A DNA stretch of 64,000 nucleotides from Eledone cirrhosa. Its lineage: Eukaryota. Both the position numbers and the translations under genes were made by a program. Position 1 is the stretch's first letter. Each line of letters starts with the position of its first letter. Shown in pieces: positions 1 to 64,000 of the stretch. The notes below the pieces were generated by a model. That model searched no databases. It had not been told where the DNA came from and saw only the letters and a program-made list of their open reading frames with translations. Location: positions 270,878,001 to 270,942,000 of the forward strand of contig OZ024740.1 of the NCBI GenBank assembly GCA_964016885.1, written 5' to 3'.

Positions 1-144
1 ATTTTATCGACCCCGTATGGATGAAAAGCAAAGTTAAGCTCGGCGGGATTTGATCTCAGACCGTAAAGGGCCATACTTCTATTCTTTGATAGACAATTAA
101 TGGTTGATTTACAGTTGATGTAATCTTATTCCAATATGGTATAT

Positions 145-341
145 TAGGGTGGCTGAAAGGTTCATAGGGTGACTATGAAGGAGTGATGCTAGAGCTGTGA
201 AATCTTGTATGCATTAATTTCAACTCTTTTTATTAATAACTGCATTGTTTCTTTCCAGGGATTAAGTTGAAGAATAAACCTCATTTGGCTATTCCATGAG
301 ACTATCTTGGTCCGCCCTATGAACTTTTCAGCCAACCCTCA
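145..341. mobile_element. Mariner-like MITE (related remnant at about 15700-15855)
   Basis: TIR agggtggctgaaaggttcatagg...cctatgaacttttcagccaaccct. Confidence 0.6.
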
Positions 342-640
342 TAGATGAATGCCTCTGGGTAACATTTTTTTCACTGATAAAGCACCGTTCATGGCCTCAG
401 CCTGTCGACTGGAATAGGTAATAGATTAAGATTTAATTCTATGAATATTCTTAAATCGATCGGCAACAGTCACAACAGTTAAATATCCCATACCCGGTGT
501 AATTCAGTTGGCAGAGAACTACTATTCACGAGATCTGTCCAAGATTCCACGACACGTTCACAAAACATCTATCAGCTTAGAGGCTAATAATTGTTTCTAC
601 TTTTGGTACAAGGCCAGCAATTACCCAATACATTAGAGGC

Positions 641-832
641 TAATAATTGTTTCTACTTTTGGCACAAGGCCAGCAATTACTCAGTGCATTACTGGTACTT
701 TATTTTATCGACCCCGTAAGGATGAAAGGCAAAGTTAACCTCGGCGGGATTTGAACTCAGATCATATAGGGAGGTAACTCTATGCTTCAAAGCATGGCGT
801 CCGACCCTCTACTGATACTGCCAATCCACCGC
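641..832 (-). mobile_element. tRNA-derived SINE with RTE-like/Ceph-like body
   Basis: A box (tggcagtatc.g), B box (gttcaaatcc), body gcctttcatccttacggggtcgataaaataaagtaccag, tail agaaacaattatt; TSD ACATTAGAGGCTAATAAT. Confidence 0.85.
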
Positions 833-1158
833 CTGTGGATACATTAGAGGCTAATAATGTTGGCGTGTGTGTACTTGAGCGTGCGTATATGAATGTAAGA
901 GAGGAAGATATGTAGGAGAGAAAGCTTTCGTGTGTTTGTATGTCGTATTTTTAAGGAAAAATATCACATGATTCACATGACAGGTGCAATGTCTCCGAAC
1001 ACGGAAGAGCCGAACTCCCACTGTCATCACCTCCATCTCTCTCGCCCTCCCCATCTCCCTGTATTATGAGCAAATGGGGTCCCACGTGCTGGCCGTCCCA
1101 CAGCCCCGGAGCACAGGATGGAGAAGGCGATTCCCCGGCGGATGGTAAGGAAGACGCA

Positions 1159-1214
1159 CTAGATAAGCCATTCCATCTGGCGAGTATCACACCTGCGGCT
1201 AGCTAGCTCAGCAC
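1159..1214 (-). CDS. Possible terminal exon 11 (GAELASRRCDTRQMEWLI*)
   Basis: tttctgtatag acceptor at the start of a GC-richer island, phase-compatible; no homology support. Confidence 0.25.
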
Positions 1215-1612
1215 CTATACAGAAACTAGGATATTTTGCCACAGTACATTAATTTTCACTAATATAAGATTGTGTAAAGTAATTTGATAACTTCAATTTT
1301 ATTAAAATTGTTTCATATAATGATATTTGATAAAATTTCTTTTATCAAATCAAATCTTGTAGCGATTTCCATCATTTATCATTTCGATATTTCTAACATT
1401 ATTATCAAAACTACATACAATTGTTACCTACATCCACAAAATATCGTTACTGGGATCATGGGAAATTTAATAGAAATAAATACACATTTTTCTGCATTAT
1501 TGTCTACTTCACCTCGAAAGAAACATGTATATAAAATACAAACCAGCTAACCTCTAAAAACACAAATGGGGAGTACCATGAAAAAAGGGGCCCAAAATGG
1601 GGAGAGTTTATA

Positions 1613-1832
1613 TAATGGCTTCTTATATAGGTACAAGGCCAGAAATTTGGGGGGAGGGGAAAGTCGATTGAATCGATCCCAGTGAGTAACTGGTACTTTA
1701 TTTTATCGACCCAGTAAGGATGAAAGGCAAAGTTAACCTCGGCTGGATTTGAACTCAGATCATAAAGGGTCGTAACTCTATGCTGCAAAGCATGGCGTCC
1801 GATCCTCTACCGATACTGCCAATCCACCGCCC
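1613..1832 (-). mobile_element. Same SINE family, nested in a MITE
   Basis: TSD GGGAGAGTTTATATAATG at 1600-1617 and 1836-1853. Confidence 0.85.
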
Positions 1833-4461
1833 TCAGGGAGAGTTTATATAATGAAAGCTATACCCATTTTCACAATAATAGGGAGACGGGGAGAAATGAA
1901 CAAAAAAGGGGAGATCTCCCGGTCGATCGGGGAGAGTTGATGTCTGAAAATATGTTTGCCTTAGATCATTTATTTAATTTATTATTTAAATGTTTGTTAT
2001 TTTATTTTTCTCCTCTTTTACACTTTTTTTATTTTAGTTTTTATTTATTTTTTTTTATTACTTGGATGAAAAGCAAAGTTGACTTCAGAATCTCGCCGAG
2101 GTCAACTTTGCCTATCATCCTTTCGAGGTCGATAAAATAAAGTACCAGTAATGCCTGGGATAATTGCTGGCCTTGTGCCAAAGGTAGAAGCAATTATTTA
2201 ATTTTTGTTATTTTATTTTTCCCCTTTTACTCTTTTCTTTTATTTTAGTTTTTATTAATTTTTTTTTTATTACTTGTCTAACTAGTTCTTTTTTATTACC
2301 AACTGTACTTCCTCTAGTCTGTCATAGCTTACTAGCTCTATACGGTCGTTTAAATTGAATAAATAAATAAATAAATACAAATATACACAAGAACTGCGTT
2401 CATCAACTAAGCTCGAAGTGGACACTGAAATGCGTTGCATACCCCTGGCTTTACGGCAAGGCATGGAGATGTATGTTCTTTTGTATAGCACCTCAGTCTA
2501 TTACAAATATTATTGCAAAATATCTAGTACCTATTTCCAAATGATCCGATACAGAGCAAGTAGATTTTACTGCACGAAAACACAACGAAACACAGTGGAA
2601 ACATTGAATTGCAGGTAATTCAGCATTTTATCTACTCAACCACTTTATATTTTCATTGTTCCCAGATAAAAATTCTTATTCTTTAATTTCCATCTCAGAA
2701 ATCCTATAATTCTCTAGATTTTAAATGTCAACAACAAAGAACGCCTCTGCCGAGATATGAATATATTATCATGCGTATACAGATATTAACTCATCAATCC
2801 TTTACAGAACTATACGTCATTATGTGGAGCGGTGAGAACAATTACACGCAAAAAAACCCCACGTAAATGGTATGTATATGGATATGTACATAAAATATAC
2901 GTAAACATAGTTCGGTCATCTAGTGCAGTGCTTTAGCCATCTTCAAGTTATGATACAATATAAAGGTGTTCATTAATAAAGTTCTTGTCGGCAACATTAA
3001 CTCACTCACAAAAAAAAAAAAAAAAAAAAAAATACGTGAGAATCTAACTATATACACTTTTCATTGCCTTTGAATGATCATTTCATCATTGTGAATTTAT
3101 AATAGAATCTGCATGTTTCCACGGAACATCTACGGTGACATATTACTTAAAAGTTCTACTAACTGAAAAATGAAATAACAAATGAAGCGCAACACGATAC
3201 ACACGATTTAATATATTAGTTTGTATAGATCAGTTGATCAAATAGAAAAACAATGAAGATTATTATTCAGCAAAAACTCAATTATTTCAAAAGTTCTACT
3301 TACTCTCAATAACTACAGGTGACTCTGTCGCATTTTTCTGTGCTGTAAATAGTAAACAGAACTTTATATTAACTCATAGTTAATTATCGTAAGCTTAGTA
3401 AAAAATTAAGATAAATAGCATGTCGACATTCAAATAATTTATATTCTACGTGATTAATTTTTGTTAAGTAAATATCACTGCGCCCAATGTTCTTTTTATT
3501 TTGTACGAGCTAAGAACATTTTAAGTATATTTTACTCTTTAAAGTTAAAATCCTGTGTTTACATAAATTTGTATGCGCAACAAAATACAGTATTATTTTA
3601 CCATTCGACTTTAGATTATACATAAGTGCAAAAGTTTAAATGGAAAATTACTGAAGTTATTTTTTTACATAAGCTATATTCTGTATCTATGGCTGAGAGC
3701 TGAGACACTTACTCCCTCGACTCATCATAAACCATTTCTGTTCTTTGTGACTTCACATCTATGTCTATGACAATTAACTTCTTCAAAAGGATTTGCTTCT
3801 TTCGTTCCACATATGAGTAAACCAAGTCACACAATATAGTCTCAGATAAGACCTGCCGATTTCCCAAACTCAAGAGTCGATAGTTTCATACGTAATCTTA
3901 TTAGAACATTTACCTGATTTATAAGGATAGTAAATGAAGCTGTGCAATATCCAAACTTCAAGAACATTATTGATATTAGTAAAGTGAGATAAATGCAATC
4001 AAAAATTAACACTAAGAGGTGTATTCGATTCAGAATTAGCTTACGTTTACAGCGCACATTTCCATTTTGCGTCGAATAAAGTATAATTATAGTTCCCAAT
4101 TCGTTTGCATATATGAAAACGAATATACCTAGTCTTTTTATTTATACTATTTTCTACATTTCTCATAACGGTCTCTTTATTTTCGTAACGATTCATGCTG
4201 AGAAAAGCAGGTGAAGAAAATAAAATTAAAATAATGTAAATAGCAAACAACCGATCGTTTCACCATCGCCTAATGTGTAAGCCAACCTCATATAAATCAT
4301 CATGATTATAATCGGAAACCACAGATATAAAAACTAAAGGAAATAAAATAATAAAATATTTCTCGCTTAGCACTCTCTTCACGATGGTCGCAATAAGCAA
4401 ATTTATGTTAAGCTTAGAATATAAATCGAAAAATTGAAACAAAATTGATATGTTTACTAAC

Positions 4462-5028
4462 CTTCACAAGCTCGGAATGCCACAGCTTTCTTTATGTTAT
4501 TCAAAGCCGCAAAATTATTTACCAGGAAAACGTGTTTCTTAACCGTTGCTGATGCAATTTGCTCCAATTCTGTGGGATAAACTTTGCTACCAATGCCAAT
4601 AGAAAACACGATAACGCCATCTTTCTTGAGAGCAGCAGCTTCTTGAGCTGTCGTGACAGGAACATTCGACCGTCCATCAGTGATGACAATTGCTATTTTA
4701 GGAACGTTCTGACGAGCTCCGTTTTGCTGGAGAAAACTCGTTGTACGTATGTAATTTATCGCCTCACCAGTATTTGTCGAACCACCTTTGTAAGGTATTT
4801 TCTTTATCTCATCTAGTATATCTGACATATTGTAATATTTGTTCATATGAAAGCGCAGCGTTGCATGATCTGCAAATGTTACCACACCTACATGTACAGA
4901 GTCTTTTCCAACTTCAAAACTTCTTGTGATGGCTTCGACAAACGTTAGCATTCGGTGGAAATTATTAGCTCCAACACTGCTAGATGCATCGAGTGCGAAT
5001 ACAACGTCTGCGATAGAGTAATTACATT
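4462..5028 (-). CDS. Exon 10: complete VWA domain 3 (MIDAS DASSS...T...TDG), matrilin/collagen VI-type
   Basis: tttcag acceptor; 567 nt; ends either at G|gttagt donor or by read-through to GGT TAG at 4457. Confidence 0.93.
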
Positions 5029-5906
5029 CTGAAATTGAAGTGTTATGAAACGTAATTAGATGTATTTTAATTTTCATTTGTATTCATTTAGACCTTAAAC
5101 TATATACAGAAAAGTTAAACTGACAGATGAAGATTATGTATCTTATATATTATTCATTCGAGGAGTTTAGATGGTGAGTGTCATCTCCAAATAGATCCTT
5201 CAAGGTTAATATTTATTAAAACATAAAATTCTTACATGGAGCTTGCACATCACAAATACCTATTTATTCCCGCTATATATTCTGCGAAATATATTTTTCT
5301 TAATGTTTGTTTCAAACGAGAAGGTGCTTTATTCTTTTATTTTACTACTAATTGCTGTCATTGAATGGCGCAATGCTGAAGCTACTACATTCTAAGGTTT
5401 TAGGCGATTATATTTGTCCCGTATTTGGATCTTGTTTTATGAATCTGGTACTGAAAGAAAAGCAAAGTCGAAATTGGTATGAAGCAAAGTAAATTCTACA
5501 GAACCAAATACGACAATACTTTTTATAACAACACGATAGTTATGAAAAAGCAAATTGGCAGTGTCGTTAGAACGTCGGATAGAGTACACTGCGGTATGCA
5601 TTTCGGCTTTCTGTGATGTGAGTTCAAAGCCCACCGATATCAACTTTGCCTTTCATCATGTTGAAGTCGATAAAAAAATTAACAGTCCAGTGCTAGAGTA
5701 GATTCTTCTTATATATCTCTTTCACACTTCCTTCTCTTTCTCTCTCTCATGAAGAAATGGACTGTGTTCAGATCTAGAGAAGAGGACGGGCTCCTACAAC
5801 TCAAATGACAGTCTAGAGCAGACGCAAAACGAATTTCAGTTATCAAGTAAGATAATATATGATCTATGGTAGATGAAGACTAGCTCTGAAAATAATTTTC
5901 ACTTAC

Positions 5907-5933
5907 TTGGTGCTGGAGACGTAGGTGGTTCAG
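5907..5933 (-). CDS. Exon 9: 27-nt Pro/Thr linker microexon (TEPPTSPAP)
   Basis: poly-T tract plus cag acceptor, gtaagt donor, phase 1-1. Confidence 0.82.
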
Positions 5934-6073
5934 CTGAAAAAAAAAATAAACAAAACAAAATATTATATACAGATATACTTTATATAATACAGAAACATAC
6001 ATATATATATATATATATATACACATATAGATATGTATATATATAAATACATATGTACATAAACATACATTTG

Positions 6074-6117
<44 letters not shown>

Positions 6118-6260
6118 TGGAAATGGTTTCTACAGAACTAGAACTGTCTTTCGTTGGAAGGAAATCACCAGGAAAGCCTCTGCTATGTATAGAGCACTTT
6201 ATTTACTTTGGTTACGCCCGATTAAACCCAGGATGCACACAGAGACACACACACGCGCAC

Positions 6261-6340
<80 letters not shown>

Positions 6341-6780
6341 ACAGTTATAAATATGTGAATACATGGAAACAAAAATAAATATATAACACTAACAACGATG
6401 ACGATTACGACTACAATCTAAACTATAATAAAGGGAGGAGTGCGGAACAGCGTCCAGAATATATATTTTTTTATCCGGTGTGTAAAATAAGTTGGATTAC
6501 TTTGAATAAATAATGACTGAATACTACATAATATAATTTATCTACTAAATTTCGTTATTCTTGATTAAATATAAATAATTTTGTCGCTTATTTTAAGATT
6601 CACTTCTTTAAAATTTTCCAACGTAAACAATGTAAACACTTAAGCAATCGTTTAAGTAAACAGTCGTATATTTCCGTCAATGGATTACGTTACTGATTAC
6701 ATAAGACAGTGTAACGTAGTCTTCGTTCAATTTCTGTGTATATTGTCAATTACGATTTTATTTGATGTATCGTATCTACA

Positions 6781-7817
6781 GGCTTATGGAATCCCCAAGA
6801 AGATAGTGGACCTGATATCACTGCTCTACACCAACACCAAAGCCCAAGTCATTACACCTGATGGGATGACAGAGTTCTTTGAGATTCTGGCTGGAGTGCT
6901 CCAGGGAGATACATTGGCTCCCTACCTTTTTATCATCGTAGTGGACTATTGTATGCGCCTTGCACTGGAGAAACACCAGGACTCTGGCTTTACTGTGGCA
7001 CCGGCTCAGAGCAGGAGAGTTAGGGTGAAAAAGGTATCGGATGCTGAATTTGCTGACGACATGGTTTTGGTGATAAATACAGTGAAGGAGGCAGAGGATT
7101 TGATGCGGGAGGTTGAGACTGTGTCGATGAGTGTGGGGCTGAGAATGAATGAGACTAAAACAAAATATCTGATAGAGAATGTTGAGAAGCCAGAGGGGAT
7201 CACTAATGTAGGCGGGAAGGCGCTGGAATTGGTTGAGGACTTCCTGTATTTGGGAGCAAAGATTGGGAATACGGAGGATGATGTGGTTGAGAGGAAGAGC
7301 AAGGCCTGGGCGGCGTGCCACAGCTTGAGATCGGTGTGGAAGTCGGACCTTCGTAGAGACCTGAAAATCCGCCTCTTCATTGCTGTAGTGGAGTCTGTGC
7401 TGCTGTATGGGTCTGAGACTTGGACACTGACCAAGAAACTCACTCAGATGGTGGATGGATGCTACACGAGAATGCTGAGGATGGCTCTGAACATTAATCA
7501 GTATACACTGAGGATGAAAAACTCAGAGCTGTATGGGAGCATCCCAAAAGTCAGCTCAAAAGTGACACAGAGGAGACTGAGGTTAGCTGGACATGCTCAC
7601 CGACATCCATAGTTAACATTGCACTCAGTACTCCTTTGGGAGCCCCTACATGGACACACTAGAAGAAGAAGACCAAGGTTAACGTATGTTGATGCCCTAA
7701 GGACATACACTGGTCTGTTGGAGACGCAGAACATGGCAGCGATAATGAGAGACAAAGACCGCTGGAGAGAACTCGTCCATGGATCTCGGGAATTTTACCC
7801 GCCTTAGATAGATAGAT
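6781..7817 (+). mobile_element. 5'-truncated RTE-clade LINE (RT C-terminal half), decayed
   Basis: GVLQGDTLAPYLF, FADD, LLYGSETWTL, RLRLAGH motifs; internal stop at 7610; (TAGA)n tail; TATCTACA on both flanks. Confidence 0.9.
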
Positions 7818-7953
7818 ATCTACATGCATATATACTTGCGTATAATATCAATACGCACACTACACAGGCTAGCAGAAAACCACCCGAAGGGTGGTATTTC
7901 TGCTAGTGGTGATAACAGATTTAGATGATAAGTTCTAAGTTGTGTGCACTTAC

Positions 7954-8103
7954 TAGGACAGGGTTGCTGATTGCAGGCTTCACTCTGTGAAGTACTTCCA
8001 TAACATTTCTTAAGAAGACACTTTCGTGTACGGTTTCTATGGCCAGTGTTGCATGATGCTGAACAAGGACTCCAAGGACTCCAGTCACCATATTGACGCT
8101 TCG
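7954..8103 (-). CDS. Exon 8: thrombospondin type-1 repeat 2 (AKRQYGDWSPWSPCSASCNTGHRNRTRKCLLKKCYGSTSQSEACNQQPCP)
   Basis: ttttctag acceptor, gtaagt donor, 150 nt, phase 1-1; TSP1 motifs; paralogous to exon 4. Confidence 0.92.
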
Positions 8104-8656
8104 CTAGAAAACAAAATTTAAAATAATGATTTTTGTAAATTTTAATATATAAATGCGTATGTATATATGTACGTTCTTCTGGTACGTATGTATGTTCTTC
8201 TGGTTTTATAATTTCACAGTTTTTTTTTATGTATGTAAACTTTAGTAAATATATATTGTATTTTCATCGGGTATTAATAAATCCGGTTAAGGTCGGATGG
8301 AGATACTATTTTTTTTTTATCTATATTATGTTTCAGGTTAATGGAGGACTGTGTATCAACCCTGTTGCTCTATTTGCTATAAATTCTTCAAGGAGGAAAT
8401 GTTAAATACTGTAATCCTATTTATACTGTATCTGAAATAGCAATGATGGAATGATTATGTCTAGAACGCCCTGGATTATATTGATAAGGGTTGCCATTAA
8501 GTTAAACAGCATCAACAATCGCATGAAACTACAAGAAACAATCTTGACTCAAGTGAGGTTGGTAAGTATTCGTAGTTAAATATTGCTACGACGACGACGA
8601 CGACGAAGAAGAAGAAATGGGTAGTTCTGTTTGCTGGTTGTATGTACACACACACT

Positions 8657-8710
<54 letters not shown>

Positions 8711-8808
8711 TATAGCCTCGTTTAATTGATTTTTTTGTGTGGTTAATTAAGCTGATTGGGAGGTGAAATACTGTATATATTTTATCAAATGATTCTATGG
8801 ACTTACTT

Positions 8809-8862
<54 letters not shown>

Positions 8863-8957
8863 CAGAAAACACAGAAGCGAAAAGCGAAAACCAACCAAAC
8901 AGTGAGTGTGTTCTGTTATTAATTCTGGCAATATTACACAAATATGACCCTCCCCAA

Positions 8958-8991
<34 letters not shown>

Positions 8992-9803
8992 CTGAAGACA
9001 TTATTTCTGAAGACAGCATATATATGTGATGGTATGTATATTCTCCTTGATAGTTTGTATAATTTTGTACATAGATCTTTTGAATATGCATGCCAATTCT
9101 AACACATATATGTCCTAGAAACGATCGTAAAATAATGAACTTTTTTTGTTTAATATAAGGAACTGTTTCTTTGTTTTATTCATTATTTTTTAAATATTTT
9201 ATCTTGACTCTGTATTCCGTTTATCTTTCACCGAAAGTGATTTTTGAATGCATCTCTTCTTTCCATGATATCCGGATTACATTGAGTTCTTCATACGGAT
9301 TGGACACTACCGTAAACTTTTGGTAGATTTATATATATATATATATTTATTTATTTATTTATGAAAATAACATATTAAAGGTTAAGCAAAGAATCGCTGC
9401 TTTCACCCTTAACGGGATCTTCTGAAACGCGTTTCAGAAGATCCCATTAAGGGTGAAAGCAGCGATTCTTTGCTTAACCTTTAATATGTTATTTTCATAA
9501 ATATTTGCTCTACGGTTCTTATATATTTGATATATATTTATCCTTATCGAGCCCTCTTTGGATTTTAGTCTTCAAATTTATTATTATATATATATATATA
9601 TATTTTCTATCCACTGAATTATTTTTTAATAAGTTTCTAGAGTCCACGCTTTGCCTGGATACTTAGATGAGAATAGTCTTCCCTGACGACGGAATGAATC
9701 CCTGTATTTTCTTCGGAAAATATATTTATTCCATTCCAGAAACTAATTAGTTGGAAGTGATATTTTAGTAAGTAAGTTAATTTTATAATTTTCTTATTTT
9801 ACG

Positions 9804-9876
<73 letters not shown>

Positions 9877-9884
9877 ATATACAT

Positions 9885-9937
9885 GAGATTCTACAGGACT
9901 AGAACTGTTTCATTGTTTAGAAATCATCAGGAATCTC
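9885..9937 (-). ncRNA. Stand-alone type-I hammerhead motif between TA tracts
   Basis: GAGATTC-CTGATGA...GAAA-CAG...CTG-TA-GAATCTC; stem II is weak. Confidence 0.6.
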
Positions 9938-9987
9938 ATATATGCATATATATATAAATGGATAGACAGATAGAGGTGACTTTTGTA

Positions 9988-10273
9988 TAATAATTATTTC
10001 TACTTTTTGGCACAAGTCCAGCAAATAACAGTGCATTACTGGTACTTTATTTTATCGCCCCCGTAAGGATGAAAGGCAATGTTAACCTCGGTGGGATTTG
10101 AACTCAGAATGGCAAGGGCCTGAACTCTATGCGTCAAAGCATGGCGTCTGACCCTCTACAGGTACCGCCGATCCATTGTATAATAATTGTTTCTACTATT
10201 GGAACAAGGCCAGCAATTATCCCAGTGCATTACTGGTACTTTATTTTATCGACCCCGTAAGGATGAAAGGCAA
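9988..10273 (-). mobile_element. Two tandem SINE copies (one full, one truncated)
   Basis: Matches the SINE consensus; TTGTATAATAATT repeated. Confidence 0.8.
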
Positions 10274-10606
10274 CAGTTGGATGCCTAGTGTATATATATC
10301 AAACATTTGATTATATAACGAAATATTTATTCATACACTAATGCTTACTCTATCTGCAAAAGAGTAATGAATTTTTCATTTTACATTTCTAACATCAAAT
10401 CATCTACCATTCAGAAAATATAATGAGAAAAATACTTCAAAAATCCCTTTAAAATGTTAATCATGTAGAGAGAAGGTATTATAAATATGTTACACTTTTA
10501 GAATCCCTTTCAGATTTTATGAATTACATTCGATTTACTGATCCGTTAAGGACATTATATTAAGGACATTATATTACATAAACACAAGCGGTAACTATGA
10601 AGTAAC

Positions 10607-10696
<90 letters not shown>

Positions 10697-10885
10697 TATA
10701 ATATATAAATGTATATATCAATATACATATATATATACATACATACAAATGTATATATATAATTATAATATATAAATATATACATCCGTATCCATACATA
10801 TATATATATATATATATATATGCAAATATATATATATACAAATATATATATAACATTATACATATATATATATATATATATATGT

Positions 10886-10941
<56 letters not shown>

Positions 10942-11037
10942 TTATATACCATTATAATAAACTCATGATAATGAAGCTGCAGCGGAGAATGTCAGTGTAA
11001 AAAATCAATGGATTGTTTGTTTTGGCAGTCAATAACA

Positions 11038-11223
11038 AATAATTGTTTCTACTTTAGGCACAAGGCCAGCAAAATACCCAGTTCATTACTGGTACTTTAT
11101 TTTATCGACCCCGTAAGGATGAAAGGCAAAGTTAACCTCGGCGGGATTTGAACTCAGACTGTAAAGGGACGTAACTATGCTAGAAAGCATGGCGTCCAAC
11201 CCTCTTACGATACTGCCAATTTA
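11038..11223 (-). mobile_element. SINE copy
   Basis: Matches the SINE consensus. Confidence 0.85.
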
Positions 11224-11271
11224 CACTAATATATTAACTTATGTATACATATATAAGTACACACCCATACC

Positions 11272-11320
<49 letters not shown>

Positions 11321-11330
11321 ATATATATGT

Positions 11331-11620
11331 CAGGTCACCAGTTGGTGCTACTGGTAAAATGTATCCCAGTACAACCTGTCTCATGGTCGGGTCGTTGGCG
11401 ACTAAACTGGCAACCCCACCAAGGTTTCTTGGTGAGCAGGGTGACTTTGGACATCCTGCAGGACTAAAGACAAAACCTGTCAAAGGGCAAAGGAGCTCTT
11501 AAGAGTCAATGGCCATCCAAAATCACCGGGAGAGATGACCTCTTAGCCTTTGTCAAGGCAGAATTCTAGGAGAAGGAAAACTCTGATATAACACCTGCAA
11601 CCCTGATGGTATCCAATGAT
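11331..11620 (+). mobile_element. RTE-type 5'-region repeat (also at 23799-24230 and 53460-53545)
   Basis: Three mutually similar copies (aaaacctgtcaaagggc...gagtcaacggccatcc); family assignment is from memory. Confidence 0.5.
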
Positions 11621-11949
11621 GTTGACTTGTTCTTCTTTTTGGTAAATATCATCTTGGTTAAGAGAGTGGGACTGGCTTTGTGCAGTGCCTTTGCTCACTA
11701 TAAAAGCTTCATGGCACAGACATTGCTTTATATCTGGAGATCTCTCTGCACTTGTCGTCACATGGTACCATGGGCCCAGCACTATGTGTCAATAATTGTC
11801 ACAAGTGTAGTGTTTGTACCAGAGTTTTCAAGTCGCTGGCTGGACTAAAAAGTCACACTCGTTCAGCGCATCGGTAGGGGTTCTCCTACATGGATATAAA
11901 GTAGTGGCCGTACTCGAAAACGAGTTGGCAGCCACCATATATATATATA

Positions 11950-12028
<79 letters not shown>

Positions 12029-12523
12029 ATTTATATATTTATATATATATATATGTTTATTAGAGAGAGAGGAGAGGAAATATATAGAGAGAAATAGAAA
12101 GAGTAAGTGAGAGAGAGGGAGAGAGACAGAGAGAGAGAGAGTGAGAGGGAAAGAGAGAGGAAGGGATGTCCATACAAACATAGGAATGGAAATGAGTAAT
12201 AATATCTTCCTCCTTACTTCTCTCATAAATTGTATTGAAATGACATATATCCACCTAGATGATCAGAACAAAGAATATATATGTTTATGTGTATATGAGT
12301 GAGTATGTTTGGCTGTCTTTGTTAACAACACAAATAACAGCCTTGAAGCTCGTTAGTTCTATCACAACGGGTATCTGTAACTCTGCTAGAATATATATAC
12401 ATATACACACACATATATATATATGTGTCCATATATATATATGTATATGTATATATATACATATATATATACATATATATATATATTTATATGGACACTA
12501 TATATAGATATATATATATATAG

Positions 12524-12573
<50 letters not shown>

Positions 12574-12714
12574 GGAGGGGCGTGTGAGCATGTACATATA
12601 CATATTGACATGTATATATAAATGTGTATAAATGAAACCATATATATGTATATATGCATACATAACTATGTATACATACACATAGATCTTCCTATATCTA
12701 CATATATATATATG

Positions 12715-13950
12715 GAAATATTCTCCCAATTTGTAGAACACTTATAATGAAACAATTGTTTGGAAAGAGAGATATATTTTAACTTTAATTATATCTCATA
12801 AAATAATACAACTGGCTTTTCCACATAATACATATTGTTAGCACCCCAAACACTTAAATTGGGTTCATATTAAAATATAACCTAATGTTTGTTGAGTGAG
12901 ATGGTTACCAGTCAGAGTTTAGCTTTAAACTATCTCTGTTATTGTATTAAATATTTTACTCTTGATTGGCCAGAGGTGTTTATTTCCAGGTACCTTTTAA
13001 ATTTGACTTTCCGTATTTATTACTGTTGTGGATTATTGTGGGTTTTTATTGTTGTAACTTCTTTGTTTTTTAGCCTAAGAAAATATATATATGCCTATGT
13101 ATATAATTACATGCAAACATTTATTTTTTTTTATTAATTGAGTTCTTTACACGAGGAATTGATATTGGTTTTGAAATAGCTAATTAACCCGCGTGTGTTT
13201 TATATTTTACTCTTAATTCGGCCGGAGATTTACATTCCCATTTGCCCTTTAAAACATAACTTTCCGTATTTACTACGGTTATGAGATGCGGTTTCTTATT
13301 CGGGTACAACTTCTGATTTTAGCCTAAGAAAATATCTATATGCGTGTGTAATTTATACACGCATATATTTATTTTTTTAATTTCAATTGAGTTCTTAACA
13401 CGTTGGGTTGATAATGTTTTCGATAAAACTAATTAACCCGCGTGTATATTATTTTTTTTCCTCCTTTCGTGGATCGTAGTTGTCTCCCCTTCCTGCTTCG
13501 TGACACTAAAATACTTCCTCAGTCAAAAACTGCTGGAATTTCAAATTTAGCGGTCATTCGATGCGAGAAGGAGCAACTTAACAGACACGATTTTTGACTG
13601 CGGTAAGAATTTTTTTCTTATATCAAAGTTTAATGGGCTTCCACTGATGATTTATAAACGCCCACCTAAATATATTCTTACATGAATGTATATTAGGCTT
13701 CTACATAAACTTGAAATATTCTCCCAATTTGTAGAAAACTTATAATGAAACAATTGTTTGGAAAGAGAGATATATTTTAACTTTAATTATATCTCATAAA
13801 ATAATACAATTGGCTTTTCCACATAATACATATTGTTAGCACCCCAAACACTTAAATTGGGTTCATATTAAAATATAACCTAATGTTTGTTGAGTGAGAT
13901 GGTTATCAGTCAGAGTTTAGCTTTAAACTATCTCTGTTATTGTATTAAAT
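12715..13950 (+). repeat. Element with about 235-bp direct terminal repeats about 1 kb apart, within TA tracts
   Basis: 12715-12950 matches 13713-13949; internal imperfect duplication; CTGATGA...GAAATATTC at 13643-13721. Confidence 0.75.
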
Positions 13951-14544
13951 TAAATATATATGTAGATATATATATATAATATTTAAGTCAAATATGTAAA
14001 ATTTGGCTTCGTTTATTATAAATTATAGATATACTGCTATATATATTTCGGTGACAGCCATCATGGCTGTGACGTCTTCAGGCAGTGCGAATTCGTGTGG
14101 TAGAGACAGGTACATATGTCCAGCTCCTGGTTGCGTTGTTATTTCTCTGAGGAACTGGAATCATATGAATTAGAACAAACGAATTTCGGCGTCATAGGAC
14201 ACTCTCTCATCCCATTGCTCAGTTGTGAGAACATTCCTCAGTCAAACGTCTATAGAAATTTTTCTGAGGCAAGAGTTGTAGTTGATTTTGTTTAAGTACA
14301 GCTGACCTCCTCCATTGTGTTGGTAGTGTTAGTGGTGTTAACACCACTAACACTACCAACACAATGGGGTCAGCTAGCAGGTCAGCTGCTGCTATGTTCA
14401 GAAGAATTTGTGTGTAGGGGCTAGTATCTATCCTGCCACCATTTCACGTGGTGGGGGGGGGGGGGCAAACAAATAAAAAAAAAATAAAATGCGTGTGTTA
14501 TAACCAAAATCAAAATTTGAAAGATTTGGAAAGTATTGACTGAA

Positions 14545-14619
<75 letters not shown>

Positions 14620-14807
14620 AGCAGAAATTGATAGATAGAGAGATAGATAGTGATAACCTTTTGGCTAAATTTATGAATTCTTACACATAAAATATAACCA
14701 TGTTAGGTAATAATTAATTAAAATATTTTTAAATATTTCATAGAGCAATATGGAAAACGAAACTAATAATATAACTGCAGATGATATATAATTCGTTATA
14801 TATTTAC

Positions 14808-15036
14808 CTGTACATGTTTGTGTATGTAACTTGTCTTGGATTTTCTTTAAATCATTGAAATTTCCTACAGTTGAAACCATATCTGGGGTAGAGGCGATAT
14901 CTCTCAGTTCTTGATGGTCAATTCCTCTGCCAATTCCAATGGCAAATACCTGTATGTTTGTTTTGTGGATCAAGTCCGCCTCACGTCTGGTAAATCCTTT
15001 GTTGACTGATTGTCCGTCTGTAACCACTACCAGGAC
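14808..15036 (-). CDS. Exon 7: VWA domain 2, C-terminal part
   Basis: tttgtag acceptor, G|gtaaat donor, 229 nt; paralogous to exon 3. Confidence 0.93.
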
Positions 15037-16113
15037 CTACAAATTCAACATCAGCATTGTTTCATCAGGTTAATATTTGTTGTATCTGTACACGGCTATA
15101 TGAGGTTCATTAAAACATATTAACGTCTACTCTTCTCACCTTCCACAAATGTACCGGACTATGACGAAAATTGTACTTGAATCAGATCGAAACCATTTTC
15201 AATGATGATACATCCTTCATTCTCTTAATGTCATGAAACACACTTTTAGAAATATTTCGCTATGCATATATTTTTCTGTTTGAATGGATTGGTTTCTAAT
15301 AACTGAAATCGTGAATGATGTAATTTTTTGTTAACAAGAGCTAGGAATACGAACTCGTTTCATCTAATATTTTCACTGATATCTTCAATACCATGAATGG
15401 ATTCAGTATTAATATGGTAGAAAATTTCAAAAATTAATATTTCATAGGATGTTTAAATTTAAAATAAAATAACTTTATAGTGTGAACAAAATTTGACAAA
15501 TTTAATGACAAATTTAATTTTACATTGTGACTCAAATTGCTTCAAATTGTTATCAATACTCTCTACCGTCATAAAATAGACACATTAGATAGTGTACAAC
15601 GGTACAACAATAACAGACGGTATTATCACAACAGGATCTTTTTGTCCACTGTTTAATGGACCAGAGATGGGTGTTATGGAGCAAGTGTGAGCATACGAAG
15701 GTAGACTGAACATGAAGGAATCATGCTAGAGTTGTAAAATCTTATTGTTCCTTCTTGTTGTTTCTTTTCAGGGACTATCATTAAAAATAAACCTCATTTG
15801 GACATTCTATGAGAGTATCTTAGTCAGCCTATGAACTTTTCAGGTGACTCTCGTATATAAGAATTTATTTGTGTTTTGTTGAGAGCAAGCGTGTTTTACT
15901 TAGTATTATTACAGAAATTCATTGTTTTGGGTTTTATTCAATTAGAATCCAAATTATCTTCTACGTATTGATAAGGCATTTTGGATTTTAGAGTGAATTT
16001 CAGTCCCTCGAATATATATTCACGTAATAAGCGACTACATGAATTGAACCTAAACATATATGTCTGAAAACTTCGACTGTACCAAGAGCGTATACGGTTT
16101 TTAAAATACTTAC

Positions 16114-16454
16114 CTGAGTAACATTTTTACGTCCTCCATGTTGAGGAGAGAAAGCTGTAGTTCTTGCAAATGCCAAAGCTTTGTTGGTTGCAGTCCCTCC
16201 ACCATGAAATGGGATAGCATTAATAGCATTTTTAAGAGCCTGCTTGTTATATATTTGGTTAAGCTTAATCTTTGGCATAACCATATTATCAAATGATGTT
16301 ACTCCAACTTGAACTCGTTTTGGACCAATATTAAAGCTGTCTACGAAACTGCTCACAAATTGAAGAATTATCTTGAAATTTCCTGCATTAACACTTCCAG
16401 AAGTATCCACCAAAAAGACTAAGTCAAGAGGATTTTCTTTACAGTCAACAATGT
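16114..16454 (-). CDS. Exon 6: VWA domain 2, N-terminal part (MIDAS DTSGS)
   Basis: ttttctgtag acceptor, CAG|gtaagt donor, 341 nt, phase 1->0; paralogous to exon 2. Confidence 0.93.
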
Positions 16455-16512
16455 CTACAGAAAAGAAGAAAGGTTGAATCAATCACTAATTGCTGTATAT
16501 ACACACATACAC

Positions 16513-16621
<109 letters not shown>

Positions 16622-16721
16622 AAAACACCAGGATTTTTTCAATCTGATGACTAAAAGCAGATTTGTTTGCTTTCAAGAAACCATTGGTAAATGAAATAAT
16701 TATCTTATGTTGTTTATTACA

Positions 16722-16770
<49 letters not shown>

Positions 16771-17316
16771 CAAATTCAAGACCGAATGACATATATAGAA
16801 ATATATAAAACAATACACAGGAGATAATTTGCAGACAATGAAAGAAACATTAATTACAAATGACCAACATAGACAGTCTAACAAAATATCAAATGGTACT
16901 TACCGAACCCCATATAATTATTTTACTCTCACGTACATAACTCCTTAATGGCTACAGGACCATGTTTCACATTTGAAATGGTTAAGTTCAATGTTTAGCT
17001 AGGATCATCAGCGAGAGGGAGATAGAGCTAATCATATGAACATATACATCTAAGTAAAACTAAGAACTGGCCAAAACGCTCACGGAGTTAGGAAAATAAA
17101 AGCACCCCTCAGTTTTGTCTACGTGAGGTGAATAGCTAGAAATAGCAGCCGAAAATCCATTCAACAATAAGAAGCTTGACCTAATACAAATGTAGGATCA
17201 TATCTATAATACTGAAATGAATAAAGATGTCGTTCCAGTAAAATTACAGACATGCACCATATCACTTGTAATGAAAGCTTATTAAATATATACATATATA
17301 TATGTACATATATATA

Positions 17317-17367
<51 letters not shown>

Positions 17368-17412
17368 GTACATATATCTCTATATATATATCTATATATA
17401 TATATATGTACA

Positions 17413-17456
<44 letters not shown>

Positions 17457-17464
17457 CATATATC

Positions 17465-17495
<31 letters not shown>

Positions 17496-17504
17496 GTACA
17501 TATA

Positions 17505-17542
<38 letters not shown>

Positions 17543-17687
17543 TATATCTATATATATATATATATATATATATGTACATATATCTATATATATATATATA
17601 TATATGTACATATATCTATATATATATATATATATATGTACATATATCTATATATATATATATATATATGTACATATATCTATATAT

Positions 17688-18810
17688 AGGTGTTTCCTCA
17701 AAAACCAGTATGACTCTAAAAACCGGTTTGTCTGTGTGTTTACATACAGAATAGCTGGACACTCACAGTAAAGTGACCAGTGAAAAACTCGGTACATCTA
17801 CATATGTATACGTGTGTGTATTCATATGCATACTAGTATTTCAGTATACATATGTGGATGTACATTTTTAACTTAATTGTTTAAGCGTCAGTCATACAAA
17901 AGTGAGTTACAAACGAAACGAAATTTAATTTCGTTTCGTTATTTGTTTTTATCGTCTCCGTTGAACCGGTACGTACTCACGCTCTATGCAAATTGGTCTG
18001 CCCACTACTAATTTTCATAGAAAAAGCATATAACGATATGTGCTTTTACGATTCTCTAGAAAGGCCGGAAGATAGGTAAATATTGCTGATGAGTTGTAAC
18101 AACAACGAAACTAGTTCAATATTCCTTGTCTGGCTTTCTGGAGAATAGAGGTAAGGTGTTTCCTCAAAAACCAGTATGACTCTAAAAACCGGTTTGTCTG
18201 TGTGTTTACATACAGAATAGCTGGACACTCACAGTAAAGTGACCAGTGAAAAACTCGGTACATCTACATATGTATACGTGTGTGTATTCATATGCATACT
18301 AGTATTTCAGTATACATATGTGGATGTACATTTTTAACTTAATTGTTTAAGCGTCAGTCATACAAAAGTGAGTTACAAACGAAACGAAATTTAATTTCGT
18401 TTCGTTATTTGTTTTTATCGTCTCCGTTGAACCGGTACGTACTCACGCTCTATGCAAATTGGTCTGCCCACTACTAATTTTCATAGAAAAAGCATATAAC
18501 GATATGTGCTTTTACGATTCTCTAGAAAGGCCGGAAGATAGGTAAATATTGCTGATGAGTTGTAACAACAACGAAACTAGTTCAATATTCCTTGTCTGGC
18601 TTTCTGGAGAATAGAGGAAAGGTGTTTCCTCAAAAACCAGTATGACTCTAAAAACCGGTTTGTCTGTGTGTTTACATACAGAATAGCTGGACACTCACAG
18701 TAAAGTGACCAGTGAAAAACTCGGTACATCTACATATGTATACGTGTGTGTATTCATATGCATACTAGTATTTCAGTATACATATGTGGATGTACATTTT
18801 TAACTTAATT
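17688..18810 (+). repeat. Tandem array, 466-bp unit x about 2.4, HHR in each full unit
   Basis: Near-identical units starting about 17688, 18154 and 18620; (TA)-rich tracts on both flanks. Confidence 0.92.
18079..18123 (+). ncRNA. Minimal type-I hammerhead ribozyme (second copy 18545-18589)
   Basis: AATATTG-CTGATGA-GTTG(taacaa)CAAC-GAAA-CTAG-TT-CAATATT. Confidence 0.85.
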
Positions 18811-18833
18811 ATCTATATATATATATATATATA

Positions 18834-18875
<42 letters not shown>

Positions 18876-18911
18876 TATATGTACATATATATATATATAT
18901 ATATAGATATA

Positions 18912-18953
<42 letters not shown>

Positions 18954-19063
18954 TATATGTACATATATCTCTATATATATATATATATATGTACATATAT
19001 CTCTATATATATATATATATATGTACATATATCTATATATATATATATATATATGTACATATA

Positions 19064-19127
<64 letters not shown>

Positions 19128-19149
19128 TCTATATATATATGTACATATA

Positions 19150-19205
<56 letters not shown>

Positions 19206-19213
19206 CATATATC

Positions 19214-19247
<34 letters not shown>

Positions 19248-19448
19248 GGAACGAGTAGGACCCCGACGGCTGAGCTCAAGCCGTTTCGACGGCTGAGCTC
19301 AAGCCGTTTCGACGGCTAATTAGCCGTCGAAACGGCTTGAGCTCAGCCGTCGGGGTCCTACTCGTTCCTAATACCCACTCTACTACCCTAAGTATTGAGT
19401 ACTTTGGTGCGTTATGGTCCACCTGGTTCCTTACCACATTTCTTCCGT

Positions 19449-21748
<2,300 letters not shown>

Positions 21749-22783
21749 TAAACCAGCTTCATAATTATAATTATCTTATATTGGTCATTGCAATGCATTG
21801 CTAAAAATAGCGCCTACGTGTCCACCAGTTGCACGTCCAAAACTACGTTCCTTCAGTCAGTGTGTGGGGGGGGGGGGGTGAGGTCAAGTGAGGTATCCGG
21901 TGTTTTGCAATGTATAGCTAAAAATAGCGCCCGCATAATTGCGACCCACCCTGCTGTCAGTGTGGAGGGGGGGGGGGCATTTTTGTGAAGTCAAATCAGA
22001 CATCTGCTCTGTCTAATGCACTAGACATGGCGTGGAAGTCGGCTATCAAGAAATCACATGCTTCATTTTTGGCTTATATTTTTAAAAATGATAAAAACGA
22101 CATGGATGTAAATCGATCTAGGTCGAAATTGCGCGACCCTTAATATGGCGCCCGTGGCATGTGCCCTGTTTGCCACACCCTAGCTACGCCACTGCGTACA
22201 TGAATATGATATTCAAATAACGCATGCTTTAGATGGCAATGGAGAGTAATCCATAACACTTATGGTTCAAAATAATTTGAAATAAATGTAAACCTCCGTT
22301 TGTGGACACATTGCAAAACGTTAATTGGGTTCGTCACATATTACATATATTCCTTATAAATTGTCTGGGGTGAGTTACTTCCCTGGATCCCTTGAGCTAA
22401 CTAACGTAAACCTTACATAGTTTGATATGTTTTATTATTTAACAAGATGGTTGAGTATGTGAGTATATATGTAAGACTTCCAAACGAGTATCCTCTACCT
22501 CGTGGTTGTGGTCAACAGGACGAGAATACATTGCCCCGGAGAACGGCGAGGGAGATGCGCTAGAACAACCACTCCACTTCCTGGGGCTCACACATACGGG
22601 CAACCAACTCCGCTCAACTATGCAGCAAAAGCAACGCTGTATAGTTAAGTACTGAGTTCGGTGTCATTACGGAGAACCTTAAAGTAATGAATATTCCAGT
22701 ATAGCCTAAAGTTGATGAATATCTCCTTGAGTTCAGAAACCCGCTGTATATATGTAAGTGTACGTATATGTGCCTGTCTAGGT

Positions 22784-23185
22784 TAGAGGTTCTTAAAGTG
22801 AGCTCTGCCGCCCCTGGGGGGCGTTGAGGAGGTCCAGAGGGCGCTGGGACGGGTGTCGGTAGTGAGGATGTAATGGTACATTAAATACCAAATGATACAT
22901 ATATATGAATATAACGAAATAAAAAATGCATATTTATTTATACAAACTACATATATCATTTATTATATTGGGTCATCAAGTATGAAATTTATAGAAATTT
23001 GTTTTTTCTCTACAAATCTCTACAAATTTCATACTTGACGATCCAATATATGAATTAACGGTTTTATTTATACATTATTTACAATTTGCGTGTAGGCAGG
23101 TCTCTTTGGAAATAGGGTTGGGGGCGCTGAAGGTTTTATGTGTCCGTGAAGTGTGGAGGTGGCCCAACACGTTTGAGAACCTCCT
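22784..23185. mobile_element. Non-autonomous hAT (Buster/Charlie-like) MITE
   Basis: TIR-like tagaggttcttaaa...tttgagaacctcct; 8-bp TSD GTCTAGGT. Confidence 0.75.
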
Positions 23186-23370
23186 GTCTAGGTGATTACA
23201 TTAGTGGATATTCTGTGAGCTTTTATATGCCGTAACTTAGCATTAAAGCAAATAGAGATCGATAAAATTAGTATTATACTCTATAGAAATATTGAGTTGC
23301 TATGATCGACTAAAATCATTCAGGACGTTTCACCAACATGATTGTAGGCCCCATTGACTAGAGCCTGTAA

Positions 23371-23561
23371 AATAATTGTTTCCACTTTTTGGCACAAGGC
23401 CAGCAATTAACCAGTGCATTACTGGTACATTATTTTATCGACCCCGTAAGGATGAAAGGCAAAGTTAACCTCTGCGGGATTTGAACTCAGAATTGCAAGG
23501 GTCGTAACTCTATGCGTCAAAGCATGGCGTCCGACCCTCTACCGATACTGCCAATCCACCG
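23371..23561 (-). mobile_element. SINE copy
   Basis: TSD GAGCCTGTAAAATAAT. Confidence 0.87.
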
Positions 23562-25411
23562 GAGCCTGTAAAATAATGTGTATCTGTATGTCAAATATGT
23601 CACATCCTTAGAAAAGTGGCAGATTCATGGTTAACAATTATGGTGCCATATAATTTTCTTAAATTATTTATTGGAGAATTTTGCTATGTTTCGTTTAAAA
23701 ATGGTAAAATTAAAATAAAATTTAAAGTACAAATTGATTAAGAATGAAAATGAATGTGCAGTGTATGTTTTGAAATGTATCACTGTATAAAATTTAATCA
23801 GGTCCCTCTTGAATGCTACTGGTAACATGTAACCCAGTACAACCTGTCGCATAGTCGGATCGTCGGTGATTAAACCGGCAACCCCACCAAGTTTACTTGG
23901 TGAGGAGGGTGATTTTGGACACCCTGCAGGACAAAAAACAAAACCTGACAAAGGGAAGAAAAACTCATAAGAGTCAACGGCCATCTAAAAAAAAAATCCT
24001 GCCGAAACAATGGGTGGCAGTAGTTCTTGCTTCACGCATCGAAAGACTCGTGTAGTGGTTCTGAGAACAATGCGGCTTTGCAGATGATCAATGCAAATTG
24101 ACAATGGAAAGGCGCTCCTGCTCGAGTTAGAAGAGAACTATTGACCTTCAGGAGAAGCAATGACCCCTGATTGTATTCAGCAACCGAAACAAATAATAAA
24201 ATACACCAAATCCAATGCTCCCAGGGGCAGCCCTGGTTCTTCTTATTTGCGAGTGTAAACTGGGCCAGATTAGATTAGAGATTAGATAGTCAGAGATTGT
24301 TTTGTACATTGCAACTCATCAAGGAAAAATTCCTGAAGTGGCTGCACTTTTGAGAATTTATGAATTACATCTAAATACTCAATAGATTTATTAAGATTAG
24401 TAGGTATGAGAATGTTCTCATAATCCATGTGTTTAGTTCAATTTCTGTGCTATTTAAATTTTTAAAGGATCTTCCGCTTAATATTGAATGCAGTACCATA
24501 TTTTTCCATTGTTAAAACACATTTGAATTAATTTGTTCCTTTTTCCTGTTTGTGAATGAAAATGTACGTTTGAAATATTTCCTTTTCAATTTACACACCT
24601 TTATGTTGGTATCTTGGCTTGTCTTTTGTTTTTGATTTTATGTGACCCCTACCATATACATATTTGCGTCAGAGCTGTATGACTGGTGTATGGGGAATGA
24701 GACTTTGTATTTTTTTTTGGGGGGGGGGGGGTCCACAAACAGCTTACATAAGTAGCTTTAATTGGATGACTTGTAATTAAGTTTTTCATATGGGTGTTAC
24801 ATCTCTAGATTAGTATTAAATTATTTCAACAGAAATATGTTTCTGTTGGAGAAGTTAAAGGTGGAATTTATTATTGCTAAGAAAATATCTCTTGCCTCTA
24901 ACATCTGGCCAATGATATTCGTTTCTAAATCAAAACTGTCTTTTCTCTATTGGTCTATATCTGTTTGTCAGGAATTTGTTACGTTTAGCGTAAGGATGCT
25001 GAAAATATTGCATATATTTGTAATTCAGAACGATCCAATGCTCGCATAAATATATCTTGTGAAGCTCTGGATTTGAGCCCGAAACTGAGCTTTTGACAAA
25101 AGCAACATTTTCCTGACAGGAATAATGATATCAATATCTATGTCGTCTGTCGTATTACATATCGATAAGTACCGGTAAGTAAAAATTTCGAAAGGAATGT
25201 AATATTAAATTGTGTAAACTAGGCCTCACTTTATTGTTAATCTGTTTGAACAAACTAATGATGCCATGCTATCATCTCATTGCTGGAGAGTAGTTACTTC
25301 TCGGATTTTATCGGTAATATTGTTAAAAATGTTATCTACTGATTAATCCAGTGCCGCTTCTCAGCAGAATTGGTTAACATACATTTCTTGTTAGAGGCAA
25401 AACTCTTATAT

Positions 25412-25601
25412 TGGTGGTTTGGCAGTATCGGTAGAGGGTCGGACGCCATGCTTTGAAACATTGAGTTACGGCCCTTGCCATTCTGAGTTCAAATCCCGCC
25501 GAGGTTAACTTTGCATGTCATCCTTACGAGGTCGATAAAATAAAGTACCAGTAATAGACTGGGTAATTACTGGCCTTGTGCCAAAAGTAGAAACAATTAT
25601 T
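25412..25601 (+). mobile_element. SINE copy
   Basis: Matches the SINE consensus. Confidence 0.85.
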
Positions 25602-25958
25602 TGAGAGGTAGTTTAGGTGAATTTAAACAGTAATCTTCACCTATGCTTATTCTTTGAAATACAGAAAAGAGGCACGCAGCAAAATTAATCAACTACATTT
25701 GGAGGTTGAATATCAAAATAGAGACTCCTGAAAAACTTAAGCTATAAGAAACGGAAGGCAATAACTAATGACTCAAAACCCTTTTCAGTACATGAACGGG
25801 TGGAAGTTGACATCATTTCAAACTATTTCTCGTGGCCGAGTACTAGGGCTTGATTTTCTTCGCTATCTACAGATAGCTATACTCTTTCTGTGAATAGGCA
25901 TTTGACACCAATACTAATTTAATAAACATTCCTATCTCATCAAAAATACGTGAGTGTT

Positions 25959-26006
<48 letters not shown>

Positions 26007-27041
26007 CATATACACACACAATATATATAGATATATAGATATAGATATAGATATGTGTAAATGTGTGTATGCGTGTATTTGTGTGCATAGTACAGAGAAA
26101 TTTCTAAAATGTCTATATTTTCATGTTTGTGTGTTTGTATGTAACTGATTTGTGACACTAACAGTCAACTGTACATGGCAAATGTTTTACTGTATCTAGT
26201 CGTAAATACATAAAGTTCTGCATGAAATAATTTGCACCAAATTTGATTCATTACAGCACTGAAAATAAAGTATCGTATTTTAATTACATAAAACAAAAGA
26301 GATGCCATAAAAGACATATACACATATGCACGTGTACGCATACACACATACAGTCATACACAAATAAAATGGTACATCAAACGCCTTCCCATAGCAAACA
26401 ATTCCAAATAGATATAGCAATCAGTTACACAAAGGAACTACAACGAACACCTTCCCACAAAAGACGAATGCTCAAATGACTGATTGTATAGGTACCAGTC
26501 TTGGTCGACTCCAAATAAGAGAGTGCTCCAGTAAGGCCGCAGTTTAATTACCGAACCAATAAAAGATTAAATGTATAATCTTCGCTTATATTTTCATTAA
26601 TATAAAAAATACACCTGACTAGTATTGCTTCTTTTTTTTGGGGGGGGGGGGGGGGACGAAATATTTTTTAAATGTTAAATTTCTAATCTAATAACATATT
26701 TAATATACTTTTTATTATGAGTTGAAATGTTAGTTTCATATTTCTTTTTTTTACTATGTATGTGTACGCGTGTGTGTAAGCGTGTGTGTATGTGTAATGA
26801 CTGTCCAATTATGTAGACATGAAACTAATATGGTCGATATGGTAGAAACACACATGCAAATGCATCATGTGAAAATATGCGTGTTGATAAGTCGATCGTT
26901 ATATAGAAAAGGAAGGAAATAGTCAAGAAAGCAAAACTAGATGTTTTTTGTAAGTGGAAAGGGATGTCTCGGGGGGGGGGGGGAATAATTGATCCAAAAA
27001 CGTAAAAGACTATGTGAGAACAAATGTGTGATGGTGTCGAA

Positions 27042-27473
27042 TAGGGGTCTCCGACACGCGACCCGCAAACTACTTTTCAATGTCCCGCAGCAAAATAATT
27101 TTCGTAACAAATATTTTCCTCAGACTTCGTGTTTTTCCCTGTTTTCATAATATTCATAGAACAATTCTTTGCAATTTACCCATGAAAGGGAAGAACTGAA
27201 TTCATCAAAAGTGAAAACAGTAAAAAGGGAATTTACCAAAAATAAAAACGGAATTAAAGAAAATTTAAAAGAGGAAATTTGTCCCCATAAAATTTGTACT
27301 AATTCACATATTCCACTTACTATAATATTCGTATTTATTTTGATGGGAAAAGAAAAATACAGCCAATCAGCTACATTGCAGATTATCATTATAACAGTTG
27401 GAAATCACACGCTCCCTCACCTCACTTTTAGATCGCTGTGCCTTTGCCTCAAAAAGTATTTTTGAGACCCTTA
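27042..27473. mobile_element. Non-autonomous hAT MITE
   Basis: taggggtctc...gagaccctta termini; 8-bp TSD GTGTCGAA/GTGTAGAA. Confidence 0.7.
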
Positions 27474-27802
27474 GTGTAGAATATGGCTAGTCTAGACATC
27501 AATTTTTGCGTGTGTATATGTGTATTGTTTTTAAAAGTGTGTGGCACGACGAGACTGCTATAATTAACCATAAGTCAGAAATCCGAAGACATTTTCTGAA
27601 AACAATAACCTTACCCGAGTGGGTGGATATTTACATAAGTTTGCTTTTATTTTACATTTTATGGACAACAGATGAGATTTATTGTAAAAAAAATCTCATG
27701 TGACTTTTTGGGATATGAAAATGCAAAAGGAAGAGAAAGTCAAGATCTCTTGGGTCACAAAAGAATGAGGAGGGGTAAGTGGAAGGGAGGGGGGCTCTAG
27801 AC

Positions 27803-28080
27803 CTAGGGCGCGGTGAAATTGGGGTTGCGCTCTGCGGACAAAACAACGAAAGCATTCCCGCCGACAATGGCAGGTGACACCCACTGCAACAGCCACCCCA
27901 CCTCGCGGGGCTCCTTCCTCAGATAGGCTGCTGACGTTCTGATCTTGTGGAAGAGCTCAGCAGTACGGGGTCCAAGTACGCCAGAGGTCTCAACGGTGAC
28001 CGGTGCCATAAGGAAGTGTCCCTTCAATCCCCAGTATTTGTTCCTCTTCCTTCCCTCTGCATTGCGGGCCACAGTACCGA
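27803..28080 (-). mobile_element. C-terminal restriction-like endonuclease fragment of a CRE-like non-LTR retrotransposon
   Basis: AExxKxxKY...PVTVETSGVLG...LLQWVSPAIVGGNA matches the RLE tail pattern. Confidence 0.65.
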
Positions 28081-28277
28081 GGTTTGTGGTTGTTCTCTAT
28101 TTTTCCGCTTCCTTGGAAAATTATATTGATGTCTGAATTTATTTATCGGCCCTGGGAGATTTGAAATAAAACTATGAAATGAAACCAAAACTAAATATTG
28201 TTTGGTATTTAGTCTAGAGTCTGACAATTACCTAGCAATTCACCTAATGAATTTATTATAAAATATTATTTACTTAC

Positions 28278-28304
28278 CAGGTTCCTTTGTTGTTGGTGGG
28301 ACGG
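28278..28304 (-). CDS. Exon 5: 27-nt Pro/Thr linker microexon (TVPPTTKEP)
   Basis: tttcag acceptor, gtaagt donor, phase 1-1; same length and relative position as exon 9. Confidence 0.8.
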
Positions 28305-28350
28305 CTGAAATATTAAGTTTCACATTATTAATGTTAATATATAAAAGGGG

Positions 28351-28446
<96 letters not shown>

Positions 28447-29472
28447 CAAATTGTATGTCATAGTTTTGCATTTAGGTAACTGGAATTTTGCATACGAAAT
28501 CTTTTCAAAGAAAAAGTCCTTTACTTATATGAAGTTTTCTGATACTTAAGGAAAAAGAAAGTTCGATGTTTTACTTGAAATGGAGTAATTTAATACACCA
28601 ATTTGAAATCAAAGCATGCTTTGAAAAGAAAATTATAAGTAGAAATTTAATTTAGATTCAATATTTTCCGCATTGGTAGGAATGCACAGATTATGAGTGG
28701 ATCAACAACCTCGGACGGCTTAAACATTGTAGGATTCTTTTTAAAGCAATCTATCCAAAATATAGTTAATTTATGTGTTTGTATTTATTTTAGGTATTAA
28801 TAAACTCGGGTAAGACCGAGTAACGCTGTTAATTAACACATTAATTGAAGGTTATACAAAAGAAGATTATTGCAGTTTCTTGATATTTGCTTTTTCTATA
28901 GACATCTTTAGGCAACAATTTGGCGGAGTAGCTAAAACGTTGAATAGAACGCTTTGGGGTATTCGTTCCGGTTCTCTGCACTCAAATTCTACTGAGCTCA
29001 ACTTTGCATTTTCAAACTTTCAAGATGCCTAAAATAAGTCTCAATCCGGTTCTGGGATCGATTCTTCCTCTATATTTCTTCCTCACTCCTTCTACTCTAG
29101 AAGAAATCGGAAAATATGTATGTTCATACCTGAAGAGGGGATAGGCTCTGCCAGGTTTTAAATGCTCCAATCACATAGTATGTCATTACTTCGTCTCCAC
29201 GACTCTATCAGGAGTTGTGGGTCTTTACATACATATATACAAAGTACTACTATGATATTATAGAGTTAGAGATAACGATTATATCACTAATATAAACGGT
29301 ACAGATTTTATTCTTGCAGGTGAGATGGAAGAAAATATGGAAGTTACATCTAGATGTAAACGTAGAAGTAATTCAATATTTTGCAAAGTATTGCAATCAA
29401 CCCATTATTCATGTTATATCTGTCATATCTATTTGTCTTTTGTTTTCTAAACATACAGGGTGCCCCAAAAGA

Positions 29473-29518
<46 letters not shown>

Positions 29519-29617
29519 GTAATCTAGATTTTCGAATATTAATAATTGTTTCTACTCATTCTCGCTCTTGTGTTGGCATACCATCGGAACTGCAGACACT
29601 AGTAGAGCGATAACTAG

Positions 29618-29700
<83 letters not shown>

Positions 29701-29970
29701 ACACAACAGGAGGAACAATGAATATAACACCACTGACGATGTTGCAGATGTGCAACGAAAGATTTATGTAAACTATATATATATATATGTGTGTGTTTGT
29801 GTCTATATTATATCTGTATTATTTTTGACCGCCGGTCAGTCAATGGCAACATTGAGGACCGAGTAAGTTAGATCGCAGATATAATAAAAGACAGCGAGAA
29901 GCGAAAACCAACCAAACAGTGAGTGTGTTCTGTTATTAATTCTGGCAATATTACGCAAATATGACCCTCC

Positions 29971-30059
<89 letters not shown>

Positions 30060-30081
30060 TATATATATATATATATATTTA

Positions 30082-30161
<80 letters not shown>

Positions 30162-30350
30162 GATATTAAATAAATGGAAACTATATTTATAAAACCATAT
30201 TTATTTCATCATATATATTTCAGGGATATCATATTAACAATATGCTATGCCTTCCTCAGACAAAATACAATATAGACAGTTTTATAGATAAATAGATTTG
30301 ACATACCGTTCAACATCGACTTGTATTTGAAAAGTTGATTTGGCAGTGAA

Positions 30351-30381
<31 letters not shown>

Positions 30382-30561
30382 TACATAAAATAAAGAATTA
30401 GTAATGCATTTGGGTTGGTTTAATCGACTTTCCCTTACCCTAAAATTGTTGGCCTTGTGCCTAAATCAGAAAACATTATTAACGCCAGATGTTATCAAAA
30501 CTTAAACATTCAATAGTTTCGAAATATTAGAAATTAGTGTTTGTAAAACATTTGTACTTAC

Positions 30562-30711
30562 TTGGACACGCTTGTTGGTTACAAGTTTTGTTTTCTACTG
30601 AATGTGCATAACATTTTGTGAGGAGACATTTTCTGGTACGAGTTGCACCACCTGAGCCACAAGAAGCCGTACAGGCAGTCCAAGCACTCCAGTCACCATA
30701 CTGACGTTTAG
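30562..30711 (-). CDS. Exon 4: thrombospondin type-1 repeat 1 (AKRQYGDWSAWTACTASCGSGGATRTRKCLLTKCYAHSVENKTCNQQACP)
   Basis: Not in the ORF track; WxxWxxC, CxxSCG, RxRxC and 6 Cys; 150 nt, phase 1-1, gtaagt donor. Confidence 0.92.
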
Positions 30712-31471
30712 CTTAATGAAACATAAAAATAAAACAAACTCGTTGAACATAGGACCACAGTATATTTTAGTTATGTAATCAATTATAAATTAATGATACA
30801 TGTGAATGGGGAATGAATAATTGAATGCATCTCATTGAAAATTCATTGAAAATACCCTAATTGGATGGCATGTAAATATTGGTTTATTGGAATATCATTA
30901 AGCTGCTAGTTTAGTTCTTCTAATATAGTACAAATTGGCTCCAGGGAACTCATCCTTCTCTAAGAGATAGTCATGTACTATTGGAACTCAACACTTTTGG
31001 CTAATAAAACACTCTTCATACCTCTATAGTTCTTCTATTGTGATGATATATGTAATCCAGACTTGCCAACCTCTAAAATCCCAAACGGGGATTACCATGA
31101 AAAAAAGTGCCCCAAAACGGGGAGAAATGAGGCAAAAATGAAAGCTATACCCATTTTCACAAGAGAAGACATCTATCACCCACCCCAAAGTGGGTGGGAA
31201 ATCTCCCGACGGACGGGGAGAGTTGACAGGTGTGATAATCATAGCACCCTATTTACGGGTACTAAGCTATTTTAAATTGGAAGGTCTTGCCTGATAGAAA
31301 ACATCAATGAAGATATATGAAAAAGTAAGATACATTTTCCTGGCCAGAAACTCAACAGTAGTTGAAATTAGAATGTGTGCAGTGTATTTCCAATCGCAAT
31401 TTCCTTGTGCAGTACGGAGAAAGATAAGTCAATGTAAGAGAAATGTTCATTTCAATCTAACTTTAATTTAC

Positions 31472-31700
31472 CTGTACATGTTTGTGTATGTAATTTGTCT
31501 TGAATTTTCTTGAGGTCATTAAAATTCCCTACGGTTGAAACCATATCTGGGGTAGAGGCGATAAATTTCAGTTCGTTTTGGTCGACACCTCCTCCAATTC
31601 CAATAGAAAATACTTGTATATTTGTTTTGTGGATAAGATCTGCCTCGTGTTTGGTTAATAGTTTGTTGCCTGATCGTCCGTCTGTTACAACTACAAGAAC
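31472..31700 (-). CDS. Exon 3: VWA domain 1, C-terminal part (VVVTDGRS...VFSIGIG)
   Basis: tttacag acceptor, G|gtaaat donor, 229 nt, phase 0->1. Confidence 0.93.
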
Positions 31701-31832
31701 CTGTAAATTAAATGAATAATAAAATTGCTCAATATATTTGCTAGAAATAATATATTTTTTATAGATTTTAAATACTTCTAATGAATATTTAACTGTTATT
31801 GTCATGATGCATTACAATATTGCACATTAGTG

Positions 31833-32750
31833 GTATTTTATTTTATCAACTCCGTAAATACGAATGGTAAAGCTAACCCTGGCGGGATTTGAACTCAGAA
31901 CGTAAAGGGACATAACTATATGCTGCAAAGCCTGTTGTTTGTCGCAACACCGATACTGCCAATCACCGTGCTAAGCATAATAATTGTTTCTTATATAGGC
32001 AAAAGGCCATCAATTTTGGGGGAGGGGAAAGTCGATTAAATCGACCCCAGTGCGTGACTGGTACTTTATTTTATCGACCCCGTATGGATGCGAGGCAAAG
32101 TTAACCTCGGCGGGATTTGAACTTAGATTATAAAGGGACATAACTATATGCTGAAAAGCATGTTGTCTGTCACTATACCGATACTTCCAATCACCTTGCT
32201 TGCCATAGTCATAAAAATGAATGTAATATTGATGTTTATATTGGCATATGACATTGTATGGGGGAGTGTGAAACACGGCTGAATTCGTGCTTGTACATGT
32301 CTGTACTCTGTTTTATGACCTAGGAATCATGGAAAACAAAGTCGATGTTTGTGACTTTTGAGCTCAAAATAATAATGATCTTTACGGAAAAGGCGCATGA
32401 AATTGCGAAAGGTATAGATATTTTCTCGCCCACTCTTCTAATCCGGTCATCCATTGTTCTTCATTTAGTAATAATATTAATGACGAAACTACGAACAACT
32501 AAAGAATAAAGGTCCATGTGATCATCCATAAGATTTAAACTCAGAATGTAAACAGAGAGGAACAAATAATTGTTTCTATTTTAGGCACAAGGCCAGCAAT
32601 TACCCAGTACATTACTGGTACTTTATTTTATCGACCCCGTAAGGATGAAAGTCAAAGTTAACCTCGGCGGGATTTGAACTCAGATCATAAAGGGACGTAA
32701 CTCTATGCTTCAAAGCATGGTGTCCGACTCTCTACCGATACTGCCAATCC
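31833..32750 (-). mobile_element. Cluster of three SINE copies in intron 2
   Basis: Copies at about 31833-31968, 31978-32194 and 32565-32750; the last has TSD AGAGAGGAACAAATAAT. Confidence 0.8.
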
Positions 32751-32882
32751 AAGAGAGGAACAAATAATGTAGAACATTTAGTTGATTGAGAATTGCTAAT
32801 CAAATATGTAAAAGATTTACGCTTACGATTAATGCAGTATGAACAAAAACTGTTTGAATTGCCGATCAGTTGAATTACCTAC

Positions 32883-33220
32883 CTGAGTAACATTTTTACG
32901 TCCTCCATTTTGTGAAGTAAAACCTTTAGTTCGAGCAAATGCCAAAGCTTTGTCGGTGGAAGTCCCTCCACCATGAAATGGGATAGCATTAATAGCATTT
33001 TTAAGAGCCTGTTTGTTATATATTTGGTTAAGCTTAATCTTTGGCATAACCATACTATCAAATGATGTTACTCCAACTTGAACTCCTTTTGGACCAATAT
33101 TAAAGCTGTCTACGAAACTGCTCGCAAATTGAAGAATTGTCTTGAAATTTGGTTGACGAACGCTTCCGGAAGTATCCAACAAAAACAGCAAATCGATGGG
33201 GTTATCTTTACAATCCATAA
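32883..33220 (-). CDS. Exon 2: VWA domain 1, N-terminal part (MIDAS DTSGS)
   Basis: tttcgcag acceptor, CAG|gtaggt donor, 338 nt, phase 1->0; DLLFLLDTSGSV...GGGTST. Confidence 0.93.
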
Positions 33221-33298
33221 CTGCGAAAAAGAAAGAACATTTATTGTAAAATATGCCCACACGCATACACACGCACGCACACACACACACGCAAAGAT

Positions 33299-33352
<54 letters not shown>

Positions 33353-33729
33353 GTTCTACGGGACTGGAGTTTCACCTGCGCACACACAGGATCGTCAGAC
33401 AAGGATATATGTATATATATATATATATTGTACGCACATGACAGGCAAGGAAAGCCATACATTGTTCCCTTCCCCGACGTACCACTTTCTCCTCGGAAAC
33501 CCCCCTGTTGATGGATGTGAAATCCGAAATGTAGGGACCAATAAATCGCTTCCAAGATAACTATATCTCTTGTTTTCTTTTTACGTCTTTTTTTCGTTCT
33601 GTTAAGTTCTTTGCGTCCCTTTCTGCTCTTCTTCCTACTTCTCTCTCTCTCATACTACTACCTGACTTTGTTACCCGGATATTTACCGATCTGCATTGCA
33701 GAGGCTTCCAAAATGACCATTATGTATAT

Positions 33730-33764
<35 letters not shown>

Positions 33765-33843
33765 GTGAAAAATGGAACGGGAACAAAACAGAGAGGCAGT
33801 ACAAACAACGGTTTATTAGTTTCCCGCTCTTGGGAGTGGGGGG

Positions 33844-33876
33844 ACGACGTTTCGGGCATAAGCCCTTCTTCAGGCG
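33844..33876 (-). ncRNA. Minimal PLE-type hammerhead motif at the 5' truncation of a small repeat
   Basis: CTGAAGA-A-GGGC(ttat)GCCC-GAAACGTC; only 2 bp of stem I remain. Confidence 0.6.
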
Positions 33877-34775
33877 AAATATATATATATATCGACCGTC
33901 GATCGACTTTCGTCAAATCGGACCAAGGAAACAATGTTTCCATTGGTCTTTCCAATTACTAATATTATCTATCGGTCACAACTCCAGGTAGAAGGAGCAA
34001 CGTGAAATAAAGTGTCTTGCCCAAGAACACACCTCACGATTGCGAATCCAATTCTCTAACCACTCGACCGAATAACCCGCACCTTGTTGCGCTCCACACA
34101 AATTTTTTTTTTTTTTTTTTTGGTAAGAAAATGATGATTGATTTTAAATCAGTGATATAATTTATGGAGAAAAACTCTGCATTTCAATATTACTCAATGT
34201 AAAATGTAATGCATGAAAAATTGGAAAACATTATTTTTTGTAATATATCAAATCAAAATGACATTATTAAATCTTATTCTTATTTTGTTTTCTTGTAAAT
34301 AAATTTTTTCAAAATATCAATTCAAAACTTTTGTGTATAGCATCATATCTTGTCATTTACCTATGGTTTAAATTCATATAAATCGATGGGACAAATCTTT
34401 CAGTGGGGTTTTGTGCCCTCGGAAACTCTTTGATTAAAATGAAATATACTTATCCAAGTACCCTGGGCAATGTAATTTCAGAATATATATGGTTATAGGT
34501 GTCTATCTACAAAACCATAGGAGCAGTTCGTAAACAAACAAACAGACAGAAACTACACGTTTATATATAGATATGGTCGTTTCTATGGCTTTGCGGATAA
34601 TGGTTTAACCATTGTCTCAGTGTGTTTTGCCTTTTAACGTACGTTGTTGCTCTAGTTCACTCGTGTCTATGGAGCGCTTGCCACACATCTCGGAAGTTGT
34701 TTTTCGCTAATTTCCAATAGCCGAAATGCGATTCTCGCTAATTTATATTTGTATATATATATATATATATATATA

Positions 34776-35567
34776 TCCAAAATTAAGTTAAATTAAGGGT
34801 GTCAGGTCAGATAGACATGCGCCATATCACCCGTAAAATATGCTCCAAGATTCCAATGAATAGATCCGAGCATTTTGTATCAACTAGAAATTGATTGACA
34901 TATAAATATATCTAAAATAAACATATGAAACAATCACAGGGGATAATTTGTAAAAGTGTGTAAGCACACACAGCTATGTAGGTAACTAAATAAAGTTTAA
35001 CTAGAACTTCAAAAACAGATACCTTATAAATTGATTAATCTTCCTTGTATATATTCCATTAAAGAAATATATTTCACTAATTAATCGATTGGTAAACGAC
35101 AGTAGCCAGATCCTGGATTTTCAACAAGGAAGAGGACTAACCATCTGTGTTTACGCATCAAATTCAAATCAGCGACTGGCCAGTATCATGTGCTCTATTT
35201 ACTAAAAATACACACATCGTACCAACTTCGTCCCAGTGGCGTGAATAGGGTTATAGACAACTAGAAATAGCAGTCAAGTCCTTTCAACTGAGTTGATTAA
35301 GGGGCCGTATTTATATATATCCAAAATTAAGTTAAATTAAGGGTGTCATGTCAGATAGACATGCGCCATATCACCCGTAAAATATGCTCCAAGATTCCAA
35401 TGAATAGATCCGAGCATTTTATATCAACTAGAAATTGATTGACATATAAATATATCTAAAATAAACATATGAAACAATCACAGGGGATAATTTGTAAAAG
35501 TGTGTAAACACACACAGCTATATAGGTAACTAAATAAAGTTTAACTAGAACTTCAAAAATAGATACC
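34776..35567. repeat. Partial tandem repeat (about 250-bp direct repeat, about 543-bp period) followed by a short inverted segment
   Basis: 34776-35024 matches 35319-35567; 35568-35600 is inverted relative to the repeat. Confidence 0.8.
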
Positions 35568-37136
35568 TATCAATTTCTAGTTTATATAAAATGCTCGGAT
35601 GCTTGGTGTCGCCAAAGGCGAAAACGTGTTTTTTTAATTTTTGAAAATTTGAAAGAAAAAAAAAATCGATAAATGCCCACCGCCCACCTGAGTATATTCA
35701 CCACCCCCAACTCCTCTAATGAAATAAAATCTCCCAGTGGCCCCCTTTCAACAAAACAGCACCCACGTAGGGAAACACTGTTCTAGACAAATTAACTAAA
35801 ATTGAAAACCTTTGATAACAAAGTATTACACTAAAACTATCCTCATAAATACTTAGGTGTTAATGAATCTGGGAAAATACAAGGCACAAAAACGAACGAA
35901 AAGTTAGAATTTAGAAATATGCTAGGAATAAGATAAAACATATATCTATTCTAACTTTGCTTATTATCGACTACAGTTTCAATGTTAAACAATGTTAAAT
36001 GAATTGAAGGGCTTTTAGAGACGACAATAGAAAACTACTAACAGCATTCCGAAGCCACTACAACAATATATTTACTATGTACACGCGGAGAATGGGATCT
36101 GATACAAGTAGAAAACTACTTCAAAATAAGATAAGTGGGTGGAATTAGAAAAGTACTTAGAAGCAAGACAACATTGTTATAAGGAAACATGACAAATGTT
36201 AATATATATATAAACAGTTCTAGCCACGTAGAAGCCATATAGGAGGTGAGTTTTATTGTAGCACGATAAAGCAATGCAAGTATAGGATAAGTAGCACTCT
36301 ACAGTTTGTAGGACTGGAGTATAAATAATATAAGATCAAAAGATGGTTCCAAGTATTTTATTATGCGCATTTCAAAAACAAATATCATCATGAGATGATA
36401 TCTGCGTTTTCATCAGATAAAATAGGGATACATGATATGAAGGTTAAAAAACACTTGTGAATAGTGAAGTTTTAAATCAACATATGAAAAATAATTTAAG
36501 ATTGATGTGTGATATTGGGAAAAAGTGAGGGGGGTGGAAAGGGTAAGGAAGAGGAGGAGATGAGAGTAAAGAATGGTGTGGGAGGAGTATAAGAAGGAAG
36601 GATGAGAGAGGAGGAGAGAGAGAGATAGCCTTTACAACTGAGAAAAATATATATTGTCTCACAGAGAGAAGTTAAAAAGCCGTTGGAAGATAATAGATAA
36701 TTTTAAAGAATTTGAAATTAAAAGTTGATGCAGAGAAAAAGGGGTTAAGAATAATATTAAATTAAGGTTTGTATATTGAAGGGTTTATTAATATGTGCGA
36801 GGAAAAGAAATTGTTTATATGTATTATTAAAATTAAAATATTAATGTTATTAAGGATATAATGTGAAAAGAAGTAGAAGAGTGAATGAGTTATGAATTTA
36901 GAGGAATTAGTTAGTGTTTAAGTTTGTTTTCATGTATTGTAATATGTAAAAGCCAAACGAGCATGAAAGGAAGAGATAAGGAACTTAAGGAAGAAATATC
37001 TAACGTCAAAAAATGTTTATGTTTACGAAGGACTATTAAAGGTAATACTATAATGTATTTAAAAGAAAATACATTATAGTATTACCTTTAATAGTCCTTC
37101 GTAAACATAAACATTTGTATATATATATATATATAT

Positions 37137-38358
37137 AACGAAGGAAATGTGGTAAGGAACCAGGTGGACCATAACGAAACCAAAGTACTCAATACTTAGG
37201 GTAGTAGAGTGGGTAATAGGAACCAGTAAGACCCCGACGGCTGAGCTCAAGCCGTTTCGACGGCTAATTCTGGACTAAATGAAAATTTATCCTGGTATTT
37301 AAATAGCCGAGCTTCTCAAGGGGTAATTCCATATATGGTCAAAGTGATTGTCAAAAGTTAGTAGTAATTCTGTGATGGCAAATTAGTGGGGGAGATGGTG
37401 GCTAAACCTGCCAGTAGGAGAAAAAGGGGAGGGGGTGGAGTAGACCCAATCATGCGTTGGTAGTGCCGGCTACAGCTGGGCATGAGGTCAAAGAAGATAC
37501 TGGGGAGGGGGACGGGGAGGAAGTCGACACGGTAGGTAGAACAATGAGGGGTAAAAATATATATATGAAAGAAAAAATACTGAGAGTGATGAAAAGCGAA
37601 TAAGTGTAAAGAAAAAAGAATATATAGGCAAGTTCTACGACCTAAGTCTCTAGCTATTGTTAGGCTAGAAAAATAAATAAAGAAAGAAAGAAAGAGATAA
37701 AGAAATAAATAAAGAAATAACGAAATAAGTAAATAAACTACGTGGTAGTTTCTTTAGTATTTTGGCCCCATTTGTTGACCCGTCACCGTATGATTTACGT
37801 ATTTATACCTCTTAAAAGGGTCATTCCTATTCCGTCCCACCTAGTTTATTTACTTATTCGTTATTTCTTTATTTCTTTATCTCTTTCTTCTTTCTTTATT
37901 TATTTTTCTAGCCTAACAATAGCTAGAGACTTAGGTCGTAGAACTTGCCTATATATTCTTTTTTCTTTACACTTATTCGCTTTTCATCACTCTCAGTATT
38001 TTTTCTTTCATATATATATTTTTACCCCTCATTGTTCTACCTACCGTTTCGACTTCCTCCCCTCCCCCACCCCAGTATCTTCTTTTTTGACCTCATGCCC
38101 AGCTGTAGCCGGCACTACCAACGCATGATTGGGTTTACTCCACCCCCTCCCCTCTTTCTCCTACTGGCAGGTTTAGCCACCATCTCCCCCACTAATTTGC
38201 CATCACAGAATTACTACTAACTTTTGACAATCACTTTGACAATATATGGAATTACCCCTTGAGAAGCTCGGCTATTTAAATACCAGGATAAATTTTCATT
38301 TAGTCCAGAATTAGCCGTCGAAACGGCTTGAGCTCAGCCGTCGGGGTCTTACTGGTTC

Positions 38359-38360
<2 letters not shown>
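37137..38360. repeat. Large fold-back element with about 520-bp inverted arms in a (TA)n site
   Basis: About 37217-37740 is the reverse complement of about 37840-38361; terminal segment shared with 19248, 46237 and 51808. Confidence 0.9.
38254..38347 (+). ncRNA. Hammerhead ribozyme, U3:A8 core variant (mirror copy 37231-37324 on -)
   Basis: ACCCC-TTGAGAA-G..CGGCTA...TAGCCG.C-GAAA-CGGCT(loop)AGCCG-TC-GGGGT. Confidence 0.78.
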
Positions 38361-38392
<32 letters not shown>

Positions 38393-38405
38393 TTATATAC
38401 ATATT

Positions 38406-38459
<54 letters not shown>

Positions 38460-38708
38460 CATATATATATATATACATATAGACATATATATATATACAT
38501 ATTATATATATACATATAGACATATATATATATATACATATTATATATATACATATAGACATATATATATATATACATATTATATATATACATATAGACA
38601 TATATATATATATACATATTATATATATACATATAGACATATATATATATATACATATTATATATATACATATAGACATATATATATACATATTATATAT
38701 ATACATAT

Positions 38709-38768
<60 letters not shown>

Positions 38769-38849
38769 CATATATATATATACATATTATATATATACAT
38801 ACACACACATATATATATACATATATATATATACATATTATATATATAC

Positions 38850-38897
<48 letters not shown>

Positions 38898-38919
38898 GTA
38901 TATATATATATACATATAC

Positions 38920-39238
38920 ATTGGCTCCCTACCTTTTTATCATCGTAGTGGGCTATTGTATGCGCCTTGCACTGGAGAAACAGCAGGACTCTGGCTTTAC
39001 TGTAGCACCGGCTCAGAGCAGGAGAGTTAAGGCGAAAAAGGTATCAGATGCTGAATTTGCCGACGACATAGTTTTGGTGACAAATACAGTGAAGGGGCAG
39101 ATATGCAGGAGGTTGAGACTATGTCGATGAGTGTGGGGCTGAGAATGAATGAGACTAAAACAAAATATCTGTTAGAGAATGTTGAGAAGCCAGAGGTGAT
39201 CACTAATGTAGGCGGGAAACCGCTAGAATTGGTTGAGA
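38920..39238 (+). mobile_element. Internal fragment of the same RTE family
   Basis: Near-identical to about 6912-7237 (LAPYLF...FADD...). Confidence 0.88.
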
Positions 39239-40180
39239 CCAGCAAGAGGCAGGCCACCTACCATTACCTCAATGGCCAAGAAAACCCACACAGATAGATG
39301 GAACGGGTGGACCAGAGCCATACGGACCCCCGAAAACCACTATGAACTAAAGAGAATGATTGCACATGCGGTGGGGGCCAGCATAAAATTAACCCTTAAG
39401 GAACATATGTTCAAATTTAATGGAAAAACATATGCCCAAGAGGAGGGAGCAGCCATTGGTGTTAGCATTGCAGGCGACATAGCTAACCTATTCATGGTAT
39501 GGTGGGACAGTAGACTTAAACTTAAACTTAAAGAACAATTAGATGACCCCTTAACCCTGATAATGTACTCGCGCTACGTTGATGATATAAACATCGTAGT
39601 TAAAACACCCCCACTAGAAAACAGTCAGGAATTAGAGAAAAACACAATGGAAAGCATCCAGCAAATTGCTAACTCCATCCACCAGAGTATTAGAGTTACT
39701 ATAGACTACCCAAGCAAACACCCCAACCATCAATTACCTGTACTAGACACAGAGCTCTGGTTAGATAACATTAATAACAAAAAAACAAATCCTCCATTCC
39801 CATTATGCCAAACCCATGACTTCCAAATATCTGATCCACCGAAACTCAGCTGTTTCGGACCATACCAAAATCAACATACTGATTGCGGATTTGGTACGGG
39901 TGATGAGAAACGTGTCCCGCATGTGCAGCCCTGAAGAACTAGAGAGACACATACAACACTTCATCCACCGTATGCAGTTCTCTGGTTACAATCAGAGAGA
40001 TAAAATCAGAGTGTATAGAGGAGCCAGAAACAATGGGAAAAAATGGTAAATAATGACACAAATGGGACCTGCCCCTTGTATAGGAGCAAATTTTGGAATA
40101 GAATAGAAAGAACTAGAAATAAGGCTAATAGAATAATCTCATGGTATGATAGCAATAAATGACAGAGTGTAATGTTCCTA
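39239..40180 (+). mobile_element. Penelope-like element RT fragment, frameshifted
   Basis: FKFNGKTYAQEEGAAIG, YSRYVDD and LPVLD motifs; homologous to 57094. Confidence 0.85.
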
Positions 40181-40310
40181 GAGGTGAATTAGCTTACAAA
40201 TTTAGAAGGGCTCTAGATAAACATAAATTCAATATTAAGATATATATATATATATATATATATAATGTATATATATAATATATAATATATAATGTATATA
40301 TATAATATAT

Positions 40311-40354
<44 letters not shown>

Positions 40355-40382
40355 GTATATATATATATATATATATAATGTA

Positions 40383-40413
<31 letters not shown>

Positions 40414-40416
40414 ATG

Positions 40417-40449
<33 letters not shown>

Positions 40450-40454
40450 ATGTA

Positions 40455-40489
<35 letters not shown>

Positions 40490-40492
40490 ATG

Positions 40493-40525
<33 letters not shown>

Positions 40526-40528
40526 ATG

Positions 40529-40559
<31 letters not shown>

Positions 40560-40679
40560 ATGTATATATATAATGTATATATATAATGTATATATATAAT
40601 ATATATATATATAATATATATATATATAATATATATATATATATAATATATATATATATAATATATATATATATAATAT

Positions 40680-40733
<54 letters not shown>

Positions 40734-41684
40734 ATAATATATATATAATATATATATATATAATATATATATATAATATATATATATAATATATATATAA
40801 TATATATATATTATATATATATATATAATATATATATATATATAATATATATAATATATATAATATATATATATATAAATAATATATATATATAATATGT
40901 GTACGTATATATATAATATATATGTACATAATATATATGTACGTATAGATACGTGAAAGTATACGTTGCTGACGATAGCTAATAAGCTTGAAACTAGTAC
41001 AGCCTTCTTTTGTCAGTGTTGAACAAATGAGCAACGATGGTTGCTGTACGGCTTAATTCGGTATGTTTGTTTACAAACACACCGAGCATTATAATAAATG
41101 TTGGGTGAATCAATACGTACTCATATATATATGTGCATGTATTTATATATAGAGACATACTACTCTACGTCTGTATACATATATGTATGTACGTATACAT
41201 ACTTATATTTAAGTGACAGCCGTACTAAGAGTGAGAAATGAAATTTCGTTTCATTTTTTCCTTTTATCGTTTTCGGTACCTCGGCCGATTAACTCACTCG
41301 ATATGTAAATTATGGTGCTCAGACGTTAATATGCATAAGGAAAGTGTATACTTTCAGACGTTCAATCATCTGGCAGGAAGGTATACGCTGCTGACGATAG
41401 CTAATAAGCTTGAAACTAGTACAGCGTTCCTTTTTCAGTGTTGAACAAATGAGCAACGATGGTTGCTAGACACTCTACGGCTTAATTCGGGATGTTTGTT
41501 AAGAAAACACACAGAGCATTATAAATGTTTGGTGAATCCATACGTACATATATATATATGTGTGCATGTATGTATATATATATATATACATACTACTATA
41601 CGTCTGTATACATATATCTATGAACGTATACATACTTATATTTAAGTAACAGCCGTACTAAGAGTGAGAAATTAAATTTAATAT

Positions 41685-41718
<34 letters not shown>

Positions 41719-41836
41719 ATATATATATATATAATATATATATATAATATATATATATATTTATATACAATATATATATATATATTTATATATAATATAT
41801 ATATATATAATATATATATGTATATATATAATATAT

Positions 41837-41868
<32 letters not shown>

Positions 41869-41953
41869 ATATATATATATATATATAATATATATATATA
41901 TAATATATATATAATATATAATATATATATATAATATATAATATATATATATA

Positions 41954-42007
<54 letters not shown>

Positions 42008-42124
42008 ATATATATATAATATATATATAGTATATATATATATATATATATAATATATATAATATATATATATATAATATATATATATATATAATATATA
42101 TATATATAATATATATAGTAATAA

Positions 42125-44369
42125 TAATAAATTTGAAGACTAAAATCCAAAGAGGGCTCGATAAGGATAAATATATATCAAATATATAAAAACCGTAGAG
42201 CAAATATTTATTAAAATAACAGATTAAAGTTTAAGCAAAGAATCGCTACTTTCACCCTTAACGGGATCTTCTGAAACTCAGTTTCAGAAGATCCGTTAAG
42301 GGTGAAAGAAGCGATTTCTTTGCTTAAAAGAACTCACAGCCTTCTTTAAAGGCTTCAACCTCTCTATACAGGTTGAGGCCAATCTCTCGGTCGTTAATTA
42401 CCTCGACGTTACCCTCAATTTATCGAATGGGTTGTATTACCCGTATAGAAAGCCGAATGATACGCTTAATTACATAAGTAAGCATTCCAACCATCCTGCC
42501 AGCATAACCAAGAACCTGGTAAGAAACGTTTCGTTGAGGCTTTTCCGTCTATCTACTAACGAGCAGATTTTCAACGATTTCCACTTATTACAATGAAGCT
42601 CTTGCTCGGAGTGGATTTGTCGATAAGGTAGCATATACAGAGTACGGTAATAGACCTAGAAGTAATAGATCCCGTCGCATTTGTTGGTATAACCCACCAT
42701 ATAATATGGAGGTGGCCACACCATTAGCTAAGATCTTTCTATCCCTTATTACGAAGCATTTTCCACCTACACATAAATATAGTAAAATTTTTAATAGAAA
42801 TACTATTAAAATTTCTTACTCTACGACTCCTAACCTTGCACATAACATCACAGCTTCTAATTTAGCTAAACTACCTAACCGTAGGAACACGTGCAATCCT
42901 GTAGTTAGTACTAACTGTAATTGTAGGAATTGGGTTGATTGCCCCCTTTCCGGGAAATGCCTCTCCTGTAACATTGTCTACAAATGTAAGGTTGAAACAC
43001 TCACGTCCCGTAGGGCCTACATAGGGTTAACCGTCAATAGATTCAAGCAGCGTCTTTACATGCATACCCATTCTTTTCGTTACCCTCTTAGAAGGAATAT
43101 GACGTCACTTTCAGCTTATATCTGGAGTCTAAAAGACAACCACACCCAATTTAAGTTACACTGGGAGATCCTAGCTAGGGCTAGATCGTATAACGGAAAT
43201 AAAAGGCCATGTGACCTCTGCGCCGCTGAGGCCCTGGAAATACTCTACGCCACAGACCACATCTTAAACAAAAAATCTGAGGCAATTTCGGCTTGTAAAC
43301 ATAAATTGCACAAAATGTTCCTGTATTACAGCCCCACATTATACCCTAACGGATAGTACGATCTATACGTGGATTTTTTACGTCTTGGTGTGGTAGCTAA
43401 GTATATGTTTTGTTTATACCATTACTTATTTGCATAGGTAAGTATATATTACCTGTATGTTTTGTGAAGGTACGTATACTGTCTCATACGTATATTTGAT
43501 TGATTATGTTATGGCGTATACATTTTTTTATTTTCTGGTACATATGGTTTGGTTATGTGTATACGGGAGTTTTGCGTCTGCGTGTATGCAGGTTCGTACG
43601 TATGTAGGGTGTGTGTATATGTGTACTTCATGTTATGGATGATTTACCTCTCCGACCATTTGTGTATTTACATGTAGGTATGTGGGTGCGCTTGTTATAT
43701 ACGTATTTATTTATTTATATACGTTTATTTAATTATTTATTTGTATACACGCACACACATACACACACACATATTTATATGTGCGTGGTTTTGTATACCT
43801 ATGGCAAGTGTTTTGCGTATGCTTGTGTATGTACGTATTTGAATGTGTGTATGCATTTATTTAATTTCTATTACCCCTGTATTGTATTTATTTACTTTAT
43901 TCTTAACTCTGAAGCGGAGATTCATTCGGTTTCCTAGTTAGAATTTAGTCTACGACTTCAACTATACCATTTACGTGGTTTTGTCTTTGCGTGCATTTGG
44001 TATCCACGCTCCACATATGACGTATTATCTTCGTTTTTTCCGTTCATTGCCAGAGAACGTCTCTATGAACCACCTAAGAGAACATTAGTCTACGACTTCT
44101 TTTATACCATAAACGTGGTTCTGTCTTTGCGCGTAATTGTTTTTCATCGCTCCTATTAATGACGTATTATATTCGTTTTTTTCCCGTTCTTTGCCAGGGA
44201 ACGTTTCCACGAACCAAAGTATCGTCTTCCTGTTTTCCTCCGGTTGCAACGTTTTTTGAAATATCCACTTCTGCGTTTACAGATTGACTTTGTTAGTTTC
44301 AGAAGATCCTGTTAAGGGTGAAAGCAGCGATTCTTTGCTTAAACTTTAATCTGTGATTTTAATAAATTA

Positions 44370-44370
<1 letters not shown>
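42125..44370 (+). mobile_element. Naiad-type Penelope-like element, 5'-truncated, with inverted terminal repeat at its 5' end
   Basis: YLDV, HSNHP, WYNPPY, CxCx5C (CNCRNWVDC), IVYKC...YIGLT...FKQR GIY-YIG; the 44296-44365 terminus recurs inverted at 42205-42280. Confidence 0.85.
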
Positions 44371-44400
<30 letters not shown>

Positions 44401-44520
44401 TTATTAAAATAATAGATTAAAGTTTAAGCAAAGAATCGCTGCTTTCACCCTTATTACATATATATATATTATATATATATATTACATATATATATATTAT
44501 ATATATATATATTATATATA

Positions 44521-45593
44521 TTATGAAGAGAGAAGAAACATTTAGATATAATTAGTAATAAAATGTATCATACCTAAACTGTTCCTAAATTCCTCGACTA
44601 CGTAGTTTCGTGGCATAAACAAAAACAATATATCAAAGATATAGAGTCCTTGCGAGGTCTGCCGACTTATCAAGAGGATACCTCATTTTACTAGTCTCAA
44701 GAACGCGTCTACACGACGTGAGAAAGAATCCCAAAAGGCGGAGGGGGAGATAGTCACGCGATATAACGGTCGAGAAACAGAGCTAAGCCTCTTATAACCA
44801 CGAAAAAAATACCACGGAGGCGGAGGGGGTATTCATATCGAGGCCGTAGAAGAGGTAGTGAAGAAGGCGAGAAGTATGAGTAATGGAAGCTTTCCAGTTG
44901 TCCCCATACTTCAAAGATTGCTCGACCAGAGGGAGTTATTAATATATTTAGAAACACACAGATACATGCGGACACACACATATATACATGAATGCATCCG
45001 CACCCAACTGTGAGTTAAGGGTGCCAACTTCACCGATGTTGCTCAATGAATGACTGGGACAGACCAATTCAGTTTGAACCAGACTGAACCAGTATCAGAG
45101 TTAAAAATACATTATGAAGAGAGAAGAAACATTTAGATATAATTAGTAATAAAATGTATCATACCTAAACTGTTCCTAAATTCCTCGACTACGTAGTTTC
45201 GTGGCATAAACAAAAACAATATATCAAAGATATAGAGTCCTTGCGAGGTCTGCCGACTTATCAAGAGGATACCTCATTTTACTAGTCTCAAGAACGCGTC
45301 TACACGACGTGAGAAAGAATCCCAAAAGGCGGAGGGGGAGATAGTCACGCGATATAACGGTCGAGAAACAGAGCTAAGCCTCTTATAACCACGAAAAAAA
45401 TACCACGGAGGCGGAGGGGGTATTCATATCGAGGCCGTAGAAGAGGTAGTGAAGAAGGCGAGAAGTATGAGTAATGGCAGCTTTCCAGTTGTCCCCACAC
45501 TTCAAAGATTGCTCGACCAGAGGGAGTTATTAATATATTTAGAAACACACAGATACATGCGGACACACACATATATACATGAATGCATCCGCA
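44521..45593 (-). repeat. Tandem array, 591-bp unit x about 1.8, with a U3:A8 HHR per unit
   Basis: Direct repeat at 591-bp offset; flanked by AT microsatellite. Confidence 0.92.
44591..44678 (-). ncRNA. Hammerhead ribozyme, U3:A8 core variant (second copy 45182-45269)
   Basis: TCCTC-TTGATAA-GT.GGCA...TGCC.AC-GAAA-CTACGTAG-TC-GAGGA. Confidence 0.75.
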
Positions 45594-46205
45594 GTTGGGT
45601 TATAATATATATATATCTATAATATAATATATATATATATAATATATATATATATCTATAATATAATATATATATATATATAATATATATATATATATAT
45701 CTATAATATAATATATATATCTATAATATAATATATATATATATCTATAATATAATATATATATCTATAATATAATATATATATCTATAATATAATATAT
45801 ATATCTATAATATAATTTATATATCTATAATATAATTTATATATCTATAATATAATATATATATCTATAATATAATATATATATCTATAATATAATATAT
45901 ATATCTATAATATAATATATATATATTTTTTTTTTTTTTACCTGTTTCAGCCATCCGGCTGAGGCCATGCTGGGGCACCGCCCTTGATATATCTATAATA
46001 TAATATATATATATCTATAATATAATATATATAATATAATATATATATATATAATATAATATATATATATATAATATAATATATATAATATAATATATAT
46101 ATAATATAATATATATATATATAATATAATATATCCATGATATCCGGAATACATTGAGTTCTTCATACGGATTGGACACTACCGTAAACTCTTGGTAGAT
46201 TTATC

Positions 46206-46239
<34 letters not shown>

Positions 46240-46796
46240 AAAGAGCTCAAGCCGTTTCGACGGCTAATTCTGTCCAGAATTAGCCGTCGAAACAGCTTGA
46301 GCTCAGCCGTCGGGGTCCTACTCTTTCCTATTACCCACTCTACTACCCTAAGTATTGAGTACTTTGGTGCGTTATAGTCCACCTGGTTCCTTACCACATT
46401 TCCTTCGTTATATATATATATATATATAATATAATATATATATATAATATAATATATATATATATAATATAATATATATATATATAATATAATATATTAT
46501 ATATATATATAATATAATATATATATATATAATATAATATATATATATAATATAATATATATATAATATAATATATATATATAATATAATATAATATATA
46601 TATAATATAATATATATATATATAATATAATATATATATAATATAATATATATATATAATATAATATAATATATATATAATATAATATATATATATAATA
46701 TATATAATATATATATATATATAATATAATATATAATATATATATATATATATTATATATATATATATATATATAATATAATATATAATATATATA

Positions 46797-46827
<31 letters not shown>

Positions 46828-46871
46828 ATATAATATATAATATATATAATATATATATATATATATATAAT

Positions 46872-46903
<32 letters not shown>

Positions 46904-48026
46904 ATATATATATATAATATATATATATATATATACAATATATATATATATATAATATATATATATATATATAATATATATATATATATTATATATATAT
47001 ATATATATTTACAATGAAATATAAACTAGAAACTAATTATACGAAAGAAAATTATCATTTAGTTAAGAACAAAATATGATACAAACGAAAAAAACGTTCC
47101 CTGGCCAATACCTTACAGTGAGACTCGACATGGGGGGAAATAATGCAGTGTTCAAGCCAATAATTGCTCAAGTGCTTTGGGATAAACGGTGAAAGTTTTT
47201 ATCTGATTTTATCTACACAAACCCATGTCTAGCTATAAATAATTACAAAAATGTCTAGCTATAAATAATTACAAAAATATATAATTAAAAACTATGGTAA
47301 GAACAATTGCAAACTATTCAGTCAAAACAATGAGACAGTTAACCACATAAATTCTAGATGCTCAAACTTCGTCAAGTCTGAGTATATTCAATGACCAACA
47401 GCTCTCCAAACTGGTTGACTGTATATGCACGCGTTTTTTTTTGTTGTTTTTTCGTTTTTCTTTCTCATATGTTTCCGTCTGTTCCTCTGCTCACACTTTG
47501 TTTTTATTTCCTCTTTTCATTTATCATTCTATCTTCAGATGAAGGACTTGTGTCTGAAATATTAAGACTCTTTTCCTATTGTTTCAAGCGTTAAATATTT
47601 CGTAATTGTTCTGTGTCGTTTGCTTTGTTATTTCTGTTTACCTTTTACATGCATATATTCAGATATGATTGACAAGCCAGTTAGGCCCATTGAGTAATAT
47701 GCCAAGATCGAAGAAAGGAAGTTGTATTAACTTGTATGACACAGTATTGATGACAACGACAATGCTACACGTATTTGATATACGCCCCAACCACCGCTTC
47801 CGATTGAAAATAAAATCAAGGCATGTTGTTTTTATATAACAGATATAATAATTTGGGAGCGGAATAAAACTATCTATTCCCTGTTTGATATTGCAATCCA
47901 TTCTGATCAAAACATTGCCTAAAGGATAGTGAATAAATAAGATCTTTGTGTAGGTCATCATATGGTAGTAAAATATAGTACCAATAATAATTGGAGTACT
48001 TAGCATCATATAAAAAATATGAATAT

Positions 48027-48215
48027 CAGACCTGTCAACCTCTACAACCCAAACGGGGAGTACCATGAAAAAAAGTGTTCCAAAATGGGGAGGAGGCGAA
48101 ATGGGGCGCTTTTACATAAGGAAAGCTATACTTATTTTCACAAGAAAATACATCTCTCATCCACCCCAAAGTGGGTGGGATATCTCCTTGTTGAACGGGG
48201 GGAGTTAACAGGTCT
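48027..48215. mobile_element. About 190-bp MITE (copies at about 31057-31234 and 1544-1946)
   Basis: TIR cagacctgtcaac...gttaacaggtctg; GAATAT on both flanks; three homologous copies. Confidence 0.75.
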
Positions 48216-49786
48216 GGAATATGAATATAAAAACCATGCCATGGCTTACTACTTTATACACAGTTCAAAGAGACAGCCCTGCTAGGCAGAGCACGCAACC
48301 TACGAAAACAACTTTCAATTCAATTAGCAAACCATAAATGGGATACATATTTCACGCTCCACATACCCTATTCAATCTTCATCCTATAAAATAAAACAAC
48401 TCGAATAGCACACACTCTTCAGAATCAGCATAAAAAGTATAACACCACACACACTCTACACAATCACCATCCAATAAAATAACACAACTTGCACAACAGT
48501 AGATCAACAATAAAAATTAGAACACAAATCAAACAGTATGTATAGAAAACAAACGCCACCCAAATATAAATTATGATATATTCACATTGTTCATACTCTA
48601 CACAACAGACGAAACACTAAAATAACAACAATAAAAGCACACTAAATCTCAGAGCAAAGCAAATCTGATGTATTATACAAACAAAATTCTACATGCTCAA
48701 AAGATAATGCTTAACTCACCTTAGGAACCTGAAGATGTAGCAGGACCTTGCATAATACTGTTGAAAACATGCTGATACCTATCAAATGTACATCCCCAGA
48801 AACAGTGTGCTAAAGGATTATTGTTAATCAGGGAATAATATAAAACTGATACTGCTCTCTAGCATTTCAAGTAACTAGTAAAGTCGCTACGTGCCCTTGT
48901 TTATTGTGATAATAAGAAGTCACCTAGATAGCTAGTCAATTATATTCGCAACAACAAAATTTCTACATAAAAGTTATTTATACGGCCAAGAAAACAGGCC
49001 AACAGAGCTCACATTAGCCAAGCATGCTAAACAACCATAAAGGCATGTGTTTATATGGCAAGTACTTTCGCGAACCATATTCCCTATACATAAATGAAAA
49101 GAAAACCAATCTCTCGTCCAGAGCCTGAATAAGACCACAGAAGCAACAACTTTCGCGATATAATAACATGTTATCAACACTAAGTATAATCAAAGACATA
49201 TTAACAGATGATACAGATGATAAATGTCGTCTATGTTGAACAGTTCCTAAGACAATATACCACATTGTAATAGGATGCTCCGTACTATCCACAACAAAAT
49301 ATATTTGGGAACACACATATCAAAACCACCAAATGAAACTACTTTAAGAAAATGTTCTTTGGGCGCCATATGAACCTTCATCTGTCTTAGAAAATAACAA
49401 TGCGTAAATACTATGAGACATTAGCATACAGACAAACCACCTGAGAGCACATGATAAGCCATACATCAAAAATAATAACAGCACACTAATTACCGGTGTA
49501 GCAATAGAAAATTGCTACAATATGCACAGGTAAACTAAAAAGACAGGAGCAAGCGGGTGAAAAGTAAAGTTTGCATCGGCAGGATTTGAAATCAGAGAAC
49601 CAGAACATTATCTTCTCATTCAAATGACTCTGCCATTGGTTTCTAGCATTGATACAAAGTCACATATTTTTAAATAAGGCCGAGCTGATTCATTGAATTG
49701 ACTCAGTACTTAACTACTACTGTATTTCATCAAACTTGGTAGCTCAGCATCTTTTCACCACAAATGTAAATGATCATAATGTACTA

Positions 49787-49974
49787 AATTGTTTCTACGT
49801 TTGGCACAAAGCCAGTAATTACCCCAGTACATTTCTGGTGCTTTATTTTATCGACCCCGTAAGGATGAAAGGCAAAGTTAACCTCGACGGGATTTGAACT
49901 CAGAATGAAATGGGCCGTAACTCTATTCTGCAAAGCATGGCGTCTAACGCTCTGCCGATACTGCCCATCCACCG
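49787..49974 (-). mobile_element. SINE copy
   Basis: Matches the SINE consensus. Confidence 0.82.
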
Positions 49975-50426
49975 CAAGATTTTTAGTTCATTGTTCTGCC
50001 CTTTCTGCTCTCTTCTCTTTCAAATAGATTATTAATTCTCGATTATCATGGCCCTTACGAAGCAAAGGCTTATAAAGACTACAGCATTATATTAGTGCTT
50101 GTCCATTTGACCAAGAAATTCTATTGATCCGTTCAGATGATGTTCCCGTTCAAAAAGGATCAAATATTTCGTAAATAAGAACATACTGAATTCACATTAA
50201 AACACTTCAAACAGATGTTATTAAAGAAAAACTGAGAATAAATAATGTAATTATTATCAAGATACAAACTTAAGATATACTGTCCGAGGTATAACAAAAT
50301 AATTAGATTATATATACATCCTAGTTAAAAAATGTTATTATTATTTTATATTAAAATAAGTATTAAATAAATATTTTATATTATATTATCATTAATTAAT
50401 TATACAATCAATAAATATTTTCTTAC

Positions 50427-50496
50427 CTGGATTTGCTGCCAATGTGCTACCACACAGCAGCAGAAGAAGCCAATGGAAAGGAGACATCATTGTCAT
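50427..50496 (-). CDS. Exon 1 of secreted VWA/TSP1 protein: signal peptide MTMMSPFHWLLLLLCGSTLAANP
   Basis: ATG, hydrophobic core and small-residue cleavage region; ends at G|GTAAGA donor in phase 1, which matches exon 2; TATA box about 30-38 nt upstream. Confidence 0.85.
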
Positions 50497-50526
50497 TTCT
50501 GACGCAAAGAATCGATGGAAACCTTA

Positions 50527-50534
50527 CTTTTATA
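50527..50534 (-). promoter_or_regulatory. TATA box (TATAAAAG) of the VWA/TSP1 gene
   Basis: Consensus TATAAAAG on the minus strand just upstream of the signal-peptide ATGs; Inr-like TCAGAA at 50497-50502. Confidence 0.55.
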
Positions 50535-51993
50535 AACACTTCGACGATGGCACAGGTACAAAGGTCGAATTTTGTTTTATCAAGTGGTATATATCTATGA
50601 GTATGTGAAAGATGATAATATCAGTTAAACTATATTGTAAAGAAGTACACAGAGATTAAGCCAATTATTTAGAAATCATGATTATATGGATCATTAATTA
50701 AGTGCAATTTTCATATCACACCATATGAAAAAGAAAACACCCCTTTAATCTTTAAAAGCGGTTACTTCAATGTTCATCAAATCAAGCAAGTTTGTGTGTG
50801 GTTATATATGGTTTTCATTAAATAAAATTGTATATAAATTCTTGAAGCAAGGTAAAGTACTTATTACGTGACTGACACACAATATAGCATATAAATGGAA
50901 TTTATATGTGTGACTGTGTATGGAGGGGGAGTATGAATATAGATGGAAATATACACGAAGTTCTCGTAGCAGAATGAAGTATTTATTACGTGACTGACAC
51001 ACCATATAGTCTATGAATGGAATTTATATGCCTGTGTGTGTGTGGGTGTCTGTTTGTTTGTGTGTGTGGACATTGGGAAAATGCAAAATACCACAGGAGT
51101 GCGTTCTTCATAATGTATGTGTATGCAGTAATATGAAGAAGCTCCCTTGTGGAGTCGTAAAGGTACCGTTATACGGTGTGTCTAGGACACTTTTAAACCT
51201 GGTGGAGCCCAAGCATCTCCATGTCTGAACACAGCCGATTTTTTCTGTAGGAGAAGATTCAACCCCAGTACTGGACTGGTATTTTTTTATCGACCTCGAA
51301 AGGATGAAAAGCAAAGTTGACCACGGCGAGATTTGAACTCAGAGCGGGCAATGAGGTGGGATGAATAACGTAAAGCATTCTACCTGACGTCTTAACGACT
51401 CTGCAAATTCACCGCCGATACGCAGTAATATCTCACATGCTAAATATAGCGAGTGGGGAATTTTTAATAGGCTATGTTTATACTTGTAATTTCTTCAGTG
51501 CTGTGCATATCCAAAACGAATACGCGGGGATTCACATCATCTAACTCCATCTAAATTTTAAGATATGTTTAAGACAACTAATGATAAAGGACATGTTTCG
51601 AACATGGCTGGTGGATTGGCAAAATCCTTTGCATTTCAGTATTTGAACGGGGTCTTTAATGTTCTGAGTTCAAATCCCGCCGAAGTAACTCTGGCTTTCA
51701 TCCCTCCAGGATCAATAAAATAAAGTATGAGCTATACACATCCCACTCCCTCCCTCACTCTGTCTCTCTTCTTCGCTCACTCTTTTTATATATATATATA
51801 TATATATAACGAAGGAAATGTGGTAAGGAACCAGGTGGACCATAACGCACCAAAGTACTCAATACTTGGGGTAGTAGAGTGGGTAATAGGAACCAGTAAG
51901 ACCCCGACGGCTGAGCTCAAGCCGTTTCGACGGCTAATTCTGAGAATTAGCCGTCGAAACGGCTTGAGCTCAGCCGTCGGGGTCTTACTGGTT

Positions 51994-52030
<37 letters not shown>

Positions 52031-52624
52031 TTACGCACGTCCACAAGTATAGCTCTTTTTATTAAACGTTTTTTTTTTTACATTTCAGGTAGACGTGCTC
52101 CAATCCACTTTCCTAAAAAATAAATCATACACAAAACGCCACCACCGACAGTTTTGCAAGAGATGTCAACATGAATGAAACTGTTATTTTTATCTGAAGA
52201 CATTTTTCCTATTCCAACCCACCTGTCCCCTCAATCTATCTTATTTCTCATTCTTTCTTCTGATGAAGGACTAGAGTCGGAAGCGTTAAGACCTCTTCCT
52301 GCTATATCAAGCGTTAACCTAATATATCCCTTTCATATACTGTACCGATTGTGTTGTTATTTCTGTTTACCTTTTACATATATTTATATATATATATATA
52401 ATTGGTGTTGGATGCTTAAAGGGTCCGTATGCAGTAGGCCGTATGAGCACTCAATGCCCTCGTAGAGCAGAGTATGATATGACAGGAAAAAAAGAGAATC
52501 AGTGTTGCGACGAAAGGAATTTATTGGACTAATTACAATCATGCTTCGAGCTGATCGCCCGATAAACAATTGTAATATGTCCAATAAATTCCTTTCGTCG
52601 CAACACTGATTCTTTTTTTCTGTG

Positions 52625-52659
<35 letters not shown>

Positions 52660-52691
52660 CATATATATATATATATGTATGTATGTATGTC

Positions 52692-52738
<47 letters not shown>

Positions 52739-52739
52739 A

Positions 52740-52816
<77 letters not shown>

Positions 52817-53213
52817 TAGCGAGAATCGTATTTCAACTCAGGAATTGACGAAAAACAACTTCCGAGATGTGTGGCAAGTGCTCGATGATTCATATGAATC
52901 AGAGCTACAACATACGTTAAAGGCCAAACACACTGAGATGGTGGTTAAACTAATCATCCGCACAGCCAAAAAAACGACCAAGTAATTCGGGTCAAACAAT
53001 AAAAATATGTGATTGAAAATTTACCCGGACCCACTGGACTGATGGTAAAATCCAGTATTTGGGTTTCTGCGACTCCATAAATCAAATACTGTCCGCTTAC
53101 ATAAAGAATGTTAGGCTTCTGGTAAGATGACTGAACAAGGAAGCCGTTTTATCAACGGGTTTTTGCTCTAATGCTATACATAAGTGTGACTATTACTAAC
53201 CCCATGTATATGT

Positions 53214-53257
<44 letters not shown>

Positions 53258-53259
53258 AG

Positions 53260-53260
53260 C

Positions 53261-53305
<45 letters not shown>

Positions 53306-53328
53306 TAGATAGATTAGATAGATAGATA

Positions 53329-53403
<75 letters not shown>
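53260..53403. repeat. (GATA)n microsatellite
   Basis: Read directly from the sequence. Confidence 0.95.
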
Positions 53404-53405
<2 letters not shown>

Positions 53406-55303
53406 GGGAGAGAGGGAGAGGAGGTATGAAAACAGGAGGGTAATATTTGGGTAATATATGGACACCCTGCGGGAGGAAATACAAGACCGGGCAAAGGGCG
53501 GAGGAACTCAGCAGAGTCAACGGCCATCCAAATAGCACTTTTTTTTATTTGCCTGGGAGTGAAAGGCCCCCAATTGTTATCACAATACCTTTCTAGGAGA
53601 TGGAAACTGAAAATAAACCTGTGGCTTCGGAAGCATGCGATGATGTTGACCAGTTTTCCTTTTCGGGTAGTGTTTACGATGCTCAGAGAGTGGGATTGGT
53701 CGAGTGCAAGGACTTTCCCCACTCAAAAAACCTTTCAAAGCACAGGCATTGCTTGTTTAGGATATGTTAAATGTTTTTGTGGCTGGCCGTGGCCTAAACG
53801 GGCACCAAACTCTATAATTTGACAAGCGATTGCAGCACTCTTAGCAGAGTTTGCAGCCATCATGTATGTATGTATGTATGCGTACATGTATTTATGTATG
53901 TATGCATGTATGTATGTTCTTCTGGTTTTATAATTTCACAAATTTTTACCAATAGAGAGAGAGTCGGTTTCTAACATAGACACAAGACTCTCTCATTGGA
54001 ATTTACACAACATCAACTAGGTAGATATGTATGCATGTCTGCATGCATGTGTAGGTATGGATATTATTGTATGTGTGGATGTGGATGTTTTGAGTTGTAT
54101 GTGTGCATGTGCATACGCTTTGTATCTGTACATGTGTATAGTCAGTTATTTAGATTCCAAATTTTTGGAATGTTTTACATATTTTTACTTTTCCGTTAAT
54201 AGATTGTACTTGTAATTTCATAACTAGTTGTGTTCTTTCTGTTCCTGTGAAGCCCAGCTTCTCTAGATTTGTATCGGGGCAGTTACTAACATATCCCATA
54301 TGTATGTATGTATTTATGTATGTATGTTCCATTGTCAAAGTCTGTCATTTTAGAGCATGATCAATATAATTGTTGGGTATTGTAGCTGGTTGAATTTCAA
54401 ATACATGAAATATATTCACAGTTTGATTTATTGCATTCTTATGGTTTTGTATAACTAGTCAAGAAAATCCCTTGAACTAAAAGGAAGCATTTTATATAGT
54501 ATAGTAGCAATTTATTTTCCTTTTTTGTTTGAAGCTTAGAAACAAAACAAAATCCCTTTTGCCACTACGCTAAATTAATTTCCATTGGTTGATATCTGCT
54601 TATTCATTTTCTATAGTTGATATCTACTTATTTTCTTAACTTTATATCGCCACCTAATTTCCATATGTATTGAGAAGCCTGTAGGAAATTCAGTGCTTTT
54701 CTGATATGAAATATCTAAAGTCTAAAGTCTGGCTTGAGCTAGGAAGTTCATCAGGCTGGTGCGGATCCCAGTTTCTATGGCATGAAGCGACTGGCTGTAC
54801 TAGACTCCTCGCTGGACATGACGCCAGTCCATCCCAGGATTAAACTCCCACCTTTTGCTAGTACTCATTTTCAACTGAGTATACTGGAGCAAAGTGAAAT
54901 GAAGTTATTTGCTCAAGAACACAACACACAACCCAGTCTAGGAATCGAATACACGACATTATGATCGTAAGTCCAACATCCTTACTACCACGGCCACGTG
55001 CCCCCACCATATAAAATATAAAACATAAAATATCAGGCATAGATGTACGGTTTAGAAAACTGCTTTGCAATTATGATTCTGGGTTATATCCTACCGTGTA
55101 ACAGCTTAAACAAATAGCTTTGATCATAGGCTTAGACTAACAAATTTCTTGTGAGTGGAATTTGTTAAACGGAAACTGTGCAAAAGACAGATTCAGCTGA
55201 TAATCTACAGAGTACATAACCAGCAGCTTCACTTGTGCTAGTTCATTTAAACCCCTACTATGAATAAGTATTATATTTATGTACAGTATATGTTCTTTTA
55301 AAC

Positions 55304-55493
55304 GGGCGGTGAATTGGCAGTATCGGTAAAGTGTCGGACGCCATGCTTTCCAGTATAGTTACGTCCCTTTACGGTCTGAGTTCAAATCCCGTCGAGGTTA
55401 ACTTTGCCTTTCATCCTTACAGGGTCGATAAAATAAAGTACCAGTAATGTACTGGTTAATTTCTGGCCTTGTGCCAAAAAGTAGAAACAATTA
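55304..55493 (+). mobile_element. SINE copy
   Basis: TSD ATTATATTTATGTACAGTA. Confidence 0.87.
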
Positions 55494-57093
55494 TATTTAT
55501 GTACAGTACATCACTATTATGTTTAGCAGTGTATAAATTAAGAGGGTTAATTTCAATATTTCCTATGTATCTAAGTTATAAATCCCCACGCCTCAACCTT
55601 GTTTTGTTAATGCTCTATCATCACCATGCTAATATCGGTATGATACGAACGACATGTGAATTGTAGGGCACACTGCATGCTCAAATCTATATTATTCACT
55701 CTGAGGTTCTATATCTTTTAAGATATATCCTCTGTATCTTACATCTTTTATCCCAGAATTTTATTATCCAGCTTTTCACCAAATCTCTCTAAGAAGATTC
55801 CCGTCTTAAAATTGTCTCTAATCTTTCCCCGTAACTTTAAACCCCCCCCCCCCTCTCTCTGTCCCTCTCTCTCCTTCTCTCCCTCTCTCTCTCTCTCTCT
55901 TTCTCTTACTTGCTTCGGATTTGTTTCCATCTTTCACTCTTTCTCTCACCATTTCTCTCTCACCCTTTCTCTCTCACCCTTTCTCTCTCACCCTTTCTCT
56001 CTAACCATTCTCTCTCATTACCTAACTTTTCTACCTCTACTACAACGGTATATGTTCTTTTAAACTATAAGTAACACTTTCTCAAACAGATTTATCTGAT
56101 TATCCCCCCCCCACCCCACCCACACCCACACAACACACACAATTTTCTCTATGCCAGGATTGCATTACTTTCTAACACTTACTCTGTGCATGTTTGTTTT
56201 TTCTCCCTCAATTACTGACATGCAAAGATTCAGACTGAACATCAGCAAGAGTAATCTCATCTTCTTATCATTCATTGTACCACAATATAACTTTGCCTGA
56301 AAAAAAACAAGCTTTGGACATCAACGTTTCTCTATTGATTACTCAATAAAAAGAAAACAAAAGTTTATTCTTTTATATAATCTCTTTTATCCAAGAATTT
56401 TACCGATAACGGCTTGATTACACAATTTTTTTGTTTGTAAATATCAAACTTTTTCGAGCCATAAGGCAGAGTGCAATTGTTCAGCTTTGCAATAAAACAG
56501 CTAAGCTAACTTGTCTTGTTAGATTGATTATTTTCGTGTGATTTATCTGGAGTTTCCTTGCTATACTAATTATATGATCGGTTCGCTTCATGCAACAGGT
56601 AATGAGTATATACACAACTTCAGCGATCACGTGGAAAAAACATGTTACTTAAATATAAGTATGTATACGTACATACATATATGTATACAGACGTACAGTA
56701 GTATGTATATATATACATACATGCACACATATATATATGTGCTTTCAGACGCTCAATCATCTGGCAGGAAGGTATGCGGTGCTGACGATAGCTAATAAGC
56801 TTGAAACTAGTACATCGTTCCTTTGTCAGTGTTGAACAAAAGGGCAACAATGGTTGCTAAACACTGTACGGCTTAATTCGGGATGTTTGTTTACAAACAC
56901 ACCGAGAATTATAATAAATGTTCGGTGAATCCATACGTACATATATATGTATATGTGCATATATACATACTACTGTACGTCTGTATACATATATGTATGT
57001 ACGTATACATACTTATATTTAAGTAACAGCCGTACTAAGAGTGAGAAATGAAATTTCGTTTCATTTTTTCCGTTTATATATATCACTATACAT

Positions 57094-58965
57094 ATGGTCG
57101 CACATGCCATAGGGGCTAGTATCAAAACTACCCTAAAGGGCCACATATTCAAGTTCAACGAGAAGATCTACACCCAAAATGGGGGAGCAGCCATTGGCGT
57201 TAGCATAGCTGGTGACGTTGCCAACCTTTTTATGGTATGGTGGGAAAGGAGACTTAAATATCTCCTTGATGAGAGCTCCATAGACCTCATCATGGACTCT
57301 CGTTACGTAGACGATATCAATATAATAATAAGGACATCCCCACAAGTGAGCACTAACAAGTTTGACTTAGAACGTAGCACAATGGAAAGCATCCAGCAGA
57401 TAGCTAATTCCATACACCAGAGTATAACTGTAACTATCGACTACCCTTCCAAACACCGTAACAATAGACTACCTGTATTAGACACGGAACTCTGGATTAA
57501 CACTATAGACGAGAGAGCCCAAATTCTCCACTCACACTATGCTAAACCCATGGCCTCCAAATACCTGATACTCAAAAACTCAGCAATGTCCAGTAGTGCT
57601 AAGTTTAATATCCTGATCGTAGACTTGGTACGAGTGATGAAGAACATGTCCCGCATGTGCGACCCAACAGAAATGGAAAGACACACCCAACACTTTATCA
57701 ACCGCATGCAGTTCTCTGGCTACAACCAAAGAGACAGAATCAGAGTATACGAAGGAGCCACGGAGAAGTATAAGACCCTCATAGAACTGGACATGAAAGG
57801 AATTTGCCCATTATACAGGAGCAAATCATGGAATAGCTTAGATAGGGCTAGACATAAGATAGGGAAAGCCACCTCATGGTACGACAACCAGAGATACCAG
57901 AGTGTCATGTTTGTGGACGCTACCCCTGGAGGGAAATTAGCTAACCAGTGTAGAAAGGCCCTGAGAAAGACCCACTTAAAGATTAAGGTGGTAGAAAAGC
58001 CAGGAACCACCATAAAATCCCTGATCAGCAAAACCTACCCTTTTTTAGAAAACCAACTGTACTAATAGGAAATGTATCATATGTAAAGTAAACCCCCGGA
58101 TAAACTGTAAAACTAGAAACGTAGTCTATAGCATAAGATGTACAGAGAGTACTTGCAGAAACATGACAACATACATACATAGGCGAGACAGTTCGTAGCA
58201 TAGGTGAAAGGATAGACCAACACTGGGGGGAACTAAAAGGACGAAAAAACGGTACAGTACTATACGAACATGCCAGACGACAACACAACGGTAACATAGA
58301 CAACATAGAAATTAGAATAATATCTAAACATAGAAATGACCCAGCAGATAGGCAAATCAGAGACGCCAGTGAAATAGAACTTAGAAGGCCAAGGCTAAAC
58401 AGAAAATATGAATGGAATAACAACACCCAAACAAACAACACTGACCTAAGAGAAGTATAAATAAATAAATAAATAAATAAATAGATAAATAAATACATAC
58501 ATACACAAGCACAATAACAACAAACACATATAAACACACACTAGTAAATATAGAATATATTAACCAATACACAGTCACCCAATCACGAACACACATCAAA
58601 CAAAACACTATACACACACGCAAACGCATGCGCAAAGAAGACAAAAAAAATAAACAAATAAATAAATATATAAACAGACTAAATAAAGATGGCGTAGAAA
58701 ATACAATGCAACGGGAGGAAACAATAGCACCACTGACGATGTTGCAGATGTGCAACGAAAGAACTTTGATAGACTATATATATGTGTTTGTGTCTATATT
58801 GTATCTGTATTTTTGACCGTTGGTCACTCAATGGCAACATTGAGGACCGAATAAATTAAATTAACCGATATAAAAGACACAGAAGCGAAAAGCGAAAACC
58901 AACCAAACAGTGAGTGTGTTCTGTTATTAATTCTGGCAATATTACACAAATATGACCCTCCCCAA
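57094..58965 (+). mobile_element. 5'-truncated Penelope-like element: RT, decayed GIY-YIG endonuclease and 3' UTR with HHR-like motif
   Basis: SRYVDD; TYIGETVRSIGERIDQH near 58175; CTGACGA-GTTGCA/TGCAAC-GAAA at 58733-58760; 3' end also found at 29700-29973 and 8860-8956. Confidence 0.88.
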
Positions 58966-59349
58966 CTATACATATATATATATGTGTGTGTGTGTGTAAA
59001 AATGTGTGCAATCATGCCGAATGAAAAGAAAAAGAAAGGACCTGGGGTTTCGGGTTAATCTCTTTATGGATGTAAAAATATGAAAGAAATTAGAAAACTC
59101 GTGAGTTTGGTTAATTATTCATCCCCAAACTGAAATATAGTGGAATCGCAATTGAAGACGATTCACTGTAGTATGAAATATCCCCGAATGCAAATGCATT
59201 CTGTTTGTTTACTTGCTATAATTTCTATAATGACCTTCTTAGTATATTACCTTAATTAAACTACGATTGAGATATCGATTATGAACTGAAATACATCTTG
59301 TACTATAGAACAATCGGCATGAAAATCTAATAGATGTGTGTGTAAATTG

Positions 59350-59764
59350 ATCTCTCTCTCTCACACACACACACAAACACACACACACACACACACTCAC
59401 TCAGATACACACATATACACTATCTCTCTCTCTCTCTCTCTCTCAGATACACACACAAACACACCCACTCTCTCTCTCTCTCTCTCTCTCAGATACACAC
59501 ACACTCACTCTCTCTCTCTCTCTCTCTCCCTCGCAGATACACACACACACACCCAATCTCTCTCTCTCTCTCTCTCTCCCTCGCAGATACACACACACAC
59601 ACCCAATCTCTCTCTCTCTCTCCCTCGCAGATACACACACACACACCCAATCTCTCTCTCTCTCCCTCTCAGATACACACACACACTCATTCTCTCTCTC
59701 TCTATCTCCCCCTCAGACACACACACATACACACTCACTCACTCTTTCTCTCTCTCTCTCTCTC

Positions 59765-59813
<49 letters not shown>

Positions 59814-59882
59814 CTCTCTCTCTTGATCTTTATCTTGATCTTGATCTTGATCTTGATCCTGATCTTGATTTTGATCTTGATC
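59350..59882. repeat. Compound (CT)n/(CA)n minisatellite followed by (TCTTGA)n
   Basis: Read directly from the sequence. Confidence 0.93.
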
Positions 59883-62431
59883 TTTTAACATCTTCATCGA
59901 GATTTTTTTTTAACCGAATTATCAAATTAATTAAATATTTTGAATATAGCTTTTCGATAATATTCATTATTGCTATATTTGATATATTTGTTTGAACTGC
60001 ATAGATTAGATTCTCTAACACGCTGTTTACAACATCTCATACTAATCCTTCTTTGCATTAATTTTGAATAAGTTTATGTTCTATTTATCTCCCTTTTAGT
60101 TTAGCTTTATATTTTAGAGAATATACATCTTTGAACATATATTGAATGACATCCTCACCTTTAAGGTGTTACAAAGCAAGTGTAATGTGTTAGAAGTACA
60201 ATGAATGAAACACCTGTTTCTTAATGTAAGATGATTACTCTCTTTCAGGCTATTCACGTATTACATTTTCATTTTTAAATCAGGTAAACTATAGATAACA
60301 GTAATAATTGTTTCTAACTTATGGAGGAAGCTTAAAGGCTTTGAAGGTAAGAAAATGGTGAGGAATATTGTAACATTTGTAGCTATCTCAAGGGTATTAA
60401 ATCAAATTTTATTACCGGGAATTAATCTTATAAACCACGAATTGAAGGTGGATCATGTACTGTAACTAAATACATCGATACTCTATCGAACCACCAGATG
60501 ATAAATCGATTTACTTAAATGTGTTCTTCACCCACACATCCAGAAAACTATGAATACACTTCAACTCATAATATGTAAACATGATTGAATGAAAGACAGT
60601 TCAACTCTTTTATTTCTGAGATACGCTCCGGAGGAAAATTATCGATTTTGTGAACAACGAATTAGCAAGCACTGCTATATGTCCATAGATTTTAGAAATA
60701 AATCACTACATAAAAACTTTATTAGTAATCTATGTCCTATTAAGAGAGATACGTAGATCAAAAAAAGGCATAAAAGAGTTATTGGCCTCACTCTACATCC
60801 ACGTTCAGTTATTATGTTTGTGGACTGCAGTCATGCTGGAGAACCGGTTCACAAGTTTAATCAATTATATCGAACCCAATAATTACTTTTATCGACAATA
60901 ATTTTATTGTTCTCTGAGACATAAAAGTCTAAATAGACTTGGGTGGGATTTGAACTCAGATGGTAAAGACATTTAGATTGGTGCTTTACCAATTTTGCTG
61001 TGTTTAGCAAAGGACTGGAATGTCCAACCGAAATTTAGATATGGTTGTATATAATAGTGTGTCTGTATGCGTGAAAAGATCTCTCTGAAAAAATAGCAAG
61101 ATATTGGATGGTTAAATGGCTCATCAAATTGCTTTTGTAGCCACAGTCTTAAAATAAATATATCTCCTTCTCTCCTCCAACTCCTGGTGGAGTAGCAAGG
61201 CGCCATATTACATACGACGTTTCTAGGGCATTCTTAAACATGGCGGTGCTGATCTCATCTCTAGATCGGAATACAGCAGATTTCTTCCAGAGAAGGATAG
61301 AGAATGAGAGGATGAGAGTGAGAAAGAGACGTAGAGGAAGAATCGATCCCAGAACTAGACAGGTATTATTTTATCGACTTTAAATTGATAAAAGGCAATG
61401 TTAACCTAGGCGGGATTTGAACTCAGCCAATAGAGAGCCGAAACGAATATTGCAAAGCATTATCTTACGTTCTAACGACTCTGCCAATTCGCCGCATGGA
61501 GTTGATATATAGATTAACATAAATCATTCACCTATAAATTAAAAGGTATAACGACATCCCTCCCTGTGCATGTTCTGTATTTACTTCCGAAATTTGCATT
61601 TATTTTTCATCTATTAAGGAATCAAATGTGAACGGTCGTATCATGAATGTTATTTTTGTTGTTATAATTTAACCCTAGATCATCTTTATTTAAAATTCAT
61701 CAGATCACAGCATTATTCTAGTCATTCCAGTCTGTTTGCAAATCTAAGAGTTTATTTTTCGCTAAGTTCTTCTATTTAGAAAAAATCAAAAATAGCCTAT
61801 GAGTTGAAGAAAATTAGCTATTACTTTTAGTAGTTAGAGTGACCACAAAGAGACTTCCAGGCTGGCTCATATCTTGAATTATTCATATGTAGGTTATGAT
61901 GTTATATAGGGTTATAGGTGTTGCAGTGTTATATTGGAGGAATTCACTTGGTTGTAAACACTCACCAAAAATATTAAATCGTGTTTGTCATAGTACGGCT
62001 CTTGCAATACTATCATATAGTCTGGTGATATTCGTTTTCAAATCAATACACACTTAGAAAGAAATTTTAAGTAAGAATGGAGTTGTATTATGTATAACAA
62101 AAGTTTAAAATTTGTATATGTATTTTTGATTTAGAATAAGAGATATGTTTGTTCATCACGGTAACAAGCTCGGTGTCATTGATCGCTATACACTAGTGCA
62201 AAATATTTTATTCAAGAGTAACACTTATTTTACGAGTGCGCACCTATATGACGCGAATTAAAACCTTGTTAAAAGAAGGAATACTAAAAAATGTGACATC
62301 TCAAGAAACCATTTTGATATTCTTAATGGCATCATCAGAATATATATTGTCTTGTTTACAAAGATTTATATTTCTAAATACATTTGTAGAGCAAGATATA
62401 ACAGGATATAAGTAAGATCGGTAATGTAACA

Positions 62432-63197
62432 TAATAATTGTTTCTACTATTGGCACAAGGCCAGTAATTACCAGTATTACTGGTACTTTATTTTATCGAC
62501 CCCGTAAAGATGAAAGGCAAAGTTAACCTCGGCGGGTTTTGAACTCAGAATGGCAAGGGCCGTAACTCTACGCGTCAAAGCATGGCGTCCGACCCTCTAC
62601 CGATAATAATGCTTTCTGATTTAGGCACAAGGCCAGCAACTGGGGGAAGGGGAAATTTGATTAAATCGACCGCAGTAAGTTGCTGGTACTTTATTTTATC
62701 GACCCCTTTCTTCCTTACGGGGTTGATAAAATAAAGTACCAGTAACGTACTGGGGTCGATTTAATCGAATTTCCTCTTCCGCAAATATTGTTGGCCTTGT
62801 GCCTAGATTAGAAACCACTATTATACAATAACTGTTTCTACTTTAGGCATAAGGCCAGAAAATACCCAGTGCATTACTGGTACTTTATTTTATCGACCCC
62901 GTAAGGATGAAAGGCAAAGTCAACCTCGGCGGGATTTGAACTCAGAATGGCAAGGGCCGTAACTCTATGCGTCAAAGCATGGCGTCCGACCCTCTACCGA
63001 TACTGCCAATCCACCGCCCTTATACTATTATACAATAACACTATATAGTTACAACCATTTACGTTTTTAGTTCAAATCCCGCCTTTCATCCTTATGGGTC
63101 GATAAAATAAAGTACCAGAAACTTACTGGGGTCGATTTGCTCGACTTTGCCCATCCCCAAAAGTTGTTAGCCTTGTGTTTAAATCAGAACCCATTAT
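62432..63197. mobile_element. Cluster of five SINE copies or fragments in both orientations
   Basis: Repeated SINE body; inverted pair at 62604-62820; TSD ACTATTATACAATAAC around 62827-63018. Confidence 0.82.
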
Positions 63198-63541
63198 TAT
63201 GTTCTATATATCCTTTCTTTCTCTTACTCTCTCTCGTCTCTCTCACCTTCTTAAACCTTCCTTTCCTTTATATTTAATCTAAGTAACAATAACATGGTGA
63301 ATATTGGAGGTACGTTGAGGTGGTGGGTAAACTTAGCTTGGTCCATTCAGGTGGTCAACAGTCTTAGCGTTATTCATATCCTGATACATCTAACTATACA
63401 TACGAGCTTTATCTGTTTATATGTTTAAATAGTTTCTTAATATGATCACAAATCGAATTCCGTTTCTCGTGTCAACTCTATTAACTCTTCGATCATAGAA
63501 AACAATATATTTCATTAAAGATATACAGAGAATAAGATAAA

Positions 63542-63577
<36 letters not shown>

Positions 63578-63637
63578 TTATATTAAGCTTAATATATATA
63601 TATATATGTATATATATATATCCTTATATTAAGCTTA

Positions 63638-63669
<32 letters not shown>

Positions 63670-63684
63670 CCTTATATTAAACTT

Positions 63685-63754
<70 letters not shown>

Positions 63755-64000
63755 CTTTACAAGATGTCTTCCGAATAGGAAAGAGTCATTTTATCGTTAA
63801 TTGTTATTACCTTTCAGTATATCCCCGCCTCCCTAGAGACATCATTAACTGGGAGAATAGTATAGTAATTATGTTGAAACTCCGAACAATTGTGTAAGAT
63901 TTTAACTGAAAATAATGAAGATCTTTTCATGAGAAGACGACGACGACGACGAAGAAGAAGAAGAAGAATATTTAGAGTAAGGGTGAGATGCAATGCAGGT

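Follow-up and report, generated by a model that had tools for sequence, protein, structure and literature searches.

The window analysed here, a 64,000-nt stretch of an Eledone cirrhosa contig (OZ024740.1, assembly GCA_964016885.1), contains a tandem array of 466-nt units set between two (TA)n-rich microsatellites (Table 1). TRF gives the array a period of 466, 2.4 copies and 99% matches. Only one base separates the two full units (T at 18152, A at 18618) and a 191-nt third piece is identical to them, which bears out the near-identical tandem units of the original prediction. At position 18152/18618, nearly all depth in the contigs of run X1, possibly the assembly's own sample, carries the other unit's letter, so the difference is a private change. 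In monomer numbering, which starts at the predicted hammerhead cut, the array is truncated on its 5′ side at position 38 and ends on its 3′ side at position 228, a fixed site termed A below; it is a lone arm without an inverted partner, and its ends lie inside the unit, with no LTR. The monomer has a longest ATG ORF round the circle of 19 aa on the plus strand and 50 aa on the minus strand. It is predicted to fold as a branched structure, and its circular fold has a z of -10.7 against 60 shuffles.

Minus-strand VWA exons on both sides of the array (a spliced one at 16454-16114, others near 31.5-33.4 kb) make it probable that it is intronic and runs antisense to a VWA-domain gene. On the minus strand between 4457 and 33371, a matrilin/collagen VI-like gene is represented by a TSP1 exon and by VWA exons in tandem, some exons forming near-duplicate pairs (16.0-16.5 and 32.8-33.4 kb; 14.7-15.0 and 31.5-31.8 kb). 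Rfam miRNA matches in the window scored under their gathering thresholds and were set aside as (TA)n artefacts.

Table 1. Features of the 466-nt array and its 421-nt relatives, in window positions unless marked as monomer positions.
Feature	Position	Strand	Basis or remark
466-nt retrozyme array, 2.41 units	17688..18810	+	TRF, sequence comparison
(TA)n-rich microsatellite, 5′ side of array, target site	17286..17687	.	
(TA)n-rich microsatellite, 3′ side of array, target site	18811..19245	.	
Predicted monomer RNA between two predicted cuts, 466 nt	18117..18582	+	ORF scan, folding
Type I hammerhead 1	18070..18131	+	sequence, fold, Rfam
Hammerhead 1, distal helix	18070-76/18125-31	+	
Hammerhead 1, stem I, 7 bp	18079-85/18117-23	+	
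Hammerhead 1, core	18086-92 and 18107-10	+	
Hammerhead 1, stem II, 4 bp	18093-96/18103-06	+	
Hammerhead 1, palindromic helix III	18110-15	+	
Hammerhead 1, predicted cut	after 18116	+	GUU triplet
Type I hammerhead 2, identical to hammerhead 1	18536..18597	+	predicted cut after 18582
Long-range 8-bp helix, both families	18174-81 with 18356-63	+	RNAalifold alignment columns 58-65 with 257-264
Site A, fixed 3′ end, inferred reverse-transcription start	monomer 227-233; 18343..18349	+	
GAAA/UUUC hairpin and site B region	18378..18418, hairpin 18378-18406	+	
Site B, second fixed 3′ end	monomer 300-303; about 18418, first unit 17952	+	
421-nt family array, homologous, 3.8 units, separate insertion	20155..21747	+	
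Diverged 421-family copy, 88-91%	40955..41679	+	
421-family copy with inverted arm	56643..57077	.	arm ends near A- and B-homologous sites

The array contains two hammerhead ribozymes (HHRs), whose cores, composed of CUGAUGA and GAAA, begin at 18086 and 18552. Each shows the hallmarks of a type I hammerhead: the core, an NUH cut site, helices I and II, and an open helix I, here extended by a distal helix; the 4 bp of helix II close a 6-nt loop. The 7-bp stem I, canonical core, 4-bp stem II and ACTAGT palindrome were all originally described as they are found. The label "minimal HHR", however, does not hold. By the definitions in the available text of PMC4209133, the minimal HHRs found in Penelope-like elements (PLEs) possess a helix II of 7-8 bp and a helix I of 4-5 bp, while canonical metazoan type I HHRs function as dimers owing to their weak helix III. 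With a helix II of 4 bp and a helix I of 7 bp plus the distal helix, the motif falls outside the minimal form; it belongs to the canonical metazoan type I HHRs, its helix III being palindromic and weak. The Rfam model Hammerhead_HH9 (RF02275, clan CL00010) matches it over the full model length at 37.7 bits, with E-values of 1.5e-8 in a local scan and 6.1e-6 over the whole window; type I topology, core and helices agree with that family, but helix III is much shorter here and the score lies below the gathering score of 52.

Folded as a monomer, the HHR can form a single A-U pair in helix III and is predicted to misfold, the core CUG pairing with the helix III loop, while two ACTAGT palindromes from separate copies are predicted to form a duplex of -8.0 kcal/mol. 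These modelled folds agree with a canonical form acting as a dimer. The axolotl HHR_Amex1 likewise has a single-pair helix III with a palindromic tetraloop. The predicted cut triplet is GUU in the unit of the window; a sister subfamily has GUC, the 421-nt family GUA, and GUU is the weakest of the three. Among predicted retrozyme dimers, only one of nine was cleaved in vitro (bioRxiv 10.64898/2026.07.22.740005, available text). The HHR is intact in 128 of 130 monomers and its core holds none of the 12 variable sites, but most loci were chosen by an exact HHR pattern, and intactness is therefore not used as evidence of conservation.

Three members of the 421-nt family lie in the same window (Table 1). 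The original prediction held that the 466-nt and 421-nt units share ordered blocks, that their stems differ with pairing kept, and that they are two diverged lineages of one HHR-bearing RNA family. The named blocks are indeed present in that order, and with the HHR removed the units still align significantly: z is 15.2 locally and 13.5 globally, none of 1000 dinucleotide shuffles reaches such a score, and 289 of 409 aligned columns are identical. When the TA-rich hairpin is removed as well, z remains at 10.9-11.4. The segment just 3′ of the HHR gives a weaker signal on its own, matched by 12 of 1000 shuffles locally and by 0 of 1000 globally. A variant of 427-434 nt is 86% identical to the 421-nt unit and 68% to the 466-nt unit over aligned columns. 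The HHR stems covary, with both-sided changes in 6 of 15 pairs, and RNAalifold on eight monomers finds 22 of 92 consensus pairs changed on both sides; these counts come from eight related sequences in two lineages and hence reflect few independent events. Alignment and covariation together support the proposed kinship of the two lineages. The long-range 8-bp helix is maintained across both families by two compensatory changes and closes a domain that contains the TA-rich hairpin and site A.

The repeat is not a local satellite, since the exact 45-nt HHR of the 466-nt unit occurs 4,843 times in the 3.0-Gb assembly, where a control pattern has no occurrence. A pattern excluding this exact HHR finds 5,789 further sites; 84 of the first 100 listed belong to a 466-type subfamily whose helix II carries a compensatory change. 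Another pattern, placed on a block common to both families, finds 5,529 sites, 94 of the first 100 listed being of the 421 type. Matches to the 466-nt unit itself, 199 in the genome and all from the best 40 candidates, are dispersed over many contigs, and the full-length ones among those listed are 93-100% identical. We grouped the first 100 exact HHR matches into 27 loci over 58 Mb, from which about 1,300 loci of the exact-HHR type can be extrapolated genome-wide. The 466-nt unit (window 17900-18365) is also seen at high identity and low depth in runs X4, X5 and X6, which bear other organism codes; relatives, diet or contamination are possible sources of these copies.

The original prediction overlooked the main feature of the family, which is the anatomy of its insertions: 3′ ends at two fixed sites, arms inverted head to head, and (TA)n as the target. 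This anatomy was read from the 27 loci, fetched in genome order. Every one of them has its 3′ end at site A or site B, and 38 of 43 such ends enter a TA tract. The stretch from A to B forms a tail of about 70 nt in the 466-nt family and about 56 in the 421-nt family. Head-to-head inversions with the 3′ ends facing outward are found at 17 of the 27 loci. Where two complete inverted arms are present, one arm ends at A and the other at B in 15 cases out of 16, the exception being A/A and none being B/B, a split with a chance near 0.0003 by our own arithmetic if the ends were independent. Short inverted stubs of the opposite end type accompany 4 of 10 single-arm loci. In the 421-nt family the 3′ ends fall at 216-219 and 275, aligned to A and B, and are paired in the same way. 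In run X1, contigs break off into (TA)n at both sites (18349 for A, 17951-17953 for B). The 5′ ends, by contrast with these fixed 3′ ends, are scattered across the unit in 85 arms: none falls at the predicted cut (positions 1-10, 1.8 expected), and 10 fall at positions 11-30 (3.6 expected), an interval picked post hoc for which the 421-nt family gives 0 of 56.

A further abundant repeat of similar design occurs in the window at 19246-19452, 37134-38361, 46281-46412 and 51805-51997, with inverted arms. The copy at 19246-19452 represents an element with two fixed ends 82 nt apart that lead into (TA)n (17 and 37 of 68 distinct matches); neither an ORF nor a link to the 466-nt or 421-nt units was found for it. 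As a relative of these units it was rejected: it has a few bases in common with site B, but all four tests stood at background.

The insertion anatomy of the 466-nt family ties it to the machinery of PLEs. In the text available, PLE insertions are described as 5′-truncated partial tandems with an inverted copy, a one-end tail of 30-40 bp and a bias towards (TA)n (PMC8557442). The purified protein of one PLE cuts both strands of AT-rich DNA in vitro, and reverse transcription starts in vitro at two internal sites that bound the tail; the HHR of that PLE cleaves only with the protein present and is dispensable for insertion (PMC11167929, in part). The 466-nt insertions resemble endonuclease PLEs (Penelope/Poseidon, Neptune, Hydra) as portrayed in the accessible parts of both papers (PMC8557442, PMC11167929) in their partial tandems, 5′ truncation, inverted 5′ copy, one-end tail, (TA)n targets and an HHR upstream of the 3′ end. 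They differ from the PLEs described there in having no ORF, a tail of about 70 nt rather than 30-40, a canonical rather than a minimal HHR, and up to 30 or more units per arm.

At least three autonomous PLE families in the genome have long open frames: one of 1210 aa, one of about 887 aa, and one of 713 aa whose RWR and DKT motifs are Hydra-clade-like. All three terminate at two clusters of sites, beyond which (TA)n follows. These are few of many families, the first-look candidates numbering 24,009-76,596 per protein. Against the terminal regions of four autonomous families, the 466-nt and 421-nt units gave z <=1.0 in all 16 tests, where controls reached 5.4 and 13.7. The first shuffle tests of these termini had seemed significant; their inputs held flanking (TA)n and a neighbouring 421-nt copy, and the signal was dropped because all 16 tests stood at background once both were trimmed. 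In 1.08 Mb of fetched loci, a profile search returned family relatives and one probable chance match but no pseudo-LTR (pLTR) partner, and when both monomers were compared by blastn with ten 1210-aa PLE loci, the matches were all short and of low complexity. Screening of 23 flanks of the 466-nt family and 51 of the 421-nt family yielded no autonomous-PLE 5′ junction. No RT/GIY-YIG ORF lies within or is continuous with the arrays of either family in the loci examined, where ORFs near the units are set apart by (TA)n. With neither terminal similarity nor a chimeric 5′ junction in these searches, the helper PLE is deduced from the anatomy.

A profile match at L016 was rejected as a relative, being a one-off junction (one genome match) to the opposite strand of another element; there, at L016:2612-2860, a 466-nt arm is joined to an element beside Hydra-type ORFs, possibly through a template switch (n = 1). 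PLE remnants occur in the window itself. Two families of the 1210-aa type, which combine an RT with a C-terminal GIY-YIG, are present as 5′-truncated broken copies at 57052-58950 and 39227-40230, and intact tandem copies of the former family exist elsewhere, e.g. at L061. A Hydra-clade-like fragment occupies 42140-43356 and downstream, and its family has 713-aa open frames at L252 and two fixed 3′ ends.

It is highly probable that the array is one insertion of a non-coding HHR repeat, likely mobilised as RNA by the RT/GIY-YIG endonuclease of an autonomous PLE. The family is likely a non-LTR retrozyme, a non-coding passenger of PLEs inserted by target-primed reverse transcription. In such a scheme the array would be transcribed into RNA whose tandem HHRs, joined by base pairing of the helix III palindrome, cleave as dimers, and the resulting monomers or short multimers, possibly circularised, would adopt the conserved structure. 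A PLE protein would cut both strands of a (TA)n tract, one cDNA beginning at site A and another at site B, each spanning several units. The two 5′-truncated products would then join head to head, or a single arm would remain, as in the window; long arrays probably also expand later as DNA. Points against this explanation are the missing similarity to the termini of four PLE families, the screened flanks without an autonomous-PLE 5′ junction, a tail longer than described, the lack of 5′ truncations at the predicted cut, the predicted misfolding of the monomer, the single cleaving dimer among nine predicted retrozyme dimers, and the few independent events behind the covariation counts.

Non-LTR retrozymes are an established metazoan class (Cervera and de la Pena, 2020, PMC7229834), and in the available text of their preprint Li, Clavereau and Pollet argue that retrozymes represent non-autonomous PLE derivatives (bioRxiv 10.64898/2026.07.22.740005). 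The sequence characters of the class are found here: non-coding units in tandem, each bearing a single type I HHR, HHRs in consecutive units, an absence of LTR features, a GC content below 50%, thousands of dispersed copies, a strongly self-paired predicted circle, and PLEs in the same genome. At 466 nt the unit lies above the 150-450 bp given in the consulted part of PMC7229834 and inside the 51-972 bp of bioRxiv 10.64898/2026.07.22.740005. Among the PLE termini and fetched loci searched, no pLTR sequence link was found for the family; its dual fixed ends and paired inversions are unmentioned in the available text of both sources.

How the template gave rise to several units per arm bears on the claim, made originally, of recent rolling-circle-like copying. 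Recent copying accords with the high identity of the listed matches; a rolling circle as the cause of unit identity is possible, but alternating variants in some arrays call for a multimeric template or for later expansion as DNA. Among 130 full monomers the mean number of substitutions is 0.71 within an arm, 0.71 across arms and 15.4 between loci. The equality within and across arms fits one template per insertion and also fits a circle. That a self-cleaved monomer was ligated to a 466-nt circle and copied round, which alone would yield identical units, is a serious candidate, its chance falling slightly short of even. Units within an array differ by a median of 0, against 13 between loci; 18 identical units span both arms of L172-L173; the cDNAs traverse the predicted cut site repeatedly; and the low z of the circular fold points the same way, as do the circular RNAs documented for coral, mussel and axolotl retrozymes (PMC7229834, in the text available). 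However, unit types alternate in L182 (ABAB), a period-3 run occurs within one arm of L186-L187, both arms of L194 contain a mixture of two alleles, and shared variants form a mosaic across a 30-unit array. Such units cannot stem from one monomeric circle, so some templates were multimeric or some arrays were reshuffled as DNA. A joint in the run contigs that "goes back 466" is equally given by tandem DNA. Copying of a circle is compatible with PLE-driven insertion as a possible sub-step of it. L198-L226 (G000:C1:5.738-5.753 Mb) has about 31 units in one arm and one in the other, with common variants in non-periodic order.

Alternatively, the unit could be the pLTR of an autonomous PLE elsewhere, the arrays being copied from ORF-less pLTR tandems. 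In size and in the distance from HHR to end the unit agrees with the spacer of the 1210-aa PLE, which is 484 nt long, and among 57 retrozyme families of Xenopus 24 have a match in known elements, almost always a PLE terminus (bioRxiv 10.64898/2026.07.22.740005, in part). Nevertheless, no PLE ORF is continuous with the unit in the 466-nt and 421-nt loci examined, and the termini of four PLE families, few of the many present, have no homology to the units, which leaves this origin unlikely. It is very improbable that the repeat is an ordinary minisatellite spread by DNA recombination, with the HHR as a relic: long arrays do bear signs of DNA-level shuffling, but unequal crossing-over does not produce dispersal over many contigs, fixed 3′ ends, random 5′ ends, A/B-paired inversions or (TA)n flanks, stem II has a compensatory change in the sister subfamily, and the end anatomy already largely refutes the idea. 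Equally far-fetched is a SINE-like passenger of an ordinary LINE, for although a LINE-type RT is present in the window (RTE-like fragment at 6656-7612) and 5′ truncation and inversion occur with LINEs too, LINE priming uses the RNA's 3′ end, and two internal ends, one per outward-facing arm, with no poly(A) fit a PLE instead. A second LINE-type (RTE-like) RT fragment lies at 38920-39220.

Insertion by PLE machinery may, more tentatively, be taken one step further. These retrozymes could be structure-encoded parasites of a PLE enzyme whose pLTR ancestry is gone from the sequence, a dimeric RT/endonuclease priming at both (TA)n ends. One small RNA, possibly a circle, would offer two start sites to the dimer, one site per cut end, giving two outward-facing tandem arms. 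If this were true, the family would be a natural readout, 466 nt long and repeated a thousand-fold, of the origin of PLE inversion and one-sided tails, and direct insertion-level evidence for retrozyme movement by PLE machinery.

HHR tandem repeats are a described class in animals, to which the 466-nt family adds an insertion anatomy. In the available parts of the papers considered here, the link between retrozymes and PLEs is one of co-occurrence and pLTR similarity, with the mechanism of mobilisation left open; the 466-nt insertions bear a PLE footprint directly. Their strict pairing of one A with one B end fits the two RT start sites and two-strand cutting seen in vitro (PMC11167929, in part). 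A published parallel is offered by non-autonomous Chlamys elements such as MRC1, which are also non-coding PLE passengers with multicopy head-to-tail insertions; in the text available, their 3′ end resembles the autonomous partner and their clade is mostly without HHR (PMC8557442). The 466-nt family, in contrast, has an HHR, and no partner similarity was found in the termini of four PLE families and the fetched loci. A literature search, bearing largely on open papers without their supplements, found no report of the 466-nt family or of paired A/B retrozyme ends, and published retrozyme or PLE catalogues may already contain the family. A 466-nt RNA whose two ends are mapped, together with a diverged sister family by which the conserved helices can be recognised and three open-frame PLE families in the same genome, offers a compact system for testing how PLE tails and inversions arise and which role the ribozyme plays.

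Other hammerhead-like cores are present in the window at 29733 and 58733 on the plus strand and at 33398, 33873, 9930, 14081 and 36416 on the minus strand. Those at 29733 and 58733 are part of the pLTR of 1210-aa PLEs, and several additional HHR families recur in the fetched loci.
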